Source: Mobula hypostoma (taxonomy: Eukaryota). Taken from it: a DNA stretch of 64,000 nucleotides. Of this stretch, positions 1 to 64,000 are shown piece by piece; the stretch's first letter is position 1, and each line of letters begins with the position of its first letter. The notes under the pieces were generated by a model, which was not told the origin of the DNA, did not search any database, and saw only the letters and a list, made by a program, of their open reading frames with translations. The stretch is taken from positions 806,001 to 870,000 of the forward strand of contig NC_086108.1 in assembly GCF_963921235.1 (NCBI RefSeq). The letters are read 5' to 3'. A program made the position numbers and the translations under genes.

Positions 1-125
1 GCACATGGATGATAGAAAACTGGAGGGCTGTGTAGAAGGGAAGGGTTAGATTGATCTTAGAGTCGGTTAAAAGGTTGGCACCACATCATAGGTGGAAGGG
101 CCTATACTGTGCAGTGTTCTCTATG
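1..125 (+). mobile_element. CR1 LINE 3' end fragment
   Basis: Resembles the 3' UTRs of other CR1 copies here (gaagggcct...ctgtgc...ttctatg tail; compare 23700-23845). Confidence 0.65.
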
Positions 126-351
126 ACCACTGGAGCTCCAAAATAATTTGAAGCACTTTAACCTGAAGCCTCTGAAGCTTGAAACATTCCAAAGTTTAAA
201 AGTAAATTTGCTATCAAAGTACACGTACGTCGCCGTATACACCTGACATGCATTTTCTTGCAGGCATGCTCAATAAATACATAATAGAATAATAACTATA
301 ACAGAATCAATGAAAAACAGCAACTTGGGCATTCAACTGGTGTGCAAGAGA

Positions 352-1590
352 CGATACCATTGCCATCACCTTCCACCTGGCCCTAACCCACCTGGACAAA
401 AAAGACACGTACGCTCGAATGCTGTTCAGTTCAGCATTCAACACGATCATTCCTCAGAAACTGATTGGAAAGCTAAGCCTACTGGGCCTGAACACCTCCC
501 TCTGCAACTGGATCCTGAACTTCCTGACTGGGAGACCTCAGTCACTCTGGATTGGAAGCAGCATCTCCAACACCATCACACTGAGCACGGGTGCCCCCCA
601 GGGCTGTGTGCTCAGTCCACTGCTGTTCACTCTGCTGACCCACAACTGTGCTGCAACACACAGCTCGAACCACATCATCGAGTTCACCGATGACACGACC
701 GTGGTGGGTCTCATCAGCAAGAACGACGAGTCAGCATACAGAGAGGAGGTGCAGCGGCTAACGGACTGGTGCAGAGCCAACAACCTGTCTCTGAATGTGA
801 ACAAAACAAAAGAGATGGTTGTTGAATTCAGGAGGACACAGAACAACCACTCTCCACTGAACATCGACGACTCCTCCGTAGAGATCATTTAAGAGCACCA
901 AATTTCTTGGTGTTCACCTGGCAGAGAATCTCACCCGGTCCCGCAACACTAGCTCTATAGCAAAGAAAGCCTAGCAGCGTCTCTACTTTCTGCAAAGGCT
1001 GAGAAAAGTCCATCTCCCACCCCCCATCCTCACCACATTCTACAGAGGTTGTATTGAGAGCATCCTGAGCAGCTGCATCACGGCCTGGTTCGGAAATTGC
1101 ACCATCTCGGATCGCAAGACCCTGCAGCGGATAGTGAGGTCAGCTGAGAAGATTATCGGGGTCTCTCTTCCCGCCATTACAGACATTTACACCACACGCT
1201 GCATCCGTAAAGCAAACAGCATTATGAAGGACCCCACACACCCCTCATACAAACTCTTTTCCCTCCTGCCATCTGGCAGAAGGCTCAGAAGCATTCTATG
1301 ACCAGACTATGTAACAGTTTCTTCCCCCAAGCCATCAGACTCCTCAATACCCAGAGCCTGGACTGACACCAACCTACTGCTCTCTACTGTGCCTATTGTC
1401 TTGTTTATTATTTATTGTAATGCCTGCACTGTCTTGTGCACTTTATGCAGTCCTGGGTAGGTCTGTAGTCTAGTGTAGTTTTTGTATTGTTTCATGTAGC
1501 ACCATGGTCCTGAAAAAGTCTCATTTTTACTGTGTACTATACCAGCAGTTACAGTCAAAATGACAATAAAAAGTGACGACTTGATTTGAT
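352..1590 (+). mobile_element. Rex1/Babar-type LINE, 5'-truncated and degenerate
   Basis: ORF 419-892 contains [22 protein letters not shown] and FTDDTTVVG. The RT C-terminus continues with stops and frameshifts to ~1365, followed by AATAAA at ~1565 and a short repeat tail. Confidence 0.9.
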
Positions 1591-1693
1591 GTGTTTGTGC
1601 ATGTGACCTCCTTTTAGAGAGGCATCCATTAACTTGTCATTATAAAGTATCTATAAAATATAATACAACAGGCCAGTTCTGTAACTGATAGCT

Positions 1694-2191
1694 TGTTAGG
1701 ATGCTGGAGCAGGAATCCAGTTGCAGACCCAGTACTGTGCACACAGTGATATTAATTGAGTAACAAATCCCGAGGTGCAAACGAAGTCGACATCAAAGTT
1801 CAGGCAGAGATCAGAACATCCAGAGAGATCCAAAAACCAGAATCGGGAAATAGTCAGAGTCGATTTTCAGATGGGCAGAGTACAGATACAAATACTGGAA
1901 AGGCTCAGGAAAATTCCCTGGCACAATCTGGCAGCAATCAGGTGAAAACACAGGACTGAAATACACTGAACAGTAAACAGAGAGGCAGGTGATAGGTGGA
2001 GCACAATGAGACCCAGGCGGCAGCAAAACAGGTGATAATGAGAAACAGATGATAATGGAGTACTCAGTAACACAGAGGCCGGAGCAGAGCAGAGCAGGAG
2101 TGGGGACAGGAGCACATGGCAGTACAAAACCACAGACTGACAGCTAGGGGGAAACACTCAAAAAGACAGAGTTCAACTGGAGGTACTGACA
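1694..2191. mobile_element. Solo LTR in the PPP1R37 intron
   Basis: Ends are TGTTAG...CTGACA, flanked by the 5-bp direct repeat TAGCT (1689-1693 and 2192-2196). No coding content. Confidence 0.8.
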
Positions 2192-2214
2192 TAGCTCTCC
2201 ATTTCTCTTCTCAG

Positions 2215-3208
2215 GTAAAGAGCTTCATTGAAACTCAAAAGGCCCTGCTCACCGAGATCCAAAATGGTTGCAAAAGGAATTTCATTCTTGCAAAGGAAAA
2301 GGAAGAGAGAGAACAGAAGATGCGACAGTCTGCCTCAATGCCCGAGATCTCCGTGACTCTGTGCGATAAGACAGATGAGTTGCAAAATGTCCAAACCTGC
2401 CCAAGGGGCGAGGAATCAGGAAATGGAGGTGCCCAGGGAAGTGTTCCGAACATGACTGAGGACACTGAGCACTTGGATGGTGCTGATAAATCGAGGGTTT
2501 CTACCCTCTCCGTGGAATGTAATTTGACTGAACAAGATGAATCGGTGCCACAGGCTGGTCTGATCAAGCCACTTAACTCTGAACAACAGCAGGCTGCTTC
2601 AGAAATGCCTTCTGGGAAGGAGTCTGTCACGGATTCCAAGGCCGATGGTGTGGATAGCCCAGCCACAGTTGATAACCCGCAAGATAACACTGAATTATAT
2701 CCTGCAAAGTCGGAAAGCCCAGTCGCTGTCAGCCCGCCAGTGGAGGTCCCGTCACGAAACAATGAGAGGCTTGTATCCAGCCCAGGGAGAGGACACAAAG
2801 TCTTTGTGGTGACCAGAGTGGAAAGCCCACCGGAGGACCCCAGTAATCGTGACGCACAGTGGGGAGAAGAAGCACTGCAGAGCGAAAAGAATAGGACCAC
2901 AGATAATGAGGCAGAATCCCCCTTGGAGCCTTGTCAAGGTTCAGTACCAAGCACTACAGCAGCTTACACAGTTCCAGCCCCAGCCTCGGAAAGAAGTCTC
3001 CAATCCAGGAGCCTGCCGAATCAGGAAAAGCCGGTAGAGTACACTGAGCATGACTTTGAGACGGTCTGTGCTAAAGACTGTGATCATGTGATGCATGGGG
3101 GCACCTTACCGAATGGATTCAAAGCCGACCTTGTGCATAGACTGCCTGAATTAGCAGTGTTAGCAACAGGGACGGATGACAAAGTGTTGAGCTGCCACAT
3201 CGAGCAAG
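2215..3208 (+). CDS. PPP1R37: Protein phosphatase 1 regulatory subunit 37 (LRRC68), large penultimate coding exon
   Basis: The translation VKSFIETQKALLTEIQNGCKRN...SASMPE...VSSPGRGHKVFVVTRVESPPE...LPNG matches the PPP1R37 C-terminal region as I recall it. Acceptor ttctcttctcag ends at 2214; donor G|GTAAGG at 3209 (phase 1). Confidence 0.93.
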
Positions 3209-3606
3209 GTAAGGGTTATACTCTTGTTAAGGATCATTCTCGGGCTGTGTAGTAGTAATGCATAAACAGATGCTGGAAATCTAAACAACGCACACACAAA
3301 ATGCTGGAGGAAGTCGGCAGGTCCAGCAGCATCTATGGAGAGAAATAAACAGTTGACTTTGCGAGCTGAGACCCTTCTTTAGAACTGAGAAGGAGGGGGG
3401 AAGATGCCAGAATAAAAAGTTGTGGGGTGAGGAGGGAGAAGGAGGCAAGCTGGAAGGTGATGAGTGAAGCCAGGTGAGTGGGAAAAGCCAAAGACTGGAG
3501 AAGAAAGAATCTGATAGGAGAGGAGAGTGGACCAGAGGAGAAAGGGAAGGAGGAAGGGACCTCAGAGGGAATAATGAGCAGGTGAGAAGATATAAAAGGT
3601 CAGAGT

Positions 3607-4158
3607 TGTTGTTCGTCCATCGTTGATGTCGATGAAGACCTCGACACTATTATTGATGGTGTCGAGACTAGCGCTTGATTTGGATTTAAGTGAAGGAAAG
3701 TTGTGCAGTGTCAGCCTCACTCTCTCTTCCCAATTCCCATCTGGGTCCAGTGGCAAGACAGAGTCGAGGCGGCTGGAGATGGGACTAGGCGCAGTGGATG
3801 ATCAGGGCAACTTCTGTTCTACACGTTCCACGATGCTTGCAGAGACTGCCTTCTTGACCATTGGACCTTCCATTGGTCTCATCTGCTCAATCCACCGGAG
3901 TCTGTCTTCACATGCTGGGATAGACAACTCCCTATCTCACCGAGGGTTTGAGACCCGTCGGCTACCCTCACCTGGTTTAGCCGGCTCGTCGAAGCCATTG
4001 CCCGGGGTGTGGTCGCTGTCGCATGCAAACAGCTACGGGGAGCCACAGGTGAGAGCTGAGTGCCAGGTGGGGACCAAAGGTGGATTAACCGCCTTGAAAA
4101 GGACACGACGTGTTCCCCCACCAGAGGTGCTACCCCTCCCTGACACCCCATACACCCC
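3607..4158 (-). mobile_element. Non-autonomous RTE-derived retroposon, apparently full length
   Basis: 13-bp TSD AAAAGGTCAGAGT (3594-3606 and 4159-4171), (CAA)n-type 3' tail and RTE-like 5' UTR sequence. Confidence 0.85.
3967..4158 (-). ncRNA. HDV-like self-cleaving ribozyme fold at the element's 5' end
   Basis: P1 GGGGUGU/ACACCCC; P2 CUCACCUG/CAGGUGAG; P3 GGC/ACC (one mismatch); L3 starting UCC; P1.1 GG; P4 GGCUU/GAGCC; J4/2 GCUAA. All paired by hand. Confidence 0.72.
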
Positions 4159-4789
4159 AAAAGGTCAGAGTGGGGAATAGAGGAAGGGGGGGGGGTTGTT
4201 TACAGGAAGGAGAAATTGATATTCGTGCCATCAAGTTGGAGGCTACCCAGACAGAAGATAAGGTGTTGCTCCTTCACCTTGAGGGTGGCCTCCCCTTGGC
4301 ACTAGAGGAGGCCATGGACCGACGTGTCGAAGCAGGAATGGGAATTGCAATTGAAGTATTTGGCCATCAGAAGTTCCCACTTGTGGTGGATGGTGCAGAG
4401 CTGCTGGACGAAGTGGTCACCCAATTTACGATGGGCCGCACCAATATAGAGGAAGCCAACCACGGCTGACAAGCTCAATCTGCCCGAAGTGACTGGTTTT
4501 ATGGCACCAGTAACCTGTCTTTGCCCCTTCTCCTGTCAGTAGAAATGGTTCCACTGGGCTTAGTATCCAAGCCATACATGAAGGCCAGGATCTGGAATTT
4601 AACTTCCAACTGATTCTCCATGGCTAGTGAAACTCGAAATTGGATGTTGGATATTCTCAATCCTATTGAAACTACATAGGAAGACAGCAGCTAAATGTTC
4701 CTGCTATTAACTAATTGTTAAAGGTGTATCCCTGTCACTTAAAGCACATTGCAGGACAGATCTTTTTTGTCTATTACCCTTCTGTTTTA

Positions 4790-5890
4790 TAGAGTCATAG
4801 AATTCTACAGCACAAAAGTGGGCATTAGGTCCATCTAGTCTGTGTTGTTCTATTATTCTGCCTAGACCCATCGACCTGCACATGGACCATAGTTCTCCAT
4901 ACCCTTCCCATCAAATGATTGCATAGACTATGTTACTGCAATGCATTTTTTACTGGCCTTCCAAAGCAATCTCTTGACAAAGATCAACATTGCTCCTAGA
5001 CTTTTAAATGAAGCCAGGATGAGGGAGCTTATCACTCCCGCCCTAGCTATGCTGCATGGGCTTTTAGAATTGATTTTAAAATTCTCTTTCGTCAGAATCA
5101 AAATCAGGTTTAATATCACCGACATATGTGATGAAATTTGTTTAAACTTGTTTTTAAAGCCTTGTTCTCAATGGTCTGAGTCTGGAGTACAGAATCACTT
5201 TTGCTTTTTTAATCCTGCTCGCACTCTCAGGTCTTCTTTTGCCAGGCTTATAAATTTAAACAATCTCCCTCAAACGATAATTGGCAGGTCACTTTTTTTT
5301 GAACCACATTCCTAAATTGTGGAACTCAATACTAAATCTGTAAGGGATGCAGACTCAGTTGGCACTTTTATACGCCAGTTCAAAACCTATTTATTTAACC
5401 TTACTTTTAACTAACATTTTTTATCTTTTATTTTCATGTTTGCAATTAATCCCATTGTAAAGCACTTGGAATCACATCATCATCAGGTTTTTGCAGCTGT
5501 GGGGTTCTAACATTTTCTGTCATTTATTCTTCGTTTTATTTTCTCTCGGTTTCATGGATGTCTGTGAAGAGTATGGATTTCAAGTTGTATACTGTAAACA
5601 TTCTCTGATATTAAATTGAACAACTGTATGAAAATTGCTCCATAAATAAGTTGTTATTATTATTATTCCCATCCATGTACTTATCCAAAATTCTCTTAAA
5701 TGTTGAATTCAAACCCACATCCACCACTTTTGCTGGCAACTCGTTCCACACTGTCACCACCTTCATGTTCCACTCAAATCTTTTGCCTGTCTCCCTTAAC
5801 TCATAACATCTGGTTCTAGTTTCACCCCACCTCAGTAGAAAAAGCCTGCTTGCTTTTTATCTTATTTATACCCCTCATAATGTTGTATAT
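4790..5890 (-). mobile_element. CR1 3' end interrupted by an L2 insertion
   Basis: CR1 3' UTR sequence at 4790-4912 resumes at ~5666 and resembles 10710-11150 and 55970-56350. Confidence 0.7.
4913..5665 (+). mobile_element. L2 LINE 3' fragment
   Basis: DYVTAM/DYCNA-like L2 C-terminal remnant, (TTA)n tail at ~5655, and TTCCCATC repeated at both junctions. Confidence 0.65.
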
Positions 5891-6294
5891 AAAATTTATA
5901 CGAATCAGTTGTAAATTCATGGGCCCATCCTCAATACAATAACAAAAGGGGTGTACCTTGGGTGTCTGGAGTTTGTACTTGTGGAACAGACATCAGTGTT
6001 AAACGTTCAGGAGGCTTCTGCTAGTTGAGATATACTACCATTATAAATGTGAAGTTCTGTAGATCTGCCTGACTATTTTCAAAATGTTAACTTTGGGTGA
6101 GTGATTATAGTAGTTGAGTCTGTAGTTAGTCATTTGATGCTTTTCCAGTTCCAGCTTCTGTGTGTCAGTCACAACACTGTAATATGACAGCTCAGTCAAA
6201 GCAGGAGCTGAATTCCTTGGTTTTATTGGTAATATGGTGGAATGCATGTTGTCCCTTCTACATCATTCTGCACCCTGTCCTACCTTTCATGTTA

Positions 6295-6419
6295 CAGGTC
6301 GACCTTCACTAATCCGGCACCATTGGGACCCAGGGAGTGCCAGTCACATTAAGCATAATCAGTGCCGGATTATCAAAGGAACCGGATTACGGGTAGTCGG
6401 ATTAGTGAAGCTCAACCTG
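6295..6419. mobile_element. Tc1/mariner (pogo/Tigger-like) MITE
   Basis: TIR CAGGTCGACCTTCACTAATCCG versus the reverse complement of the right end, CAGGTTGAGCTTCACTAATCCG. TA on both sides. Confidence 0.85.
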
Positions 6420-6426
6420 TACCACT

Positions 6427-6778
6427 GTTTGTTCGTTCGTTATATGCTGTGTCATATGACAAAGATTGTTGCTTCCAAATTTTTTCTATAGAAGTGGTTT
6501 GCCATTGCCACCTTCTGGGCAGTGTCTTTACAAGACAGTTGACCCCACCCATTAGCAATACTCTTCAGAGTTTGTCTGCCTAGCATCAGTGGTCACATAA
6601 CCAGGACCTGTGATGCACCAGCTGCTCATACGACCATTCACCACCTGCTCCAATGGCTTCCCGTGACCCTGATCAGGGAGGTGGGGGCTAAGCAGGTGGT
6701 ACACCTTGCCCAGACTAGCAGAGGGAAGGAGTGCCTTACACCTCCTTTGGTAGAGACATATCTCTACCCCGCCACCCC
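6427..6778 (-). mobile_element. RTE-mobilised SINE-like family, copy 1
   Basis: Four homologous copies in the window. The 3' part (gaaggtggcaatggcaaaccac) resembles BovB/RTE 3' ends and is followed by a microsatellite tail. Confidence 0.75.
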
Positions 6779-6994
6779 ATGGACCACAATGTACTCTAAT
6801 CCATAGAGTCATAGATACATACAAAAAAGAAACATGTTTTTAAGCCTACCAAGATAGCACTGACCATCAACAACTAATAATACAACACCAGTCCCATTTT
6901 TTTTAAAACTTCTCCCCACATTCTCATTGGCTCCTTGCAGTTTCTACCTCTCACCTACACCTTGAGCAAATTACAGCGGCCAATTAATCTATCT

Positions 6995-7400
6995 GGGTGG
7001 TGGGGTGGAGATACATCTCTTCCAAAGGAGGTATCAGACACTCCTTCCCTCGCTGGCCTGCAGGTCACCCTTGGGCAAGGTGTAGCACCTGCTTAGCCCC
7101 TCCAACCCCACCCACCCTCCACCCAGTCAGTGTCAGGCGAATCCATTGAAGTAGGTGGCAGATGGTCATATGAGCAGCCAGTGCATATCCCAAGTCCTGG
7201 TTATGCAACCACTGACTCCAGGTTGAAAATCTCTGAAGTGTATTGCTGATGGCTAGGGATCACTTGTCTTGTAAAGACACTGCCCAGAAGGTGGCAATGG
7301 CAAACCATTTCTACAGAAAAATTTGTAGAGAAAAGAAAAATCATGGTCATTGACCATGATTGCCCATGTCTTACGACATGGCATATAATGATGATGATGA
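6995..7400 (+). mobile_element. RTE-mobilised SINE-like family, copy 2
   Basis: Inverted homologue of 6427-6778, ending in (GAT)n like the neighbouring RTE. Confidence 0.75.
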
Positions 7401-7696
7401 ACTAACCTACCAACTCACACATCTTTTGAGCAGGTGAGGAAACTAGAGCACCTCGGGGGTGGGGGGAAGCCTGAGTGGACAGGGGAAACATGCAGACTCC
7501 ACTCAGGGAGCAGCAGAGGTCAGGAATGAACAGAAGTCGTTGGAGCTGTAATAAGACTAGGCAGAATCACAGTTTGGCTTGGAATCAATGGGCCAAAGGG
7601 CCTGTTTCTGTGATGCTATGACAAAGCATGTAGGGGATTGGGGAATATGACATGGAAAATTGATGTGCGCCAGCCTTGGTTTTAAATGGTGAAGTT

Positions 7697-9505
7697 GTCA
7701 TCATCATCATCAGCTGCCGTGCCCAGTTTGAGCTTTGACTGCCATGGCCCACACACTCCTGTTTCGGGTCAAGTGTACCAATTCATTGGTGTTCATTTCC
7801 AGTTCTCTGGCTGCTGTCTCCATCATCATTTATCTTTTGTCTTCCTCTCGCTTTCTTCCCTTCAATCTTCCCCATAATTACCGTGCATTTTAACTGCTCT
7901 TTCCTAATCACATTTCCAATGAAGTTACGTTGCCATTTCATGATCTCATACATTATCTCTCTTTTTGTGTTTGCTCTGTTCATGACATCCTCGTTAGATA
8001 TTCGTTTCGTCCATGATATTCTTTGCATCCTCCTCAAAAACCACATCTCTGCTGCTTCAATTTGTTTCCTCATGTTACTAGATATTGTCCAACATTCTGA
8101 GCCATATAACATAACTGGATAAACATAACATTTCAGTATTCTGAGGTGGGTTGTCATGCCTAGTTTAGTATTGGTCAGTATACTCTTCATTCTCGTAAAG
8201 ATGTCTTTTGCCATCCCCATTCTTCTTTTGATGTCCATATCACATCTGCCATCTGATGTCACCCAGCTTCCTAAGTAGCAAAAGTTCCGTACTTGTTTTA
8301 TGCCTTCCCCTTTTATTCTCAGCCTGCAGATAGGATTCTCCTTCTTTTTGGATATCACCATACATTCTGTCTTTTTGCAATTGATAGACTCATTTTTGCA
8401 CTTTCTTCAACAATTATATCAATTAAATTTTGTAGTTCTTCCTCCGTACTTGCAATTAACGCAGTGTCATCTGCATATCTAAAATTATTGACGTTTTCAC
8501 CGTCAACTTTGATTCCCAAGATGTATCTTGTTTTTTGTAATATTGTTTCACTGTACACATTAAATAAATCAGGGGAGAAAACACACCCTTGTCTGATGCC
8601 TGTCTTGATTTTCGTAAACTGACTCACTTCTCCATCTATTCTTAAAGCGGCAGTTTGTTCCCAGTACAGATTTCTGATTAGGCAGAGGTCTTTCGAATCT
8701 AGATCTAGAGTTTTCTGTAATATTTCAAATAACTTATTGTGCTTCACTTTATCAAATGCTTTTGTGTAGTCGATAAAACAAACAAATCTTTTTGCACTTG
8801 AATAGCTCATTCTGATAGTATCCTTAACATCAATATTGTGTTTCTTGTACCTTTGTCTTTCACAAATCCACATTGTTCTTTGCCTATTTCAGCTTGTGTC
8901 TTACTTTTAGCTCTTGTCATCAAAATTCTCAGAAGTATCTTTGTGATGTGACTCGTTAAACTTATGGTCCTATGTAATTCACATTCTAATGCTCCAGGTT
9001 TCTTAGGAAAAGTGATAAATACTGATTTTGTCATCTCTTCTGATACTATTCCAGTCTCATAAATGTTATTGATTAAATCAGTAAGTTTTTCAATTCCATA
9101 ATCTTCAAGGGCGATAATTTGTTCTATTACTAATTCATTAGGACCTGCTGCCTTTCCTTTCTTCATCTTATTTATTGCATTACAGACTTCAGATTTTAAA
9201 ATACTTGGACCTTCAATGTTTTTCTTAATTTTTAGTTTTTTCCTCGATCGTCTTCAAACAATTCCTGAATATACTCAGTTCATCTGTTCATAATCTCATC
9301 TTTTTCCATGATAATGGTACCGTCCTTTGCTTTCAAAATTCCACCTGAAGAACAGAGGAGCTTTTTACCAGTGATATTCTTGATTTGTTGATGTAACCTT
9401 TTTGGATCAGTAATAGGGATTCTTTCTATTTGCTCACATTCCTGGTTCAACCATTCTTTGGCTTTTTGACATAAGCTTTTAACTTATGTCAAAAAGCCAA
9501 AGAAG
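7697..9505 (-). mobile_element. RTE (BovB-like) LINE, 5'-truncated and frameshifted
   Basis: ORFs 7783-9166 contain FIDYTKAFDKV, GIRQGCVFSP and RYADDTALIA. (GAT)n tail at 7698-7712. 12-bp TSD AATGGTGAAGTT (7685-7696 and 9506-9517). Confidence 0.93.
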
Positions 9506-9797
9506 AATGGTGAAGTTATAATGAAATAAATATGGAATGAGTAATTAATGAAGTATTAAATGGCAAAACAGTAATGAAGAACCTTATTGTCTATTTTTGC
9601 CCTCTTGTACAATGGGAAATCAGGACTTCAGTATGTTTTCTTGCTAATATTCTCCCACCTTCCCCACTGTTCCTTCCAACTATTCATTCCTCACTCAATT
9701 AATGGAAATGTTGATATTTCTGCACTCCACACTGTGCAAAGGTTAGTTTCACGAGCCCACCACTATCCAGGACAGTTAACAGGGCTAGGGTAGAATA

Positions 9798-9920
9798 TGG
9801 GTCCAGGTGAAGGGTTTCGGCCAGAACGTCAATTGTTTACTATTTTCCATGCCTGCTGAGTTCCTCCAGCATTTTGTGTGTTGCTTTGATTTCCTGTATC
9901 TGCAGGCTTTCTACTGTTTA
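9798..9920 (+). mobile_element. Penelope pLTR fragment with decayed hammerhead
   Basis: gtccaggtgaagggtttcggccagaacgtc...gagttcctccagcattttgtgtg is homologous to 31400-31538. Confidence 0.6.
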
Positions 9921-10042
9921 GAATATGGGACTTTAATCAATTGAACCATTGCAAGCTTCTTAATACTCTAAAATCCAGTTGCCTTTTTCATTTCTGTGTT
10001 CTTTCCCTCTCTGTTAATAGATATGATTGTTTTTTTTTAAAG

Positions 10043-10125
10043 AGTTTACAAGTCCTAAAACTGAAAAGGAGTTGGAGAAGTTACTGCTGGAAGCGAGCCA
10101 GGAAACCTGTCGTGAAACATCCTGA
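10043..10125 (+). CDS. PPP1R37: PPP1R37 last coding exon (exon extends to 10135)
   Basis: The phase-1 join G|AG gives EFTSPKTEKELEKLLLEASQETCRETS*, matching the PPP1R37 terminus (EKELEELLLEASQE) as I recall it. Acceptor t9-aaag; donor GTAAGG at 10136. Confidence 0.9.
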
Positions 10126-10709
10126 AGCTGAGCCGGTAAGGAGGTTTCCCATTTCTAATTTTTAAAAAAGACATTAAAAACCCTATTGATGAATCGCATG
10201 ACTGGACTTGCTGCAAACGAACTAAAACTCGGGTAAGAGGAGGAAAAAGCTACAACAGCTTCTTCCAACAATAGGTGGCTAATTTCTCTGTTGAACAACA
10301 CCTGTGAGTCTTGTTTGATCTGACCTGTGCTTGACTCCAGGCCCTCACTGATATCATCAACTGACCTCTACATATATACAATCAAATGAAACCGCATTCC
10401 TCCAGACCAAGAAGCACTCACTCAGAATACATTTATCACAAATAGCACAATAAACAAAATATAACCACAAATAACTTTGTAAAATATAATTCAAATTTCA
10501 TATAGCGTTCAACACAGGTATACAATAAACAGTACAGTAAATAGCTCACTGTCCTAGTAACAACACCTCGGTGATGGCAGGGTATTCATTAGTCTTGTTC
10601 CTGCACTCACACTTAGTCCTAGTTCAAAGGCAGTTAGCCATGTACAATAAATTCTGGGCTTGCCAATGATGTCCGCATTCTGTGAACAATAAATTTATAA
10701 CATCTACAC

Positions 10710-11150
10710 TTTAGAGTCATAGAAAAGTACAGCTCAGAAACCGGCCCTTCAGCCCATCTAGTCCGTGCCAAGCCATTTAAACTGTTGACTATCATCGATC
10801 TGCACCAGGACCAAAGCTCTCCATGCCACTACCATCCATGTACCTATCCAAATTTTGCTTAAATGTCTAAATCAAGTTTGCGTGCACCACTTAAGCTAGC
10901 AGCTCATTCCATACTCTCACGACTCTATGACTGAAGAGGTTTCTCCTCATGTTCCCCTTAACTCATGACCTCTGGTTGTAGTTCAACCCAACCTCAGTGG
11001 AAAAAGCCTACTTGCATTTACCCTATCTATACCCCTCATAATTTGGTATACCTCTATCAACTCTCAATCTTCTGCATTCTTCTACGCTATTCATCTTTCC
11101 TTATAACTCAGGTCGTCCAGACCTGGCAACATGCTTGTAAGTTTTCCCTG
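10710..11150 (-). mobile_element. CR1 3' fragment
   Basis: Homologous to 55970-56460. Confidence 0.75.
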
Positions 11151-11634
11151 TATTTATTTATTTTGCTTAAACAGTCAAAAGATCTCTGCCTCATCTGCTC
11201 TGTATAGCAGGAAATGTTTCAACAGCCCTTTACATATAGAAACAAGTTCTGACCTGCTTCCTTTCTGAGAATCTTTTAAGCAAAGAGATTTTGTCACTAA
11301 CTTTTCGACATGAGGCGATGGTCATTCTCAGTTATTTGCCAATTTTAAACCTTTTATTCGAATTTCTTTTATCCTGCCCCATAATATGAGTGGCAAACAC
11401 TGCCTGGTTCGTCACAAGCTTTTTGTTTCCTTCCATCCAGTCCACAATGTGTTGGTTCAGGAAGACTGGATACTTGCTAACCTGACTGTTCTCTTTTCTC
11501 TCCTCTCTTCTGGGAGAAGATACAGAAGCTTGAAAGCCTAAGCAACCAGATTCAGGAATAGCTTCTTCTGCACTGCTGTCAAATTGTGAACAGCTTTGGG
11601 CCCCATATCTAATGAACCAAGATAAGAATGAGGA

Positions 11635-12075
11635 GGAGGTGGGGGACCCCAATGAAACCTACCAGATATTGAAAGGCTGGGAAAGAGTCAACATGGAGGG
11701 TCCTGAAGGAGGGTCTTGACGTGAAATGTCTATAGATGCTGCCTAACCTGAGTTCTCCCAGCATTTTGGGGAGTTTTCGATAGTGCGAGAATTTAGGACC
11801 AGAGCCTTGGAACAAAAGGACAACTCTACAGAACAGATGGGGAGGAATTTCTTTTGCCAGAGGGTAATGAATCTGTGAAATTCATTGTCCCAGATAACTG
11901 TGGAGGCCAAGTCATTGCATATATTAAAAGTGGAGGTTGGTACGTTCTTCATTAACAAGGGAGTCAAAAGTTAAAGGGAGAAGGAAGGAGAGGGAAAATA
12001 AATCAGCAACAATGGAATGGTGAGTAGACAATGGGCAAAATGGCCTGCATCTGCTACAGTGACTTATTATGGACT
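11635..12075 (+). mobile_element. Degenerate CR1 3' fragment containing a short Penelope pLTR piece (~11698-11785)
   Basis: ETYQILKG and FFCQRVMNL remnants; inserted gtcctgaaggagggtct...gaaatgtc. Confidence 0.6.
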
Positions 12076-12349
12076 TCCATACCAACCAGCTCCTTCACAT
12101 TCCCTTTCCAGTGGTACTGTCAGGTTCTCCAGCTCCTGATTCCAGCTCTTGGTCTTCTATGATTGTCATATCAGCATTTCTTTTTACACTGCTCCAGACT
12201 GCACTCTGAACTTCCCACCATTCTGCTGTCGTATGTATTATTGTTGTGTTTATTACTGCCGTCTGCACTGTGAGCCTCCTGCAAGCAAGAATTTTCACTG
12301 CGCCCTGGTCTTGATGGCAATAAACTAATCTGAATCCTATCCCAACGTT

Positions 12350-12660
12350 GTCGTCGTCAAACTTTTCTGCAAAAGTTGTTTGCCATTGCCTTCTGGGTAG
12401 TGTCTTAACAAGATGGGGGACCCCAGTCATTATCAATACTCTTCAGAGATTGTCTGGTGTCAGTAGTCGCATAACCAGAACTTGTGATATGAATCAGCCG
12501 CTCATATGACTCTCCACCACCTGCTCACAAGGCTCCTCGTGACCCTGATCGGGGAGGCTAAGCAGGTGCTACACCTCGCCCGAGGGTGATCTACAGGCTA
12601 ACAGAGGGAAGGAGCACCTTACACCTCCTTTGGTAGCAATGTATCTCCACTCCAGCACCC
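12350..12660 (-). mobile_element. RTE-mobilised SINE-like family, copy 3
   Basis: Homologous to 6427-6778. Confidence 0.75.
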
Positions 12661-12825
12661 AAATCCCAACATACCGATATTTAAATTACCTTCCTCCAGC
12701 ATTCCAAGGAGTAGGTTACATGGTCACAAGTGTGTAATTGGGCGGTGCGGGCTCGCTGGGTCAGAAGGGCCTGTTATTGTGCTGTATCTCTAAACAAATT
12801 AAATATTTTTTGTCTTCTTCGACAG

Positions 12826-15800
12826 TGTCCTTTGGGTCCTGCTGGATGTACTGAAGCTGACCTTGAAGATGCCTGTGCAGTTCCCCCACCTACCTACTCT
12901 CCAATCCTTCTCCTCCTCAAAAAAAAACAAAAAAAAAAGATTTTTCTCTCCGACTTCTCCTCACTGCCTCTCTCACGGTGTCAGACTGCCCACCGCCGAC
13001 CTGCGTCACTCATCGCCTGCAGCAACGGCTCATTCCATCCCTCCTGCAGGGAATGAGTTCCTGCTGACCTGGTTTCATTTTGGTTGGAGTGGGTACCAAA
13101 GACGTGTCACCCAGGGGAAAAGAGGTTGGCTTGCAGTGTGCAGTCCAGTGGAAGGGTGGTTCCTCCTCACTGGGATGAAGCTGTCCCGACACAAGAAGTG
13201 TCATTGTCTAGAATCTGAATGAGTCAACCCCTTGCACTATAGATTTTCTACATTATATTGTAAATGTATTGCATTATATTGTAACAAGGCTTGGTTTAGC
13301 CAGTGAACTGCATTTCCCTATTTCCACTATTGACGTTAGTCCTAGCAAGAGGTAGGACCAATATGTTCCCCTTTCCCAAAACTGACTTGTCTCCACTGTG
13401 TCTGTCTCTGTGTTATTGACACTATTTGTTTGTGGATGGTGGGGATGAAAACATTGCACTAGTAAAGGGAATTTTCAGCCCAGGTACTCTTTATGGTATA
13501 TCTCACCATGAGGCTTTCTCCTTTAGAAGCTATTTAGGTTGGTCTTTATTGATGTTGGTTTAATGTTTTGAGGAAGTGGATCGTGCAAGGCATTCGCAGC
13601 TTGAACACTAGGATCTTCATTTAGGAGTGTGGTCGCACTGAGGTTTGTACCTGCTGGGAGCGATCTCGTTATAAACCATGTAAATAGCTGTACATGGTTA
13701 TTGATCATCTCAGTGACCTACAAGCAACTGGAGAATAACTATTTGAAGTTTAATGATTTTGGTCAGTGACACTAGTCAGAATCACTACAGAACAGATCAT
13801 TGGTTCGCTGTTGCATTGAATGTGGGAGCTAGCTGCGTGCAAATTGGCTGTGACCTCCCTTGCTTTATAATAACAATCGCACATCAGAAGTTATTGTCTG
13901 GATTGAACTTTGTGGTGTCCTATGCCCATAAAGACACCAAATGCGTGCAAGTCCTTTCTTTTCTGGTGATGGTCCTAACCCTTATGTAAAGTCAGTCATT
14001 CTGTGTGGATTTCTGCATTTTCTTGTCAAATTTTCAGGGAACAGGAGGCTGAAAGTGATGGAAATCACTTTAATCATGATTCTTGACTCGGTTGCCAAAA
14101 ATGCCTAGTGATTTTTTTTTTAAAGTGTGGAAAAATAGTGATTGTGCTCTTGCGATCAATCAAATTTACACAGGAGCTGTTTTCGTTTTGTCAGACAGTG
14201 ACATTTAAGACTAAAATTGCCCCTGGTAATGGATTAGACTGCAATACTTAGGGAACCTCCCTTGCTCTGTGTGAGTTTCCTGGCACAAGCACTGCTTATT
14301 TTAAACACCACATCAACCAAAACTGATGATTGCTCAAAGCCAAAGCCACGGCGTCATTCCATTCTTCCTGCTGCGAGCCGTTTGCTGGGCAGCTGACAAC
14401 GCCGCCTCTGCGGCGCTGTCTTTCCAATCAGTCAGAAAATTTATCTTGAAACCTTTGGTGTCTAGAATGTGCCGGAAAACCACCACACATCTGGCAACAA
14501 ATCTCTGGGCTGGCTCCTTCATAGAGCAGCCATTACAAGTATTAAACAATTTCCGTCCATCATTTTTGATTTTGCTTTCGATATCAGGTACCAAATATTT
14601 TTGCTTTTTAATGTAATATTTTGGTTCCCCGATATGTCAAATAAGGCACATGGCTTCAAGCTTGTGCAGTATCCCTTGCAATGACCTGTCTACTGAGAAG
14701 AATGGTCTGTATTTTGGCTTGGCTGAGAGAGAAATCACACAGGATCCGTAAGCTTTGATGTTTCCTTATACTGTCTCTGGGTACACTATAGAACTACATC
14801 GATCTCTTTCTACACTGATTCCTGGAAGGATTGCTTTGTGGTACAGAGTAATAAACAAAAGCAAAGTGTGATATTGATAATATAGATCAAATTATTGATG
14901 ATTCAGTCCCTCTATCTCATGCGATGTTTAGGGAAAATAAAGATTAGCTTCTTTGATATAAACTAGAGTTATCTTACCCAGCTTTAGCCGCAGTGTCGCA
15001 TTACCTCAGTATTAATTTACTGCCATTTAAAATCAATTTCAACTTCAGCCTATTCTTTTCAATTGAAAGAAATTTCCACTCGGAAAAGCTGTAGGGGGTC
15101 AGATGGAAACTGGTTGCCTTGTCTGTGACAGGCGTAATGTGCAAAGAATTAAGGCTCTATTTGGTACCACAGGGACTAGACTGGGTCAGGAGCAGGATAT
15201 TTGCTCCCAGTTCTACCTCGGTGAAGATGTAGTGTTTACGCTCACTGTGTTACACTCTTTTCCTTATGCAGAAAAGATTTATAGTCATAAAAATGGCAAT
15301 AAGGAAAGGTTAATAATAATACATCCAACTCTAATGGAATAGAAACTAGCGTGTTTTGTAGAGAAATGAATGCTTCAATTCAGGCTATCATATCAACATT
15401 AATTCATTAAGGCTTTCCTTTTATGTGTTATTGTCTAGGTCTGAAGTTTTTATAGGTGTGTGTGTGTGTATGTATGTTTGTGCGTGGGTGCACGTTTGCT
15501 TGCCTCACATGGGAGATAGGCTTGTGATTTAGAGAAGGCAAGCTGACCCTAGCATGCTGAGCAGCGGGTATATGTTACCCGGGCACGCTTCACAACCTCA
15601 GTTGCAGCTCAGGGTGTACACGGATCATCATTTGCCAACTCCTGACCCCAGCTACGAATATACAGGCTGCTTTTAAAATTCCTGTGATGGTTGGTCCCTC
15701 TGACTTACAAGCAAACAATGAGGCACTAGCCTAGATCCTACCAGAACTCAGCATCTTCTCTAAGACTTGCAAAAGAATCGTGACAAATAGGAACGCATGC

Positions 15801-16235
15801 ATGTTGCAAGTGGACACAGACCAAGCTGAAACCACATGACGGACAATGCAAAGTTGCAGAAAGACCAATACAGACCGACTTTTCTATGAAGTGTGTAAGT
15901 CGCAATGTGCAGTCATTGGTATGAATCAGCATGTGGTCCGCGTGTATGACCAACTGGAGAAGCTCTCAGGATGGTAGTGGAGAGAGGAGAACTTAGCACA
16001 TCCTCATTTCTTACTAGTGCATCTACAAAGTCTGCCTGCGATACGAGCGGTAGGTTGTTGCTCCAAGAGTTGTATCTGACTGATCCCAAATGAAACTGGT
16101 GGAGTCATCTACCCTATCATCTGAGTGCTCGACTGCAGAGCTGGTCTAAAAAGTGCAATAAATGCCATGCAATGAGCATAACTGCATGCAGGTTACACTT
16201 GGACATGTATAAATAAACTGATGCTGTGACTTTCT
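12826..16235 (+). other. PPP1R37: Probable terminal non-coding (3' UTR) exon of PPP1R37
   Basis: Good acceptor ttttttgtcttcttcgacag at 12825. About 3.4 kb is conspicuously free of LINE debris, with AATAAA at 16212 (others at ~14850, ~14936, ~16156). Confidence 0.55.
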
Positions 16236-19200
16236 AGCCTTTAAATGCAGAGAATCTGCATATAGCATAACACTATGTATAGAGGTACGTGTTAACTTGT
16301 GTCACAGGGCTGCTTAAAGTCTGATTCTATATTTTTTTTCCCTGATGTGTACTCTTGAGGTCTTGTTGTAATAATTGTGAATTGTTTTTCTTCCCCTCCC
16401 CCCCCCTTTTTTTTGACTGATTCACACACTTGAGGAGTGACGTGGCTGATGCAAAGATGTTACTTGACACTGTCCGGGCACTGCAGCAGTCTGGGGAAGG
16501 AGTGGGGTTTTGCATCCTGGCAACAAACTCTGCCAGATCCAGGCTGTGATTACTACTTTTTGATTTCAGTGGGTCTTGCTCTCATTTTAAAAACTCAGCA
16601 CTGAACATCCTCCATTGCAGGTTAAACATCTGCTGGAGCTCCAAATCCTCTTCATAACATGTTATGAAGGCATCTAGGATCGACGTCTGAAATAAATGGG
16701 TAGATACAATGGGCCCAACAGTGGGGAGAACAGCCCTTCTGAGAAATAATACACTACAGTGACATAATTAGCTTTGGTTTACATTTCCTGCTCAAAGCAA
16801 TTAAAACGAGTGCAATCCCAGACACACTGTCAATGTAATGAGTCTGGGATCTTCCTCACAATGAGGGTACATTTATTCACAACTGTTGTTCAGCAGCATT
16901 CCAACTGCATCCCTTCGAGGCTATGTGTATGAAGGCGAATACTTCTGAAACCATTTACTTGTCCCTAAATTACCCAAAGGGCTTTTAGTTTTAAAATGAG
17001 CTAATTTGTTTGTGGACTATGCAGTGAGATTGGTGGATGTGTTTGGATCCATATTGAATTTTTTTTTATTATTCTTAAGCTGGATTTGGGAATCACTGGT
17101 GGAGCTCTTATTTGTGGAGTTCTTTCTATTACCCTTGAAAAGTGGTGGTGGGATTAGAACGCAACATTATGTTTTCCATCTACCCTTGAGAAGATGGTGG
17201 TGGTATTGGAAACTAATGAGGACTGTCTGATTCAGGGCAGGAAGGGAGTGACAGTATTATTTTCTACTGAACCATGCTGGGTCAAGAAACCATCACATCC
17301 CCTCCCACCCCCAAGATTAACTTGCACTCATGCAGGTCAGTGATGGACTTCCCAGTAGGGCAGAGAAAAATTGGCCATGGCTCTCAACATTGGACTTGTA
17401 CTGAGTCCTGGGTTGGATGCCTCCCCGCCACACACCCAAGCAGTGTCTCTGGTCAGATAACTGAATGCCAAAAGGTGTCACCACCTTTGTCAGAGGAGGG
17501 GAGGAACCTGAGGCAAAAAGCGTGTTTGCAGTGTTAGGGCAGTGATCACAGTGGGCCAGATGTCTGATTCCACAGGAAGGGAACCTGAAGGAAACAGGGA
17601 CAAGATCTTGAGGATGAATTGGGTCATGGCACGTTGCAATTTGTAACTCACAATGTGATCAGAAATCAGAGAGGGATGAGTACCATTTTCCCCACTGAAA
17701 CACAAGATGCAGAGGCTGGTTGATGGAGATAGAAGGGAAACCAACTGATGATTCCTGATTCTACTTTATTAAGCAATTGTTATGGTTTTAAGAATTACGT
17801 GAGGTGACCTTTCTGGATGGAGAATGCATCAGCTGCAACACTACTATCTGTGGGTTCAGAACATATCAGCTTGGTTCCCCACCGCCTGACCCAGCACAGT
17901 ACTCTGGACAAAGCCAGCACCAACTCCATCCTTGTATACTGACCCCTCATTGCCTCATAGTAACCCTAGTTGGTCCCTATACAAAAAAACTGTCCACACC
18001 TGATGCAGTTTAAGTATGTTGAGGATTTCCTGTTTCCAGCAATACTTTGGACACAGGTGAAAGATTTTCAGTGCTGTGGAAACTTAGTGCAATCTGCCTG
18101 TAAGTGTTGTAGAGTACCAAAGTAAATCCAGGAATTTGTGATTCCACAGTTTAAAATAATTTCCACAAATGACACAGATGACTACTGAGAAGCCCAGCCA
18201 ATCCTGGGCCAGTTATTCTGTTCAAGAGTTGACTCTAACTAACAACTGGGAGCCAGGCTAAAAATCTTTCCCGCACTGATGTCTACTAGCTGATTTACTT
18301 TTTCTTGTGCCTTCACTACCTCCCACCTTTTATGCAGCTTCTCATTGTCATGGGGTAATTTCATAGGTTGTGGTGGGATCCTTCCTGTCCACATCAAGCT
18401 TAACACAGCACTCTGTGTCTCTGTCTGCCTCTCCCTATCTCCCTCTCCTCCCACCATCACTTCTCCAATTCCACCTCACCCCTCACACTCCTTTCTCTTT
18501 TTCTTTTCTGTTCCATACCCAACTCTCAACCATATAATTTCTTTTGCTTCCTATCTGAAGCTCCCTGACCACAACACTGGCATTTAAAGTCACCACAGCT
18601 GTCGCTGTCACTAAGCCTAACCCACTGACTGTAAAGATGGCCAGTTACTCAGACCAACCTCTGCCATATCCTCCTGTCAACCTGAAGACTATCACAATGG
18701 TTATTATTTTCCGGAGAAATCATACACTTTGTATTTCTTTAATCAGCTCATAGGAACTGCCAGTATGCTGTGTTTTGAATCCTTTGTTAGAGTGCACCAT
18801 GGAAGTATTGGGGGTTCACCTGGAGTTGTTGCTTTTTGTCCATGTACCTGTGGGTGACAGAGCATGCATCTCCGCCCACAGTCTGTCCATGTTGATGCCT
18901 CCTCAAGTACCTGCACTTGTACAAGCCACTTGATTGGTCTGTTGATTCTGTTGAAGTGGATGTACCCTCCACTGGGCCCCTCTAGGTCTCTGAGATGAAC
19001 CTAATGGAATTATGTGAGTTTTAAACATCTTTGGATTTATTCAGAATCTTGGGTAATAATTACAATTAAAAAATTCTTTAAGTTAAACTGAGTCATTTTG
19101 CTGTGCTGCTCTTCCACTATATGCATTGCTGGCTGGGAATTCAGTGATTGAACTGGCTGACGCAATGGAGCCAGCTCTATCATGGGCACTAGCTTCCTTA

Positions 19201-19664
19201 CCATTGAGGACATCATCAAAAGCTGAACCTCAAAAAGCAGCATCCTCACCATCCAGGACATGCCCTCTTCTCATTACTACAATCAGAAGCCTGAAGACGC
19301 TCACCTAGCATTTTAGGAACAGCTTCTTCCGCTCTGCCAAAAGATTTCTCAACAGTCCCTGAACACTACCACACTATCTTCCTCTTTTTTATATACTCCT
19401 TGTAACTTATAGTAATTTTCCTTATGTATACCATTGTACTATTGCCACAAAACAGCACATTTTCTGAAATACATCAGTGATAATAAACCTGATTCTGATT
19501 TACAGACCTCACTTGAGGTATGTTTCTCTCAGTGCCCTAACCCAGTCAATTTATCATTGCTCTTCCTAGCAGTGTTCTTTCTTTCTAGAGTTGTCTGGGA
19601 TACAGTTATCTCTGGTGATCCTTTTCCAGGCATTCACAAGAACTTAGTGAGATAATGTAGCCAT

Positions 19665-20665
19665 ATAAGACACAGGAGCAGAATTAAGCGATTCGGACCA
19701 TTTAATCTGCTCCTCCAGTCAATCATGGCTGATCCCAGATCCCGCTCTCAACTCCATATACCTGCCTTCTCACCATATCCTTTGATGCCCTGACTGATCA
19801 GGAAACTATCAACTTCTGCCTTAAATATGCCCACAGACTTGACCTCCACCACAGTCACTGGCAGAGTTTTCCACAAATTCACTACTCTCTGGCTTAAAAA
19901 ATTCCTCCTTACCTCTGTTCTAAAAAGTCACCCTTCAATTTGGAGGCTATGCCCTCTAGTTCTGGATACCCCTTCCATAGGAAACATCCTCTACACATCC
20001 ACCATATCGAGTCCTGTCAACATTCGGTAGGTTTCAATAAGATCCCCACACATTCTAAATTCCAGTGAGTACAGGCCCAAAGCTGTCAAACACTGCTCAT
20101 TTGTTAGCCCCTTCACTCCTGGAATCACCCTCGTGAACCTCCTCTGGACTTTCCAATGACAGCAAATCCTTTCTGAGATATGGGGCCCAAAACTCTTATC
20201 AATATTCTAAGTGCAGCCTGACTAGTGTCGTATAAAGCCTCAGAATTGTCTCCTTGCTTCTATATTCTATTCCCCTCGAAATAAATGCCAACATTGCATT
20301 TGCTATCTTTACCACAAACTCAACCTGTAAATTAACCTTCTAGGAGTCTTGCCTTCTGGAAATCCAAGTAATTGACATCCACTGCCTCTCCTTTGTCCAC
20401 CCTGCTTGTTAGTTCCTCAAAGATAGATCTGTCAGGCAAGATTTCCCTTTACAGAAACCATGCTGACTTCAACTTATTTTATCATTGGTCTCCAAGTACC
20501 CTGAAACCTAATCCTTAATAATAGATTCCAACACTTTCCCAACCACTGAGGTTAAGCTATAATTTATTTTGCCTTCCTCTGTTGTTAAAGAGTGGAGTGA
20601 CATTTGCAATCATCCAGTCGTCCTGGACCATGCCAGAATCAAGTGATTCTTGAAAGATCATGACC
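19665..20665 (-). mobile_element. Degenerate CR1 (RT C-terminus and 3' UTR)
   Basis: Homologous to 52515-53640, with internal deletions. Confidence 0.8.
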
Positions 20666-21389
20666 AATGCATTCCACATACTTGGATCCTCCCTACAACC
20701 AGCCCCAACCTACTTCCCCTGCAGTTATATATACACACACACACCATTTCCACCTTGGTGATGTTGCCCAACACAGCAGCTGCTGAATCCCACTTCCCTG
20801 TCTTTGTTACCTCACGTTTGACAATTCCAGCGCTGAGGAGCGGCCTGCAAGTATCGCCACACTTGCTGCGACAATGTAGCATGCCCACAGGATACTGAAT
20901 CTAACCCATACATCTTAGGCATGTGGGAGAAAACTGGAGCACCCAAAGGAATCCCACATGCACAGATCACCCACGTCATATGAGACAGCACCTGCCCCAA
21001 CCACCTCTGGCAGACCATATACCCATCATACCCTGTGTAAAGAAATTGTCCCTTGGGTTCATTTTAAATCCCTCCCACTCACCAGAAACCTATACCCTTC
21101 AGTTTTGGGTTCCCTTTTCCTCAGAAACAGACAATTAATGTTCACCTTGTCTAGGCACCTCATGACTTTATACACTTCTATAAGATCATCCCATAATCTC
21201 CTATTCTCCAAGCAATAATGTTCTAGCCTTCCCATCTCTCCCTGTAACTCAGGCCATCTAGTTTTGGCAAAATTCTTGTAAATCTCTTATCCCCTGCCAG
21301 CTTAATTACATCTACACTATAACAGGGTAAGAAAAATTCACCACAGTACACTACTTAAGGCTTCGCAGAGATCTTGTACAACTGACATG

Positions 21390-21730
21390 ATCAACATCAT
21401 TATGTGCCGTGTTGTATGACTTGGGTGATCATGGTCTTTCCACAACCATTATTGTTCTTGGCAAATTTTTCTACTGAGGTGGTTTGCCATTGCCACCTTC
21501 TGGGCAGTGTCTTTACAAGATGGGTGACCCCAGCCATTATCAATACTCTTCAGAGATTGTCAGCCTAGCATCAGTGGTATGCACCAATTGCTCCCATAGC
21601 TTCACGTGACCTTGATCGGGGTGGGGAGTGTGCATTAAGCAGGTGCCACACCTTGCCCAAGGGTGACCTATAAGCTAGCGGAGGGAAGGAGGGTCTTACA
21701 CCTCCTTTGGTAGAGGTGCATCTACACCCT
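21390..21730 (-). mobile_element. RTE-mobilised SINE-like family, copy 4, inside an old CR1 remnant
   Basis: Homologous to 6427-6778 and 12350-12660. Confidence 0.75.
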
Positions 21731-21856
21731 ACAATTGTAATATCTCCAATTCATATGCTCAAAACTCTGACTGATGAAGGCAAGAATCTTGGTTAATATG
21801 TTTAAATCTAAGTCTTTACTATCTATTTGGACATACTTAGAAGATTCTTTGGTACT

Positions 21857-22483
21857 TTAGATTATGAAGACATGCAGTCCTCTTTTATTGTCATTTAGTA
21901 ATGCATGCATTAAGAAATGATACAATATTTCCTCCGGTGTGATATCATAAAACACAGGACAGACCAAGCCTGAAAAAAACTAACAAAACCACATAATTAT
22001 AACATATAGTTACAACAGTGCAACAATACCATAACTTGATGAAGAAGTTCATGAGCACAGTAAAAGTTCAAAGTCTCTCAAATGTCCCACATCTCACACA
22101 GACGGGAGAAGGAAGAAAAACTCTCCCTGCCATACCCGACCATGGTCCGACTCTGAGTCATCTGAAAACTTCGAGCTCTGATCAGCTCTCTGACACCAAG
22201 TACTGAGCGCCATCTCTGTCCGAACAATTCGACCTCCTTCTTGGTCACCAACAGCAGGCAAAGCCGGGGATTTTGAGGCCTACCCTGTGAAAGATTCCGG
22301 ACCGCGCAGTAACAACGGCAGCAAACAAGCGTTTCAGAAATTTTTCCAGATGTTCCTCTGTGCTTTCACGTCCATCTCCATCAAATCAGAATTGCCCATG
22401 GCCCCTATTTAGTAGATAAGATATCATTTTTCATCGGAGGGCTGCGCACACGCGGTGTGCTGCTTCTCTTCTCCTCCCGCCAT
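21857..22483 (-). mobile_element. Non-coding ~630-bp non-autonomous retroposon, copy 1
   Basis: Homologous to 39450-39968 and 54885-55530. The minus-strand 3' end has AATAAA, a GAGGAC/GTCTTC hairpin and an ATAATCTAA tail. TTAGAT occurs at both ends. Confidence 0.75.
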
Positions 22484-22497
22484 TAGATACATCATTA

Positions 22498-23075
22498 ATA
22501 GAAACATAGAAAATAGGTGCAGGAGTAGGCCATTCGGCCCTTCGAGCCTGCACCGCCATTTATTATGATCATGGCTGATCATCCAACTCAGAACCCAGCC
22601 TTCCCTCCATACCCCCTGACCCCTGTAGCCACAAGGGCCATATCTAACTTCCTTTTAAACATAGCTAATGAACTGGCCTCAACAGTTTGCTGTGGCAGAG
22701 AATTCCACAGATTCACCACTCTCTGTGTGAAGAAGTTTTTCCTAATCTCGGTCCTAAAAGGCTTCCCCTCTATCCTCAAACTGTGACCCCTCGTTCTGGA
22801 CCTCCCCAACATTGGGAACAATCTTCCCGCATCCAGCCTGTCCAATCCCTTTAGGATCTTATACGTTTCAATCAGATCCCCCCTCAATCTTCTAAATTCC
22901 AACGAGTACAAGCCCAGTTCATCCAGTCTTTCTTCATATGAAAGACCTGCCATCCCAGGAATCAATCTGGTGAACCTTCTTTGTACTCCCTCTATGGCAA
23001 AGATGTCTTTCCTCAGATTAGGGGACCAAAACTGCACACAATACTCCAGGTGTGGTCTCACCAAGGCCTTGTACA
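22498..23075 (-). mobile_element. Young CR1 3' fragment
   Basis: ORF with LVRPHLEYCVQFWSP...RRLRGDLIETYKIL; nearly identical to 52515-53100. Confidence 0.92.
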
Positions 23076-23369
23076 TTAAGTGTGGAACACACTATTTTCT
23101 CTGTATCCCTGCATCCATATATCTAATGATCCCATTGAACAGCAGAGTCATGTGATCCACCTGTGTCCCAAGCAATAGTTTCTCAAACATTCGGTTTTGC
23201 AACAAGACCCAGAAACTCATGATTTTTTTTAAAAAGTACAGTAATCTGAAATAGCAGAAAATGCCAGAACAATCAGGAGGTCAGGCGGCATCTGTGGAGA
23301 AATAAACGCTTTATAGAACATGGAACATTACAGTGTTGTACAGGCCCTCCAGCCCACAATGTTGTGTGT

Positions 23370-23845
23370 TGCTCACCTCACTACAGGAAGGATATGGATA
23401 CTATAGGAAATTTACAAGGCTGTTATCTGCATTCGAGAGCATGCCTTATGAGAATACATTGAGTGAACCCGGCCTTTTCTCCTTGGAGAGATGGAGGATG
23501 AGAGGTGATATGATAGAGGCATATAAGGTGATGACAGGCATTGATCATGTGGATAGTCAGAGGCTTTTTCCCAGGGTTGAAAGTTGTTTAGAAGTAGGTA
23601 CAGGGGGGATGTCAGAGGTAAGTTTTTTTTACACAGTGAGTGGTGGGTGTGTGGAATGCACTGCCAGCAATGGTGGTGGAGGTGGATACTTTTAAGAAAC
23701 TCTTAGATAGGTACATGGAACCTAAAAAAACAGAGGGCTATGTGGTAGGGAAATTCTAGGCAGTTTCTAGAGTAGGTTACATGGTCGGCACAACATTGTG
23801 GGCTGAGGGGCCTGTAATGTGCTGTAGATTTCTATGTTCTATGTT
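23370..23845 (+). mobile_element. CR1 3' fragment
   Basis: GLFSLERWRMRGDMIEAYK and a ttctatg tail. Confidence 0.8.
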
Positions 23846-23859
23846 GTGTTGAACTTTTA

Positions 23860-24395
23860 AACTACTCTAAGATCAATATAATTGTTCCTTCCCACATAAA
23901 CTTCCTTCTTTCTTTCATCTAAGAATCTCTTGTATTTCTCTGATGTATCCTGGCAATGTGTTCCACACACCCACCACTCTGTTAAAAAAAAAACTACCTC
24001 TGACATCCCCCTCCCCTATACTTTCCTCCAACCAGATTAAAATTATGCTCCCTTTGTTTCAGCCATTTCTCTCTGGGAAGAATTCTCCAGCTATCTACTA
24101 AAACATCTTATCATTTTATACACCTCTATCAAGTTACCTCTCATCCCGCTTCTCTCCAAAGAGAAAAGCCCTAGCTTGATCAGCCTATCCTCATAAGGCA
24201 TGCTCTTCAATCCAGGCATCATGCTGGTAAATTTCCTCTGCACCCTCGATAAAGCTTCCACATTCTTCCTATAATATAGTGACCAGAACTGAATACAATA
24301 ATCCAAATGTGGTCTAACCAGACTTTTAAAGAGCTTCAGCATTACCTCACAAACTCCCGCCCAATGAAGGCCAACACATCATACACCTTCTTAAC
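23860..24395 (-). mobile_element. CR1 3' fragment
   Basis: ORF 24091-24342 contains LVRPHLDYCIQFWS. Confidence 0.8.
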
Positions 24396-25289
24396 CTGGT
24401 ATTTGGTTTTCTAACCGTGAACATCTAAACTCAAAGACCTTAAGCCCAATTGGATATAAATAGCCACAAGTGCTCTCCCTAAAGGGTGTTGCCCTTTCTT
24501 CAAAGACTAGTTTACTTCCCTGTTTATTCTCCATGGTGAGCTTAGCTGCTAACACCCACTATTCATGTGGAAGAGACATCCAGCTAACAAAGTAGTTTAA
24601 AATAGTTCATTTATTTTCAATGATACATATATAAACCCAAACAACATTCTTAAAACACACTTAAAACTCACAAAGGATTTCTACCTTAAGCACTTCTAAA
24701 TTACAAACCATTTCTAAAACACAAAGGATTTTGAAAGCAGTTACAATTCCTATAAACTAAAAAGACATGCAAAAGATGCAGAAATACAAGTCATCTGTCA
24801 CAGAAACTGAAGCAAGAGGAATGGATTCTAATTCACCCCATGTTTCTTTCACGTTTCTTGTTGTTTCCTAACCATTCCTAATAATCCTGCACTGCTCTGT
24901 ACATTCATACTGTTTCTCTGGCACTTTGGTGAACATACACATATAATATTTCCACAGATACCCTTTTTACACAAATGGTCTAAAAGTCTCTTTGGAGATA
25001 CATTTACCAGCTTACACACAATTAAAGCCGTAAAGCTAACTTCCTTGAGTACATAAACCTTTCAACTATAAACACATCACTTATTTGATATGCAGTACTA
25101 AATGATACCATCTATCTGATCTGCAATGTTCCTTGAACTAAGCAATTTGGTCAGCTTGTCTGAAACAAATGAAATTAAATAATCCATTGTTTTACACTGC
25201 ACTTTTTGCTTGGACTCGTGCTATGAGCCAGCAAATCTGAGCTATAACAGAGCTTGTTTGCTAAGCTGTGTTTTTAACCTCACTGTCAG

Positions 25290-25805
25290 GGTCCAGATCA
25301 AGTCCTCAGCATCCTTAAGTGGGAGGGTGAACAGCCAGAGGTTGTGGTCCATGTAGGTGCTAATGACATTTGTAGGAAGAGTGCCAAGGTTCTGCAAAGT
25401 GAATTCAAGAAGTTGATCGCTAAGTTAAAAGGCAGGACCTCCAGGGTTGTGATCTCAGGATTGCTACCCATGCCACATGCTAGTGAGGCCAGAATTAGGA
25501 AGATCATACAGTTTAACACATGGCCAAGAAGTTGGTGCAGGAGGGAGGGATTTAGATGGGGCTCTTTTCTTCCAGGGAAGGTTGGACCTGTACAGAAGGG
25601 ATGTTTGAACTTAAAATGGTCTAGGACTAATATCCTAGAGCGAAGGTTGATCAAGCTGCATGACTGGCAGCCCAGTATTCTGGGATTCTGTTGTTTTAGA
25701 TGGAACAGAGCAGGAGGGATTAAAGGAGTGGTGTTACTAGTCAGGGAAAATATTACAGCATTGCTCAGTCATGACAGACTGGAGAACATGTCGAGTGAAG
25801 CACTG
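25290..25805 (+). mobile_element. CR1 ORF1 (SGNH/esterase-like) and ORF2 N-terminal remnant
   Basis: VVVHVGANDI...VVISGLLP (SGNH GxND block), followed by APE-like GGIKGVVLLVRENI. Confidence 0.75.
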
Positions 25806-25970
25806 GAATATGATGGTAACCAAGATGGGAGAGCAGAAACCTGATTGGATGAGGGATGTTCCAGAGGGGTATAAATACCACTGGACTAGACATGCTCAGG
25901 TACCATCCCTGATGAAGATCGCGGAGTTTGTCATCAAAATGTTGGTTACAATTGATACCTGTACAACACG
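25806..25970 (+). mobile_element. Penelope-like pLTR fragment of a second family
   Basis: TATAAATA at 25870 followed by CTGATGA-AGAT..ATC-AAAA-TGTT, a decayed hammerhead-like motif. Confidence 0.5.
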
Positions 25971-26005
25971 GGTGCAGTGCCAATTGTTTAGGTGCCGGGG
26001 CTGTA

Positions 26006-26207
26006 CGAAAGGTGATTGATAAGTTCGTGGCCTGAGGTTATACAGCTCTCGTTACATGCATGTGCATTTCAACTCTTTGAGTGATTATGCAGAAAATTTG
26101 AAGTTAATAACTTTTGTGGTATTTCTGTTTCAGATAATTGAAAATTGCTAGGTTTTCTAAAATTGACTCCTTCCACCTCAGGCCATGAACTTATCAATCA
26201 TCCCTCG
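26006..26207. mobile_element. Mariner-type MITE
   Basis: ~33-bp TIRs: CGAAAGGTGATTGATAAGTTCGTGGCCTGAGGT versus right-end reverse complement CGAGGGATGATTGATAAGTTCATGGCCTGAGGT. TA at 26004-26005 and 26208-26209. Confidence 0.9.
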
Positions 26208-26306
26208 TATATCACACCCAATTTGTGTACCTGCTCATTTCATGCACTGGGCAACTTCCTTGCCCCGTTCATGTAATAAGCAGGTACACAAATTGGGTGT
26301 GACATA
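26208..26306. repeat. Long palindrome / hairpin
   Basis: Perfect 24-bp arms TCACACCCAATTTGTGTACCTGCT (26212-26235 and 26279-26302), with pairing continuing with 4 mismatches to a 5-nt loop. Confidence 0.9.
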
Positions 26307-28036
26307 TATATATGAATAGGGCTTCTTATAATGTCAAGCACTAAACCAAGATGAAAGAAATATATGAATTCCAGAGCTCCACACAAATATAGTGAGAGTT
26401 AAGACATTAACAAGACTATAGCCTATCACTACATTTCAGTGTATAACTGGTACAATAAAACATATAATATTTAATTTAATAATATGACCAAGTATTGCAT
26501 GGCTGCACTCACTAATTATTGTAAAATATAATTATCAAGCAAGTGAAGAAAAAGATGGTAATCATGTATTTTACCAATTTAAAAGTAATTGTCTACTTAC
26601 CAAATGCCACCAATGAGAAGTTTCACAATAATTTCCACAAAAGGTCAGGCGTAATATGTGTTTGGGGGTCTGAAGCAACTCTTGTCCTGGTGTCATCTGT
26701 TGATCTGTGGTACCGCAGCCATGATGTGACATACGGCTCAGGATTCCACAGAACTAGAGGAGGTCCATGTAGTTTAACAAACATAGGTACTGATACATGA
26801 TCTATGAGAATCCTTGAGCCTGTTGTTGTTATTATCAAGTTCATGTGACTGAATGCTCTCTCTCACTCAGCAGTACTAATAGGAATAACTTGTGAACAGC
26901 TCAGAAATGGATGTAAATCTTGGGGGATGTGGTGTCCATGATCCTCCACATAATCTCTGAAGGCATTTATTACAGAGGAAGAACCTCTTACAGAGAGATG
27001 ATATTGCAGATTCTCCATAATTAGGCGGTATTTCAGCATGCTAGTTATCTTTATCAAGGACACACATTTCATTTAGCAGGGATTTATACATACTTTGAGG
27101 TTTAGAAGTTTGAGAACCTTTCAAGGATGTTGCCATGAACATACGGTGCTGCAAATTGTTTATAAGACTAGTGAGAAACTGTAGATAATTAATGGAGACA
27201 ATTTTGTTTTTGCTTGTTAAGGTAATTTCTCCAAACTTCCCCTTTTCAACTGCCTCTTGAGTGAGTTTTTGTACCAGGTTGCTCTTTCAGTCCATGCAGT
27301 GATCTTAAGCTCTGTTGGATCAGTTTGTTTGCATAAACAATCGTAGTAGTGTGTTTCTGTAAACACTCTGACAGTAAACCAGGTTCATGCAACATGCCAT
27401 ACATTAGAGCTAAGTCCAATAGAAACTGTTCTGAAGAGAGTATTTTCAACAGACCTTCATAGGTTTTTCTGTCACTCCCAGATCTTGTTTCATCCTTCAT
27501 TGCTTTTTCAAAATGAAAACGCAGTGCTTCATAATTTTGCCACACTGCTGAAAGTGCTCGAAACGAGCTAGCTACCCACCTGGTGCCCAGAACACGGCCT
27601 ATTTTGCAAATTTGTTGTTCTGGTTGAGAGGCACATTCAGACAGTTTCTTTTGATTTAGAGGTGATCTACTGTAAACAGAGTACAATTTCTCCATAAATG
27701 ATTGACAATGATTTATTACATGAACTTCTCTCACCTAATGCTAGTTCTAATCTGTGATTAAGACAGTGCCAAATTATCACATCAGGGTAATGTTCCTTGA
27801 GAATTGTAGCAACACCAGATTTGACACCAAGCATTATGCTCGCCCCATCACTAGCAAATGCTACAAGGTTCTCTTTCAAGTAAGAGTCATCAAACCCATG
27901 GTCATTGAGACAGTTCAATAGATGCTCAGCAATAGTTGCAGCTTTCTGATCAGGCAGTTCAATTAGATCTAAAAACATAAAATGGGGATCATCTTCCTTA
28001 TCACTTTCTCATTTCAAATAAACTATTAGGGCAGTC

Positions 28037-28835
28037 ATGCACTTTGGTAGTAGAAATAAATGTGTGGACTATTTTCTAAATGGGGAGAAAATCCAGGAAT
28101 CTGAGATGCAATTGGAATTGGGAGCCCTTGTGCAGAACACCCTGAAGGCTGACTTGCAGGTTGAGTCGGTGGTGAGGAAGGCAAATGCCATCTTACCATT
28201 CATTTCAACAGGTCTAGAATACAAGAGCAAGTATGTGATGCTGAGGCTTTATAAGGCACCGGTGAGGCCTCACCTTGAGTATTGTGAACAGTTTTGGGCC
28301 CCTCATCTTAGAAAAGATGTGTTGGCATTGGAGAGGGTCCAGAGGAAGTTCACAAGGATAATTCCAGGAATGAAAGGGTTATCATACAAGGAATGTTTGA
28401 TGGTTCTGGGTCTGTACTCACTGGAATTCAGAAGGATGAGAGGGAATCTCACTGAAACCTTTCGGATGTTGAAAGGCCTAGACAGAGTAGATGTGAAAAG
28501 TGTGTTTCCCATGGTGGGAGAGTCTAAGACAAGAGGTCACAGCCTCAGGATAGAGAGGCACCCTTTCAAAACAGAGATGTGGAGAATTTCTATAGTCAAA
28601 AGTTGGTGAATATGTGGAATTTGTCACCACATGCAGCTGTGGAAACCAGCTTGTTGGGTGTATTTAAGGCAGATATTGATAGATTCTTGATTGGACACGG
28701 GATCAAAGGTTACAGGGAGAAGGCCGGGAGCTGGGGTTGAGGAGGAGATTTCAAAAAAAAGGATCAACCATGATTGAATGGTGGAGCAGGCTCGATGGGC
28801 CAGATGGCCTAATTCTGCTCCTTTGTCTTATGGTC
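28037..28835 (+). mobile_element. CR1 3' fragment inserted in the hAT
   Basis: ORF 28037-28609 is a CR1 RT C-terminus. The hAT frame SLSIKT|ALIVYLK is continuous across it. Confidence 0.9.
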
Positions 28836-29549
28836 TTAATGCTCAGGCTTGTTGATTCATCAATGAGAACAGAAAATTTGTCATTTATCTGCTTGATATG
28901 CTGGCAAATTTTCTTTTTCATATTAATGGCTATGTGATTAATTATCTCTGTAGCACTAGTGTGGGAATGCAGTCCAATTCCAATGTCAATACCATTAATT
29001 GTTTGAAGTTCCAATAAGTCAAAGTGATCAAAGTATGGTCTGTCATTCTGAGCTAAATAATATGCAGAATGAAAAATTGAACAAGTTGCCTTTAGATGCG
29101 AAGCATTCATAGTGTCACATAATTTTCCAAGAACATCTTCACTAGCTATACTTTCAGCACTTAGACCAGCAGTGTGAGCTTTTGATAGTCAGTGATCAAC
29201 AATTTTTTTTTCTGAGCGACTTCAAGCGTATACTTCGATCGGCTCCATAATAGGAGACTTGGTACATCTGCCATTCATTTGAAAGCCTCAAACCCTTAGA
29301 AGTGAAAAGTATCAGATTGCTTTTGTTTGCAGTTTCACATACTTTACATTCAAGTTTATCATCCTTGAAGTCTAACCAGGGATAAGTTTCCTTCTTTTTC
29401 TTCCACATTTCTTCAGTCCAAACATCTGAACAGGGATACAATTTCTTCGAAGGACCATTACTTTCAGAACTGCATTAGGACCCGGTTAGAAAATTTGAAC
29501 TAGAAGCAGGCGAAACACAGTTTTTGTCACTTTTACTGTTATCACTTTT

Positions 29550-30631
29550 GCTGTAAAAATAGGGGACAAGTTCTCCTCTACAATCACTCTGAGCACCGGT
29601 GCCCCACAAGGCTGTGTACTCAGCCCCCTGCTGTACTCACTGTACACCCATGATTATGTAGCCAAGTTTCCATCAAACACAATATATGAGTTTGCTGATG
29701 ACACAAAAATTGTAGGCCATATCTCGGGTACTGATGAGTTTTGAGTACAGAGAGGAAATTAAGAACCTGGTGGCATGGTGCGAAGACAATAACCTATCCC
29801 TCAACGTCAGCAAGACGAAGGAATTGGTTGTTGACTTCAGAAGGAGTAGCGGACCACACGACCCAATTTACATCGGTGGTGCGCAAGTGGAACAGGTCAA
29901 AAGCTTTAAGTTCCTTGGGGTCAATATCACAAATGACCTGACTTGGTCTAACCAAGCAGAGTTCACTGTCAAGAAGGCCCACCAGCGCCTTTACTTTCTG
30001 AGAAAACTAAAGAAATTTGGCCTGTCCCCTAAAACCCTCACTAATTTTTCTAGATGCACCATAGAAAACATTCTTCTAGGGTGCATCATAACCTGGTATG
30101 GAAGTTGTCCTGTCCAAGACTGAAAGAAGCTGCAGAAGATCGTGAACACAGCACAGCACATCACACAAACCAATCTTCCGTCCTTGGACTCACTTTACAC
30201 CGCACGCTGTCGGAGCAGTGCTGCCAGGATAATCAAGGACACGACCCACCCAGCCAACACACTTTTCCTCCCTCTTCCCTCCGGGAGAAGGCTCAGGAGC
30301 TTGAAGACTCGTACGGCCAGATTTGGGAACAGCTTCTTTCCAACTGTGATAAGACTGCTGAACGGATCCTGACCCGGATCTGGGCCATACCCTCCAAATA
30401 TCCGGACCTGCCTCTCGGGTTTTTTGTGCTACCTCACTTTTCATTTTTCTATTTTCTATTTATGATTTATAATTTAAATGTTTATATTTACAAATTTTTA
30501 CTATTTTTAATATTTTTAACATTTAATATTTGTAATCCAGGGAGCGGGAAGGGCAGAATCAAATATCGCTGTGATGATTGTACATTCTAGTATCAATCGT
30601 TTGGCGACAATAATGTATAAAGTATAAAGTA
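29550..30631 (+). mobile_element. Rex1/Babar LINE family B, copy 1, inserted in the hAT
   Basis: [16 protein letters not shown] and a (TATAAAG)n tail; nearly identical to 46967-48040 in inverted orientation. Confidence 0.9.
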
Positions 30632-30873
30632 TTAGTCTCTTGTACGTTATTCTTGTTACACTCCTCAGCTTGTTTATGAAAGAAAGAAGTTAACGTTGTT
30701 TGCTTCGAAGCCATAGGGTTGTTAGAGAGAAAGATTTACTTTTGTATTTGCGAGTAATCCATGGATCACCACAAATGTAGCCTTATTAATACGACTGAGT
30801 GGGAGCAGACAGCAAGGCCCACAGCACTTAGCAGTGTCCGTAAGCAGGTATGAAAATAACAGAAATAAAGCAA

Positions 30874-31538
30874 CACACATCAAAGTTGCTGGTGAATGCA
30901 GCAGGCCAGTCAGCATCTCTAGGAAGAGGTACAGTCGACGTTTCGGGCCGAGACTCTTCGTCAGGACTAACTGAAAGAAGAGCTAGTAAGAGATTTGAAA
31001 GTCGGAGGGGGAGGGGGAGATCTGAAATGATAGGAGAAGACAGGAGGGGGAGGGCAACCTGATGGCATAAACATTGACTTCTCAAACTTCCGCTAATGCC
31101 CCACCTCCCCCTCGTACCCCATCTGTTATTTATTTATATACACACATTCTTTCTCTCTCACTCTCTCTCTCTCCTTTTTCTCCCTCTGTCCCTCTGACTA
31201 TACCCCTTGCTCATCCTCTGGGTTCCCCCCCCCCCGCTTGTCTTTCTCCCCGGACCTCCTGTCCCATGATCCTCTCATATCCCCTTTGCCAATCACCTGT
31301 CCAACTCTTGGCTCCATCCCTCCCCCTCCTGTCTTCTCCTATCATTTTGGATCTCCCCCTCCCCCTCCAACTTTCAAATCTCTTACTAGCTCTTCCTTCA
31401 GTTAGTCCTGCCGGAGGGTCTCGGCCTGAAACGTCGACTGTACCTCTTCCTAGAGATGCTGCCTGGCCTGCTGCGTTCACCAGCAACTTTGATGTGTGTT
31501 GCTTGAATTTCCAGCATCTGCAGAATTCCTCGTGTTTG
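30874..31538 (+). mobile_element. Penelope-like element with inverted pLTR
   Basis: 13-bp TSD AGAAATAAAGCAA (30861-30873 and 31539-31551). ~180-bp inverted repeat (30871-31053 versus ~31318-31502). ORF end QPDGINIDFSNFR* at 31055-31096. Confidence 0.88.
30932..30969 (-). ncRNA. Minimal type I hammerhead ribozyme (Penelope, dimer type)
   Basis: UAGUC CUGACGA AGAGU CUCG GCCC GAAA CG UC GACUG: intact core, helix I AGUC/GACU, and palindromic ACGU in place of helix III. Confidence 0.78.
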
Positions 31539-32569
31539 AGAAATAAAGCAAATAAGCTTTTTACACTTTTAGCCACCTAAGTTGGAGCCATGTAATCAAG
31601 TATGAAACAAGAACGTCTGATGAACGATTGGTAAAGCCACGAATATTGGTGAATATTAGTATCAAAAGCGGTAGGTTGGCAACTCTGCCTCGTACCGTTT
31701 CTCTCACAGAAATGGTTGGACAGGAAGTGTACCTGTGTGTGTGGATACTCACAATATCCTCACACATCGGGTATTACATGGTTAGACCAATACAGATCCT
31801 GTTTAGTCTTTAAGTATATAAAAAGTGAAAGAAGCTTGAATCTTTACAGAAATTATTGTCGTATCTATACAAATAAAAAATGTCGTATTTTGGAAGTGAC
31901 AATTGTTAACCGGGAGAAGAGCAACTATTTGGGAGGTTTGGAAATGTGTTTCATATCGTTCATTTCCTCACTAAATTACTCTTTTTCCTATCAACACAAA
32001 GAGAAAACGAGCCTCGTTCCATGCAACTATAGTTGGTGGAGCTCGGCCAAGGGGTTGATCTGCTATTAATGATAGCTGAAATGAAGTAAAACTAGCTTAT
32101 AGCCTAGAAATGTTGTTTTTTCCCATTTGGCTTGTAAAAATAACTAAATTCACTTTATCCAGATGTAGAAGAGGATTTTGGATGATTACCTTGAATATTT
32201 AATCAAAATCAGGTTGAAGATAAGTGAGCAGTGAATTTTTCTTTCATTATTTTCGACTTTTAACCTTAGGTTTCGATGTTCATTCCTTGCTTAATATAGC
32301 TCCTACCTGGAATCCAATGGTACCCGTTGGAAAGAGCAGAAAAATGCGTACACTTGTGTACAGTCGTCCCTCGGCAGGAGAGAGACTGAAGGTCTGTGAA
32401 ATGGCGGGAGGCTACAGCAGGGAAAACAACGGGTCGAGCGAGGACGAATTTCACAAATACCTAAATAAAAAACAGTCACAGCCCCAGGATTCCACCAAAA
32501 ACGATCAAATATACTATCCTAATGTTATTAGTGGTATTTTCCCCACCAGCCACCACCCCTATCCACAAC

Positions 32570-34300
32570 ATAGTCATAGTCATACTTTATTGATCCCGGG
32601 GGAAATTGGTTTTCGTTACAGTTGCTCCATAAATAATAAACAGTAAGAGAACCATAAATAGTTAAATAGTAATATGTAAATTATGCCAGCAAATTATGAA
32701 ATAAGTCCAGGACCAGCCTATTGGCTCAGGGTGTCTGACCCTCCAAGGGAGGAGTTGTAAAGTTTGATGGCCACAGGCAGGAATGACTTCCTATGATGCT
32801 CTGAGTTGCATCTCGGTGGAATGAGTCTCTGGCTGAATGTACTCCTGTGCCCACCCAGTACATTATGTAGTGGATGGGAGACGTTGTCCAAGATGGCATG
32901 CAACTTGGACAGCATCCTCTTTTCAGACACCATCGTCAGAGAGTCCAGTTCCATTCCCACAACCTCACTGGCATTATGAATGAGTTTGTTGATCCTGTTG
33001 GTGTCTGCTACCCTCAGCCTGCTGCCCCAGCACACAACAGCAAACGCTATCGCACTGGCCACCACAGACTCGTAGAACATCCTCAGGATCGTCCGATAGA
33101 TGTTGAAGGACCTCAGTCTCCTCAGGAAATAGAGATGGCTCTGACCCTTCTTGTAGACAGCCTCAGTGTTCTTTGACCAGTCCAGTTTATTGTCAATTCG
33201 TATCCCCAGGTATTTGTAATCCTCCACCATGACCACACTGACCCCCTGGATGGAAACAGGGGTCACTGGTACCTTAGCCCTCCTCAGGTCTACCACCAGC
33301 TCCTTAGTCTTTTTCACATAAAGCTGCAGATAATTCTGCTCACACCATGTGACAAAGTTTCCTACCGTAGCCCTGTACTCAACCTCATCTCCCTTGCTGA
33401 TGCATCTAACTATGGCAGAGTCATCCGAAAACTTCTGAAGATGACAAGACTCTGTGCAGTAGTTGAAGTCCAAGGTGTAAATGGTGAAGAGAAAGGGAGA
33501 CAAGACAGTCCCCTGTGGAGCCCCAGTGCTGCTGATCACTCTGTCAGACACACAGTGTTGCAAGCACACGTACTGTGATCTGCCAGTCAGGTAATCAGGA
33601 ATCCATGATACCAGGAAAGCATCCACCTGCATCGCTGTCAGCTTCTCCCCCAGCAGAGCAGGGCGGATGGTGTTGAACGCACTGGAGAAGTCAAAAAACA
33701 TGATCCTCACAGTGCTCGCTGGCTTGTCCAGGTAGGCGTAGACACGGTTCAGCAGGTAGACGATGGCATCCTCAACTCCTAGTTGGGGCTGGTAGGTGAA
33801 CTGGAGGGGATCTAAGTGTGGCCTGACCATAGGCCAGAGCAGCTCCAGAACAAGTCTCTCCAGGGTCTTCATGATGTGGGAGGTCAATGCCACCGGTCTG
33901 TAGTCATTAAGGCCGCTGGGGCACGGCGTCTTCGGCACAGGGACGAGGCAGGATGTCTTCCACAGTACAGGAACCCTCCAGAACCTCAGGCTCATGTTGA
34001 ATACATGGCAAAGTACTCCACATAGCTGAGGGGCACAGGCTTTGAGCACCCTGGTACTGACACCATCCGGTCCTGCAGCCTTGCTTGGGTTGAGATGTTT
34101 CAGCTGTCTTCTCACCTATTCAGCTGTGACGCCCACCGTGGTGGTTTCGTGTGGGGAAGGGGTATAGTCATGAGAGCAGGGTGGGGGACTGTGAGGAGGG
34201 GTAGGAGGGGAGAGTGGAGTATGTGTTGGTTGGGGGCCGACAACAGATGGCTCATGTGGGGGATGGGCAGGGGTCACAATGTCAAATCTGTTAAAGAACC
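32570..34300 (-). mobile_element. Rex1/Babar LINE family A, copy 1
   Basis: Uninterrupted 465-aa RT ORF 32718-34115 ([27 protein letters not shown]), (CTATGA)n tail, and upstream FFNRFD reaching ~34300. Confidence 0.95.
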
Positions 34301-37300
34301 CCCACTTCTGTATAATTCCCTCTATTTAATATGCGGCGAGAAACCCACTGGCTGTTGATGGAGTCGCAGCGTTTTTATAGTTGCTCCTACTCTACTTAAT
34401 TTATCGTTTCCAACTTGTTTTGAAAACTTACTTTTAAACGCAACATTGTTTTACGATGAGTCGTGCCAAAGCTACTGAAAAAGAAAAGAACCCTCCTGTA
34501 ACTTTGGAATCTATTATGGAGACACTTTGGAAGAATAAAAATGAACTTTCGGAGGAGCTCCAGCAGAAATTCCAGCAACTCCACGGGTAAACGAATGGAT
34601 GTAAAATTGGATTCTATTCAAAAAACTTTAAGTGAACATGATAAGCGGATAAAAGAGAATGAAGACACTTTGACGATGTTGGATGTCAAGATTGATGACC
34701 TGGAAAAGATCTGTGATAAACAGTCAAAGGTTAATGAAACATTAAGACAGAAGATTATCGACTTAGTAACTAGAAGCAGAAGAAATAATTTACGTATTCT
34801 GGGTTTTAAAGGGTTAATGGGAGGCAATCAGCCTTTGGAATATTTTGCAAACCTTTTGGCTAATTTATTTCTGAATATTTTAAAATCTCTACCTAAAATA
34901 GACCGAGCTCATAGACTGCCAGTACCAAGACCTCCTCCAGGAGAACGACCCCGTTCACTGATAATTTGTCTTCACAACCTTCAAACAAAGGAACTATTAA
35001 TTTATGAATCTCATCGGAAAGGTATGATTGATTATGAAGGCCAGAAGATCAGAATTGTGGAGGATTTTTCACCCGAGGTGTTGAATGAACACTTCAAATT
35101 TTAAAAGTTTATGTCGGAGTTGTATAATAAAGGTTTTAAACCCTCTCTTTGTTACCCCACTCATCTTAGAATCATTTTGAAAAATGGCTCTCAGAAATGG
35201 TTCCGTTAGACTCAAGAGGTGCAGGATTTCTTAATTTCCGAATCAGTAGCTGAAGTTTAACTATTCAATAATTTCCTACATAAATCTAAGTTGTGTCTGC
35301 CTGATGGATACTTTTTTTTTAGAATTAGCAGTCTAACTGTTCATTACTTTCTTTTATGAACAATTTTTTTTTTACTTTTGGTATATCTTAGTATCTAATT
35401 TTTTTGTACTTTTATTTCTTTGCTTAGAAAATTAAGGACTTAACATTAGTAAGTTTTCATTGAGTTGATACTTTCCAAGTTAATATGTTCTGATTTTTCT
35501 TAGTTCTTTTTAATACTTTATACTACATTTTTTCATGAGGTTTTTTTAATAGGTTTAATTTTGCTCTGTTTTTTGTTGTGTCTTGTTGGAATGCAGTTAG
35601 CCTTGGAAATTTTTTGAAGCTCAGCCAGTAGATTGTTTTGGGAGGGTAATGTTGGTAGGTTTAGCTGTCGACTGCTGTTTAGTTGACTTTCTCTCTTTGG
35701 GTGGGGGTGGGGGTGGGTTTTTTCTTTTCTATCAGCTGTTTGGTTCTCTTAGCTTCATTTGTTGCTTGGTTACTTTATCTTAAAGCTCATTGTTTGGATT
35801 TAATGTGCATTCCAGCGGTTTTTATTCTAACCTCTCTTTTAAGCAATATTTAAAATGGACCATACTATTGATTTACTTAGTTTTAATGTGAAAGGATTAA
35901 ACCACCCTGTGAAATGTAATAAGATATTTAATTATATTAAGAAATTGAATATCTCAATTTTTTTTACAAGGAACACATGTTCATAAATGTGATAATTTAC
36001 GTCTTTTCAGCCATTGGAAGGGCTTACTGTTTTATTCCTCCTTTCAGGCTAAGACCAGAGCAGTTTTGATTCTTACAGACAATTCAGTTTCTTTCATTCA
36101 ACATAATGTAGTGTCTGATACCAATGGGCGTTTTGTTATGGTGTCAGGGAAATTAGATAATAAATTAATGGTTTTTGCTAATTTGTATGCCCCGAATATA
36201 GATGATCTAGGCTTTTTTGAACACTTTTTTTCGCTTTTACCAGATTTAAGTCTGTGCTCTCTGGTTTTAGGTGGAGACTTCAACTGTTGTTTAGACCCTG
36301 TTTTAGATTGCTCCTCTTTTAAACGATTGACTTTTCGTAGATCTGCCTCCTTTATCCAGCCTTTTTTAATGAAATTGTCATGGTCCGGTCCGTGAAGTCC
36401 ACATTCTGGTTTACAGTCCGGTCTATCGATCCTTGTTCTGGGTTTTCCTGTTTTCTCCCATGATCTGTTGGGTGCCTTAATTGAGGCACCTGATTCTCGT
36501 TGTGGGCTGGCACATAAATACCTCTTAAACCTAGGATTCCCTGCTAGACTGTTTCCTTCCCCTCCCCATCTGAATCCCTGGCAGTCACCTTAGCAGTTTA
36601 TCTCAACAGTTACCTTGGCACTAATCTTCGTCTGTTACCTTCATCTACTACCTTGCCTGCAACCTCGCCTGTGTCCTCATCTGTATCGCCATCTAGTTCA
36701 ACCACTGGAGTGACACTGGAGCCTTGCCACTCCAAGAAACTATCTATTGTTGAGTTTGGAACTATCTCTTTGTGTCCCTGTGTTTAGTGTCCGTGTCAAA
36801 GAAGAGTCCCGGCCCTAGGTCCTGTTCCCAAGGAGGGGTCCGAGCTCTGTGTTCTGTGTTCCTGTGTTCCAAGTTCCAGGCACCATGTTCCAGTCCCATC
36901 CAAGTCAAGGCTTCGTGTTCTCGTCCCGTCCAGGAGTCCCTCAGCAGCTTACCTCGGTTAGTGTCCTCAGCAGTCATCCTGGCCCTGCGTCCTGGAAAGG
37001 GTCCTGGCCCTGTGGAAGCATCCCGGTCCTGCGTCCTAGAAAGGGTCCCGGCCCTGTGCTCCAAGGAGGAGTCCCGGTTCCGTACCCAAGAGCCTAACTA
37101 AGCCAAGTCCAAGAGCCGAGCCAAACCTAGTCCAAGAGCCATGTCCTGCCCTGGAGTACCTCGTCCAGTCCACGTCCAAGGCTCTGTGTTCCTGTTTTCC
37201 AAGACCAAATCCAGGCACCGTGTTTCATCCCTGTCCAAATCTGAGCTTTGTGTCCATCATCTCGTTCTGGTGCCTCGCCCAGCCCAAGAGATCCTTGCCC

Positions 37301-37301
37301 A

Positions 37302-40300
37302 GGGATTTTCCTGCTGGCCGCTGATGGAGTAACAGCTCTCTGCTGCTGCTTCTAATTTACTTATTTTTCTCTCCAACCTTTTGAAATTCTACTGTTAGAT
37401 GGGTTATTATTTTACTATGACTAATAAAGCAGCTTTGGAAGCTATTATGGGCTCAATTCAAAAGCTTACTGAGGAGTTTCAACAGTTCAGAAAAGAAATC
37501 AGCACTGAAATTAAACAAATAGGTACGAACTAGAAGATATTCAAGCAATTGTAACCGAATATGATAAGAAGATAAGTGAACGTGAAGATGTTATTACTTT
37601 ACCGGACGAGAGAATGGATGATTTGCAAAAGCTGTACGAAAAACAATCCAAGTCCAATTTAGCTAATCAGCTGAAACGGTTAGACCAAGGGTATGCCTTG
37701 GCTCCAGAATCTGCCTTATATAAATGATGTGTTGAGACTAAAACTAAATATGATCTCCTTTTAACTTATCCAATTGAAACCCAACTCCTAAAAGATAAAA
37801 GTCAATTTTATATTCATGGAGATTAAAACAGGTAAATTATTGGCTGATCAAATTAAAACCTTAATAGCTAAACAGTAGATTAGAGAAATATGCAAAGCTA
37901 ATGGGACAACTGATTTAGAAATAAATGATACTTTTAGAGAATTTTACTCTAAACTCTATAGTTCTGAATCTTCTGAGGATAACACTGTAATGAACAATTT
38001 TTTAGATCAACTAAACATTCCTACAATTTCTGCCGATAACAGAAAGTTGTTGAAACAACCTATTTCTTTTGAGGAAGTTGTGGAGGCTGTGCGCTCATTA
38101 CGTTTGAGGAATGCTCCGGGTCCAGATGGATTTTCTGGAGATCTTTTCCTCACTGCTTATATCTCATTTATGTTCAGTTTTTTCGGATTCATTTAAGCAG
38201 GCTTCCATTTTGCTCATTCTTAAAAAGAATAAGGATCCAACTGAATGCTCTTCTTATAGACCAATTTCTTTACTTAATGTTGATACTAAGATCCTATCTA
38301 TAGTTTTGGCCCATAGAATTTAAAATATTTTACCATCTGTCATTTCTGATAACCAAACTGGATTTATTAAAAATCGATATTCTCACTTTAATATTCGTCA
38401 GTTATTAAATGTTATTTATTCTCCTTCTAACATGGTATCGGAATGTGTGGTATCCCTAGATGCTGAGAAATCTTTCGATAGAGTTGAATGGAATTATTTA
38501 TTTAAAACTTTAGAAAAATTCAATTTTGGACCCGTTTTCATTCAATGGATTAAATTACTTTATTTAGCTCCTTCCGCTAGGGTTATCACTAATTCTCATA
38601 ATTTGAAACCACTCAAGCTTCAACGTGGCACTAGACAAGGCTGTACGTTGAGCCCTTTGCTTTTCCATCTGGCCTTAGAACCCTGAGCCATTGCCTTTCG
38701 AGAATCTAATGATATCACCTGTATTTTAAGAAGAGACATTATTCATGAAGTCTCGCTGTACGCTGATGATCTGCTGCTATTTATTTCCAATGTTGAAACT
38801 TCATTACCGCATGTGCTTTCTTTACTGTTTTAGCCAGTTATCAGGTTATAAATTAAACCTACATAAAAGTGAACTTTTCCCTTTGAACAATTTGATACCA
38901 ACAAATTCTAACCTTCCTTTTAAAATTGTAAAAAACCAATTTACCTACTTAGGTGTAACAATCACTAAAAACTATAAATGTCTACTTAAAGAAAATTTTC
39001 TTACCCTATTGAATCACGTAAAAAGGATACTATTAAATTGGTCACCTCTTTCGTTATTGCTGATTGGTCAAATTAACTCTATCAAATTGAATATCTTACC
39101 TAAATTTATACATCTTTTTCAGGCATTGCTGATTTTTATTCCTAAATTTTTTTTGACTCTCTTGACTCTATTATATCTTCTTATATATGGAAGAATAAAC
39201 ATTCTAGATTAAATAAAATTCATCTTCAGAAAGATAAAAAGAATAGAGGATTAGCCTTACCAAACTTTAGGTTTTATTATTGGGCAGTTAATATAAGAAA
39301 TCTTACATTCTGGTTATATTACATAAGTCATGAGAATTGCCCGATGTGGGTTTCTTCAGAAGCTAACTCTGTTAATAAATTTTCTATTATTTCTCTTCTT
39401 GGATCCTCACTCCCTTTGTCTCTGAGTAAGTTAACTGATAATCTGGTAGTTTTTTTTTAGATTATGAAGACACGTAGTCCTCTTTTATTGTCGTTTAGTA
39501 ATGCATGCATTAAGAAATGATACAATATTTCCTCCGGTGTGATATCACAAAACACAGGACAGACCAAGACTGAAGAAACTGACAAAACCACACAATTATA
39601 ACATATAGTTACAACAGTGTAACAATACCATAGCTTGATGAAGAAGTCCATGAGCACAGTAAAAGTTCAAAGTCTCTCAAATGTTACACATCTCACGCAG
39701 ACGGGAGAAGGAAGAAAAACTCTCCCTGCCATGCTGACCACAATCCGACTCTGAGTCATCCGAAAACTTCAAGCTCTGATCAACTGTCCGACACCGAGTA
39801 CTGAGCGCCATCTCTGTCTGAACGATTCGACCTCCTTCTCGGTCGCCAACAGCAGGCAAAGCCGGGGATTTTGAGGCCTACCCTCCGAAAGATTCCCAAC
39901 CACGCAGTAACGACAGCAGCGAACGAGCGTTTCAGAAATTTCTCCAGATGTTCCTCTGTGCTTTCACACTTTGAGAATTTGGATACAATTCTGAAAATAC
40001 TTTGGCTTATTGAGATTTTCTCTTTCGAGTCCCATTTTTTCTAATTATTTTTTAAACCTTCTATGATTGATGTGGCTTTTAACAAATGGGATAGATTAGG
40101 TATTAAATGCTTTCAGGACTTGTTTGTAGAGGGAAATCACTTTTCGTTTGAACAACTGTCTACTAAATATAGTTTACCCAAAACTCATTTTTCTCGATAC
40201 CTACAAATAAGAGATTTTTTACGGTCTCAAATAAGTACATTTCCTAAAAGTCCCAATAAGAATCTACTAGATGTAATTTTTAATTTGAAACCTTTCTATA

Positions 40301-41194
40301 ATGGATCTGTATCAAATATTTATAATATGCTGTTGGGAATGAGAAGTGTTTCTTTAGATAAAATTAAAAATCTTTGGGAACAAGATTTACAGACTTCAAT
40401 ATCTGAGGAAACTTGGCATCAAATTTTCAAATTGGTTAACACTTCATCGTTATGTGCCCCCCACTCTCTCCTACATTTTAAAGTGGTCCATAGGGCCTAT
40501 ATGATCAAGGATAAGTTGCCCCATTTTTATTTAGATATATCACCATATTGTGATAAATGTAATAATAGAGAAGCTTCACTCATTCACATGTTTTGGCCAT
40601 GTCCGAGTCTTGGAAAATATTGGAAAGAAGTATTTCAAACTTTCTCGATACTTTTCAAAGTAAATTTTAAGCCTAATCCTTTGACCGCTTTATTTGGTAT
40701 TGTTGGAGGAAAGGATATTATTTTGGAGAAATCTGATTTGCACATTTTGGCTTTTATTTCTCTTATGGCCAGAAGGATGCTCTTGCTTAAATGGAAAGAT
40801 ACAGCCCCTCCTATTCACGGTCAATGGTTACATGATGTGATGTCATGTTTAAACATAGAGAAGATTCGATGCTCAATCTCTGAATCTAGTCAAGACTTTC
40901 AAACATTCTGGGGACCTATTCTGAATTATTTTCAAAACCGTTGATTTGTTGTTAAAGCACAGATGATGATTTATAACTTTCTTTCCTTCTTTTCTTTACT
41001 AATCAGTTTCGGTCTTGGTAGTGGGTTAGATTTTTTATATAATAAAATTACTATATTTCAATGTTATGAATTAATTAACCTGTATGAATATAGAGTAAGG
41101 AGTCTTCATATGCAATTTAGTATAATGTATTAATATATATTTTTTCCTGTATTCTGTATTCTTATATATAAATTAATAAAAATATTAATAAAAA
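37302..41194 (+). mobile_element. Second L1 (inner), internally deleted
   Basis: 5' UTR motif ctgatggagt shared with the outer L1. ORF1 starts at 37417 and jumps into ORF2 at ~37658. RT and C-terminus run to 40944, followed by an A-rich tail. Confidence 0.9.
39450..39968 (-). mobile_element. ~630-bp non-autonomous retroposon, copy 2 (5'-truncated), inside the inner L1
   Basis: Homologous to 21857-22370. The L1 sequence is colinear across it (compare 43790-43825). Confidence 0.85.
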
Positions 41195-44100
41195 GGAGGG
41201 AGTTCCTCGCCCAGGCCGGTGCTGGGGTACCTCATCCTGTGCTGGTGTACCTCATCCTGTTCTGTAGCCACGTCCTGTCCTTGCCAAGATCCTAGTCCAG
41301 ACTCCTTGCCTAGACCCAGGTTCCGGTTCCAAGTCAAGACCCAGGTTCTGAGTCCTTGTCCGGACTCTGGTTCCGGAGTTCCGAGTTCCTAGTCTAGGCT
41401 CCTTGTTCCTAGTTCCACCTCTGGGTCCTGTGCTTCTAGCTCAAGTCCTAACCCAGGCCTTGAATCCTAGTCTTGTCCAGGGCCTGTGTCAATGTCCAGC
41501 ATTGTTTCTTCCTGACTCACCTTGCTGTCTCGATAATCCTAGTCCTGTTCCTAGAACTTCAGTGTCTGTGTCTTGCATTTGCGTCCGCTACCAGCGCCCC
41601 CCTTGTAACAGAAATGTGATTTTGTTGATGTTTGGCACTTTTTGCATCCAACAGATAGAGAGTACTCATTTTTTTCTCATGTTCATCATACGTATTCCAG
41701 GATTGATTTTTTTTTATTGATAGACAATTGATTCCATTGGTTCAATCCCGTGAATATAAAGAAATTGCTGTTTCAGATCATGCTCCTGTGTTTTTATCTT
41801 TAAATCTTCCGGGTGTCTCCTGAATAAACAGATTCTGACGTTTTAATCCAACTCTGTTATCTGATAAGGATATTAAAAAATTTTTGAAGAGACAAATTAC
41901 TCTTTTTTTTTATGAGAATACGCCAGAAGAGACTTCTAGTCTTATTTTATGGGATGATTTTAAGGCTTATATTAGAGGACAAATTATTTCTGTTACCGCA
42001 ACTGTTAAGAAAAAATAAAGAGAGAATTGAATTAGCTAATCAGTTGAAACAATTAGACCAAAAATATGCTTTGGCTCCAGATCCTGCTTTATATAAAAGA
42101 CATGTTGAAATTAAAACTAAATATGATCTGCTTTTAACTTATCCAATTGAAACTCAACTTTTAAAAGATAAAAGTCAGTTTTATGTTCATAGAGATAAAA
42201 CGGGTAAACTATTGGCTAACCAATTAAAGACCTTTATAGTTAAATGCCAAATTAAAGAAATATGTAAAGCTAATGGTGATAAAACATCTGATCATTTAGA
42301 AATAAACAATACTTTTGGAGAATTCCATTATAAACTTTATAGTTCTGATCCTCCTAAAGATAATATTGTAATGAAAAATTTCTTAGATCGATTAAACATT
42401 CCTACACTTTCTGATGATAATCAAAAATTGCTGAATCAACCCATTTCTTATGAGGAAATTGCAGTTGTTCACTCTTTGCAATCGGGGAAGGCTCCAGGTC
42501 CCGATGGATTTTCTGGAGAGTTTTATAAAGTTTTTGCCTATTTAAATTTGGTAGGTTGCCGCAATCTTTTTATGAAGCCTCTATTTCGCTTATTCTTAAG
42601 AAGAATAAGGATCCAACTGGATGTTCTTCTTATAGACCAATTTCCTTACTTAATGTTGATACTAAAATTTTATCTAAACTTCTGGCTCATAGAATTGAAA
42701 ATACTTTCCCATCTATTATTTCTGATGATCAGACTGGATTTATCAAGAGTCGATACTCCCACTTTAATATTCATCGTTTATTGAATGTTATTTATTCTCC
42801 TTCTAAAGAGATATCGGAATGTGTGACATCCTTAGATGCTGAGAAAGCCTTTGATCAGGTTCAATGGAATTATTTATTTAAAACTTCAGAAAAATTTTTA
42901 ACTTTGGGCCCGATTTTATTCAATGGATTGAATTACTTTATTTATCTCCCTCCACTCAGGTTCTTACTAACTCTCAGAATTCTAAACCATTTAAACTTCA
43001 ACGTGGAACCAGACAAGGTTGTTCTTTGAGTGCTTTGCTTTTTGATTTGGTCTTAGAACCTTTAGCTATTGCCTTCTGGGAATCTAATGATATCACTGGT
43101 ATTTTAAGGAGGGGTATTACTCACAAAGTGTCGCTCTATGCTGATGACCTTTTGCTCTACATTTCTAATGTGGAGTCTTCTTTACCTTCTGTACTTTCTT
43201 TACTCTCCTGCTTTAGTCAGTTTTCAGGACATAAACTTAACTTTCATAGGAGTGAACTTTTTCCTTTGAATAATTTGGTATTAGTTAACACTAACCTTCC
43301 TTGTAAAATTGTAAGAAATCAATTTACTTATTTGGGCTTAACAATTACTAGGAATTATAAATTCCTTTTTAAAGAAAATTTTTTTACACTTCTGAATTAT
43401 GTTAAGAAGGCACTATCAAATTGGTCACCTCTCTCTTTATCATTGATTGGCCAAGTTAATTCTATTGAAATGAATATTTTGCCTAAATTTTTATATTTAT
43501 TTCAGGCCGTACCTGTTTTTATTCCTAAATCCTATATATGGAAAAATAAAATTTCTCAATTAAATAAAGTTCATTTTCAAAAAGCTAAAAAGAATGGAGG
43601 TTTAGCCTTACCCAATTTTAGGTTTTATTACTGGGCAGTCAATATATGAAATCTTATGTTTTGGTTATATTATATTAATTGAAAGGACTGTCCAGTGTGG
43701 GTTTCTTTCGAAGCAAATTCTGTTAATAAATTTTCTATCATTTCTCTTCTCAGATCCTCAATTCCTTTATCTTTAAGTAATTTAACTGATAATTTTGTAG
43801 TTAAACACGTTGTGAGGATTTGGGTACAATTTAGAAAATATTTTGGTTTATTGAGTTTTTTCACTTTCAAGTCCCATTTTTTCTAACTATTTTTTTAAAC
43901 CTTCTATGACTGATGTAGTTTTTAAAGAGTGGAATAGATTGGGTATGAAATGTTTTCGGGATTTGTTTGTTGGAGATAGTCTCTCTTCATTTGAACAACT
44001 GTCAGCTAAGTATAGCCTACCCAAAACCCACTCTTTTCGTTATTTAAAATTAGAGACTTTTTGCGTTCTCAAGTACATACATTTCCTAAAAGTTCAGATA

Positions 44101-45755
44101 AGAATTTACTTGATACAATTTTTAATTTGAAAGTCTTCCATAATGGATCTCTGACTAATATTAATGGAATGTTGTTTGGAATGAGAAATATTCCTTTAGA
44201 CAAAATTAAAAATCTCTGGGAACAAGATTTACAGATTCCAATTTCTGAGGATACTTGGAATCAAATTTTTTTAATTGGTTAAAAATTAAAACTTCATCGT
44301 TATGTGCCTGTTATTCTCTTCTACACTTTGAAGTGGTTCATAGGGCCCACATGACTAAAAATAAGCTGTCTGGTTTTTATTCGGATACATCTCCCTATTG
44401 TGATAGATGTAACAATGGAGAAGCTTCACTAATCCATATGTCTTGGACTTGTCCAAGTCTTGGAAAATGTTGGAAGGAAGTGTTCCAAACTTCTTCAGTG
44501 CTTTTTAAAGTAAATTTTAAACCTAATCCTTTGACTGCCTTATTTGGTATCGTTGGAGGAAATGATATTATGCTGGAGTCACATGATTTGCATATTTTGG
44601 CCTTTATTTCTCTTATAGCCAGGAGGGCATTGTTGCTGAAGTGGAAGGATGCCTCTCCACTTACTCATACTCACTGGTTACATGATGTTGTGTCATGTTT
44701 ACATTTAGAGAAGATCCGCTGTTCAATTTCTGAACCTAGACAAGATTTTTTAACATTGTGGGGACCTTCTTTGAATTATTTTCAAAATCTTTGATTTGCT
44801 ATTAAGCACAGATGTTGGCTAACAATATGTTTTATTATATGTTAAGAATTTTTTCCTTTTCTTTTTTTTAACCAAACAGCTGGGTTTTTTTTTCTGGTAG
44901 TGGGTTTAGATTTCTTTGTTTAATAAAATTACCTCTTTTCAATATTATGTTTAAACTTAATGTATACGGATATGGTGTAATAAGACTATATTTGTGATTC
45001 CAATATATTGTGATCGATATATATTATATATCCTACTGTACTCTGTATTCTTTTATGTAAGAAATCAATAAAAATATTGAAAAAGAAGATGCGTCCGCTG
45101 TTAAATTTGCCGCTTGTTACAGAGGTACCGGGACAGCACTCCAGCAGCACTGCTCCCCTGCTGTATGAGGCTGGAAACCTGAGAAGAGTTTTTTCCTCAA
45201 ACTTACAGAGTTTTTCAAGGAAGTTACTCTTAGATAATTTTGGGTAGATAATTTGTTTACACTTAAATCATTTTGGCCACCAGACTTCTGTTTTAACTGT
45301 TTGCCAATGCGCTTCCTAAAAGGGTGTGAACACCAGCCATAGTTTGACCTAATGCTGCAGTTTCGAAGACAGTATCATCTATACATTATAAATATTAATT
45401 GTCTTCTATGTTAGCATGGGAAATGCCAAATAAATGTATCGTAGACTTAACTTACATTCCTAAAGGCTGTGGATACCAACCCAGACACGTTGGCGTTAGA
45501 AGGAAAGGATGGTGTGATATTTTGTATGCAGCTTCAAAAGAAAGTATTGTCTATGCATTGTCTGTAACTTTTTAAGTAGCGGTTGCCTTAGTGTTTAGCA
45601 TATAAATATCGAGCACACATTTAGCTAGCAGACCTTTCTGCGGAAAGCGTCTCCTTCCGTATGATGCCTGCTGTACCTTGTTGTGTTGAATAAAGAAGCT
45701 GCTTTGTATCTACCGGTGACTCTGTCTCTCCAGTGATTTCATCCACGCTACAACA

Positions 45756-46957
45756 GTTACCAGGAAAGATGATGAAGGCAAGGCAGTGAATGTTATCTAC
45801 ATAGACTTTAGCAAGGCATTAGACAAGGTCCTGCATGGTAGATTTGTCAAGAAGGTTCAGTTGTTTGGCATTCAAGATGAGATAGAAAATTAGATTGGAC
45901 GTTAGCTTTATCGGAGAAGCCAGAAAGTGGTAATAGATGGTTGCTTCTCTGACTGGAGGCCTGTGACTAGTGGAACGCCACAGGAATCGGTGCTGGGTCC
46001 ATTGTTGTTTGTCATCTATATCAACGATCTGTTTGATAATGTGGTTAACTGGATCAGCAAATTTGAGTGTGACACCAAGATCAGGGGAGCAGTGGACCGC
46101 GAGGAAATTTGTCATGGCTTGCAGCGAGATTTGGACCAGCAGGAAAAATGGGCTAAAAAATGGTGATTGGACTTTAATACTGAAAGGTGCAAGGTTTTGC
46201 ACTTCTGTAGGATCAACCAGGGTAGGTCTTACAGGGTAGGGCACTGAGGGGTATGTAGAACAAAGGGATCTGGGAATACAGGTCCATAATTCATTGAAAG
46301 TTTCATCACAACGTAGATAAGGCCATTAAGAAAACTTTTGGCACATTGGCCCTCAGAAATCAAAGTATTGATTACAGGAATTGGGGTGTTATGTTGAAGT
46401 TGTATAAGACATTGGTGAGGACTAATTTGGAGTAGAGTGTGCAGTTTTGGTTGCCTATCTACAGGAAAGATGTAAGTAAGGATGAAAGAGTACAAGGATG
46501 TTGCTGGGTCTGGAGAACCTGTGTTAAGGGAAAGGTAGAATAGGTTAGAATAGGTTATTCCTTGGAATGTAGAAAATTGAATGGAGATTTGATAGAGGTA
46601 TACAAATTATGAAGGGTATAGATAGGGTAAATGCAAGCAGGCTTTTTCCACTGAGGTTGGGTGTGACTACAACCAGAGGTTATGGGTTAAGGTTTAAAGG
46701 TGTAAAGTTTAAGGGGAATACGAGGGGAAACTTCTTCAGTCAGAGGGCGATGAGAGTGTGGAACGAGCTCCCAGCATAGGTGGTGCATGTAAGCTCAATT
46801 TCAAAGTTTAAGAGAAGTTTGGATAAGTACGTCGACGATCGGGATATAGAGGTTATGGTCCCGCTGCAGGTCGGTGGGAGTAGGCAGTTCAAATGGTTTG
46901 ACATGGACTAGATGGGCTGAAGGACCTGTTTCTGTGCTGTAGTTTTTTTATGACTCC
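45756..46957 (+). mobile_element. CR1, 5'-truncated and degenerate
   Basis: [27 protein letters not shown], and a CR1 3' UTR. Confidence 0.88.
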
Positions 46958-46966
46958 AAAAGAAAT

Positions 46967-48453
46967 ATACTTTATACTTTATTGTCGCCGAACAATTGAT
47001 GCTAGAAAGTACAATCATCACAGCGATATTTGATTCTGCGCTTCCCGCTCCCTGGTTTTCAAATATTAAATATTTAAATATTTAACATAGTAAAAATCAG
47101 TAACTATTAAAAATTTAAATTATAAATCATAAATAGAAAATAGAAAAATGGAAAGTAAGGTAGTGCAAAAAAACCGAGAGGCAGGTCCGGATATTTGGAG
47201 GGTACGGCCCAGATCCAGGTCAGGATCCGTTCAGCCGTCTCATCACAGTTGGAAAGAAGCTGTTCCCAAATCTGGCCGTACGAGTCTTCAAGCTCCTGAG
47301 CCTTCTCCCGGAGGGAAGAGGGACGAAAAGTGTGTTGGCTGGGTGGGTCGTGTCCTTGATTATCCTGGCAGCACTGCTCCGACAGCGTGCGGTGTAAAGT
47401 GAGTCCAAGGACGGAAGATTGGTTTGTGTGATGTGCTGCACCGTGTTCACGATCTTCTGCAGCTTCTTCCGGTCTTGGACAGGACAACTTCCATACCAGG
47501 TTGTGATGCACCCTAGAAGAATGCTTTCTACGGTGCATCTAGAAAAATTAGTGAGGGTTTTAGGGAACAGGCCAAATTTCTTTAGTTTTCTCAGGAAGTA
47601 AAGGCGCTGGTGGGCCTTCTTGACAGTGAACTCTGCTTGGTTGGACCAAGTCAGGTCATTTGTGATATTGACCCTGAGGAACTTAAAGCTTTTGACCTGT
47701 TCCACTTGCGCACCACCGATGTAAATTGCGTCCTGCGGTCTGCTACTCCTTCTGAAGTCAACAACCAATTCCTTTGTCTTGCTGACATTGAGGGATAGGT
47801 TATTGTCTTCGCACCATGCCACCAGGTTCTTAATTTCCTCTCTGTACTCAAACTCATCATTACCCGAGATACGGCCTACAATTGTTGTGTCATCAGCAAA
47901 CTTATATATTGAGTTTGATGGAAACTTGGCTACACAATCATGGGTGTACAGTGAGTACAGCAGGGGGCTGAGTACACAGCCTTGTGGGGCACCGGTGCTC
48001 AGAGTGATTGTAGAGGAGAGCTTGTCCCCTATTTTTACAGCCTGGGTCCTGTCTGTGAGGAAGTTGAAGATCCAGCTGCAGATCTGAGTGCTAAGGCCCA
48101 GGTTCCGGAGCTTAGGAATCAGTTTATTTGGAATGATGGTATTAAAGGCAGAGCTGTAGTCAATGAAAAGGAGCCTTACGTATGCGTCTTTATTCTCCAG
48201 GTGTTCTAAGGAGGAATGTAGGGCCAGAGAGATGGCATCTGCCATTGACCTGTTGCTCCGGTAGGCGAATTGCAAAGCGTCGAGGTTGACCAGTAGGCTG
48301 TGGTTGATGTGTGCCATAACCAATCTCTCGAAGCACTTCATAGCAATTGATGTCAGAGCCACAGGTGGATAGTCATGCAGGCATGTCACCTTGCTCTTCT
48401 TCAGCACCGGGATTATCATTGCCTTCTTAAAACACGAGGGGATCTTAGACTGA
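46967..48453 (-). mobile_element. Rex1/Babar LINE family B, copy 2
   Basis: Uninterrupted 412-aa ORF 47220-48458 ([17 protein letters not shown]). Confidence 0.95.
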
Positions 48454-48487
48454 AGCAAAGAGCAGTATTAATATTAATTGGATATTT

Positions 48488-50010
48488 ACCCAAGCAAGGC
48501 TGCAGGACGGGATGGTGTCAGTACCAGAGTGCTCAAAGCCTGTGCCCCTCAGCTATGTGGAGTACTTCGTCATGTATTCAACCTGAGCCTGAGGCTCCGG
48601 AAGGTTCCTGTGGAAGACGTCCTGCCTCGTCCCTGTGCCGAAGACGCCGCGCCCCAGCGACCTCAATGACTACAGACCGGTGGCATTGACCTCCCACATC
48701 ATGAAGACCCTGGAGAGACTTGTTCTGGAGCTGCTCCAGCCTATGGTCAGGCCACACTTAGATCCCCTCCAGTTCACCTACCAGCCCCGACTAGGAGTTG
48801 AGGATGCCATCGTCTACCTGCTGAACCGTGTCTACGCCCACCTGGACAAGCCAGTGAGCACTGTGAGGGTCATGTTTTTTGACTTCTCCAGTGCGTTCAA
48901 CACCATCCACCCTGCTCTGCTGGGGGAGAAGCTGACAGCGATGCAGGTGGATGCTTTCCTGGTATCATGGATTCTTGATTACCTGACTGGCAGACCACAG
49001 TACGTGTGCTTGCAACACTGTGTGTCTGACAGAGTGATCAGCAGCACTGGGGCTCCACAGGGGACTGTCTTGTCTCCCTTTCTCTTCACCATTTACACCT
49101 TGGACTTCAACTACTGCACAGAGTCTTGTCATCTTCAGAAGTTTTCTGATGACTCTGCCATAGTTGGATGCATCAGCAAGGGAGATGAGGCTGAGTACAG
49201 GGCTACAGTAGGAAACTTTGTCACATGGTGTGAGCAGAATTATCTGCAGCGTAATGTGAAAAAGACTAAGGAGCTGGTGGTAGACCTGAGGAGGGCTAAG
49301 GTACCAGTGACCCCTGTTTCCATCCAGGGGGTCAGTGTGGACATGGTGAAGGATTACAAATACCTGGGGATACAAATTGACAATAAACTGGACTGGTCAA
49401 AGAACACTGAGGCTGTCTATAAGAAAGGTCAGAGCCGTCTCTATTTCTTGAGGAGACTGAGGTCCTTTAACATCTGCCGGACGATGCTGAGGATGTTCTA
49501 CGAGTCTGTGGTGGCCAGTGCTATTATGTTTGCTGTTGTGTGCTGGGGCAGCAGGCTGAGGGTAGCAGACACCAACAGAATCAACAAACTCATTCGTAAG
49601 GCCAGTGATGTTGTGGGGATGGAACTGGACTCTCTGACGGTGGTGTCTGAAAAGAGGATGCTGTCTAAGTTGCATGCCATCTTGGACAATGTCTCCCATC
49701 CACTACATAATGTACTGGTTGGGCACAGGAGTACATTCAGCCAGTAACTCATTCCACCGAGATGCAGCACAGAGCGTCAGAGGAAGTCATTCCTGCCTGT
49801 GGCCATCAAACTTTACAACTCCTCCCTTGGAGGGTCAGACACCCTGAGCCAATAGGCTGGTCCTGGACTTATTTCATAATTTACTGGCATAATTTACATA
49901 TTACTATTTAACTATTTATGGTTTTATTACTATTTATTATTTATGATGCAACTGTAACGAAAACCAATTTCCCCCTGGGATCAATAAAGTATGACTATGA
50001 CTATGACTAT
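48488..50010 (+). mobile_element. Rex1/Babar LINE family A, copy 2
   Basis: ORF 48635-49747 is nearly identical to 32718-34115, with a (CTATGA)n tail. Confidence 0.95.
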
Positions 50011-50674
50011 TTACCTAGAACTGTTTGTGATCTTACATGTGGCAGCTGTTGTGTTTAAAACACAAGCTTAGCAAACATGAGCAAGAGGCCTTGGAAGCAA
50101 ATATCCATCACAAATCACCATACCCTCTTACACAGCAATTTTGAGGGATCTGTGGACGTGCACCTCAGTATTCCTCTATTACTCCCACTGCTGAGAATCC
50201 TGGCATCAAACCTGCAGCTTGCTTTCGGCTTTGACCTTGCAAAGTGAATCACTTCACACTTTTCTGGATTGTGCTCCATCTGCCACTTCTCCACCCAGCT
50301 CTGCATCCTGTCAAAATTAGTTAACGTTTTAGGTCCAGATCAAAAGTTGTTGCCATGGAAATTTGTAGGTGTCAAAGCCATGCCTGTCTTGCTCTGGGAT
50401 ATGTGGAATTTTTACCCACTTTCCCAAATCTTTATCCAGTATATAATATTGAATCAATAATGCGTCAAATCTTTTTCTGGTGCATTGCTCTTGCTTCCTG
50501 CAGTCACAGACAACTGAAAACTGTCACCACTTTTGCTGACACTTATCCCCTGCCCTCAATTTCCCACGAGTCTTTCCTCCTCTTTCTACCTCCATCTCAA
50601 GTGATAGGCTAGCCTCAAAAATCCTTTAGCCACCCATAGATTCCTACAAGATCAGACCCCTTGGTCCTCCAAGA

Positions 50675-51088
50675 GGACCACAACTGTGTTGTGGTCTGGA
50701 GGCTCGCACGCCTCAATGATCCAGGCAGCTATGGTGACTGGAATCGGGGCTTTTTGCTGTGGCTCTTGGCAGTGCCACCCATATTATACAGGTTAAAGGG
50801 TAGAGGCCAGACTAAGAGTGCTCCACTGGTCCTCCGGGTTTGGGAGGTTCAGCTCAGGGCTAACAACCGTGGCTGGTCAAACAAAACTGTTATAGAAACA
50901 GCAAACAATAATCTTCAAGATGCATGCAACAGTATTCCTGAGTCTCCACCCGGGACTTGCATGACTGACAGTAGTGAAAACCGAGAGGAAGCTACGGACA
51001 CGATGAATGAAACCCTGAACACCACCAGAGACGGAGACCCTTCACTGCTGCTCTCAATGCTAGCAGGTGTAATGAGCAGTACGTAAGG
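50675..51088 (+). mobile_element. Probable RTE/RTE-X-derived bipartite non-autonomous element
   Basis: RTE-type 5' UTR motifs (ttgtggt...aatgatcc...agctatg; gggctaacaacc) fused to a short 3' end finishing in gtaag. Assignment rests on recall of the family only. Confidence 0.5.
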
Positions 51089-51473
51089 ACACATAATGAT
51101 CTTACTGCCTGTAAGGAACCCCTCCTCCTGTAGGGATTGCACCATTCAATTCTCTCATTTCCTCCAACTGCCTTGTATTCTCTGTGGACACCTTTGCAAC
51201 ATCTTCCATCCACCGTCAGAGAGGAGGTACAGGAGCCTGAGGTGCTGCAGTGAACATTTTGAGAACAGCTATTTCGCCCACACCCCCACACCCAGCATCA
51301 TCAATCATAGAACAGCACGGGAATAGGCCACTCAGCCTACAGCATTGAGCCAAAAATGCAAATCAGTACACCCAAACACTAATCCCTCCTACCTACACCA
51401 TGTCCACATCCCTCCATCTTCCTCACATCCACGTGCCTCTCCAAATGTCTCTGCCCCTACCACCAGACCAGGC

Positions 51474-52000
51474 ATCCGCCCTACGCCCGGATCTTGTACT
51501 GTGGTCAACGGAAGACAAGAAAATAATTCTGGTTGAGCTGACTGTGCTGTGGGAAGAGGGATGGGAAGAGGCCCACGAGAGAAAGGCCTTGAAGTACCAG
51601 CCCTTAGTGCAGGAGTGTAAAGACGAGGGATGGTAGGCATGGTTGTTCCCTGTGGAGATCGGCTGCAGAGGTTTCCCAGTCAAATCAGCATGGCTGTTGT
51701 TGTCAGATCTGGGCCTGGACGAAAGGAGCAAAAAACAAGTAGCTCGTAGGATGGGGGAAGAGGCAGAAGGAGCCTCTTGTTGGATTTGGAGTAGGCGAGA
51801 GGAGGGGAGCTGGAAGCCAGGAGCAGATGGGCAGTGATTTGGCCACCACTGCTGGCCCACCAACTGGAGAGTGTTGTGGTTAAGGGTCGAAACACTCGGT
51901 GAAGGTTGGGAACCACCTGATGACATCTGCTTCTGGCTGAAGGCTACAGTTACCTTATAAAGTAACTGGAGAATGCACCCTAACAGGTGTTTGTAACAAG
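51474..52000 (+). mobile_element. Hero/R2-type non-LTR retrotransposon 3' end (restriction-like endonuclease plus 3' UTR), inside a CR1 remnant
   Basis: LRPDLVLWS..IILVELTVLWEE..AHERKALKY..GW*AWLFPVEIGCRGF is a PD-(D/E)xK RLE domain of Hero type. Stop at 51837, then a structured 3' UTR. Confidence 0.88.
51860..51928 (+). ncRNA. Candidate pseudoknotted/permuted hammerhead-like RNA with kink-turn
   Basis: GAGUGU/ACACUC (helix III), GUGGUU/AACCAC (helix I), GUU, GAAA and CUGAUGA all sit in correct register. K-turn GGU-GAA/GGA is closed by CCAACU/GGUUGG. Confidence 0.6.
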
Positions 52001-52224
52001 TGTCCACTCGATCTGCCTCTCATAACCTCGATCAGATCTCCCCTCAGCTTCCAACACTCCAGAGAAAACAACCCAAGTTTATCCAGCCTCTCATGATAGC
52101 ATATAATTCTGAACACTAACTTATTATTCTGCTTTTCCATTATTTATTTATTTTTGTCACTAATGGTAATTTTTATGTCTTCCACAGTGCTCCTGCAACA
52201 AAACAAGAACATTTCACAAATGCA

Positions 52225-52475
52225 GGCAGCATGTTACTGTAGCAGTCCATGTAACACTATTACACTCCTACTGACCCAAGTTCAACCCTACTGCCCTCTG
52301 TTAAGGAGTATGCACATTCTCCCCGTCACTATTTACGTTTCCTCCAGATCCTCCATTTTCCTCCCACATTCCAAAGACGTATGGCTTAGTAATTTAGTCG
52401 GTCACATGGGTGTAAGCGGGCGGTGCAGGCTCATCGGATCAGAAGGGCCTGTTTCTGTGTTGATTCTCTAAATTA
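52225..52475 (+). mobile_element. tRNA-derived SINE (V-SINE/HE1-like), degenerate
   Basis: B-box-like gttcaacc, core ttcctcccacattccaaagac, and CR1-like tail gaagggcctgtttctgtg. Confidence 0.55.
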
Positions 52476-52514
52476 AAAATGTTAGTGATGACAAACTGAT
52501 TCTGAATCTTATTA

Positions 52515-53640
52515 CATAGAAACATAGGAAATAGGTGCAGGAGTAGGCCATTCGGCCCTTCGATCCTGCACCACCATTCAGTATGATCATGGCTGATTAT
52601 CCAACTCAGAACCCTGTACCAGCCTTCCCTCCATACCCTCTGATCCCTTTAGCCACAAGGGCCATATCTAACTCCCTCTTAAATATAGCCAATGAACTGG
52701 CCTCAACTGTTTCCTGTGGCAGAGAATTCCACAGATTCACCACTCTCTGTGTGAAAAAGTTTTTCCTAATCTCGGTCCTAAAAGGCTTCCCCTTTATCCT
52801 CAAACTGTGACCCCTCGTTCTGGACTTTCCCAACATCGGGAACAATCTTCCTACATCTAGCCTGTCCAATCCCTTTAGGATTTTATACGTTTCCATCAGA
52901 TCCCCCCTCAATCTTCTAAATTCCAGAGAGTATAAGCCTAGTCGATCCAGTCTTTTATCATATGAAAGTCCTGCCATCCCAGGAATCAATCTGGTGAACC
53001 TTCTTTGTACTCCCTCTATGGCAAGAATGTCTTTCCTCAGATTAGGGGACCAAAACTGCACACAATACTCCAGGTGTGGTCTCACCAAGGCCTTGTACAA
53101 CTGCAGTAGTACCTCTCTGCTCCTGTACTCGAATCCTCTCGCTATAAATGCCAGCATACCATTTGCCTTTTTCACCGCCTGCTGTACCTGCATGCCCACT
53201 TTCAATGACTGGTGTATAATGACACCCAGGTCTTGTTGCACCTCCCCTTTTCCTAATCGGCCACCATTCAGATAATAATCTGTTTTCCTGTTTTTGCCAC
53301 CGAAGTGGATAACCTCACACTTATCCACATTAAATTGCATCTGCCATGAATTTGCCCACTCACCTAACCTATCCAAGTCACCCTGCATCCTCTTAGCATC
53401 CTCCTCACAGCTAACACTGCCACCCAGCTTCGTGTCATCCGCAAACTTGGAGATGCTGCATTTAATTCCCTCATCCAAGTCATTAATATATATTGTAAAC
53501 AACTGGGGTCCCAGCACTGAGCCTTGCGGTACCCCACTAGTCACCGCCTGCCATTCTGAAAAGGTCCCGTTTATTCCCACTCTTTGCTTCCTGTCTGCTA
53601 ACCAATTCTCCATCCACATCAATACCTTACCCCCAATACC
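52515..53640 (-). mobile_element. Young CR1 with open RT C-terminal half
   Basis: 338-aa ORF 52606-53622 ([20 protein letters not shown]). Confidence 0.95.
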
Positions 53641-53737
53641 TTATTCTGAGCCCTGACGATATGCTAACCCAGTGGACACTGCCATGTTTTTATCAGGTAC
53701 CACTACTCATCTCCTCTGGAGAGATAAAGAACCACTT

Positions 53738-54025
53738 GGGCACTACAGTAGCGTAGTGGTTAGTAAGACACTATGACAACTTAGGGTGTTGGAGTTCAGA
53801 GTTCAATTCCTGTCATCCTCTGAAAGGAGCCACTGTACGTCCTCCCATGGAATGCAGGAGGCTTCCCTAGGTGCCCTGGTTTCCTTCAACAATGCAAAGA
53901 TATACTGGGTTGGATAATTGTCCCGTGAATAGGTTAGGGTTAATCGGGGTTGTCAAGGGTTGTCAGGACAGTGCTGCTCAAGGGGCTGGAAAGACCTACG
54001 CCACGCTGCATTGCTAAATAAATGA
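53738..54025 (+). mobile_element. tRNA-derived SINE
   Basis: A box TAGCGTAGTGG at ~53749, B box GTTCAATTCC at 53801, V-SINE-like core, and (AAAT)n tail. Confidence 0.65.
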
Positions 54026-54884
54026 ATAATTCAAGGAATGAAGAACAATTTCCTTGGCCTTCAACTTAAATCCCACCAGCATCTGCACTCAATGGATTTT
54101 CCTTCACAACATACAGGTCCAACAAGACTCCACCACAGAAACATATTCATTGTGTTCGAGTGGCATCTCTCCCCAGTGATGGCGGGGGGAGTCAGCGAGG
54201 CCATGGGATCGCTGGTTCCTTTCCTTGGAAGGACTGTTTTCAAGCGGTATCTCTCCCCAATGATGGCAGGAGGTCGTTTCTCAAAATTCTATGATTTATG
54301 TGATTATTGGACTGTTGGGGGTGGTTTGGGGTTTGATGTTCTAACTGCCATTTTCCTTGTGGGCAACCTGTTAGTCTTTTGTGGAAGGAAGAGTTGGGGC
54401 TGGGCGGTTGGGATTTGCGAGTTTTTGTTTCTTTTCCTTTTGGGGCAGGTTGATGTCTTTACTTTCAATGATGGCTGTGGTTTTTCTGTATTTCATGTCT
54501 ATCTGGAGAAGACAAATATCAGAGTGCATTGTATTCTACATACATATTTTGACAATAAGATGAACCTTTGAACCTTTGATATTCCCCTTCCTTCTCATTC
54601 AGCAACAAACAACTCCTCAGACGATGGCACTTTCCCATAACCCTCTCCTTTCCACCATCCAGGCACCTTCCAGTTGGTCCTTCCAGTGAGGGAGCTCACC
54701 TGCACCTTTTCCATTTTAACGTACCACATCCAGAACTGGCAAGGTGGTCTCCTTGGAGACTTGGTGACCACTTTGTAGAAGATCTATATTTAATTTGCAA
54801 GAGTCATTAACAACAAATTGGGTGAGAAACGTAGTGTAGTTATAACTACTTCCATTAATCAGTTTGTTTTCACCAATTAGTGAT

Positions 54885-55530
54885 TTTTTTTTAGATTATG
54901 AAGACACGCAGTCCTCTTTTATTGTCATTTAGTAATGCATGCATTAAGAAATGATACAATGTTCCTCCAGAATGATATCACAGAAACACAAAACAAACCA
55001 AGACTGAAAAACTGACAAAAACCACATAATTATAACATATAGTTACAACAGTGCAAAGCAGTACCGTAATTTGATAAAGAACAGACCATGGGCACAGTAA
55101 AAAAAAGTCTCAAAGTCTCTCGAAAGTCCCATCATCTCACGCAGATGGTAGAAGGGAGAAACTCTCCCTGCCATGAACCTCCAGCACCGCAAACTTGCCG
55201 ATGCAGCACCCTGGAAGCACCCGACCACAGCCGACTCTGAGTCCGTCCGAAAACTTCGAGCCTCCGACACCGAGCACCGAGCACCATCTCTGCCGAGCGC
55301 TTCGACCCCGGCCCTGGCAACAGGCAATAAGGCAAATCCGAGGATCTGGGGCCTTCCCCTCCGGAGATTCTCGATCGCACAGTAGCAGCGGCAGCGAAGC
55401 AGGCATTTCAGAAGTTTCTCCAGATGTTCCTCCGTGCTTCTTACGTCCATCTCCATCAAATCAAGATTGTGCACGGTACCTACTTAACAAATACCGATAT
55501 CATTTCGATATCATTCCGCCATCTTCTCCT
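54885..55530 (-). mobile_element. ~630-bp non-autonomous retroposon, copy 3 (divergent subfamily)
   Basis: The 3' ~170 bp is nearly identical to copies 1 and 2; the middle is diverged. Confidence 0.8.
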
Positions 55531-55604
55531 CCCCTTGTTCTATCCACTCTTACCTCACCACAACAAATGAAAATTGACTGCTCTTTTCAAATACAATCCA
55601 AAGA

Positions 55605-55968
55605 CAGAATATAGAAGAGTACAGCGAAGGAATGAGCTCTTCGGCCCACAATGTTGTGCTGAAACAGCTAAAAAGGAAATCAAAAACACCCAAACACTAA
55701 TCCTTTTTAACCTACATAATATCTACACTCCTCCATCTTGCTTGCATCCACATGCCTATCCTAACAAATCTCAAAAGTCTCTATCGTATTTGCCTCTACA
55801 ACCAGACCAGGCAATGCATACCAAACATCCACTGCTCTCTGAGTATAAAACTTAAACCTCATGTCCCCCTTGAACCTAGCCCCTCTCAACTTCAAAGCAT
55901 GACCTCTGGTATTTGACATTTCTACCCTGGGAAACAGATACTCTCTGTCCAGTAAATCTATGCCTCTC
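55605..55968 (-). mobile_element. CR1 3' fragment
   Basis: GIDLLDREYLFPRVEMSNTRGH remnant. Confidence 0.75.
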
Positions 55969-55969
55969 T

Positions 55970-57538
55970 TAGAAACCAAAACCATAGAAAAACTACAGCA
56001 CAGAAACAGGCCTTTTGGCCCTTCTTGGCTGTACTGAACCATTTTCTGCCTAGTCCCACTGACCTGCACACGGACCATATCCCTCCATACACCTCCTATC
56101 CATGTATCTGTCCAATTTATTCTTAAATGTTAAAGAAGAACCCGCATTTACCACCTCGTCTGGCAGTTCATTCCATACTCCCACCACTCTCTGTGTGAAG
56201 AAGCCCCCCCCTAATGTTCCCTTTAAACTTTTCCCCCCTCACCCTTAACCCATGTCCTCTGGTTTTTTTCTCCCCTTGCCTCAGTGGAAAAAGCCTGCTC
56301 GTATTCACTCTATCTATACCCATCATAATTTTATATACCTCTATCAAATCTCCCCTCATTCATCTACGCTCCAGGGAATAAAGTCCTAACCTATTCAACC
56401 TTTCTCTGTAACTGAGTTTCTCAAGTCTCGGCAACATCCTTGTAAACCTTCTCTGCACTCTTTCAACCTTAGTAATATCCTTCCTGTAATTTGGTGACCA
56501 AAACTGAACACAATACTCCAGATTCGCCCTCACAAATGCCTTATACAGACTCATTATAACATTACAGTTCTTAAACTCAATGCTTTGATTAATAAAGGCC
56601 AATGTACCAAAAGCTCTCTTTACGACCCTACCTACCTGTGACACCACTTTTAGGGAATTTTGTATCTGTATTCCCAGATCCCTCTGTTCTACTGCACTCC
56701 TCAGTGCCTTACCATTAACCCTGTATGTTCTACCTTGGTTTGTCCTTCCAAAGTGCAATACCTCACACTTGTAAGTATTAAACTCCATCTGCCATTTTTC
56801 AGCCCATTTTTCAGTTGGTCCAAATCCCTCTGCAAGCTTTGAAAACCTTCCTCACTATCCACTACACCTCCAATCTTTGTATCATCAGCAAATTTGCTGA
56901 TCCAATTTACCACATTATCATCCAGATCATTGATATAGATGACAAATAACAATGGACCCAGCACTGATCCCTGTGGCACACCACTAGTCACAGGCCTTCA
57001 CTCTGAGAAGCAATTCTCTACCACCACTCTTTGGCTTCCTCCATTGAGCCAATGTCTAATCCAATTTACCACCTCTCCATGTATACCTAGCAACTGAATT
57101 TTCCTAACTAACCTCCCATGCGGGACCTTGTCAAAGGCCTTACTGAAGTCCATGTAGACAATATCCACTGCCTTCCCTTCATTCACTTCCCTGGTAACCT
57201 CCTCGAAAAACTCCAATAGATTGGTCAAACATGACCTACTTCGCACAAAGCCATGTTGACTCTCCCTAATAAGTCCCTGTGTATCCAAATTCTTGTAGAT
57301 TCCGTCTCTTAGTACTCCCTCCAATAACATACCCACTATCGGCGTTAAACTTACTGGCCTATAATTTCCCGGATCACTTTTCGATCCTTTGTTAAACAAC
57401 GGAACAACATGAGCCACTCTCCAATCCTTCGGCACTTCACCTGGAGACACTAACATTTTAAATATTTCTGCCAGGGCCCCCGCAATTTCAAAACTAGTCT
57501 CCTTTCTGCCAGGGCTCCTGCAATTTCAACACTAGTCT
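55970..57538 (-). mobile_element. CR1 with complete but frameshifted RT
   Basis: ORFs 56168-57456 contain NYRPVSLT, YMDFSKAFDKV and KFADDTKIG. Confidence 0.93.
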
Positions 57539-57749
57539 TATCTCTTGAAAAGCCCCAACAGATCTCCCCTCAAAGTTGGGTGCTCCAGAGACAAGCAACG
57601 CAGGCTAATCCAGACTCTCATGACGGTACATGCCCTCTAAACCGGTCAGCATCCTGGTAAATCTCTTCTGCGAAGGCCTCAAAGGCGGCAGCATTTGTAT
57701 GTGGACAGTGAGAGCCTCTATGGAGGCGAGACAGTCAATGATTATGTTT

Positions 57750-60700
57750 ACTGCAGAGATGGGATGGGGATTGTTATTGTTACTGTATTTTACTGTGAGG
57801 GAGGGGATGGGGATTGTTATTGTTACTGTATTTTACGGTGGGGTAGGGGATGATGATTGTTATTGTTACTGTATTTTACGGTGGGGGAGGGCATGGGGAT
57901 TGTTATTGTTACTGTATTTTACTGAGGGGGAGGGGATGGGGATTGTTATTGTTACTGTATTTTACTGTGGGGGAGGGGATGCGGATTGTTATTGTTACTG
58001 TATTTTACTGTGGGGACGGGAATGGGGATTGTTATTGTTACTGTATTTTCCTGAGGGAGAGGGGATGGGGATTGTTATTGTTACTGTATTTTACTGTGGG
58101 GGGGGACGGGGATTGTTATTGTTACTGTATTTTACTGAGGGGGAGGGGATGGGGATTGTTATTGTTACTGTATTTTACTGTGGGGAGGGGATGGGGACTG
58201 TTATTGTTACTGTATTTTACTGTGAGGGAGGGGATGGGGATTGTTATTGTTATTGTTACTGTATTTTACTGTGGTGAGGGGATGGGAATTGTTATTGTTA
58301 CTGTATTTTACTGTGGGGAAGGGATGGGGATTGTTATTGTTACTGTATTTTACTGTGGGGGAGGGGATGGGGATTGTTATTGTTACTGTATTTTACTGTG
58401 GGGAGGGAATGGGGACTGTTATTCTTACTGTATTTTACTGTGAGGGAGGGGATAGGGATTGTTATTGTTACTGTATTTTACTGTGGGGGAGGGGATGGGG
58501 ACTGTTATTGTTACTGTATTTTACTGTGGGGGGGACGGGGATTGTTATTGTTACTGTATTTTACTGAGGGGGAGGGGATGGGGATTGTTATTGTTACTGT
58601 ATTTTACTGTGGGGAGGGGATGGGGACTGTTATTGTTACTGTATTTTACTGTGAGGGAGGGGATGGGGATTGTTATTGTTATTGTTACTGTATTTTACTG
58701 TGGTGAGGGGATGGGAATTGTTATTGTTACTGTATTTTACTGTGGGGAAGGGATGGGGATTGTTATTGTTACTGTATTTTACTGTGGGGGAGGGGATGGG
58801 GATTGTTATTGTTACTGTATTTTACTGTGGGGAGGGAATGGGGACTGTTATTCTTACTGTATTTTACTGTGAGGGAGGGGATAGGGATTGTTATTGTTAC
58901 TGTATTTTACTGTGGGGGAGGGGATGGGGATTGTTATTGTTACTGTATTTTACTGTGGGGGGGGACGGGGATTGTTATTGTTACTGTATTTTACTGAGGG
59001 GGAGGGGATGGGGATTGTTATTGTTACTGTATTTTACTGTGGGGAGGGGATGGGGACTGTTATTGTTACTGTATTTTACTGTGAGGGAGGGGATGGGGAT
59101 TGTTATTGTTATTGTTACTGTATTTTACTGTGGTGAGGGGATGGGAATTGTTATTGTTACTGTATTTTACTGTGGGGAAGGGATGGGGATTGTTATTGTT
59201 ACTGTATTTTACTGTGGGGGAGGGGATGGGGATTGTTATTGTTACTGTATTTTACTGTGGGGAGGGAATGGGGACTGTTATTCTTACTGTATTTTACTGT
59301 GAGGGAGGGGATAGGGATTGTTATTGTTACTGTATTTTACTGTGGGGGAGGGGATGGGGACTGTTATTGTTACTGTATTTTACTGTGGGGAGGGGATGGG
59401 GACTGTTATTGTTACTGTATTTTACTGTGAGGGAGGGGACGGGGATTGTTATTGTTACTGTATTTACTGTGGGTGAGGGGATGGGGATTGTTATTGTTAC
59501 TGTATTTTACTGTGGGGGAGGGGACAGGGATTTTTATTGTTACTCTATTTCACTGAAGCGGCGGGAATGGGGATTGTTATTGTTACTGTATTTTACTGTG
59601 GGGGGGGACGGGGATTGTAATTGTTACTGTTTTTTACTGTGGGGGAGGGGATGGGGATTGTTATTTTTACTGTATTTTACTGTGGGGGAGGGGATTGGTA
59701 TTGTTATTGTTAATGTATTTTAAAGTGGGGGAGGGGATGGGGATTGTTATTGTTACTGTATTTTCCTGAGGGGGAGGGGATGGGGATTGTTATTGTTACT
59801 GTATTTTACTGAGGGGGAGGGGATGGGGATTGTTTTTGTTACTGTATTTTACTGTGGGGAGGGGATGGGGACTGTTATTGTTACTGTATTTTACTGTGAG
59901 GGAGGGGATGGGGATTGTTATTGTTATTGTTACTGTATTTTACTGTGGGGGAGGGGATGGGGATTGTTATTGTTACTGTATTTTACTGTGGGGAGGGGAT
60001 GGGGATTGTTATTGTTACTGTATTTTACTGTGGGGGAGGGGATGGGGATTGTTATTATTACTGTATTTTACTGTGGTGAGGGGATGGGGATTGTTATTGT
60101 TACTGTATTTTACTGTGGGGAGGGGATGGGGATTGTTATTGTTACTGTATTTTACTGTGGGGGAGGGAATGGTGATTGTTATTGTTACTGTATTTTACTG
60201 TGGGGAGGGGATGGGGACTGTTATTGTTACTGTATTTTACTGTGAGGGAGGGGATAGGGATTGTTATTGTTACTGTATTTTACTGTGGGGGAGGGGATGG
60301 GGACTGTTATTGTTACTGTATTTTACTGTGGGGAGGGGGTGGGGACTGTTATTGTTACTGTATTTTACTGTGAGGGAGGGGAAGGGGATTGTTATTGTTA
60401 CTGTATTTACTGTGGGTGAGGGGATGGAGATTGTTATTGTTACTGTATTTTACTGTGGGGGAGGGGACAGGGATTTTTATTGTTACTCTATTTCACTGAA
60501 GCGGCGGGAATGGGGATTGTTATTGTTACTGTATTTTACTGTGGGGGAGGGAATGGGGATTGCTATTGTTACTGTATTTTACTGTGGGAGGGGATGGGGA
60601 TTGTTATTGTCACTGTATTTTACTGTGGGGAGGGGACGGGGATTGTCATTGTTACTGTTTTTTACCGTGGGGGAGGGGATGGGGATTGTTATTGTTACTG

Positions 60701-63700
60701 TATTTTACTGTGGGGAGGGGATGGGGACTGTTATTGTTACTGTATTTTACTGTGAGGGAGGGGATGGGGATTGTTATTGTTACTGTATTTTCCAGAGGGG
60801 GAGGGGATGGGGATTGTTATTGTTACTGTATTTTACTGTGGGGAGGGGATGGGGACTGTTATTGTTACTGTATTTTACTGTGAGGGAGGTGATGGGGATT
60901 GTTATTGTTATTGTTACTGTATTTTACTGTAGGGGAGGGGATGGGGACTGTTATTGTTACTGTATTTTACTGAGGGGGAGGGGATGGGGATTGTTATTGT
61001 TACTGTATTTTACTGTGGGGAGGGGATGGGGACTGTTATTGTTACTGTATTTTACTGTGGGGAGGGGATGGGGATTGTTATTGTTAGTGTATTTTACTGT
61101 GGGGGAGGGGATGGGGATTGTTATTGTTACTGTATTTTACTGTGGTGAGGGGATGGGGATTGTTATTGTTACTGTATTTTACTGTGGGGGAAGGGACGGG
61201 GATTGTTATTGTTACTGTATTTTACTGTAGGGGAGGGGATGGGGACTGTTATTGTTACTGTATTTTACTGTGGGGAGGGGATGGGGACTGTTATTGTTAC
61301 TGTATTTTACTGTGGGGAGGGGATGGGGATTGTTATTGTTAGTGTATTTTACTGTGGGGGAGGGGATGGGGATTGTTATTGTTACTGTATTTTACTGTGG
61401 TGAGGGGATGGGGATTGTTATTGTTACTGTATTTTACTGTGGGGGAAGGGACGGGGATTGTTATTGTTACTGTATTTTACTGTGGGGGAGGGGATGGGGA
61501 TTGTTATTGTTACTGTATTTTACTGTAGGGGGGACAGGGATTGTTATTGTTGCTGTATTTTACTGTGGGGGGGACGGGGATTGTTATTGTTACTATATTT
61601 TACTGAGGGAGAGGGGATGGGGATTGTTATTGTTACTGTATTTTACTGTGGGATAGGGGATGAGGATTGTTATTCTTACTGTATTTTACTGTGGGGAGGG
61701 GATGGGGATTGTGATTGTTACTGTATTTTACTGTGGGGAGGGGATGGGGATTGTTATTGTTACTGTATTTTACTGTGGGGGAGGGGATGGGGACTGTTAT
61801 TGTTACTGTATTTTACTGTGGGGAGGGGATGGGGATTGTTATTGTTAGTGTATTTTACTGTGGGGGAGGGGATGGGGATTGTTATTGTTACTGTATTTTA
61901 CTGCGGGGGAGGGAACGGGGATTGTTATTGTTACTGTATTTACTGTGGGGGAGGGGATGGGATTGTTATTGTCACTGTATTTTACTGAGGGGGAGTGGAT
62001 GGGGATTGTTATTGTTACTGTATTTTAATGTGAGGGAGGGGATGGGGATTGTTATTGTTACTGTATTTTACTGTGGGGGGGACGGGGATTGTTATTGTTA
62101 CTGTATTTTACTGTGGGGAGGGGACGGGGATTGTTATTGTTACTGTTTTTTACTGTGGGGGAGGGGATCGGGATTGTTATTGTTACTCTATTTTACTGTG
62201 GGGGAGGGGATTGGTATTGTTATTGTTATTGTTACTGTATTTTACTGTGGGGAGGGGATGGGGATTGTTATTGTTACTGTATTTTACTGTGGGGGAGGGG
62301 ATGGGGATTGTTATTGTTACTGTATTTTACTGTGGGGAGGGGATGGGGATTGTTATTGTTACTGTATTTTACTGTGAGGGAGGGGATGGGGATTGTTATT
62401 GTTACTGTATTTTACTGAGGGGGAGGGGATGGGGATTGTTATTGTTAATGTATTTTAAAGTGGGGGAGGGGATGGGGATTGTTATTGTTACTGTATTTTA
62501 CTGTGGGGGAGGGGATGGGGATTGTTATTGTTACTGTATTTTACTGTGGAGAGGGGATGGGGATTGTTATTGTTACTGTATTTTACTGTGGGGGAGGGGA
62601 TGGCGATTGTTATTGTTACTGTATTTTACTGAGGGGGAGGGGATGGGGATTGTTATTGTTACTGTATTTTACTGAGGGGGAGGGGATGGGAATTGTTATT
62701 GTTACTGTATTTTGCTGTGGGGGGGGACGGGGATTGTTATTGTTACTGTATTTTACTGTGGAGGGGACGGGGATTGTTATTGTTACTGTATTTTACTGAG
62801 GGAGAGGGGATGGGGATTGTTATTGTTACTGTATTTTCCTGAGGGAGAGGGAAAGGGGATTATTATTGTTACTGTATTTTACTGTGGGGAGGGGATGGGG
62901 ATTGTTATTGTTACTATATTTTACTGTGGGGAGGGGACGGGGATTGTTATTGTTACTGTATTTTACTTTGGGGGTGGGGATGGGGATTGTTATTGTAACT
63001 GTATTTTACTGTGGGGGAGGGGATGGGGATTGTTATTGTTACTGTATCTTACTGTGGTGAGGGGATGGGAATTGTTATTGTTACTGTATTTTACTGTGGG
63101 GAGGGGATGGGGATTGTTATTGTTACTGTAATTTACTGTGGGGAGGGGATGGGGATTGTTATTGTTACTGTATTATACTGAGGGGGGGATGGAGATTGTT
63201 ATTGTTACTGTATTTTACTGTGGGGAGGGAAGGGGGACTTTTATTGTTACTGTATTTTACTGTGAGGGAGGGAATGGGGATTGTTATTGTTACTGTATTT
63301 TACTGTGGGGGAGGGGATGGGGATTGTTATTGTTACTGTATTTTACTGTGGGGGACGGGATGGCGATTGTGATTGTTACTGTATTTTACTGTGGGGGAGG
63401 GGATGGGGATTGTTATTGTTACTGTATTTTACCGTGGGGGAGGGAATGGGGATTGTTATTGTTACTGTATTTTACTGTGGGGGAGGGTCAGGGATTGTTA
63501 TTATTACTGTATTTTACTGTGGGGGATGGAATGGTGATTGTGATTGTTACTGTATTTTACTGCGGGGGAGTGCATGGGGATTGTGATTGTTACTGTATTT
63601 TACTGTGGGTGAGGGGATGGTATTTGTTATTGTTACTGTATTTTACTGTGGGGGAGGGGATGGGGATTGTTATTGTTACTGTATTTTACCGTGGGGGAGT

Positions 63701-64000
63701 GGATGGGGTTTGTTATTGTTACTGTATTTTACTGTGGGGAAGGGGATCGGGATTGTTATTGTTACTGTATTTTACTGTGGGGGAGGGGATGGGGATGTTA
63801 TTGTTACTGTATTTTACCGTGGGGGAGGGTCAGGGATTGTTATTGTTACTGTATTTAACTGAGGGGGAGGGGATGGGGATTGTTATTGTTACTGTAGTTT
63901 ACTCAGGGGGAGGGCATGGGGACTGTTATTGTTACTGTATTTTACTGAGGGGAGGGGATGGGGATTGTTATTGTTACCGTATTTTACCGTGGGGGAGGGG
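57750..64000. repeat. Minisatellite, ~41-43-bp unit, >6.2 kb, continuing off the window
   Basis: Consensus GGGGATTGTTATTGTTACTGTATTTTACTGTGGGGGAGGGGAT, roughly 145 units. Confidence 0.99.

Follow-up and report, generated by a model that had tools for sequence, protein, structure and literature searches.

A Short Bipartite RTE-Clade Retroposon in the Ray Mobula hypostoma Begins With a Hepatitis Delta Virus-Like Ribozyme Fold

In a 64,000-nucleotide stretch of the Mobula hypostoma genome (NC_086108.1, positions 806,001 to 870,000; hereafter the window), the first 195 bases of a 552-bp minus-strand repeat fold like the ribozyme of hepatitis delta virus (HDV), but have an extra hairpin in loop L3. 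The fold begins at the very first base of the element, G1, and most sampled copies of the repeat family start at or near this base. We consider it likely that the repeat represents a bipartite RTE-clade retroposon, shortened by an internal deletion, that retained the 5′ HDV-like ribozyme of its parent, and that its 5′ end is generated when host-driven transcripts cleave themselves at G1.

Anatomy of the Element and Its Insertion Site

The element ends in a short (CAA)n-type tail and lies between perfect 13-bp target-site duplications (TSDs; Table 1), which agrees with a prior interpretation made from the letters of the window without database searches (the sequence-only reading). Both flanks belong to one older repeat and match an uninterrupted copy of that repeat at another locus. 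An exon at window positions 2215–3208 (+) shares 98% identity with the PPP1R37 protein of a ray and, together with the last PPP1R37 coding exon at 10039–10122 (+), makes up the last two coding exons of the gene; searches of the Protein atlas and Pfam with the host exon returned no match, nor did a search of a phage sequence collection. The element sits within the older repeat in the last PPP1R37 intron in antisense orientation; the ribozyme strand is therefore absent from the host pre-mRNA. Judging from its weakened P3 helix, the window copy is probably a decayed passenger with an impaired ribozyme. Farther along the window, positions 57761–64000 hold a 43-bp tandem array (146 copies, 89% matches) with strong strand skew that runs past the window end.

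Table 1. Features of the element in the window copy, in window coordinates.
Feature	Position	Strand	Description
Whole element	3607–4158	−	552 bp; family 1 copy, 94.8% identical to the 30-copy majority; 12-bp internal deletion
5′ TSD	4159–4171	−	13 bp; flanks overlap by 13 bp in the uninterrupted host repeat (locus L005)
3′ TSD	3594–3606	−	13 bp
P1 5′ arm	4152–4158	−	G4158 is the predicted first base after cleavage; start of 18–20 of 30 position-ordered copies
P1 3′ arm	4004–4010	−	Pairs with 4158–4152
J1/2	4057–4151	−	95 nt; single long interrupted hairpin, outer stem 4148–4139/4067–4058
P2 5′ arm	4045–4056	−	95% of alignment cells paired, no double change
P2 3′ arm	3964–3976	−	One bulged C
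P3 5′ arm	4042–4044	−	Pairs with 4013–4011
P3 3′ arm	4011–4013	−	A4013 is a G-to-A CpG change relative to the family majority
L3	4014–4041	−	28 nt; core U4041 C C C C G4036, then inserted hairpin 4033–4029/4019–4015
P1.1 GG	4002–4003	−	Pairs with C4040 and C4039
P4	3982–3997	−	6 bp, loop of 4 nt; families 1 and 2 differ by compensated changes at three pairs
J4/2	3977–3981	−	GCUAA; C3980 at the HDV C75 position, invariant in 20 of 20 alignment rows
RTE 5′UTR-derived remainder	3655–3963	−	Last segment is the junction hairpin's 5′ arm; similar to RTE-11_PSi
RTE 3′-end-derived part	3607–3654	−	3′ arm of the junction hairpin, terminal stem-loop and (CAA)n tail; resembles the 3′ ends of RTE-1_PSi and RTE-3_AMi

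The HDV-Like Fold

The sequence-only reading had proposed an HDV-like fold starting exactly at the element's 5′ end, and every helix that it named was recovered in place. P1 has 7 bp and opens with a G1–C pair, P3 carries the single mismatch that had been reported (C4042·A4013), the two Gs available for P1.1 face C4040 and C4039 (pairing with G4003 and G4002, respectively), L3 starts with UCC (as UCCCCG) and continues into the inserted hairpin, and the putative catalytic C falls at 3980. Three elements needed adjustment in length only. P2 contains the arms originally described and extends beyond them (11 bp, 4056–4046/3974–3964, plus U4045–A3976 across a one-C bulge), P4 likewise is present and longer, at 6 bp (3997–3992/3987–3982), and J1/2 is long, as had been said, but measures 95 nt rather than about 100 nt.

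The L3 insertion had been called atypical, and so it is. L3 of HDV-like ribozymes is usually 7–8 nt long; here it spans 26–28 nt, with a hairpin inserted directly after U-C-C-N-N-G-U-A, where HDV has a bulged base. Since L3 exceeds the usual length and Rfam returned no HDV-type match, we file the structure as a variant HDV-like ribozyme. When J4/2 is compared with C-R-R-A, the C and both As are invariant in all 20 rows of the alignment described below and the second base is U or C, a non-purine; antigenomic HDV also has U after the catalytic C. A published HDV descriptor requires a purine at this position (PMC6326823). The L3 U and G, five bases apart (U4041 and G4036), are present in at least 90% of the 20 rows and correspond to the reverse wobble described as a feature of HDV-like ribozymes (PMC6326823, PMC3774820); families 2 and 3 have A in place of the C preceding this G.

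A second copy of the P1 5′ arm, absent from the sequence-only reading, occurs at 4149–4143 and also satisfies the HDV descriptor. The 10-bp outer stem of J1/2 buries this arm, and freeing it costs 8–12 kcal/mol of J1/2 folding.

The descriptor encodes the usual HDV constraints, except that its L3 limit was raised to 40 nt once the sequence had been seen; with L3 limited to 10 nt it finds nothing on the minus strand of the window. The window copy matches only when one P3 mismatch is allowed, and the majority sequences of families 1 and 2 match strictly. Dinucleotide shuffling gave matches in 5 of 3,000 shuffles of the window copy and 2 of 3,000 shuffles of the family majority, none of either set with G1 at the first base. 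The relaxed descriptor also matches two other sites in the window, 49513–49757 (+) and 32816–32930 (−), which we take as chance matches in 128 kb (both strands). Because of these sites a descriptor match alone is weak evidence, and we place weight on its coincidence with the first base of the element and on conservation within the family. Rfam returned no HDV-type match in the window at gathering score, and at E values up to 10 the region 3500–4250 gave a single unrelated chance match, none of HDV type. The minimum-free-energy fold is not unusual (z = −1.0), as computed by a method that cannot form pseudoknots.

Copies of Family 1 Share Their 5′ End

The element is present in thousands of copies in this 3.48-Gb genome. 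A DNA search produced 4,712 candidates; the 40 that were scored were all near full length, and the 39 other than the window copy were 92–93% identical to it. A 24-mer from the core (P2/P3/L3) has 1,793 exact matches genome-wide, and a control had none. The 30 best copies average 97.4% identity to their own majority, compared with 94.8% for the window copy, and define a full-length unit of about 562 bp, a non-coding retroposon that we call family 1. P1, P2 and P3 are all kept in the family majority, which has G at 4013 and hence a perfect P3; P3 is intact in 28 of the 30 best copies, and the A4013 of the window copy reflects CpG decay private to few copies.

The 5′ ends were described from the 30 matches that come first when the 1,793 are ordered along the genome. 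All of them lie on one contig and two form one tandem locus; each contains nt 104–127, by which shorter truncations are excluded from the sample. Homogeneous 5′ ends had been named as an expectation of the ribozyme, and 26 of these 30 copies start within 7 nt of G1, with BLAST and a stricter walk in agreement. Starts at nt 1 itself number 20 by BLAST and 18 by the stricter walk; two copies start at nt 9. Among the 30 there is no start at nt 10, no shared sequence upstream of G1 and no long element. Automatic calling found TSDs of at least 7 bp in 21 of the 30 position-ordered and 23 of the 30 best copies (44 of 60).

Insertion junctions show microhomology and extra bases, and R2 elements that are cut at their own 5′ end show similar junctions (PMC3774820). 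Of 35 copies that start at G1, 27 have a T directly before it (background 0.27, p = 1e-9). We rejected this T as a part of the element, given that it mostly falls within the TSD and is found in front of copies starting at nt 2 as well; it may reflect a nick preference or an added base. An intact ribozyme core was found in 10 of 30 and 9 of 30 sampled copies. No selection on inserted copies was seen, with non-CpG divergence at 1.1% in the core and elsewhere. Near-identical sequence also occurs in contig runs of several other organisms.

Individual family 1 loci vary in arrangement. One is a head-to-tail pair 68 bp apart (L069/L070), in another an inverted ribozyme fragment sits immediately upstream of G1 (L076), and a third is deleted from within the L3 hairpin to nt 404 (L052).

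Conservation of the Fold in Sister Families

A search for sister families, using a pattern on the P3 and P1 arms that forced a different P4, gave 50 matches, 20 of which were fetched. These comprised three family 1 variants, one copy of a second family (76% identical to family 1), 12 older copies of a third (mostly 71–80% identical to family 1) and four loci of an unrelated repeat (L082–L085) that have a chance 14-mer in common and were dropped. After 20 further family 2 copies had been fetched, an alignment of 20 rows was built, with six, eight and six rows for families 1, 2 and 3, including locus L089 and five family 3 loci.

In the core, families 1 and 2 agree at every one of 55 positions, versus 231 of 310 (75%) downstream (Fisher p = 6e-7, for a core chosen after the alignment was seen). 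Identity between them is 84/95 in J1/2, 17/24 in the variable part of L3 and 11/21 in J1.1/4-P4. Over the whole alignment, 93.7% of cells pair, and double-sided changes affect 10 of 64 pairs, about five of them at the family level (three in P4 and two in J1/2). This count of double-changed pairs was matched or exceeded in 29 of 500 shuffles, and the pair statistics count related sequences. No compensatory change was found in P1, P2, P3, P1.1 or the L3 hairpin among the 20 rows and three families, so the case for these helices is one of conservation. The L3 hairpin is paired in 97.8% of cells over the three families while its loop sequence varies, and the P1.1 CC/GG pairing is kept in all three (89% of cells). 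All three families retain C3980, the U and G of L3 and the two P1.1 pairs, and the neighbors of these positions vary; change falls at sites where HDV-like ribozymes tolerate it, namely L3 positions 4–5, J1.1/4, P4 and J1/2. The register is settled by families 2 and 3, where the P1 3′ arm is followed by no more than two Gs; an alternative shifted by one base (P3 as UGG/CCA) was discarded, the third G being absent from both families.

RTE Origin and the Long Form

In the repeat names used here we take PSi to stand for turtle and AMi for alligator. The body of the element matches an RTE 5′UTR and its tail matches RTE 3′ ends in the supplement of Kojima (2018), in line with the non-autonomous RTE origin suggested earlier. 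Aligned by eye with that supplement, nt 357–505 of the family 1 majority agree with RTE-11_PSi 370–519 at 139 of 150 positions, with the similarity continuing into the junction hairpin's 5′ arm, and the last ~45 nt resemble RTE-1_PSi 3726–3767 and RTE-3_AMi 3854–3893. In the window, the family 1 body at 3666–3814 (−) shares about 93% identity over 150 nt with RTE-11_PSi of a distant vertebrate, a level that either horizontal transfer or strong constraint could explain. The 562-bp unit has no reverse transcriptase or endonuclease reading frame; its longest frames (112–115 codons) are not kept in family 2, and a 115-codon frame running into the tail was dismissed as chance on that ground.

A family 1 parent LINE was not found in the genome: 20 DUF6451-bearing RTE loci carry other tails, and two tail patterns, the second of which is effectively one constraint, gave 44 and 14 matches that look like short-element variants, with no cluster of foreign upstream sequence. 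Model R1 likewise found no relative in 19 DUF6451-bearing RTE loci, in L051 or in L082–L085. In family 2, three of 21 copies extend into longer sequence and five of 21 have other deletion points. A correctly oriented 3′-end motif lies 1.5–6.8 kb downstream of 18 of 40 extension matches, eight of them at 3.40–3.50 kb, which by coordinates implies a family 2 long form of about 4.1 kb that is presumably autonomous. RTEs in Kojima (2018; PMC5786205) are of this size.

The internal deletion that shortened the RTE lies in the loop of a hairpin (window 3640–3665, −) whose 5′ arm comes from the RTE 5′UTR and whose 3′ arm comes from the 3′ end (12 bp, family 1). Five family 2 copies (L114, L116, L117, L118 and L120) have differing deletion points, all within a longer complementarity between the 5′UTR and the 3′ end. 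The arrangement suggests that bipartite RTEs may arise when reverse transcriptase jumps across a long-range stem that circularizes the RNA.

RTE sequences of other lineages were also encountered. Broken RTE-like reverse transcriptase frames at window 7783–9253 (−) belong, by eye, to another lineage, and one piece scanned with Pfam gave no match. L051 holds an other-lineage RTE at 1760–4813 (−) with a 1,018-codon open frame (APE, RT and DUF6451), and on visual inspection its leader (~4850–4960) contains a compact HDV-like motif in decay, one with no relation to model R1.

Proposed Mechanism and Alternatives

Neither a tRNA head nor an A or B box nor an Rfam small-RNA match was found in the element, and families 1 and 2 have a T4 run at nt 59–60, which excludes transcription by RNA polymerase III. 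This goes part of the way toward the promoter-less state proposed in the sequence-only reading, but an internal RNA polymerase II promoter that overlaps the ribozyme has a precedent in Pr77 of L1Tc/NARTc. In the reading we favor, source copies would be transcribed from outside, by read-through of RNA polymerase II. The long J1/2 hairpin would fold first and hide the second P1 arm, leaving the first seven bases to form P1; the nested double pseudoknot would then assemble, and the additional helix would project from L3 immediately past the conserved U...G pair. By analogy with HDV chemistry, C3980 would act as the general acid and the RNA would be cut 5′ of G1. An RTE protein supplied in trans would bind the 3′ stem-loop and tail and prime reverse transcription at a nick. 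Reverse transcription would run off at G1 with formation of a 7–15 bp TSD, so that new copies would begin at or just after G1, retain the whole ribozyme and be able to seed further rounds. A ribozyme so placed can make the 5′ end only; the earlier statement that the element excises itself went too far.

It is possible, but in our judgment unlikely, that the fold is real and that an internal RNA polymerase II promoter sets the 5′ end. The HDV-like structure would then be slow or inactive owing to the L3 insertion, and kept because it protects the 5′ end, binds protein or serves the parent LINE in translation. There is precedent for such an arrangement: Pr77 of L1Tc and NARTc is internal promoter and ribozyme in one (PMC4035085, PMC3383444), some well-folded trypanosome examples were inactive in vitro (PMC4035085), and non-catalytic roles of such folds are on record (PMC6765202, PMC13708176). 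An internal promoter would also be expected to yield the same 5′-end pattern, and the J1/2 sequence (84/95) is kept more than a dispensable loop needs. Against this reading, three families hold the C at the catalytic position, the U and G of L3 and the two P1.1 pairs constant while neighboring positions vary. The junctions also speak against it. A copied cap is expected to leave an extra G, from what is known of L1; here the extra junction bases mostly end in T and an unexplained extra G is not evident, though the run of Gs at the start of the element would mask one.

Two further readings are far less probable. An active ribozyme might use the second P1 arm, always or as a switchable alternative, and cut 5′ of nt 10 (4149). 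Either arm satisfies the descriptor, in the window copy as in the two family majorities, and the two of 30 copies that start at nt 9 could represent G10 plus an added T; yet nt 1 is the start of 18–20 of 30 copies and nt 10 of none, nt 1–9 could not persist under habitual cutting at nt 10, and the arm lies within a 10-bp stem that takes 8–12 kcal/mol to open. We regard this reading as very improbable, and hold it to be more improbable still that the HDV likeness is chance pairing in a G+C-rich 5′UTR. A chance origin would sit comfortably with the unremarkable folding energy (z = −1.0, from a method without pseudoknots), with the two other window sites matched by the relaxed descriptor and with the lack of an Rfam match, but not with the failure of all 3,000 shuffles to match at the first base, the 55/55 core identity and the compensated changes in P4 between families.

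Self-cleavage at G1 by a ribozyme inherited from the RTE parent is thus the reading we prefer. If the element does cleave, L3 of HDV-like ribozymes tolerates a helix of ~19 nt beside the active site, for which descriptors and Rfam make no provision, and ribozymes of this kind are undercounted; the intact core in about a third of sampled copies (10/30) would then also predict selection against sense-oriented intronic insertions. A broader proposal we put forward tentatively, as one that may well prove wrong: an active, undescribed HDV-like subtype with a conserved L3 helix and a decoy P1 arm could head a whole vertebrate RTE lineage, spanning rays and, to go by similarity of the body, turtles, crocodilians and the marsupial RTESINE/MAR4 elements. 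Existing models would miss it, hundreds of intact self-cleaving RNAs per genome would stand unannotated, and the L3 helix might be a module through which the RTE protein docks or is controlled. RTE 5′UTRs are in use in RNA-based gene-insertion tools (PMC13708176).

Comparison With Known Systems

RTE and baggins elements are reported to carry HDV-like ribozymes at their 5′ ends (Ruminski et al., 2011, as cited in PMC6765202, PMC3774820 and PMC5786205), where the clade, the exact 5′-end position and the proposed release from host transcripts are the same as here. Kojima (2018; PMC5786205) described the bipartite non-autonomous families RTESINE1/2, MAR4_MD, WALLSI3 and RTE-N and proposed a 5′ ribozyme as the reason for their kept LINE 5′ end. 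Like the ray element, they are headless, ~550 bp long and composed of a 5′UTR joined to a ~45-nt RTE 3′ end, with body and tail similar in sequence; they differ in that the portions of PMC5786205 consulted show no ribozyme fold for those families, and three ribozyme-core motifs are absent from its supplement, which holds SINE-LINE alignments only. The ray element provides a concrete vertebrate case for Kojima's proposal that headless bipartite RTEs survive by keeping the LINE 5′ ribozyme.

The closest functional parallel is found in the R2 SIDEs of Drosophila, short internally deleted LINE derivatives for which self-cleavage has been shown (Eickbush and Eickbush, 2012; PMC3414825). They too combine a 5′ HDV-like ribozyme with a 3′ recognition segment, a large J1/2 and compensatory helix changes. 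R2 SIDEs, however, belong to the R2 clade, are rDNA-specific, are co-transcribed by RNA polymerase I and exist in few copies, whereas the ray element is of the RTE clade, is dispersed in thousands of copies in a vertebrate, has the L3 helix and carries a ribozyme predicted from its sequence. NARTc, RIME and SIDER, which bear the Pr77 hallmark, are likewise dispersed non-autonomous retroposons headed by HDV-like ribozymes, several of them active (PMC4035085); in contrast to the ray element they derive from the trypanosomatid L1Tc/ingi clade, with an unrelated, compact 77-nt ribozyme that doubles as a promoter. Our literature search found no L3 insertion and no HDV-like case from a shark or ray, although the central papers on RTE ribozymes may already show an L3 insertion. 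Short derivatives headed by a ribozyme are already established for R2 and L1Tc/ingi; the principle is not a new mechanism, and the L3 helix is the unusual part of the ray element.

What the first reader, a model, noticed from the sequence alone, without database searches (positions are those of the whole stretch)
51841..51995. Hero retrotransposon 3' UTR contains a scrambled, pseudoknotted hammerhead core organised by a kink-turn
Seen in the sequence: all conserved hammerhead core nucleotides are present and in register. Helix III is G51869-U51874 paired with A51892-C51897 (6/6). The NUH triplet is GUU at 51873-51875. Helix I is GUGGUU 51876-51881 paired with AACCAC 51911-51916 (6/6), followed directly by CUGAUGA 51917-51923. 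GAAA lies at 51889-51892. Helix II is weak (CAUCU 51924-51928 with GGGUC 51884-51888, with a C-C mismatch at 10.1/11.1). The strand order [III,UH,I]-[II,GAAA,III]-[I,CUGAUGA,II] is not a circular permutation of types I, II or III, so it must form as a pseudoknot or dimer. Helix III continues into a standard k-turn: 3-nt bulge GGU 51898-51900, then G.A, A.G, A.G pairs (3b.3n = A.G, as in Kt-7), closed by CCAACU 51860-51865 with GGUUGG 51904-51909. Hairpins flank it at 51841-51857 and 51947-51968. Established: the hammerhead core and k-turn consensus; ribozymes in R2 are HDV-like and at the 5' end. Inference: the k-turn bends the 3' tail back to complete the core, giving a new hammerhead topology that might be switched by L7Ae-family proteins (e.g. 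15.5K) or used for 3' processing or ORF-protein recognition. The two imperfections (GUU, CA) could be CpG decay from GUC and CG. I recall teleost Hero 3' UTRs having the same layout with different helix sequences, but I could not verify that. I know of no description of this motif.
Basis: partly seen in the sequence, partly recalled or inferred. Interest (0 to 1): 0.92.

Follow-up and report, generated by a model that had tools for sequence, protein, structure and literature searches.

The report
Rearranged hammerhead RNA in a retrotransposon tail
The end of a Hero-like jumping gene carries a conserved, knotted version of the self-cutting hammerhead RNA, wired in a way close to but not the same as a rearranged form published in 2023, and it probably trims transcripts of head-to-tail copies.

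Summary
The motif is real. CUGAUGA, GAAA, the U-H site, helices I and III, and the k-turn with its closing helix sit exactly where stated. In 300 shuffles of the window no layout with 6-bp helices appeared.

It lies at the ORF end and 3' UTR of a 5'-truncated copy (51474-52001) of an R2-superfamily, Hero-like LINE with more than 1500 candidate copies in this genome. A structure model found the same domain in 75 of 80 relatives from metagenomes with 36-75% protein identity. The 5 misses are contigs that end before it. All helices covary: 92% of cells paired against 65% in shuffles and 35-39% with slid partners.

- The true helix II is 51854-58 with 51884-88, which gives the canonical G10.1-C11.1 pair. 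The strand after CUGAUGA pairs with the last codons (51821-29).
- A hairpin at 51830-53 holds the stop codon.

The S-G-C strand order is published as the type-SGC hammerhead (Eckert et al. 2023, PMC10085705). New here are the split CUGANGA block, the k-turn link, the overlap with the stop codon, and the LINE host. Cleavage is untested. Head-to-tail copies are common, which suggests processing of read-through transcripts.

The parts
51474..52001 (+). 5'-truncated copy of a ~3.7-kb Hero-like (R2-superfamily) non-LTR retrotransposon. The 3' end is at about 52001 and there is no poly(A).
   Evidence: more than 1500 candidate copies, the best 94-96% identical; 30 copies share the 3' boundary, and the window copy diverges upstream of about 51474; full-length copies are about 3.7 kb. 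RT (PF00078) and zf-RVT (PF13966).
51474..51837 (+). Remnant of the ORF's C-terminal PD..E..K endonuclease-like region. It is broken by an in-frame TAG at 51634-36. The natural stop is TGA at 51835-37.
   Evidence: invariant P..D, ELTVPWE and K..KY motifs in 16 aligned proteins.
51821..51829 (+). S1, 5' strand. These are the last sense codons of the ORF. It pairs with 51924-51932.
   Evidence: helix 1: 9 pairs, all with changes on both sides, 87.6% of cells paired. One search, on the MAFFT alignment: 76.1%.
51830..51853 (+). P0 hairpin: arms 51830-36 and 51847-53, loop 51837-46. It holds the stop codon, and its loop carries the palindrome UGGCCA.
   Evidence: helices 2-4: 92-100% paired with changes on both sides; a palindrome of 6 nt or more in 42 of 58 non-redundant relatives.
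51854..51858 (+). Helix II, 5' strand (positions 10.1-10.5, GGCCC). It pairs with 51884-51888.
   Evidence: helix 5, which was not part of the search model: 94.0% paired, and 4 of 5 pairs change on both sides. The 10.1-11.1 pair is G-C in 54, G-U in 6 and other in 11.
51860..51865 (+). Bridging (NC) helix, 5' strand. It pairs with 51904-51909.
   Evidence: helix 6: 6 of 6 pairs change on both sides, 93.5% paired.
51866..51868 (+). K-turn, non-bulged strand (3n G, 2n G, 1n A).
   Evidence: strict consensus in 31 of 52.
51869..51875 (+). Helix III 5' strand (16.6-16.1) plus H17 at 51875. The predicted cleavage lies between 51875 and 51876.
   Evidence: helix 7: 93.1% paired; A15.1-U16.1 is UA in 65 of 68. 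H17 is C in 22, U in 21, A in 9 and G in 0 of 52. C is the majority in this family.
51876..51881 (+). Helix I, 5' strand (1.1-1.6). It is followed by the 2-nt linker AA at 51882-83.
   Evidence: helix 8, which was not part of the search model: 6 of 6 pairs change on both sides, 90.3% paired.
51884..51897 (+). Block G: helix II 3' strand at 51884-88, G12 A13 A14 at 51889-91, and helix III 3' strand at 51892-97.
   Evidence: GAAA in 47 of 52..
51898..51903 (+). K-turn, bulged strand: L1-L3 GGU, then G (1b), A (2b), A (3b).
51904..51909 (+). Bridging (NC) helix, 3' strand.
   Evidence: helix 6.
51911..51923 (+). Helix I 3' strand (51911-16) and CUGAUGA (C3-A9, 51917-23).
   Evidence: CUGANGA in 49 of 52 rows found by the model.
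51924..51932 (+). S1', directly after A9. It pairs with the ORF end at 51821-29.
   Evidence: helix 1. One search shows that it does not pair with 51884-88.
51933..52001 (+). 3' tail with the hairpin 51947-51968. In many copies of this genome the tail is joined directly to the 5' end of another copy.
   Evidence: hairpin. (junction ...AACAAGT|AATCTCTGG... spanned by 40 of 40 scored hits).

Best explanation
Window 51821-51932 is a conserved RNA domain of about 110 nt that builds a hammerhead catalytic core from strands in a non-circularly permuted order.

Strand order, 5' to 3':
1. S1.
2. The P0 hairpin, which holds the stop codon.
3. Helix II 5' strand.
4. The bridging helix 5' strand.
5. The k-turn.
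6. Helix III 5' strand, then H17 (the cleavage site), then helix I 5' strand.
7. A 2-nt linker.
8. Helix II 3' strand, GAAA, and helix III 3' strand.
9. The k-turn bulge.
10. The bridging helix 3' strand.
11. Helix I 3' strand and CUGAUGA.
12. S1'.

Relation to the published form. This is the published type-SGC hammerhead with one further rearrangement. The strand 10.x and the bridging strand that follows it have moved from behind CUGANGA to the front. There the k-turn fuses them to helix III. The resulting chain break between A9 and G10.1 is closed by two extra helices, S1 and P0, which overlap the last codons and the stop codon.

Inferred from the anatomy:
- The k-turn folds the extension of helix III back so that it ties the far ends of helices I and II together. 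This replaces the loop-loop contact of ordinary hammerheads.
- The RNA cuts itself between 51875 (C in most copies, U in this decayed one) and 51876. That leaves a 2',3'-cyclic phosphate on the ORF part and a 5'-OH on a 126-nt tail.
- A terminating ribosome would unfold S1 and P0.

Inferred role. Copies very often lie head to tail, so a tail carrying this domain sits about 126 nt upstream of the next copy's 5' end. The ribozyme would free that copy's RNA from read-through or multimeric transcripts. R2's HDV-like ribozyme and Perere-3's twister variant do this at their 5' ends, and hammerheads sit in the repeated terminal regions of Penelope-like elements.

Shown here: the fold and its conservation, and the head-to-tail arrangement. 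Not shown: cleavage and the role.
For: Sequence and chance.

Distribution. Model R1 contained only S1, P0, the bridging helix and helix III. It hits the window and 75 of 80 relatives, once each, always on the + strand just behind the ORF, and nowhere else in 265,730 bases on both strands. The 5 misses are contigs that end at most 44 nt after the ORF.

Covariation:
- MAFFT-only alignment A2: 83.5% of cells paired, against 62.2% in shuffles and 33-41% with slid partners.
- Model alignment A3: 92.1% against 64.8% and 35-39%. The covariation score is 0.624 against 0.191, and 0 of 500 shuffles reach it.
- Helices I and II were not in the model. They pair at 90.3% and 94.0%, with changes on both sides in 6 of 6 and 4 of 5 pairs.

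Hammerhead hallmarks in 52 non-redundant rows found by the model:
- CUGANGA in 49.
- GAAA in 47.
- U16.1 in 50.
- H17 is never G (C 22, U 21, A 9).
- A15.1-U16.1 and G10.1-C11.1 are conserved and do not covary.

Precedent. Type-SGC hammerheads cleave in vitro at the predicted site, and all four of their stems are needed (PMC10085705, sections 14 and 18). HRIMA-1 already carries an extra U between A9 and G10.1 (supplement part 18).

Head-to-tail arrangement:
- 13 of 43 metagenome loci with at least 700 nt behind the motif have the N-terminus of another such ORF on the same strand 160-640 nt downstream.
- In this genome 40 of 40 scored hits span a 161-nt junction of 3' end and 5' end.
- 26 of 40 sampled 5' ends coincide with such a junction.
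- In 26 of 39 junction copies the upstream fragment is long enough (start at or before 51819) to hold the whole domain.

Weak hint of cleavage. Of the 19 upstream fragments that end within 51743-51922, 2 start at 51876 or 51877, the predicted 5' end of the cleavage product. The binomial p is about 0.02, with the 1-nt tolerance chosen after seeing the data.
Against: - No cleavage assay was done, and there is no usable RNA evidence.
- A chain break between A9 and G10.1 filled by two helices has no tested precedent, so catalysis may be impaired.
- Every inserted copy necessarily came from RNA that was intact across the site. Of 39 copies sampled by their last 100 nt, 0 start at 51876.
- Cutting the element's own 3' UTR would remove the tail that target-primed reverse transcription is expected to need.
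- Conservation of the core nucleotides is also what a purely structural, protein-binding fold would show.
- No Rfam hammerhead model matches, even at E up to 10.
- The k-turn is strict in only 31 of 52 relatives, and four loci (L084, L107, L111, L114) lack the bulged strand altogether.
- In the 2 of 4 full-length copies with a visible complete 5' end that lack an upstream tail (L047, L049), the 5'-processing role cannot apply.
Confidence: 0.6

Rival explanations
1. A non-cleaving structural scaffold. The hammerhead-like knot is kept as the recognition and loading site for the element's own reverse transcriptase at the start of target-primed reverse transcription, or for co-translational capture in cis at the stop codon. 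Catalysis would be lost or suppressed.
For: - It sits where R2-group proteins bind their RNA. An R2 3' UTR pseudoknot bound by the protein is reported in the abstract of PMC12222951 (search listing only).
- All genomic copies derive from uncut RNA, and 0 of 39 start at 51876.
- S1 and P0 overlap the ORF end.
- The unusual break at A9|G10.1.
Against: - Every catalytic position is kept, including H17 never being G in 52 rows.
- The non-covarying A15.1-U16.1 and G10.1-C11.1 pairs are kept.
- The closest relatives in architecture, type-SGC RNAs, do cleave.
- A binding role and a cleaving role do not exclude each other.
Confidence: 0.25
2. A cleavage and ligation module that circularises the RNA. 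Cutting at two successive domains of a multimeric transcript gives a unit whose two ends carry complementary halves of the knot (S1, II, bridging helix, III, I). The ends re-pair and are joined. Reverse transcription round the circle then produces the partial tandem copies.
For: - The two cleavage products stay linked by about 26 base pairs (the anatomy).
- Precise 3' end to 5' end junctions, with upstream fragments of variable length, are common.
- Circular RNAs with hammerheads are the published model for retrozymes (abstracts of PMC7229834 and PMC7761336, search listing).
Against: - All 30 copies end at the same base, about 52001, as expected for a linear template.
[quoted passage not shown] Those papers (Bibillo and Eickbush 2002, 2004) were seen only as references in PMC7650587.
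- No circular RNA data were available.
Confidence: 0.1
3. An ordinary type-SGC hammerhead, with helix II formed by the strand right after CUGAUGA (51924-28) and 51884-88.
For: In the window, 4 of the 5 positions can pair, two of them as G-U.
Against: - 47.9% of cells paired against 48.5% in shuffles, with covariation at shuffle level, and 49 of 53 sequences unpaired at 10.1/11.1.
- The same strand covaries with 51821-29, and 51884-88 covaries with 51854-58.
Confidence: 0.02
4. A chance resemblance inside a repeat, without function.
For: The window copy itself is decayed: it has GUU, and its ORF is broken by a stop at 51634-36.
Against:: conservation and compensatory change across relatives with as little as 36% protein identity, and no comparable hit in shuffles.
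Confidence: 0.01

Closest known systems
Type-SGC hammerhead ribozymes (HRIMA-1 motif and variants; Eckert, Friedrich, Weinberg and Weinberg, NAR 2023, PMC10085705)
   Same: - The same order of the cleavage-site block, the GAAA block and CUGANGA.
- A short linker from helix I straight into helix II (2-5 nt here, typically 3 there).
- A fourth helix that joins the segment between III-3' and I-3' to the strand following 10.x.
- The same conserved core.
   Different: - There, the 5' strand of helix II and the bridging strand follow CUGANGA. Here they lie upstream of helix III and are fused to it by a k-turn.
- So the CUGANGA block, which the authors assumed cannot be interrupted, is split between A9 and 10.1, and the gap is closed by S1 and P0.
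- Their sequences come from IMG/M metagenomes and metatranscriptomes found through hairpin-ribozyme neighbours.
- Their main text does not mention k-turns, and mentions retrotransposons and eukaryotes only in unrelated passages.
- Four contig prefixes of my loci are absent from their supplement.
Type-CSG hammerhead (same paper; two sequences, cleave in vitro)
   Same: It is a cyclic rotation of S-G-C in which helix II's 5' strand precedes the cleavage-site block, as here.
   Different: There the whole block (I-3', CUGANGA, II-5') is at the 5' side. Here only II-5' is, and I-3' with CUGANGA stays at the 3' side.
Hammerheads of Penelope-like elements and retrozymes (Cervera and de la Pena 2014, PMC4209133; 2020, PMC7229834; abstracts seen in the listing)
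   Same: A hammerhead sits in the terminal region of a retroelement that is often found as partial tandems, so that a copy of the ribozyme lies upstream of the coding part.
   Different: Those are type I hammerheads of normal connectivity, many of which act as dimers. Their host elements have a GIY-YIG endonuclease or are non-autonomous. Here the host is an autonomous R2-superfamily LINE.
5' ribozymes of non-LTR retrotransposons: HDV-like in R2 and others (Eickbush 2010 and Ruminski 2011, seen as references) and twister variants of Perere-3 (Liu et al. 2021, PMC8501958, abstract read)
   Same: A self-cleaving RNA that belongs to a LINE and frees its RNA from a longer co-transcript.
   Different: They belong to different ribozyme classes and sit at the element's own 5' end. 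Here the domain belongs to the 3' end and reaches an upstream position only through head-to-tail copies.
Kink-turn (Kt-7 type; consensus recalled, no paper read)
   Same: A 3-nt bulge followed by G.A and A.G pairs between a canonical helix and a non-canonical helix. In the window 3b.3n is A.G.
   Different: It is used here to fold a hammerhead's helix III back on the core. Protein binding was not tested. 21 of 52 relatives depart from the strict consensus.

Membership tests
Hammerhead ribozyme (catalytic core) | C3 U4 G5 A6 N7 G8 A9 next to helix I | tested here: met
   CUGANGA in 49 of 52 non-redundant rows found by the model. In the first set of 53 the motif was a selection criterion, so that set is not counted.
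Hammerhead ribozyme (catalytic core) | G12 A13 A14 between helices II and III, the A15.1-U16.1 pair, and H17 not G | tested here: met
   GAAA in 47 of 52, U16.1 in 50 of 52, and H17 G in 0 of 52. UA in 65 of 68 cells.
Hammerhead ribozyme (catalytic core) | Helices I, II and III around the core, kept by compensatory change, with G10.1-C11.1 | tested here: met
   helix I 90.3%, helix II 94.0%, helix III 93.1% paired, with changes on both sides in 6/6, 4/5 and 5/6 pairs. G10.1-C11.1 is GC in 54 and GU in 6 of 71.
Hammerhead ribozyme (catalytic core) | Site-specific self-cleavage 3' of H17 that gives a 2',3'-cyclic phosphate and a 5'-OH | not testable with these tools
   Needs transcription and a gel. 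Only a weak genomic hint: 2 of 19 truncated upstream fragments start at 51876 or 51877.
Hammerhead families in Rfam 15 | A match to a curated covariance model | tested here: not met
   No hammerhead hit at E up to 10 in 51000-52600, nor at E up to 5 in a full-length copy. Models with the classic strand order would not be expected to align.
Type-SGC hammerhead (Eckert et al. 2023) | 5'-to-3' order: cleavage-site block, GAAA block, CUGANGA | tested here: met
Type-SGC hammerhead (Eckert et al. 2023) | Block C uninterrupted: the 5' strand of helix II directly follows CUGANGA (0-1 nt) | tested here: not met
   (at chance level), against (helix II is formed with 51854-58, upstream of the cleavage-site block).
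Type-SGC hammerhead (Eckert et al. 2023) | A fourth stem that ties helices I and II, and a short I-to-II linker | tested here: met
   Bridging helix 93.5% paired, 6 of 6 pairs covary. Linker AA in the window.
Kink-turn | Canonical helix, 3-nt bulge, G.A and A.G pairs, non-canonical helix | tested here: met
   Window. Relatives: 31 of 52 strict. 1b is G in 47 of 50 and 2b is A in 49 of 50.
Kink-turn | Sharp kink, and binding by L7Ae-family proteins | not testable with these tools
   No RNA 3D modelling or binding assay was available.
Hero clade of R2-superfamily non-LTR retrotransposons | A single ORF with RT, a CCHC zinc knuckle and a C-terminal PD-(D/E)XK endonuclease | tested here: met
   PF00078 and PF13966. 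Conserved C..C..H..C, RHD, P-D, ELTVPWE and K..KY columns.
Hero clade of R2-superfamily non-LTR retrotransposons | Placement of the RT within the HERO clade on a tree with Repbase references | not tested
   No Repbase sequences were at hand. The host range of homologues (teleosts, amphioxus, bivalves) fits the HERO entries listed in PMC7650587 (sea urchin, amphioxus, Tetraodon). Sources name some homologues 'R2' polyprotein.

The most novel reading that the evidence does not exclude
This is a further natural connectivity of the hammerhead, with the CUGANGA block itself split and the fold closed by a k-turn. It would be an ancient, integral organ of Hero-clade LINEs in fishes, amphioxus and molluscs. 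It would couple three things in one 110-nt knot:
- translation termination, because S1 and P0 cover the last codons and the stop codon;
- RNA dimerisation, through a covarying palindromic loop on P0 that resembles a retroviral dimer initiation site;
- reversible self-cleavage.
Together these would generate the multimeric or circular templates behind the element's head-to-tail insertions.
Probability: 0.3. Interest if true: 0.9.

Novelty: new variant of a known kind. Interest (0 to 1): 0.8.

Why it matters
- It would be the first hammerhead tied to an autonomous R2-superfamily LINE. It is present in animal genomes in thousands of copies.
- It is a natural counter-example to the working rule that the CUGANGA block cannot be interrupted. 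That rule guided the published searches for permuted ribozymes, so other split forms may have been missed.
- The k-turn offers a concrete answer to a question left open in the 2023 paper: how the far end of helix III can be joined to the helix that bridges I and II.
- The overlap with the stop codon, the palindromic loop and the frequent head-to-tail copies make ribozyme function in LINE replication directly testable with one short RNA.

Tried and rejected
- Rfam: nothing relevant at loose thresholds.
- RNA evidence: no RNA holder was listed by the look-up of sequencing runs. Read laying gave contigs only, which cannot show ends.
- One 120-nt contig of run X2 ends exactly at 51876. Position 51875 is polymorphic (C, T or A), and I judge that an assembly graph would break there, so I give it no weight.
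I did not try it another way, so other Hero families of this genome were not surveyed.
- The test for a pile-up of 5' truncations at the cleavage site in ordinary copies gave 0 of 39. The four truncations seen were at 51781, 51834, 51850 and 51895.
- A generic 'best hairpin' statistic on the 3' tail did not separate real from shuffled sequence: 38 of 59 with a stem of at least 6, against 55% of shuffles.
- MAFFT split the far half of helix I (35% paired). This was an alignment artefact, removed.
- Earlier findings of this scan held nothing on this sequence or topic.
- Literature searches for Hero, R2-like or non-LTR elements together with hammerhead, k-turn or permutation found no prior description of this element-ribozyme pair. 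Subscription-only papers are outside that library.
Full report
**What is at the coordinates.**
- GAGUGU (51869-74) with ACACUC (51892-97);
- GUU at 51873-75;
- GUGGUU (51876-81) with AACCAC (51911-16);
- CUGAUGA at 51917-23 and GAAA at 51889-92;
- a k-turn signature: GGA at 51866-68 opposite GGU-GAA at 51898-903;
- a closing helix: CCAACU (51860-65) with GGUUGG (51904-09).

A script that looks for this strand order (III-5', U-H, I-5' / GAAA, III-3' / I-3', CUGANGA) finds only this site in the 64-kb window on both strands. In 300 block shuffles it finds 0.12, 0.02 and 0 sites per window with helices of at least 4, 5 and 6 bp. CUGAUGA alone is not unusual: 18 matches against 12.4 expected.

**The host element.**
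- The stretch 51474-52001 is a 5'-truncated copy of a repeat with more than 1500 first-look candidates in the window's own 3.48-Gb genome. The 39 best matches other than the window itself are 94-96% identical.
- Thirty copies share the same 3' boundary at about 52001, without a poly(A) tail. The window copy loses similarity upstream of about 51474.
- Full-length copies are about 3.7 kb.
- They encode a reverse transcriptase (PF00078), a zinc-binding zf-RVT motif (PF13966) and a C-terminal domain with conserved P-D, ELTVPWE and K..KY columns. This is the make-up of R2-superfamily elements.
- Homologous proteins are annotated in teleosts, amphioxus and bivalves, some under the name R2 polyprotein. 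That host range fits the HERO entries listed in PMC7650587 (passages). I did not place the RT on a tree, so 'Hero' remains a likely label and is not tested.
- The ORF ends at TGA 51835-37. In the window copy it is already broken by TAG at 51634-36.
- At 51875 the family majority is C: 16 C, 13 T and 1 G of 30 copies. C is also the majority in the contigs of all 4 runs laid.

**Relatives.**
- A scan of metagenome contigs with an alignment of the C-terminal domain returned 80 loci with 36-75% protein identity.
- Simple pattern scripts already showed CUGANGA 70-110 nt behind the stop codon in most of them, with helices I and III of quite different sequence.
- I aligned 53 non-redundant sequences with MAFFT (A2) and built a covariance model from four nested helices only (R1).
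- The model found the domain in the window and in 75 of the 80 loci. It hit once per source, always on the coding strand right behind the ORF, and nowhere else in 265,730 bases on both strands.
- The five loci without a hit are contigs that stop at most 44 nt after the ORF.

**Revised anatomy.**
- The strand just after CUGAUGA (51924-32) does not pair with 51884-88. It pairs with the last codons of the ORF (51821-29); I call this helix S1.
- The partner of 51884-88 (GGGUC) is 51854-58 (GGCCC). This gives the canonical G10.1-C11.1 pair.
- Between S1 and helix II lies a hairpin, P0 (51830-36 with 51847-53), that contains the stop codon.

The full order is: S1, P0, II-5', bridging helix 5', k-turn, III-5', H17, I-5', AA, II-3', GAAA, III-3', k-turn bulge, bridging helix 3', I-3', CUGAUGA, S1'.

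**Tests of the anatomy.**
- MAFFT alignment, which is not fitted to any structure: 83.5% of cells paired, against 62.2% in shuffles and 33-41% when partners are slid.
- Model-based alignment A3: 92.1% against 64.8% and 35-39%. The covariation score is 0.624 against 0.191, and 0 of 500 shuffles reach it.
- Helices I and II were not in the model, so their scores do not lean on it. They pair at 90.3% and 94.0%, with changes on both sides in 6 of 6 and 4 of 5 pairs.
So is the hairpin 51841-57: 58.9% against 59.6%.
- In 52 non-redundant rows found by the model (not selected on the motifs), CUGANGA is kept in 49, GAAA in 47 and U16.1 in 50. H17 is C in 22, U in 21, A in 9 and never G.
- A15.1-U16.1 and G10.1-C11.1 are conserved without covarying, as in classic hammerheads.
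- The strict k-turn consensus holds in 31 of 52. Four loci lack the bulged strand.
- Caveat: the sequences are related by descent, so the shuffle counts are not probabilities. The slid-partner control does not suffer from this.

**What is known.**
- No Rfam family matches.
- Full-text searches that paired hammerhead with Hero, NeSL, non-LTR, k-turn or permutation terms found no description of this element-ribozyme pair.
- They did find Eckert et al. 2023 (PMC10085705). I read sections 13, 14, 15 and 18, one part of the supplement, and term searches of it.
- That paper defines three blocks: S (cleavage site), G (GAAA) and C (CUGANGA with its flanking strands). It reports natural type-SGC hammerheads (407 HRIMA-1 sequences and 176 variants) and two type-CSG sequences, all of which cleave in vitro at the predicted site.
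- In type SGC a linker of about 3 nt joins helix I to helix II. A fourth stem pairs the segment between III-3' and I-3' with the strand that follows helix II's 5' strand.
- The present RNA has all of this. The difference is that the module 'II-5' plus bridging strand' sits in front of block S and is fused to helix III through the k-turn. In effect the RNA is a type-SGC hammerhead opened between A9 and G10.1 and closed at its old ends.
- The authors assumed that blocks cannot be interrupted, and here block C is. They also left open how the end of helix III can connect directly to the bridging stem. Here a k-turn does it.
- Their main text does not mention k-turns. It mentions retrotransposons and eukaryotes only in unrelated passages. 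Four contig prefixes of my loci are absent from their supplement.

**Evidence on function.**
- Direct RNA evidence could not be had.
- Of 39 copies sampled by their last 100 nt, 35 run on past 51752. Four are truncated, at 51781, 51834, 51850 and 51895. None starts at 51876. Inserted copies therefore come from RNA that was intact across the site.
- Head-to-tail arrangement turned out to be common.
  - 13 of 43 metagenome loci with enough downstream sequence carry the N-terminus of another such ORF on the same strand 160-640 nt behind the domain.
  - In this genome the copy in L048 has 272 nt of 3' end joined directly to a full-length 5' end.
  - All 40 scored hits to a 161-nt probe across that junction span it at 94-100% identity.
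  - 26 of 40 sampled 5' ends coincide with such junction hits.
- In the 39 junction copies other than L048, the upstream fragment runs past 51734 in 20 and stops inside the last 260 nt in 19. Twenty-six are long enough to hold the whole domain.
- Two of the 19 stops are at 51876 and 51877, the predicted 5' end of the cleavage product. The binomial p is about 0.02, with the 1-nt tolerance chosen afterwards. Three more lie 4-7 nt upstream, and two of those are one duplicated locus. I count this as a weak hint only.
- Many full-length copies therefore have a complete copy of the domain about 126 nt upstream of their 5' end. That is the position from which R2's HDV-like ribozyme and Perere-3's twister variant process co-transcripts (references; abstract). 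It is also the arrangement known for hammerheads in Penelope-like elements (abstracts).

**A further feature.**
- The apex of P0 carries a perfect palindrome of at least 6 nt in 42 of 58 non-redundant sequences. Shuffles give a mean of 12.2 and a maximum of 26 in 1000.
- The palindromes differ in sequence: UGAUCA 22, UGGCCA 11, GACGUC 6, and UGUACA, UCAUGA and AGUACU once each.
- Changes that keep self-complementarity suggest loop-loop pairing between two RNAs.
- In the GACGUC group part of the palindrome may belong to an inner stem, so that group is less clear.
- Dimerisation could help end-to-end template jumps, which would give the precise tandem junctions. This is inference.

**Most likely mechanism.**
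- The domain folds into a hammerhead active site. The k-turn bends the extension of helix III back so that the bridging helix and the 2-nt linker hold helices I and II together.
- The RNA cuts itself after C51875. I put this at about 0.6-0.65.
- Its main use would be to release unit RNAs from read-through or multimeric transcripts of head-to-tail copies. I put this at about 0.35.
- Because S1 and P0 cover the last codons and the stop codon, a terminating ribosome would unfold the domain. This could delay cutting of the element's own 3' UTR. This is inference.
- Main rival: the fold serves only as a protein-recognition scaffold (0.25).
- A cleavage-ligation cycle that makes circular templates is possible (0.1).

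**Limits.**
- No cleavage assay, no RNA ends and no 3D model were available.
- The organisms behind the metagenome loci are unknown.
- Genome searches score only the best 40 candidates, so all the frequencies above are samples biased toward the query.
- The clade assignment is untested.

Noticed in passing
window 51837-51846 (P0 loop); the same position in L051-L130: The loop of the stop-codon hairpin carries a 6-8-nt palindrome whose sequence changes between relatives while staying self-complementary (UGAUCA, UGGCCA, UGUACA, UCAUGA, AGUACU, UUGGCCAA). It is present in 42 of 58 sequences, against 12.2 expected. It looks like a kissing-loop dimerisation signal.
   Followed up: partly
L048:3779-3939 (- strand); 40 places in the own genome; L054, L055, L058, L059, L067, L068, L070, L078, L097, L104, L107, L113, L127: Copies are very often joined head to tail at a precise junction of 3' end and 5' end. 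The upstream copy is usually cut short at a variable point. The same arrangement occurs in 13 of 43 metagenome relatives.
   Followed up: yes
L048:3739-3858 (- strand), the 5' end of the full-length element; also behind the 3' tail in L055, L059, L067, L068, L070, L074, L104, L112: The first ~100 nt of the element hold a conserved motif with a repeated small hairpin, CCAG-GAAAGA-CUGG (..CCAGUGAC(U)UCCAGGAAAGACUGGAUG..), kept in distant relatives. There is no Rfam match. It may be a 5' UTR signal for the protein or for a promoter.
   Followed up: no
L084, L107, L111, L114 (alignment A3): One group of relatives lacks the k-turn's bulged strand (about 7 nt missing after helix III) and has extra bases (UAUUAAA or AUUA) on the other strand. 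This is a different way of making the turn, or these are dead copies.
   Followed up: no
L097 and L113: Two related loci read UUGAAGA instead of CUGANGA, that is, U at C3. This would turn the C3-G8 pair into a wobble pair.
   Followed up: no
L053 and L054 (one contig of 9102 nt): Two elements that differ clearly from each other (60% and 58% identity to the query) lie about 3.7 kb apart on the same strand of one contig. Tandems can therefore join different family members. Many metagenome contigs that hold these elements are 3.6-4.0 kb long, about one unit.
   Followed up: no
window 57755-64000: A long array of 42-43-nt tandem repeats (96 copies reported) with a very strong G-over-C skew of +0.72 to +0.73.
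   Followed up: no
window 29550-34090 and 46966-49978: Inverted duplication, 94-96% complementary, of several kb that carry other LINE reverse-transcriptase fragments (ORFs at 47220-48467 on the - strand and 48593-49747 on the + strand).
   Followed up: no
window 51947-51968 and the same place in 30 genomic copies: In the majority of copies the tail hairpin is a perfect 20-nt palindrome. The window copy has one G-to-A change in it.
   Followed up: no
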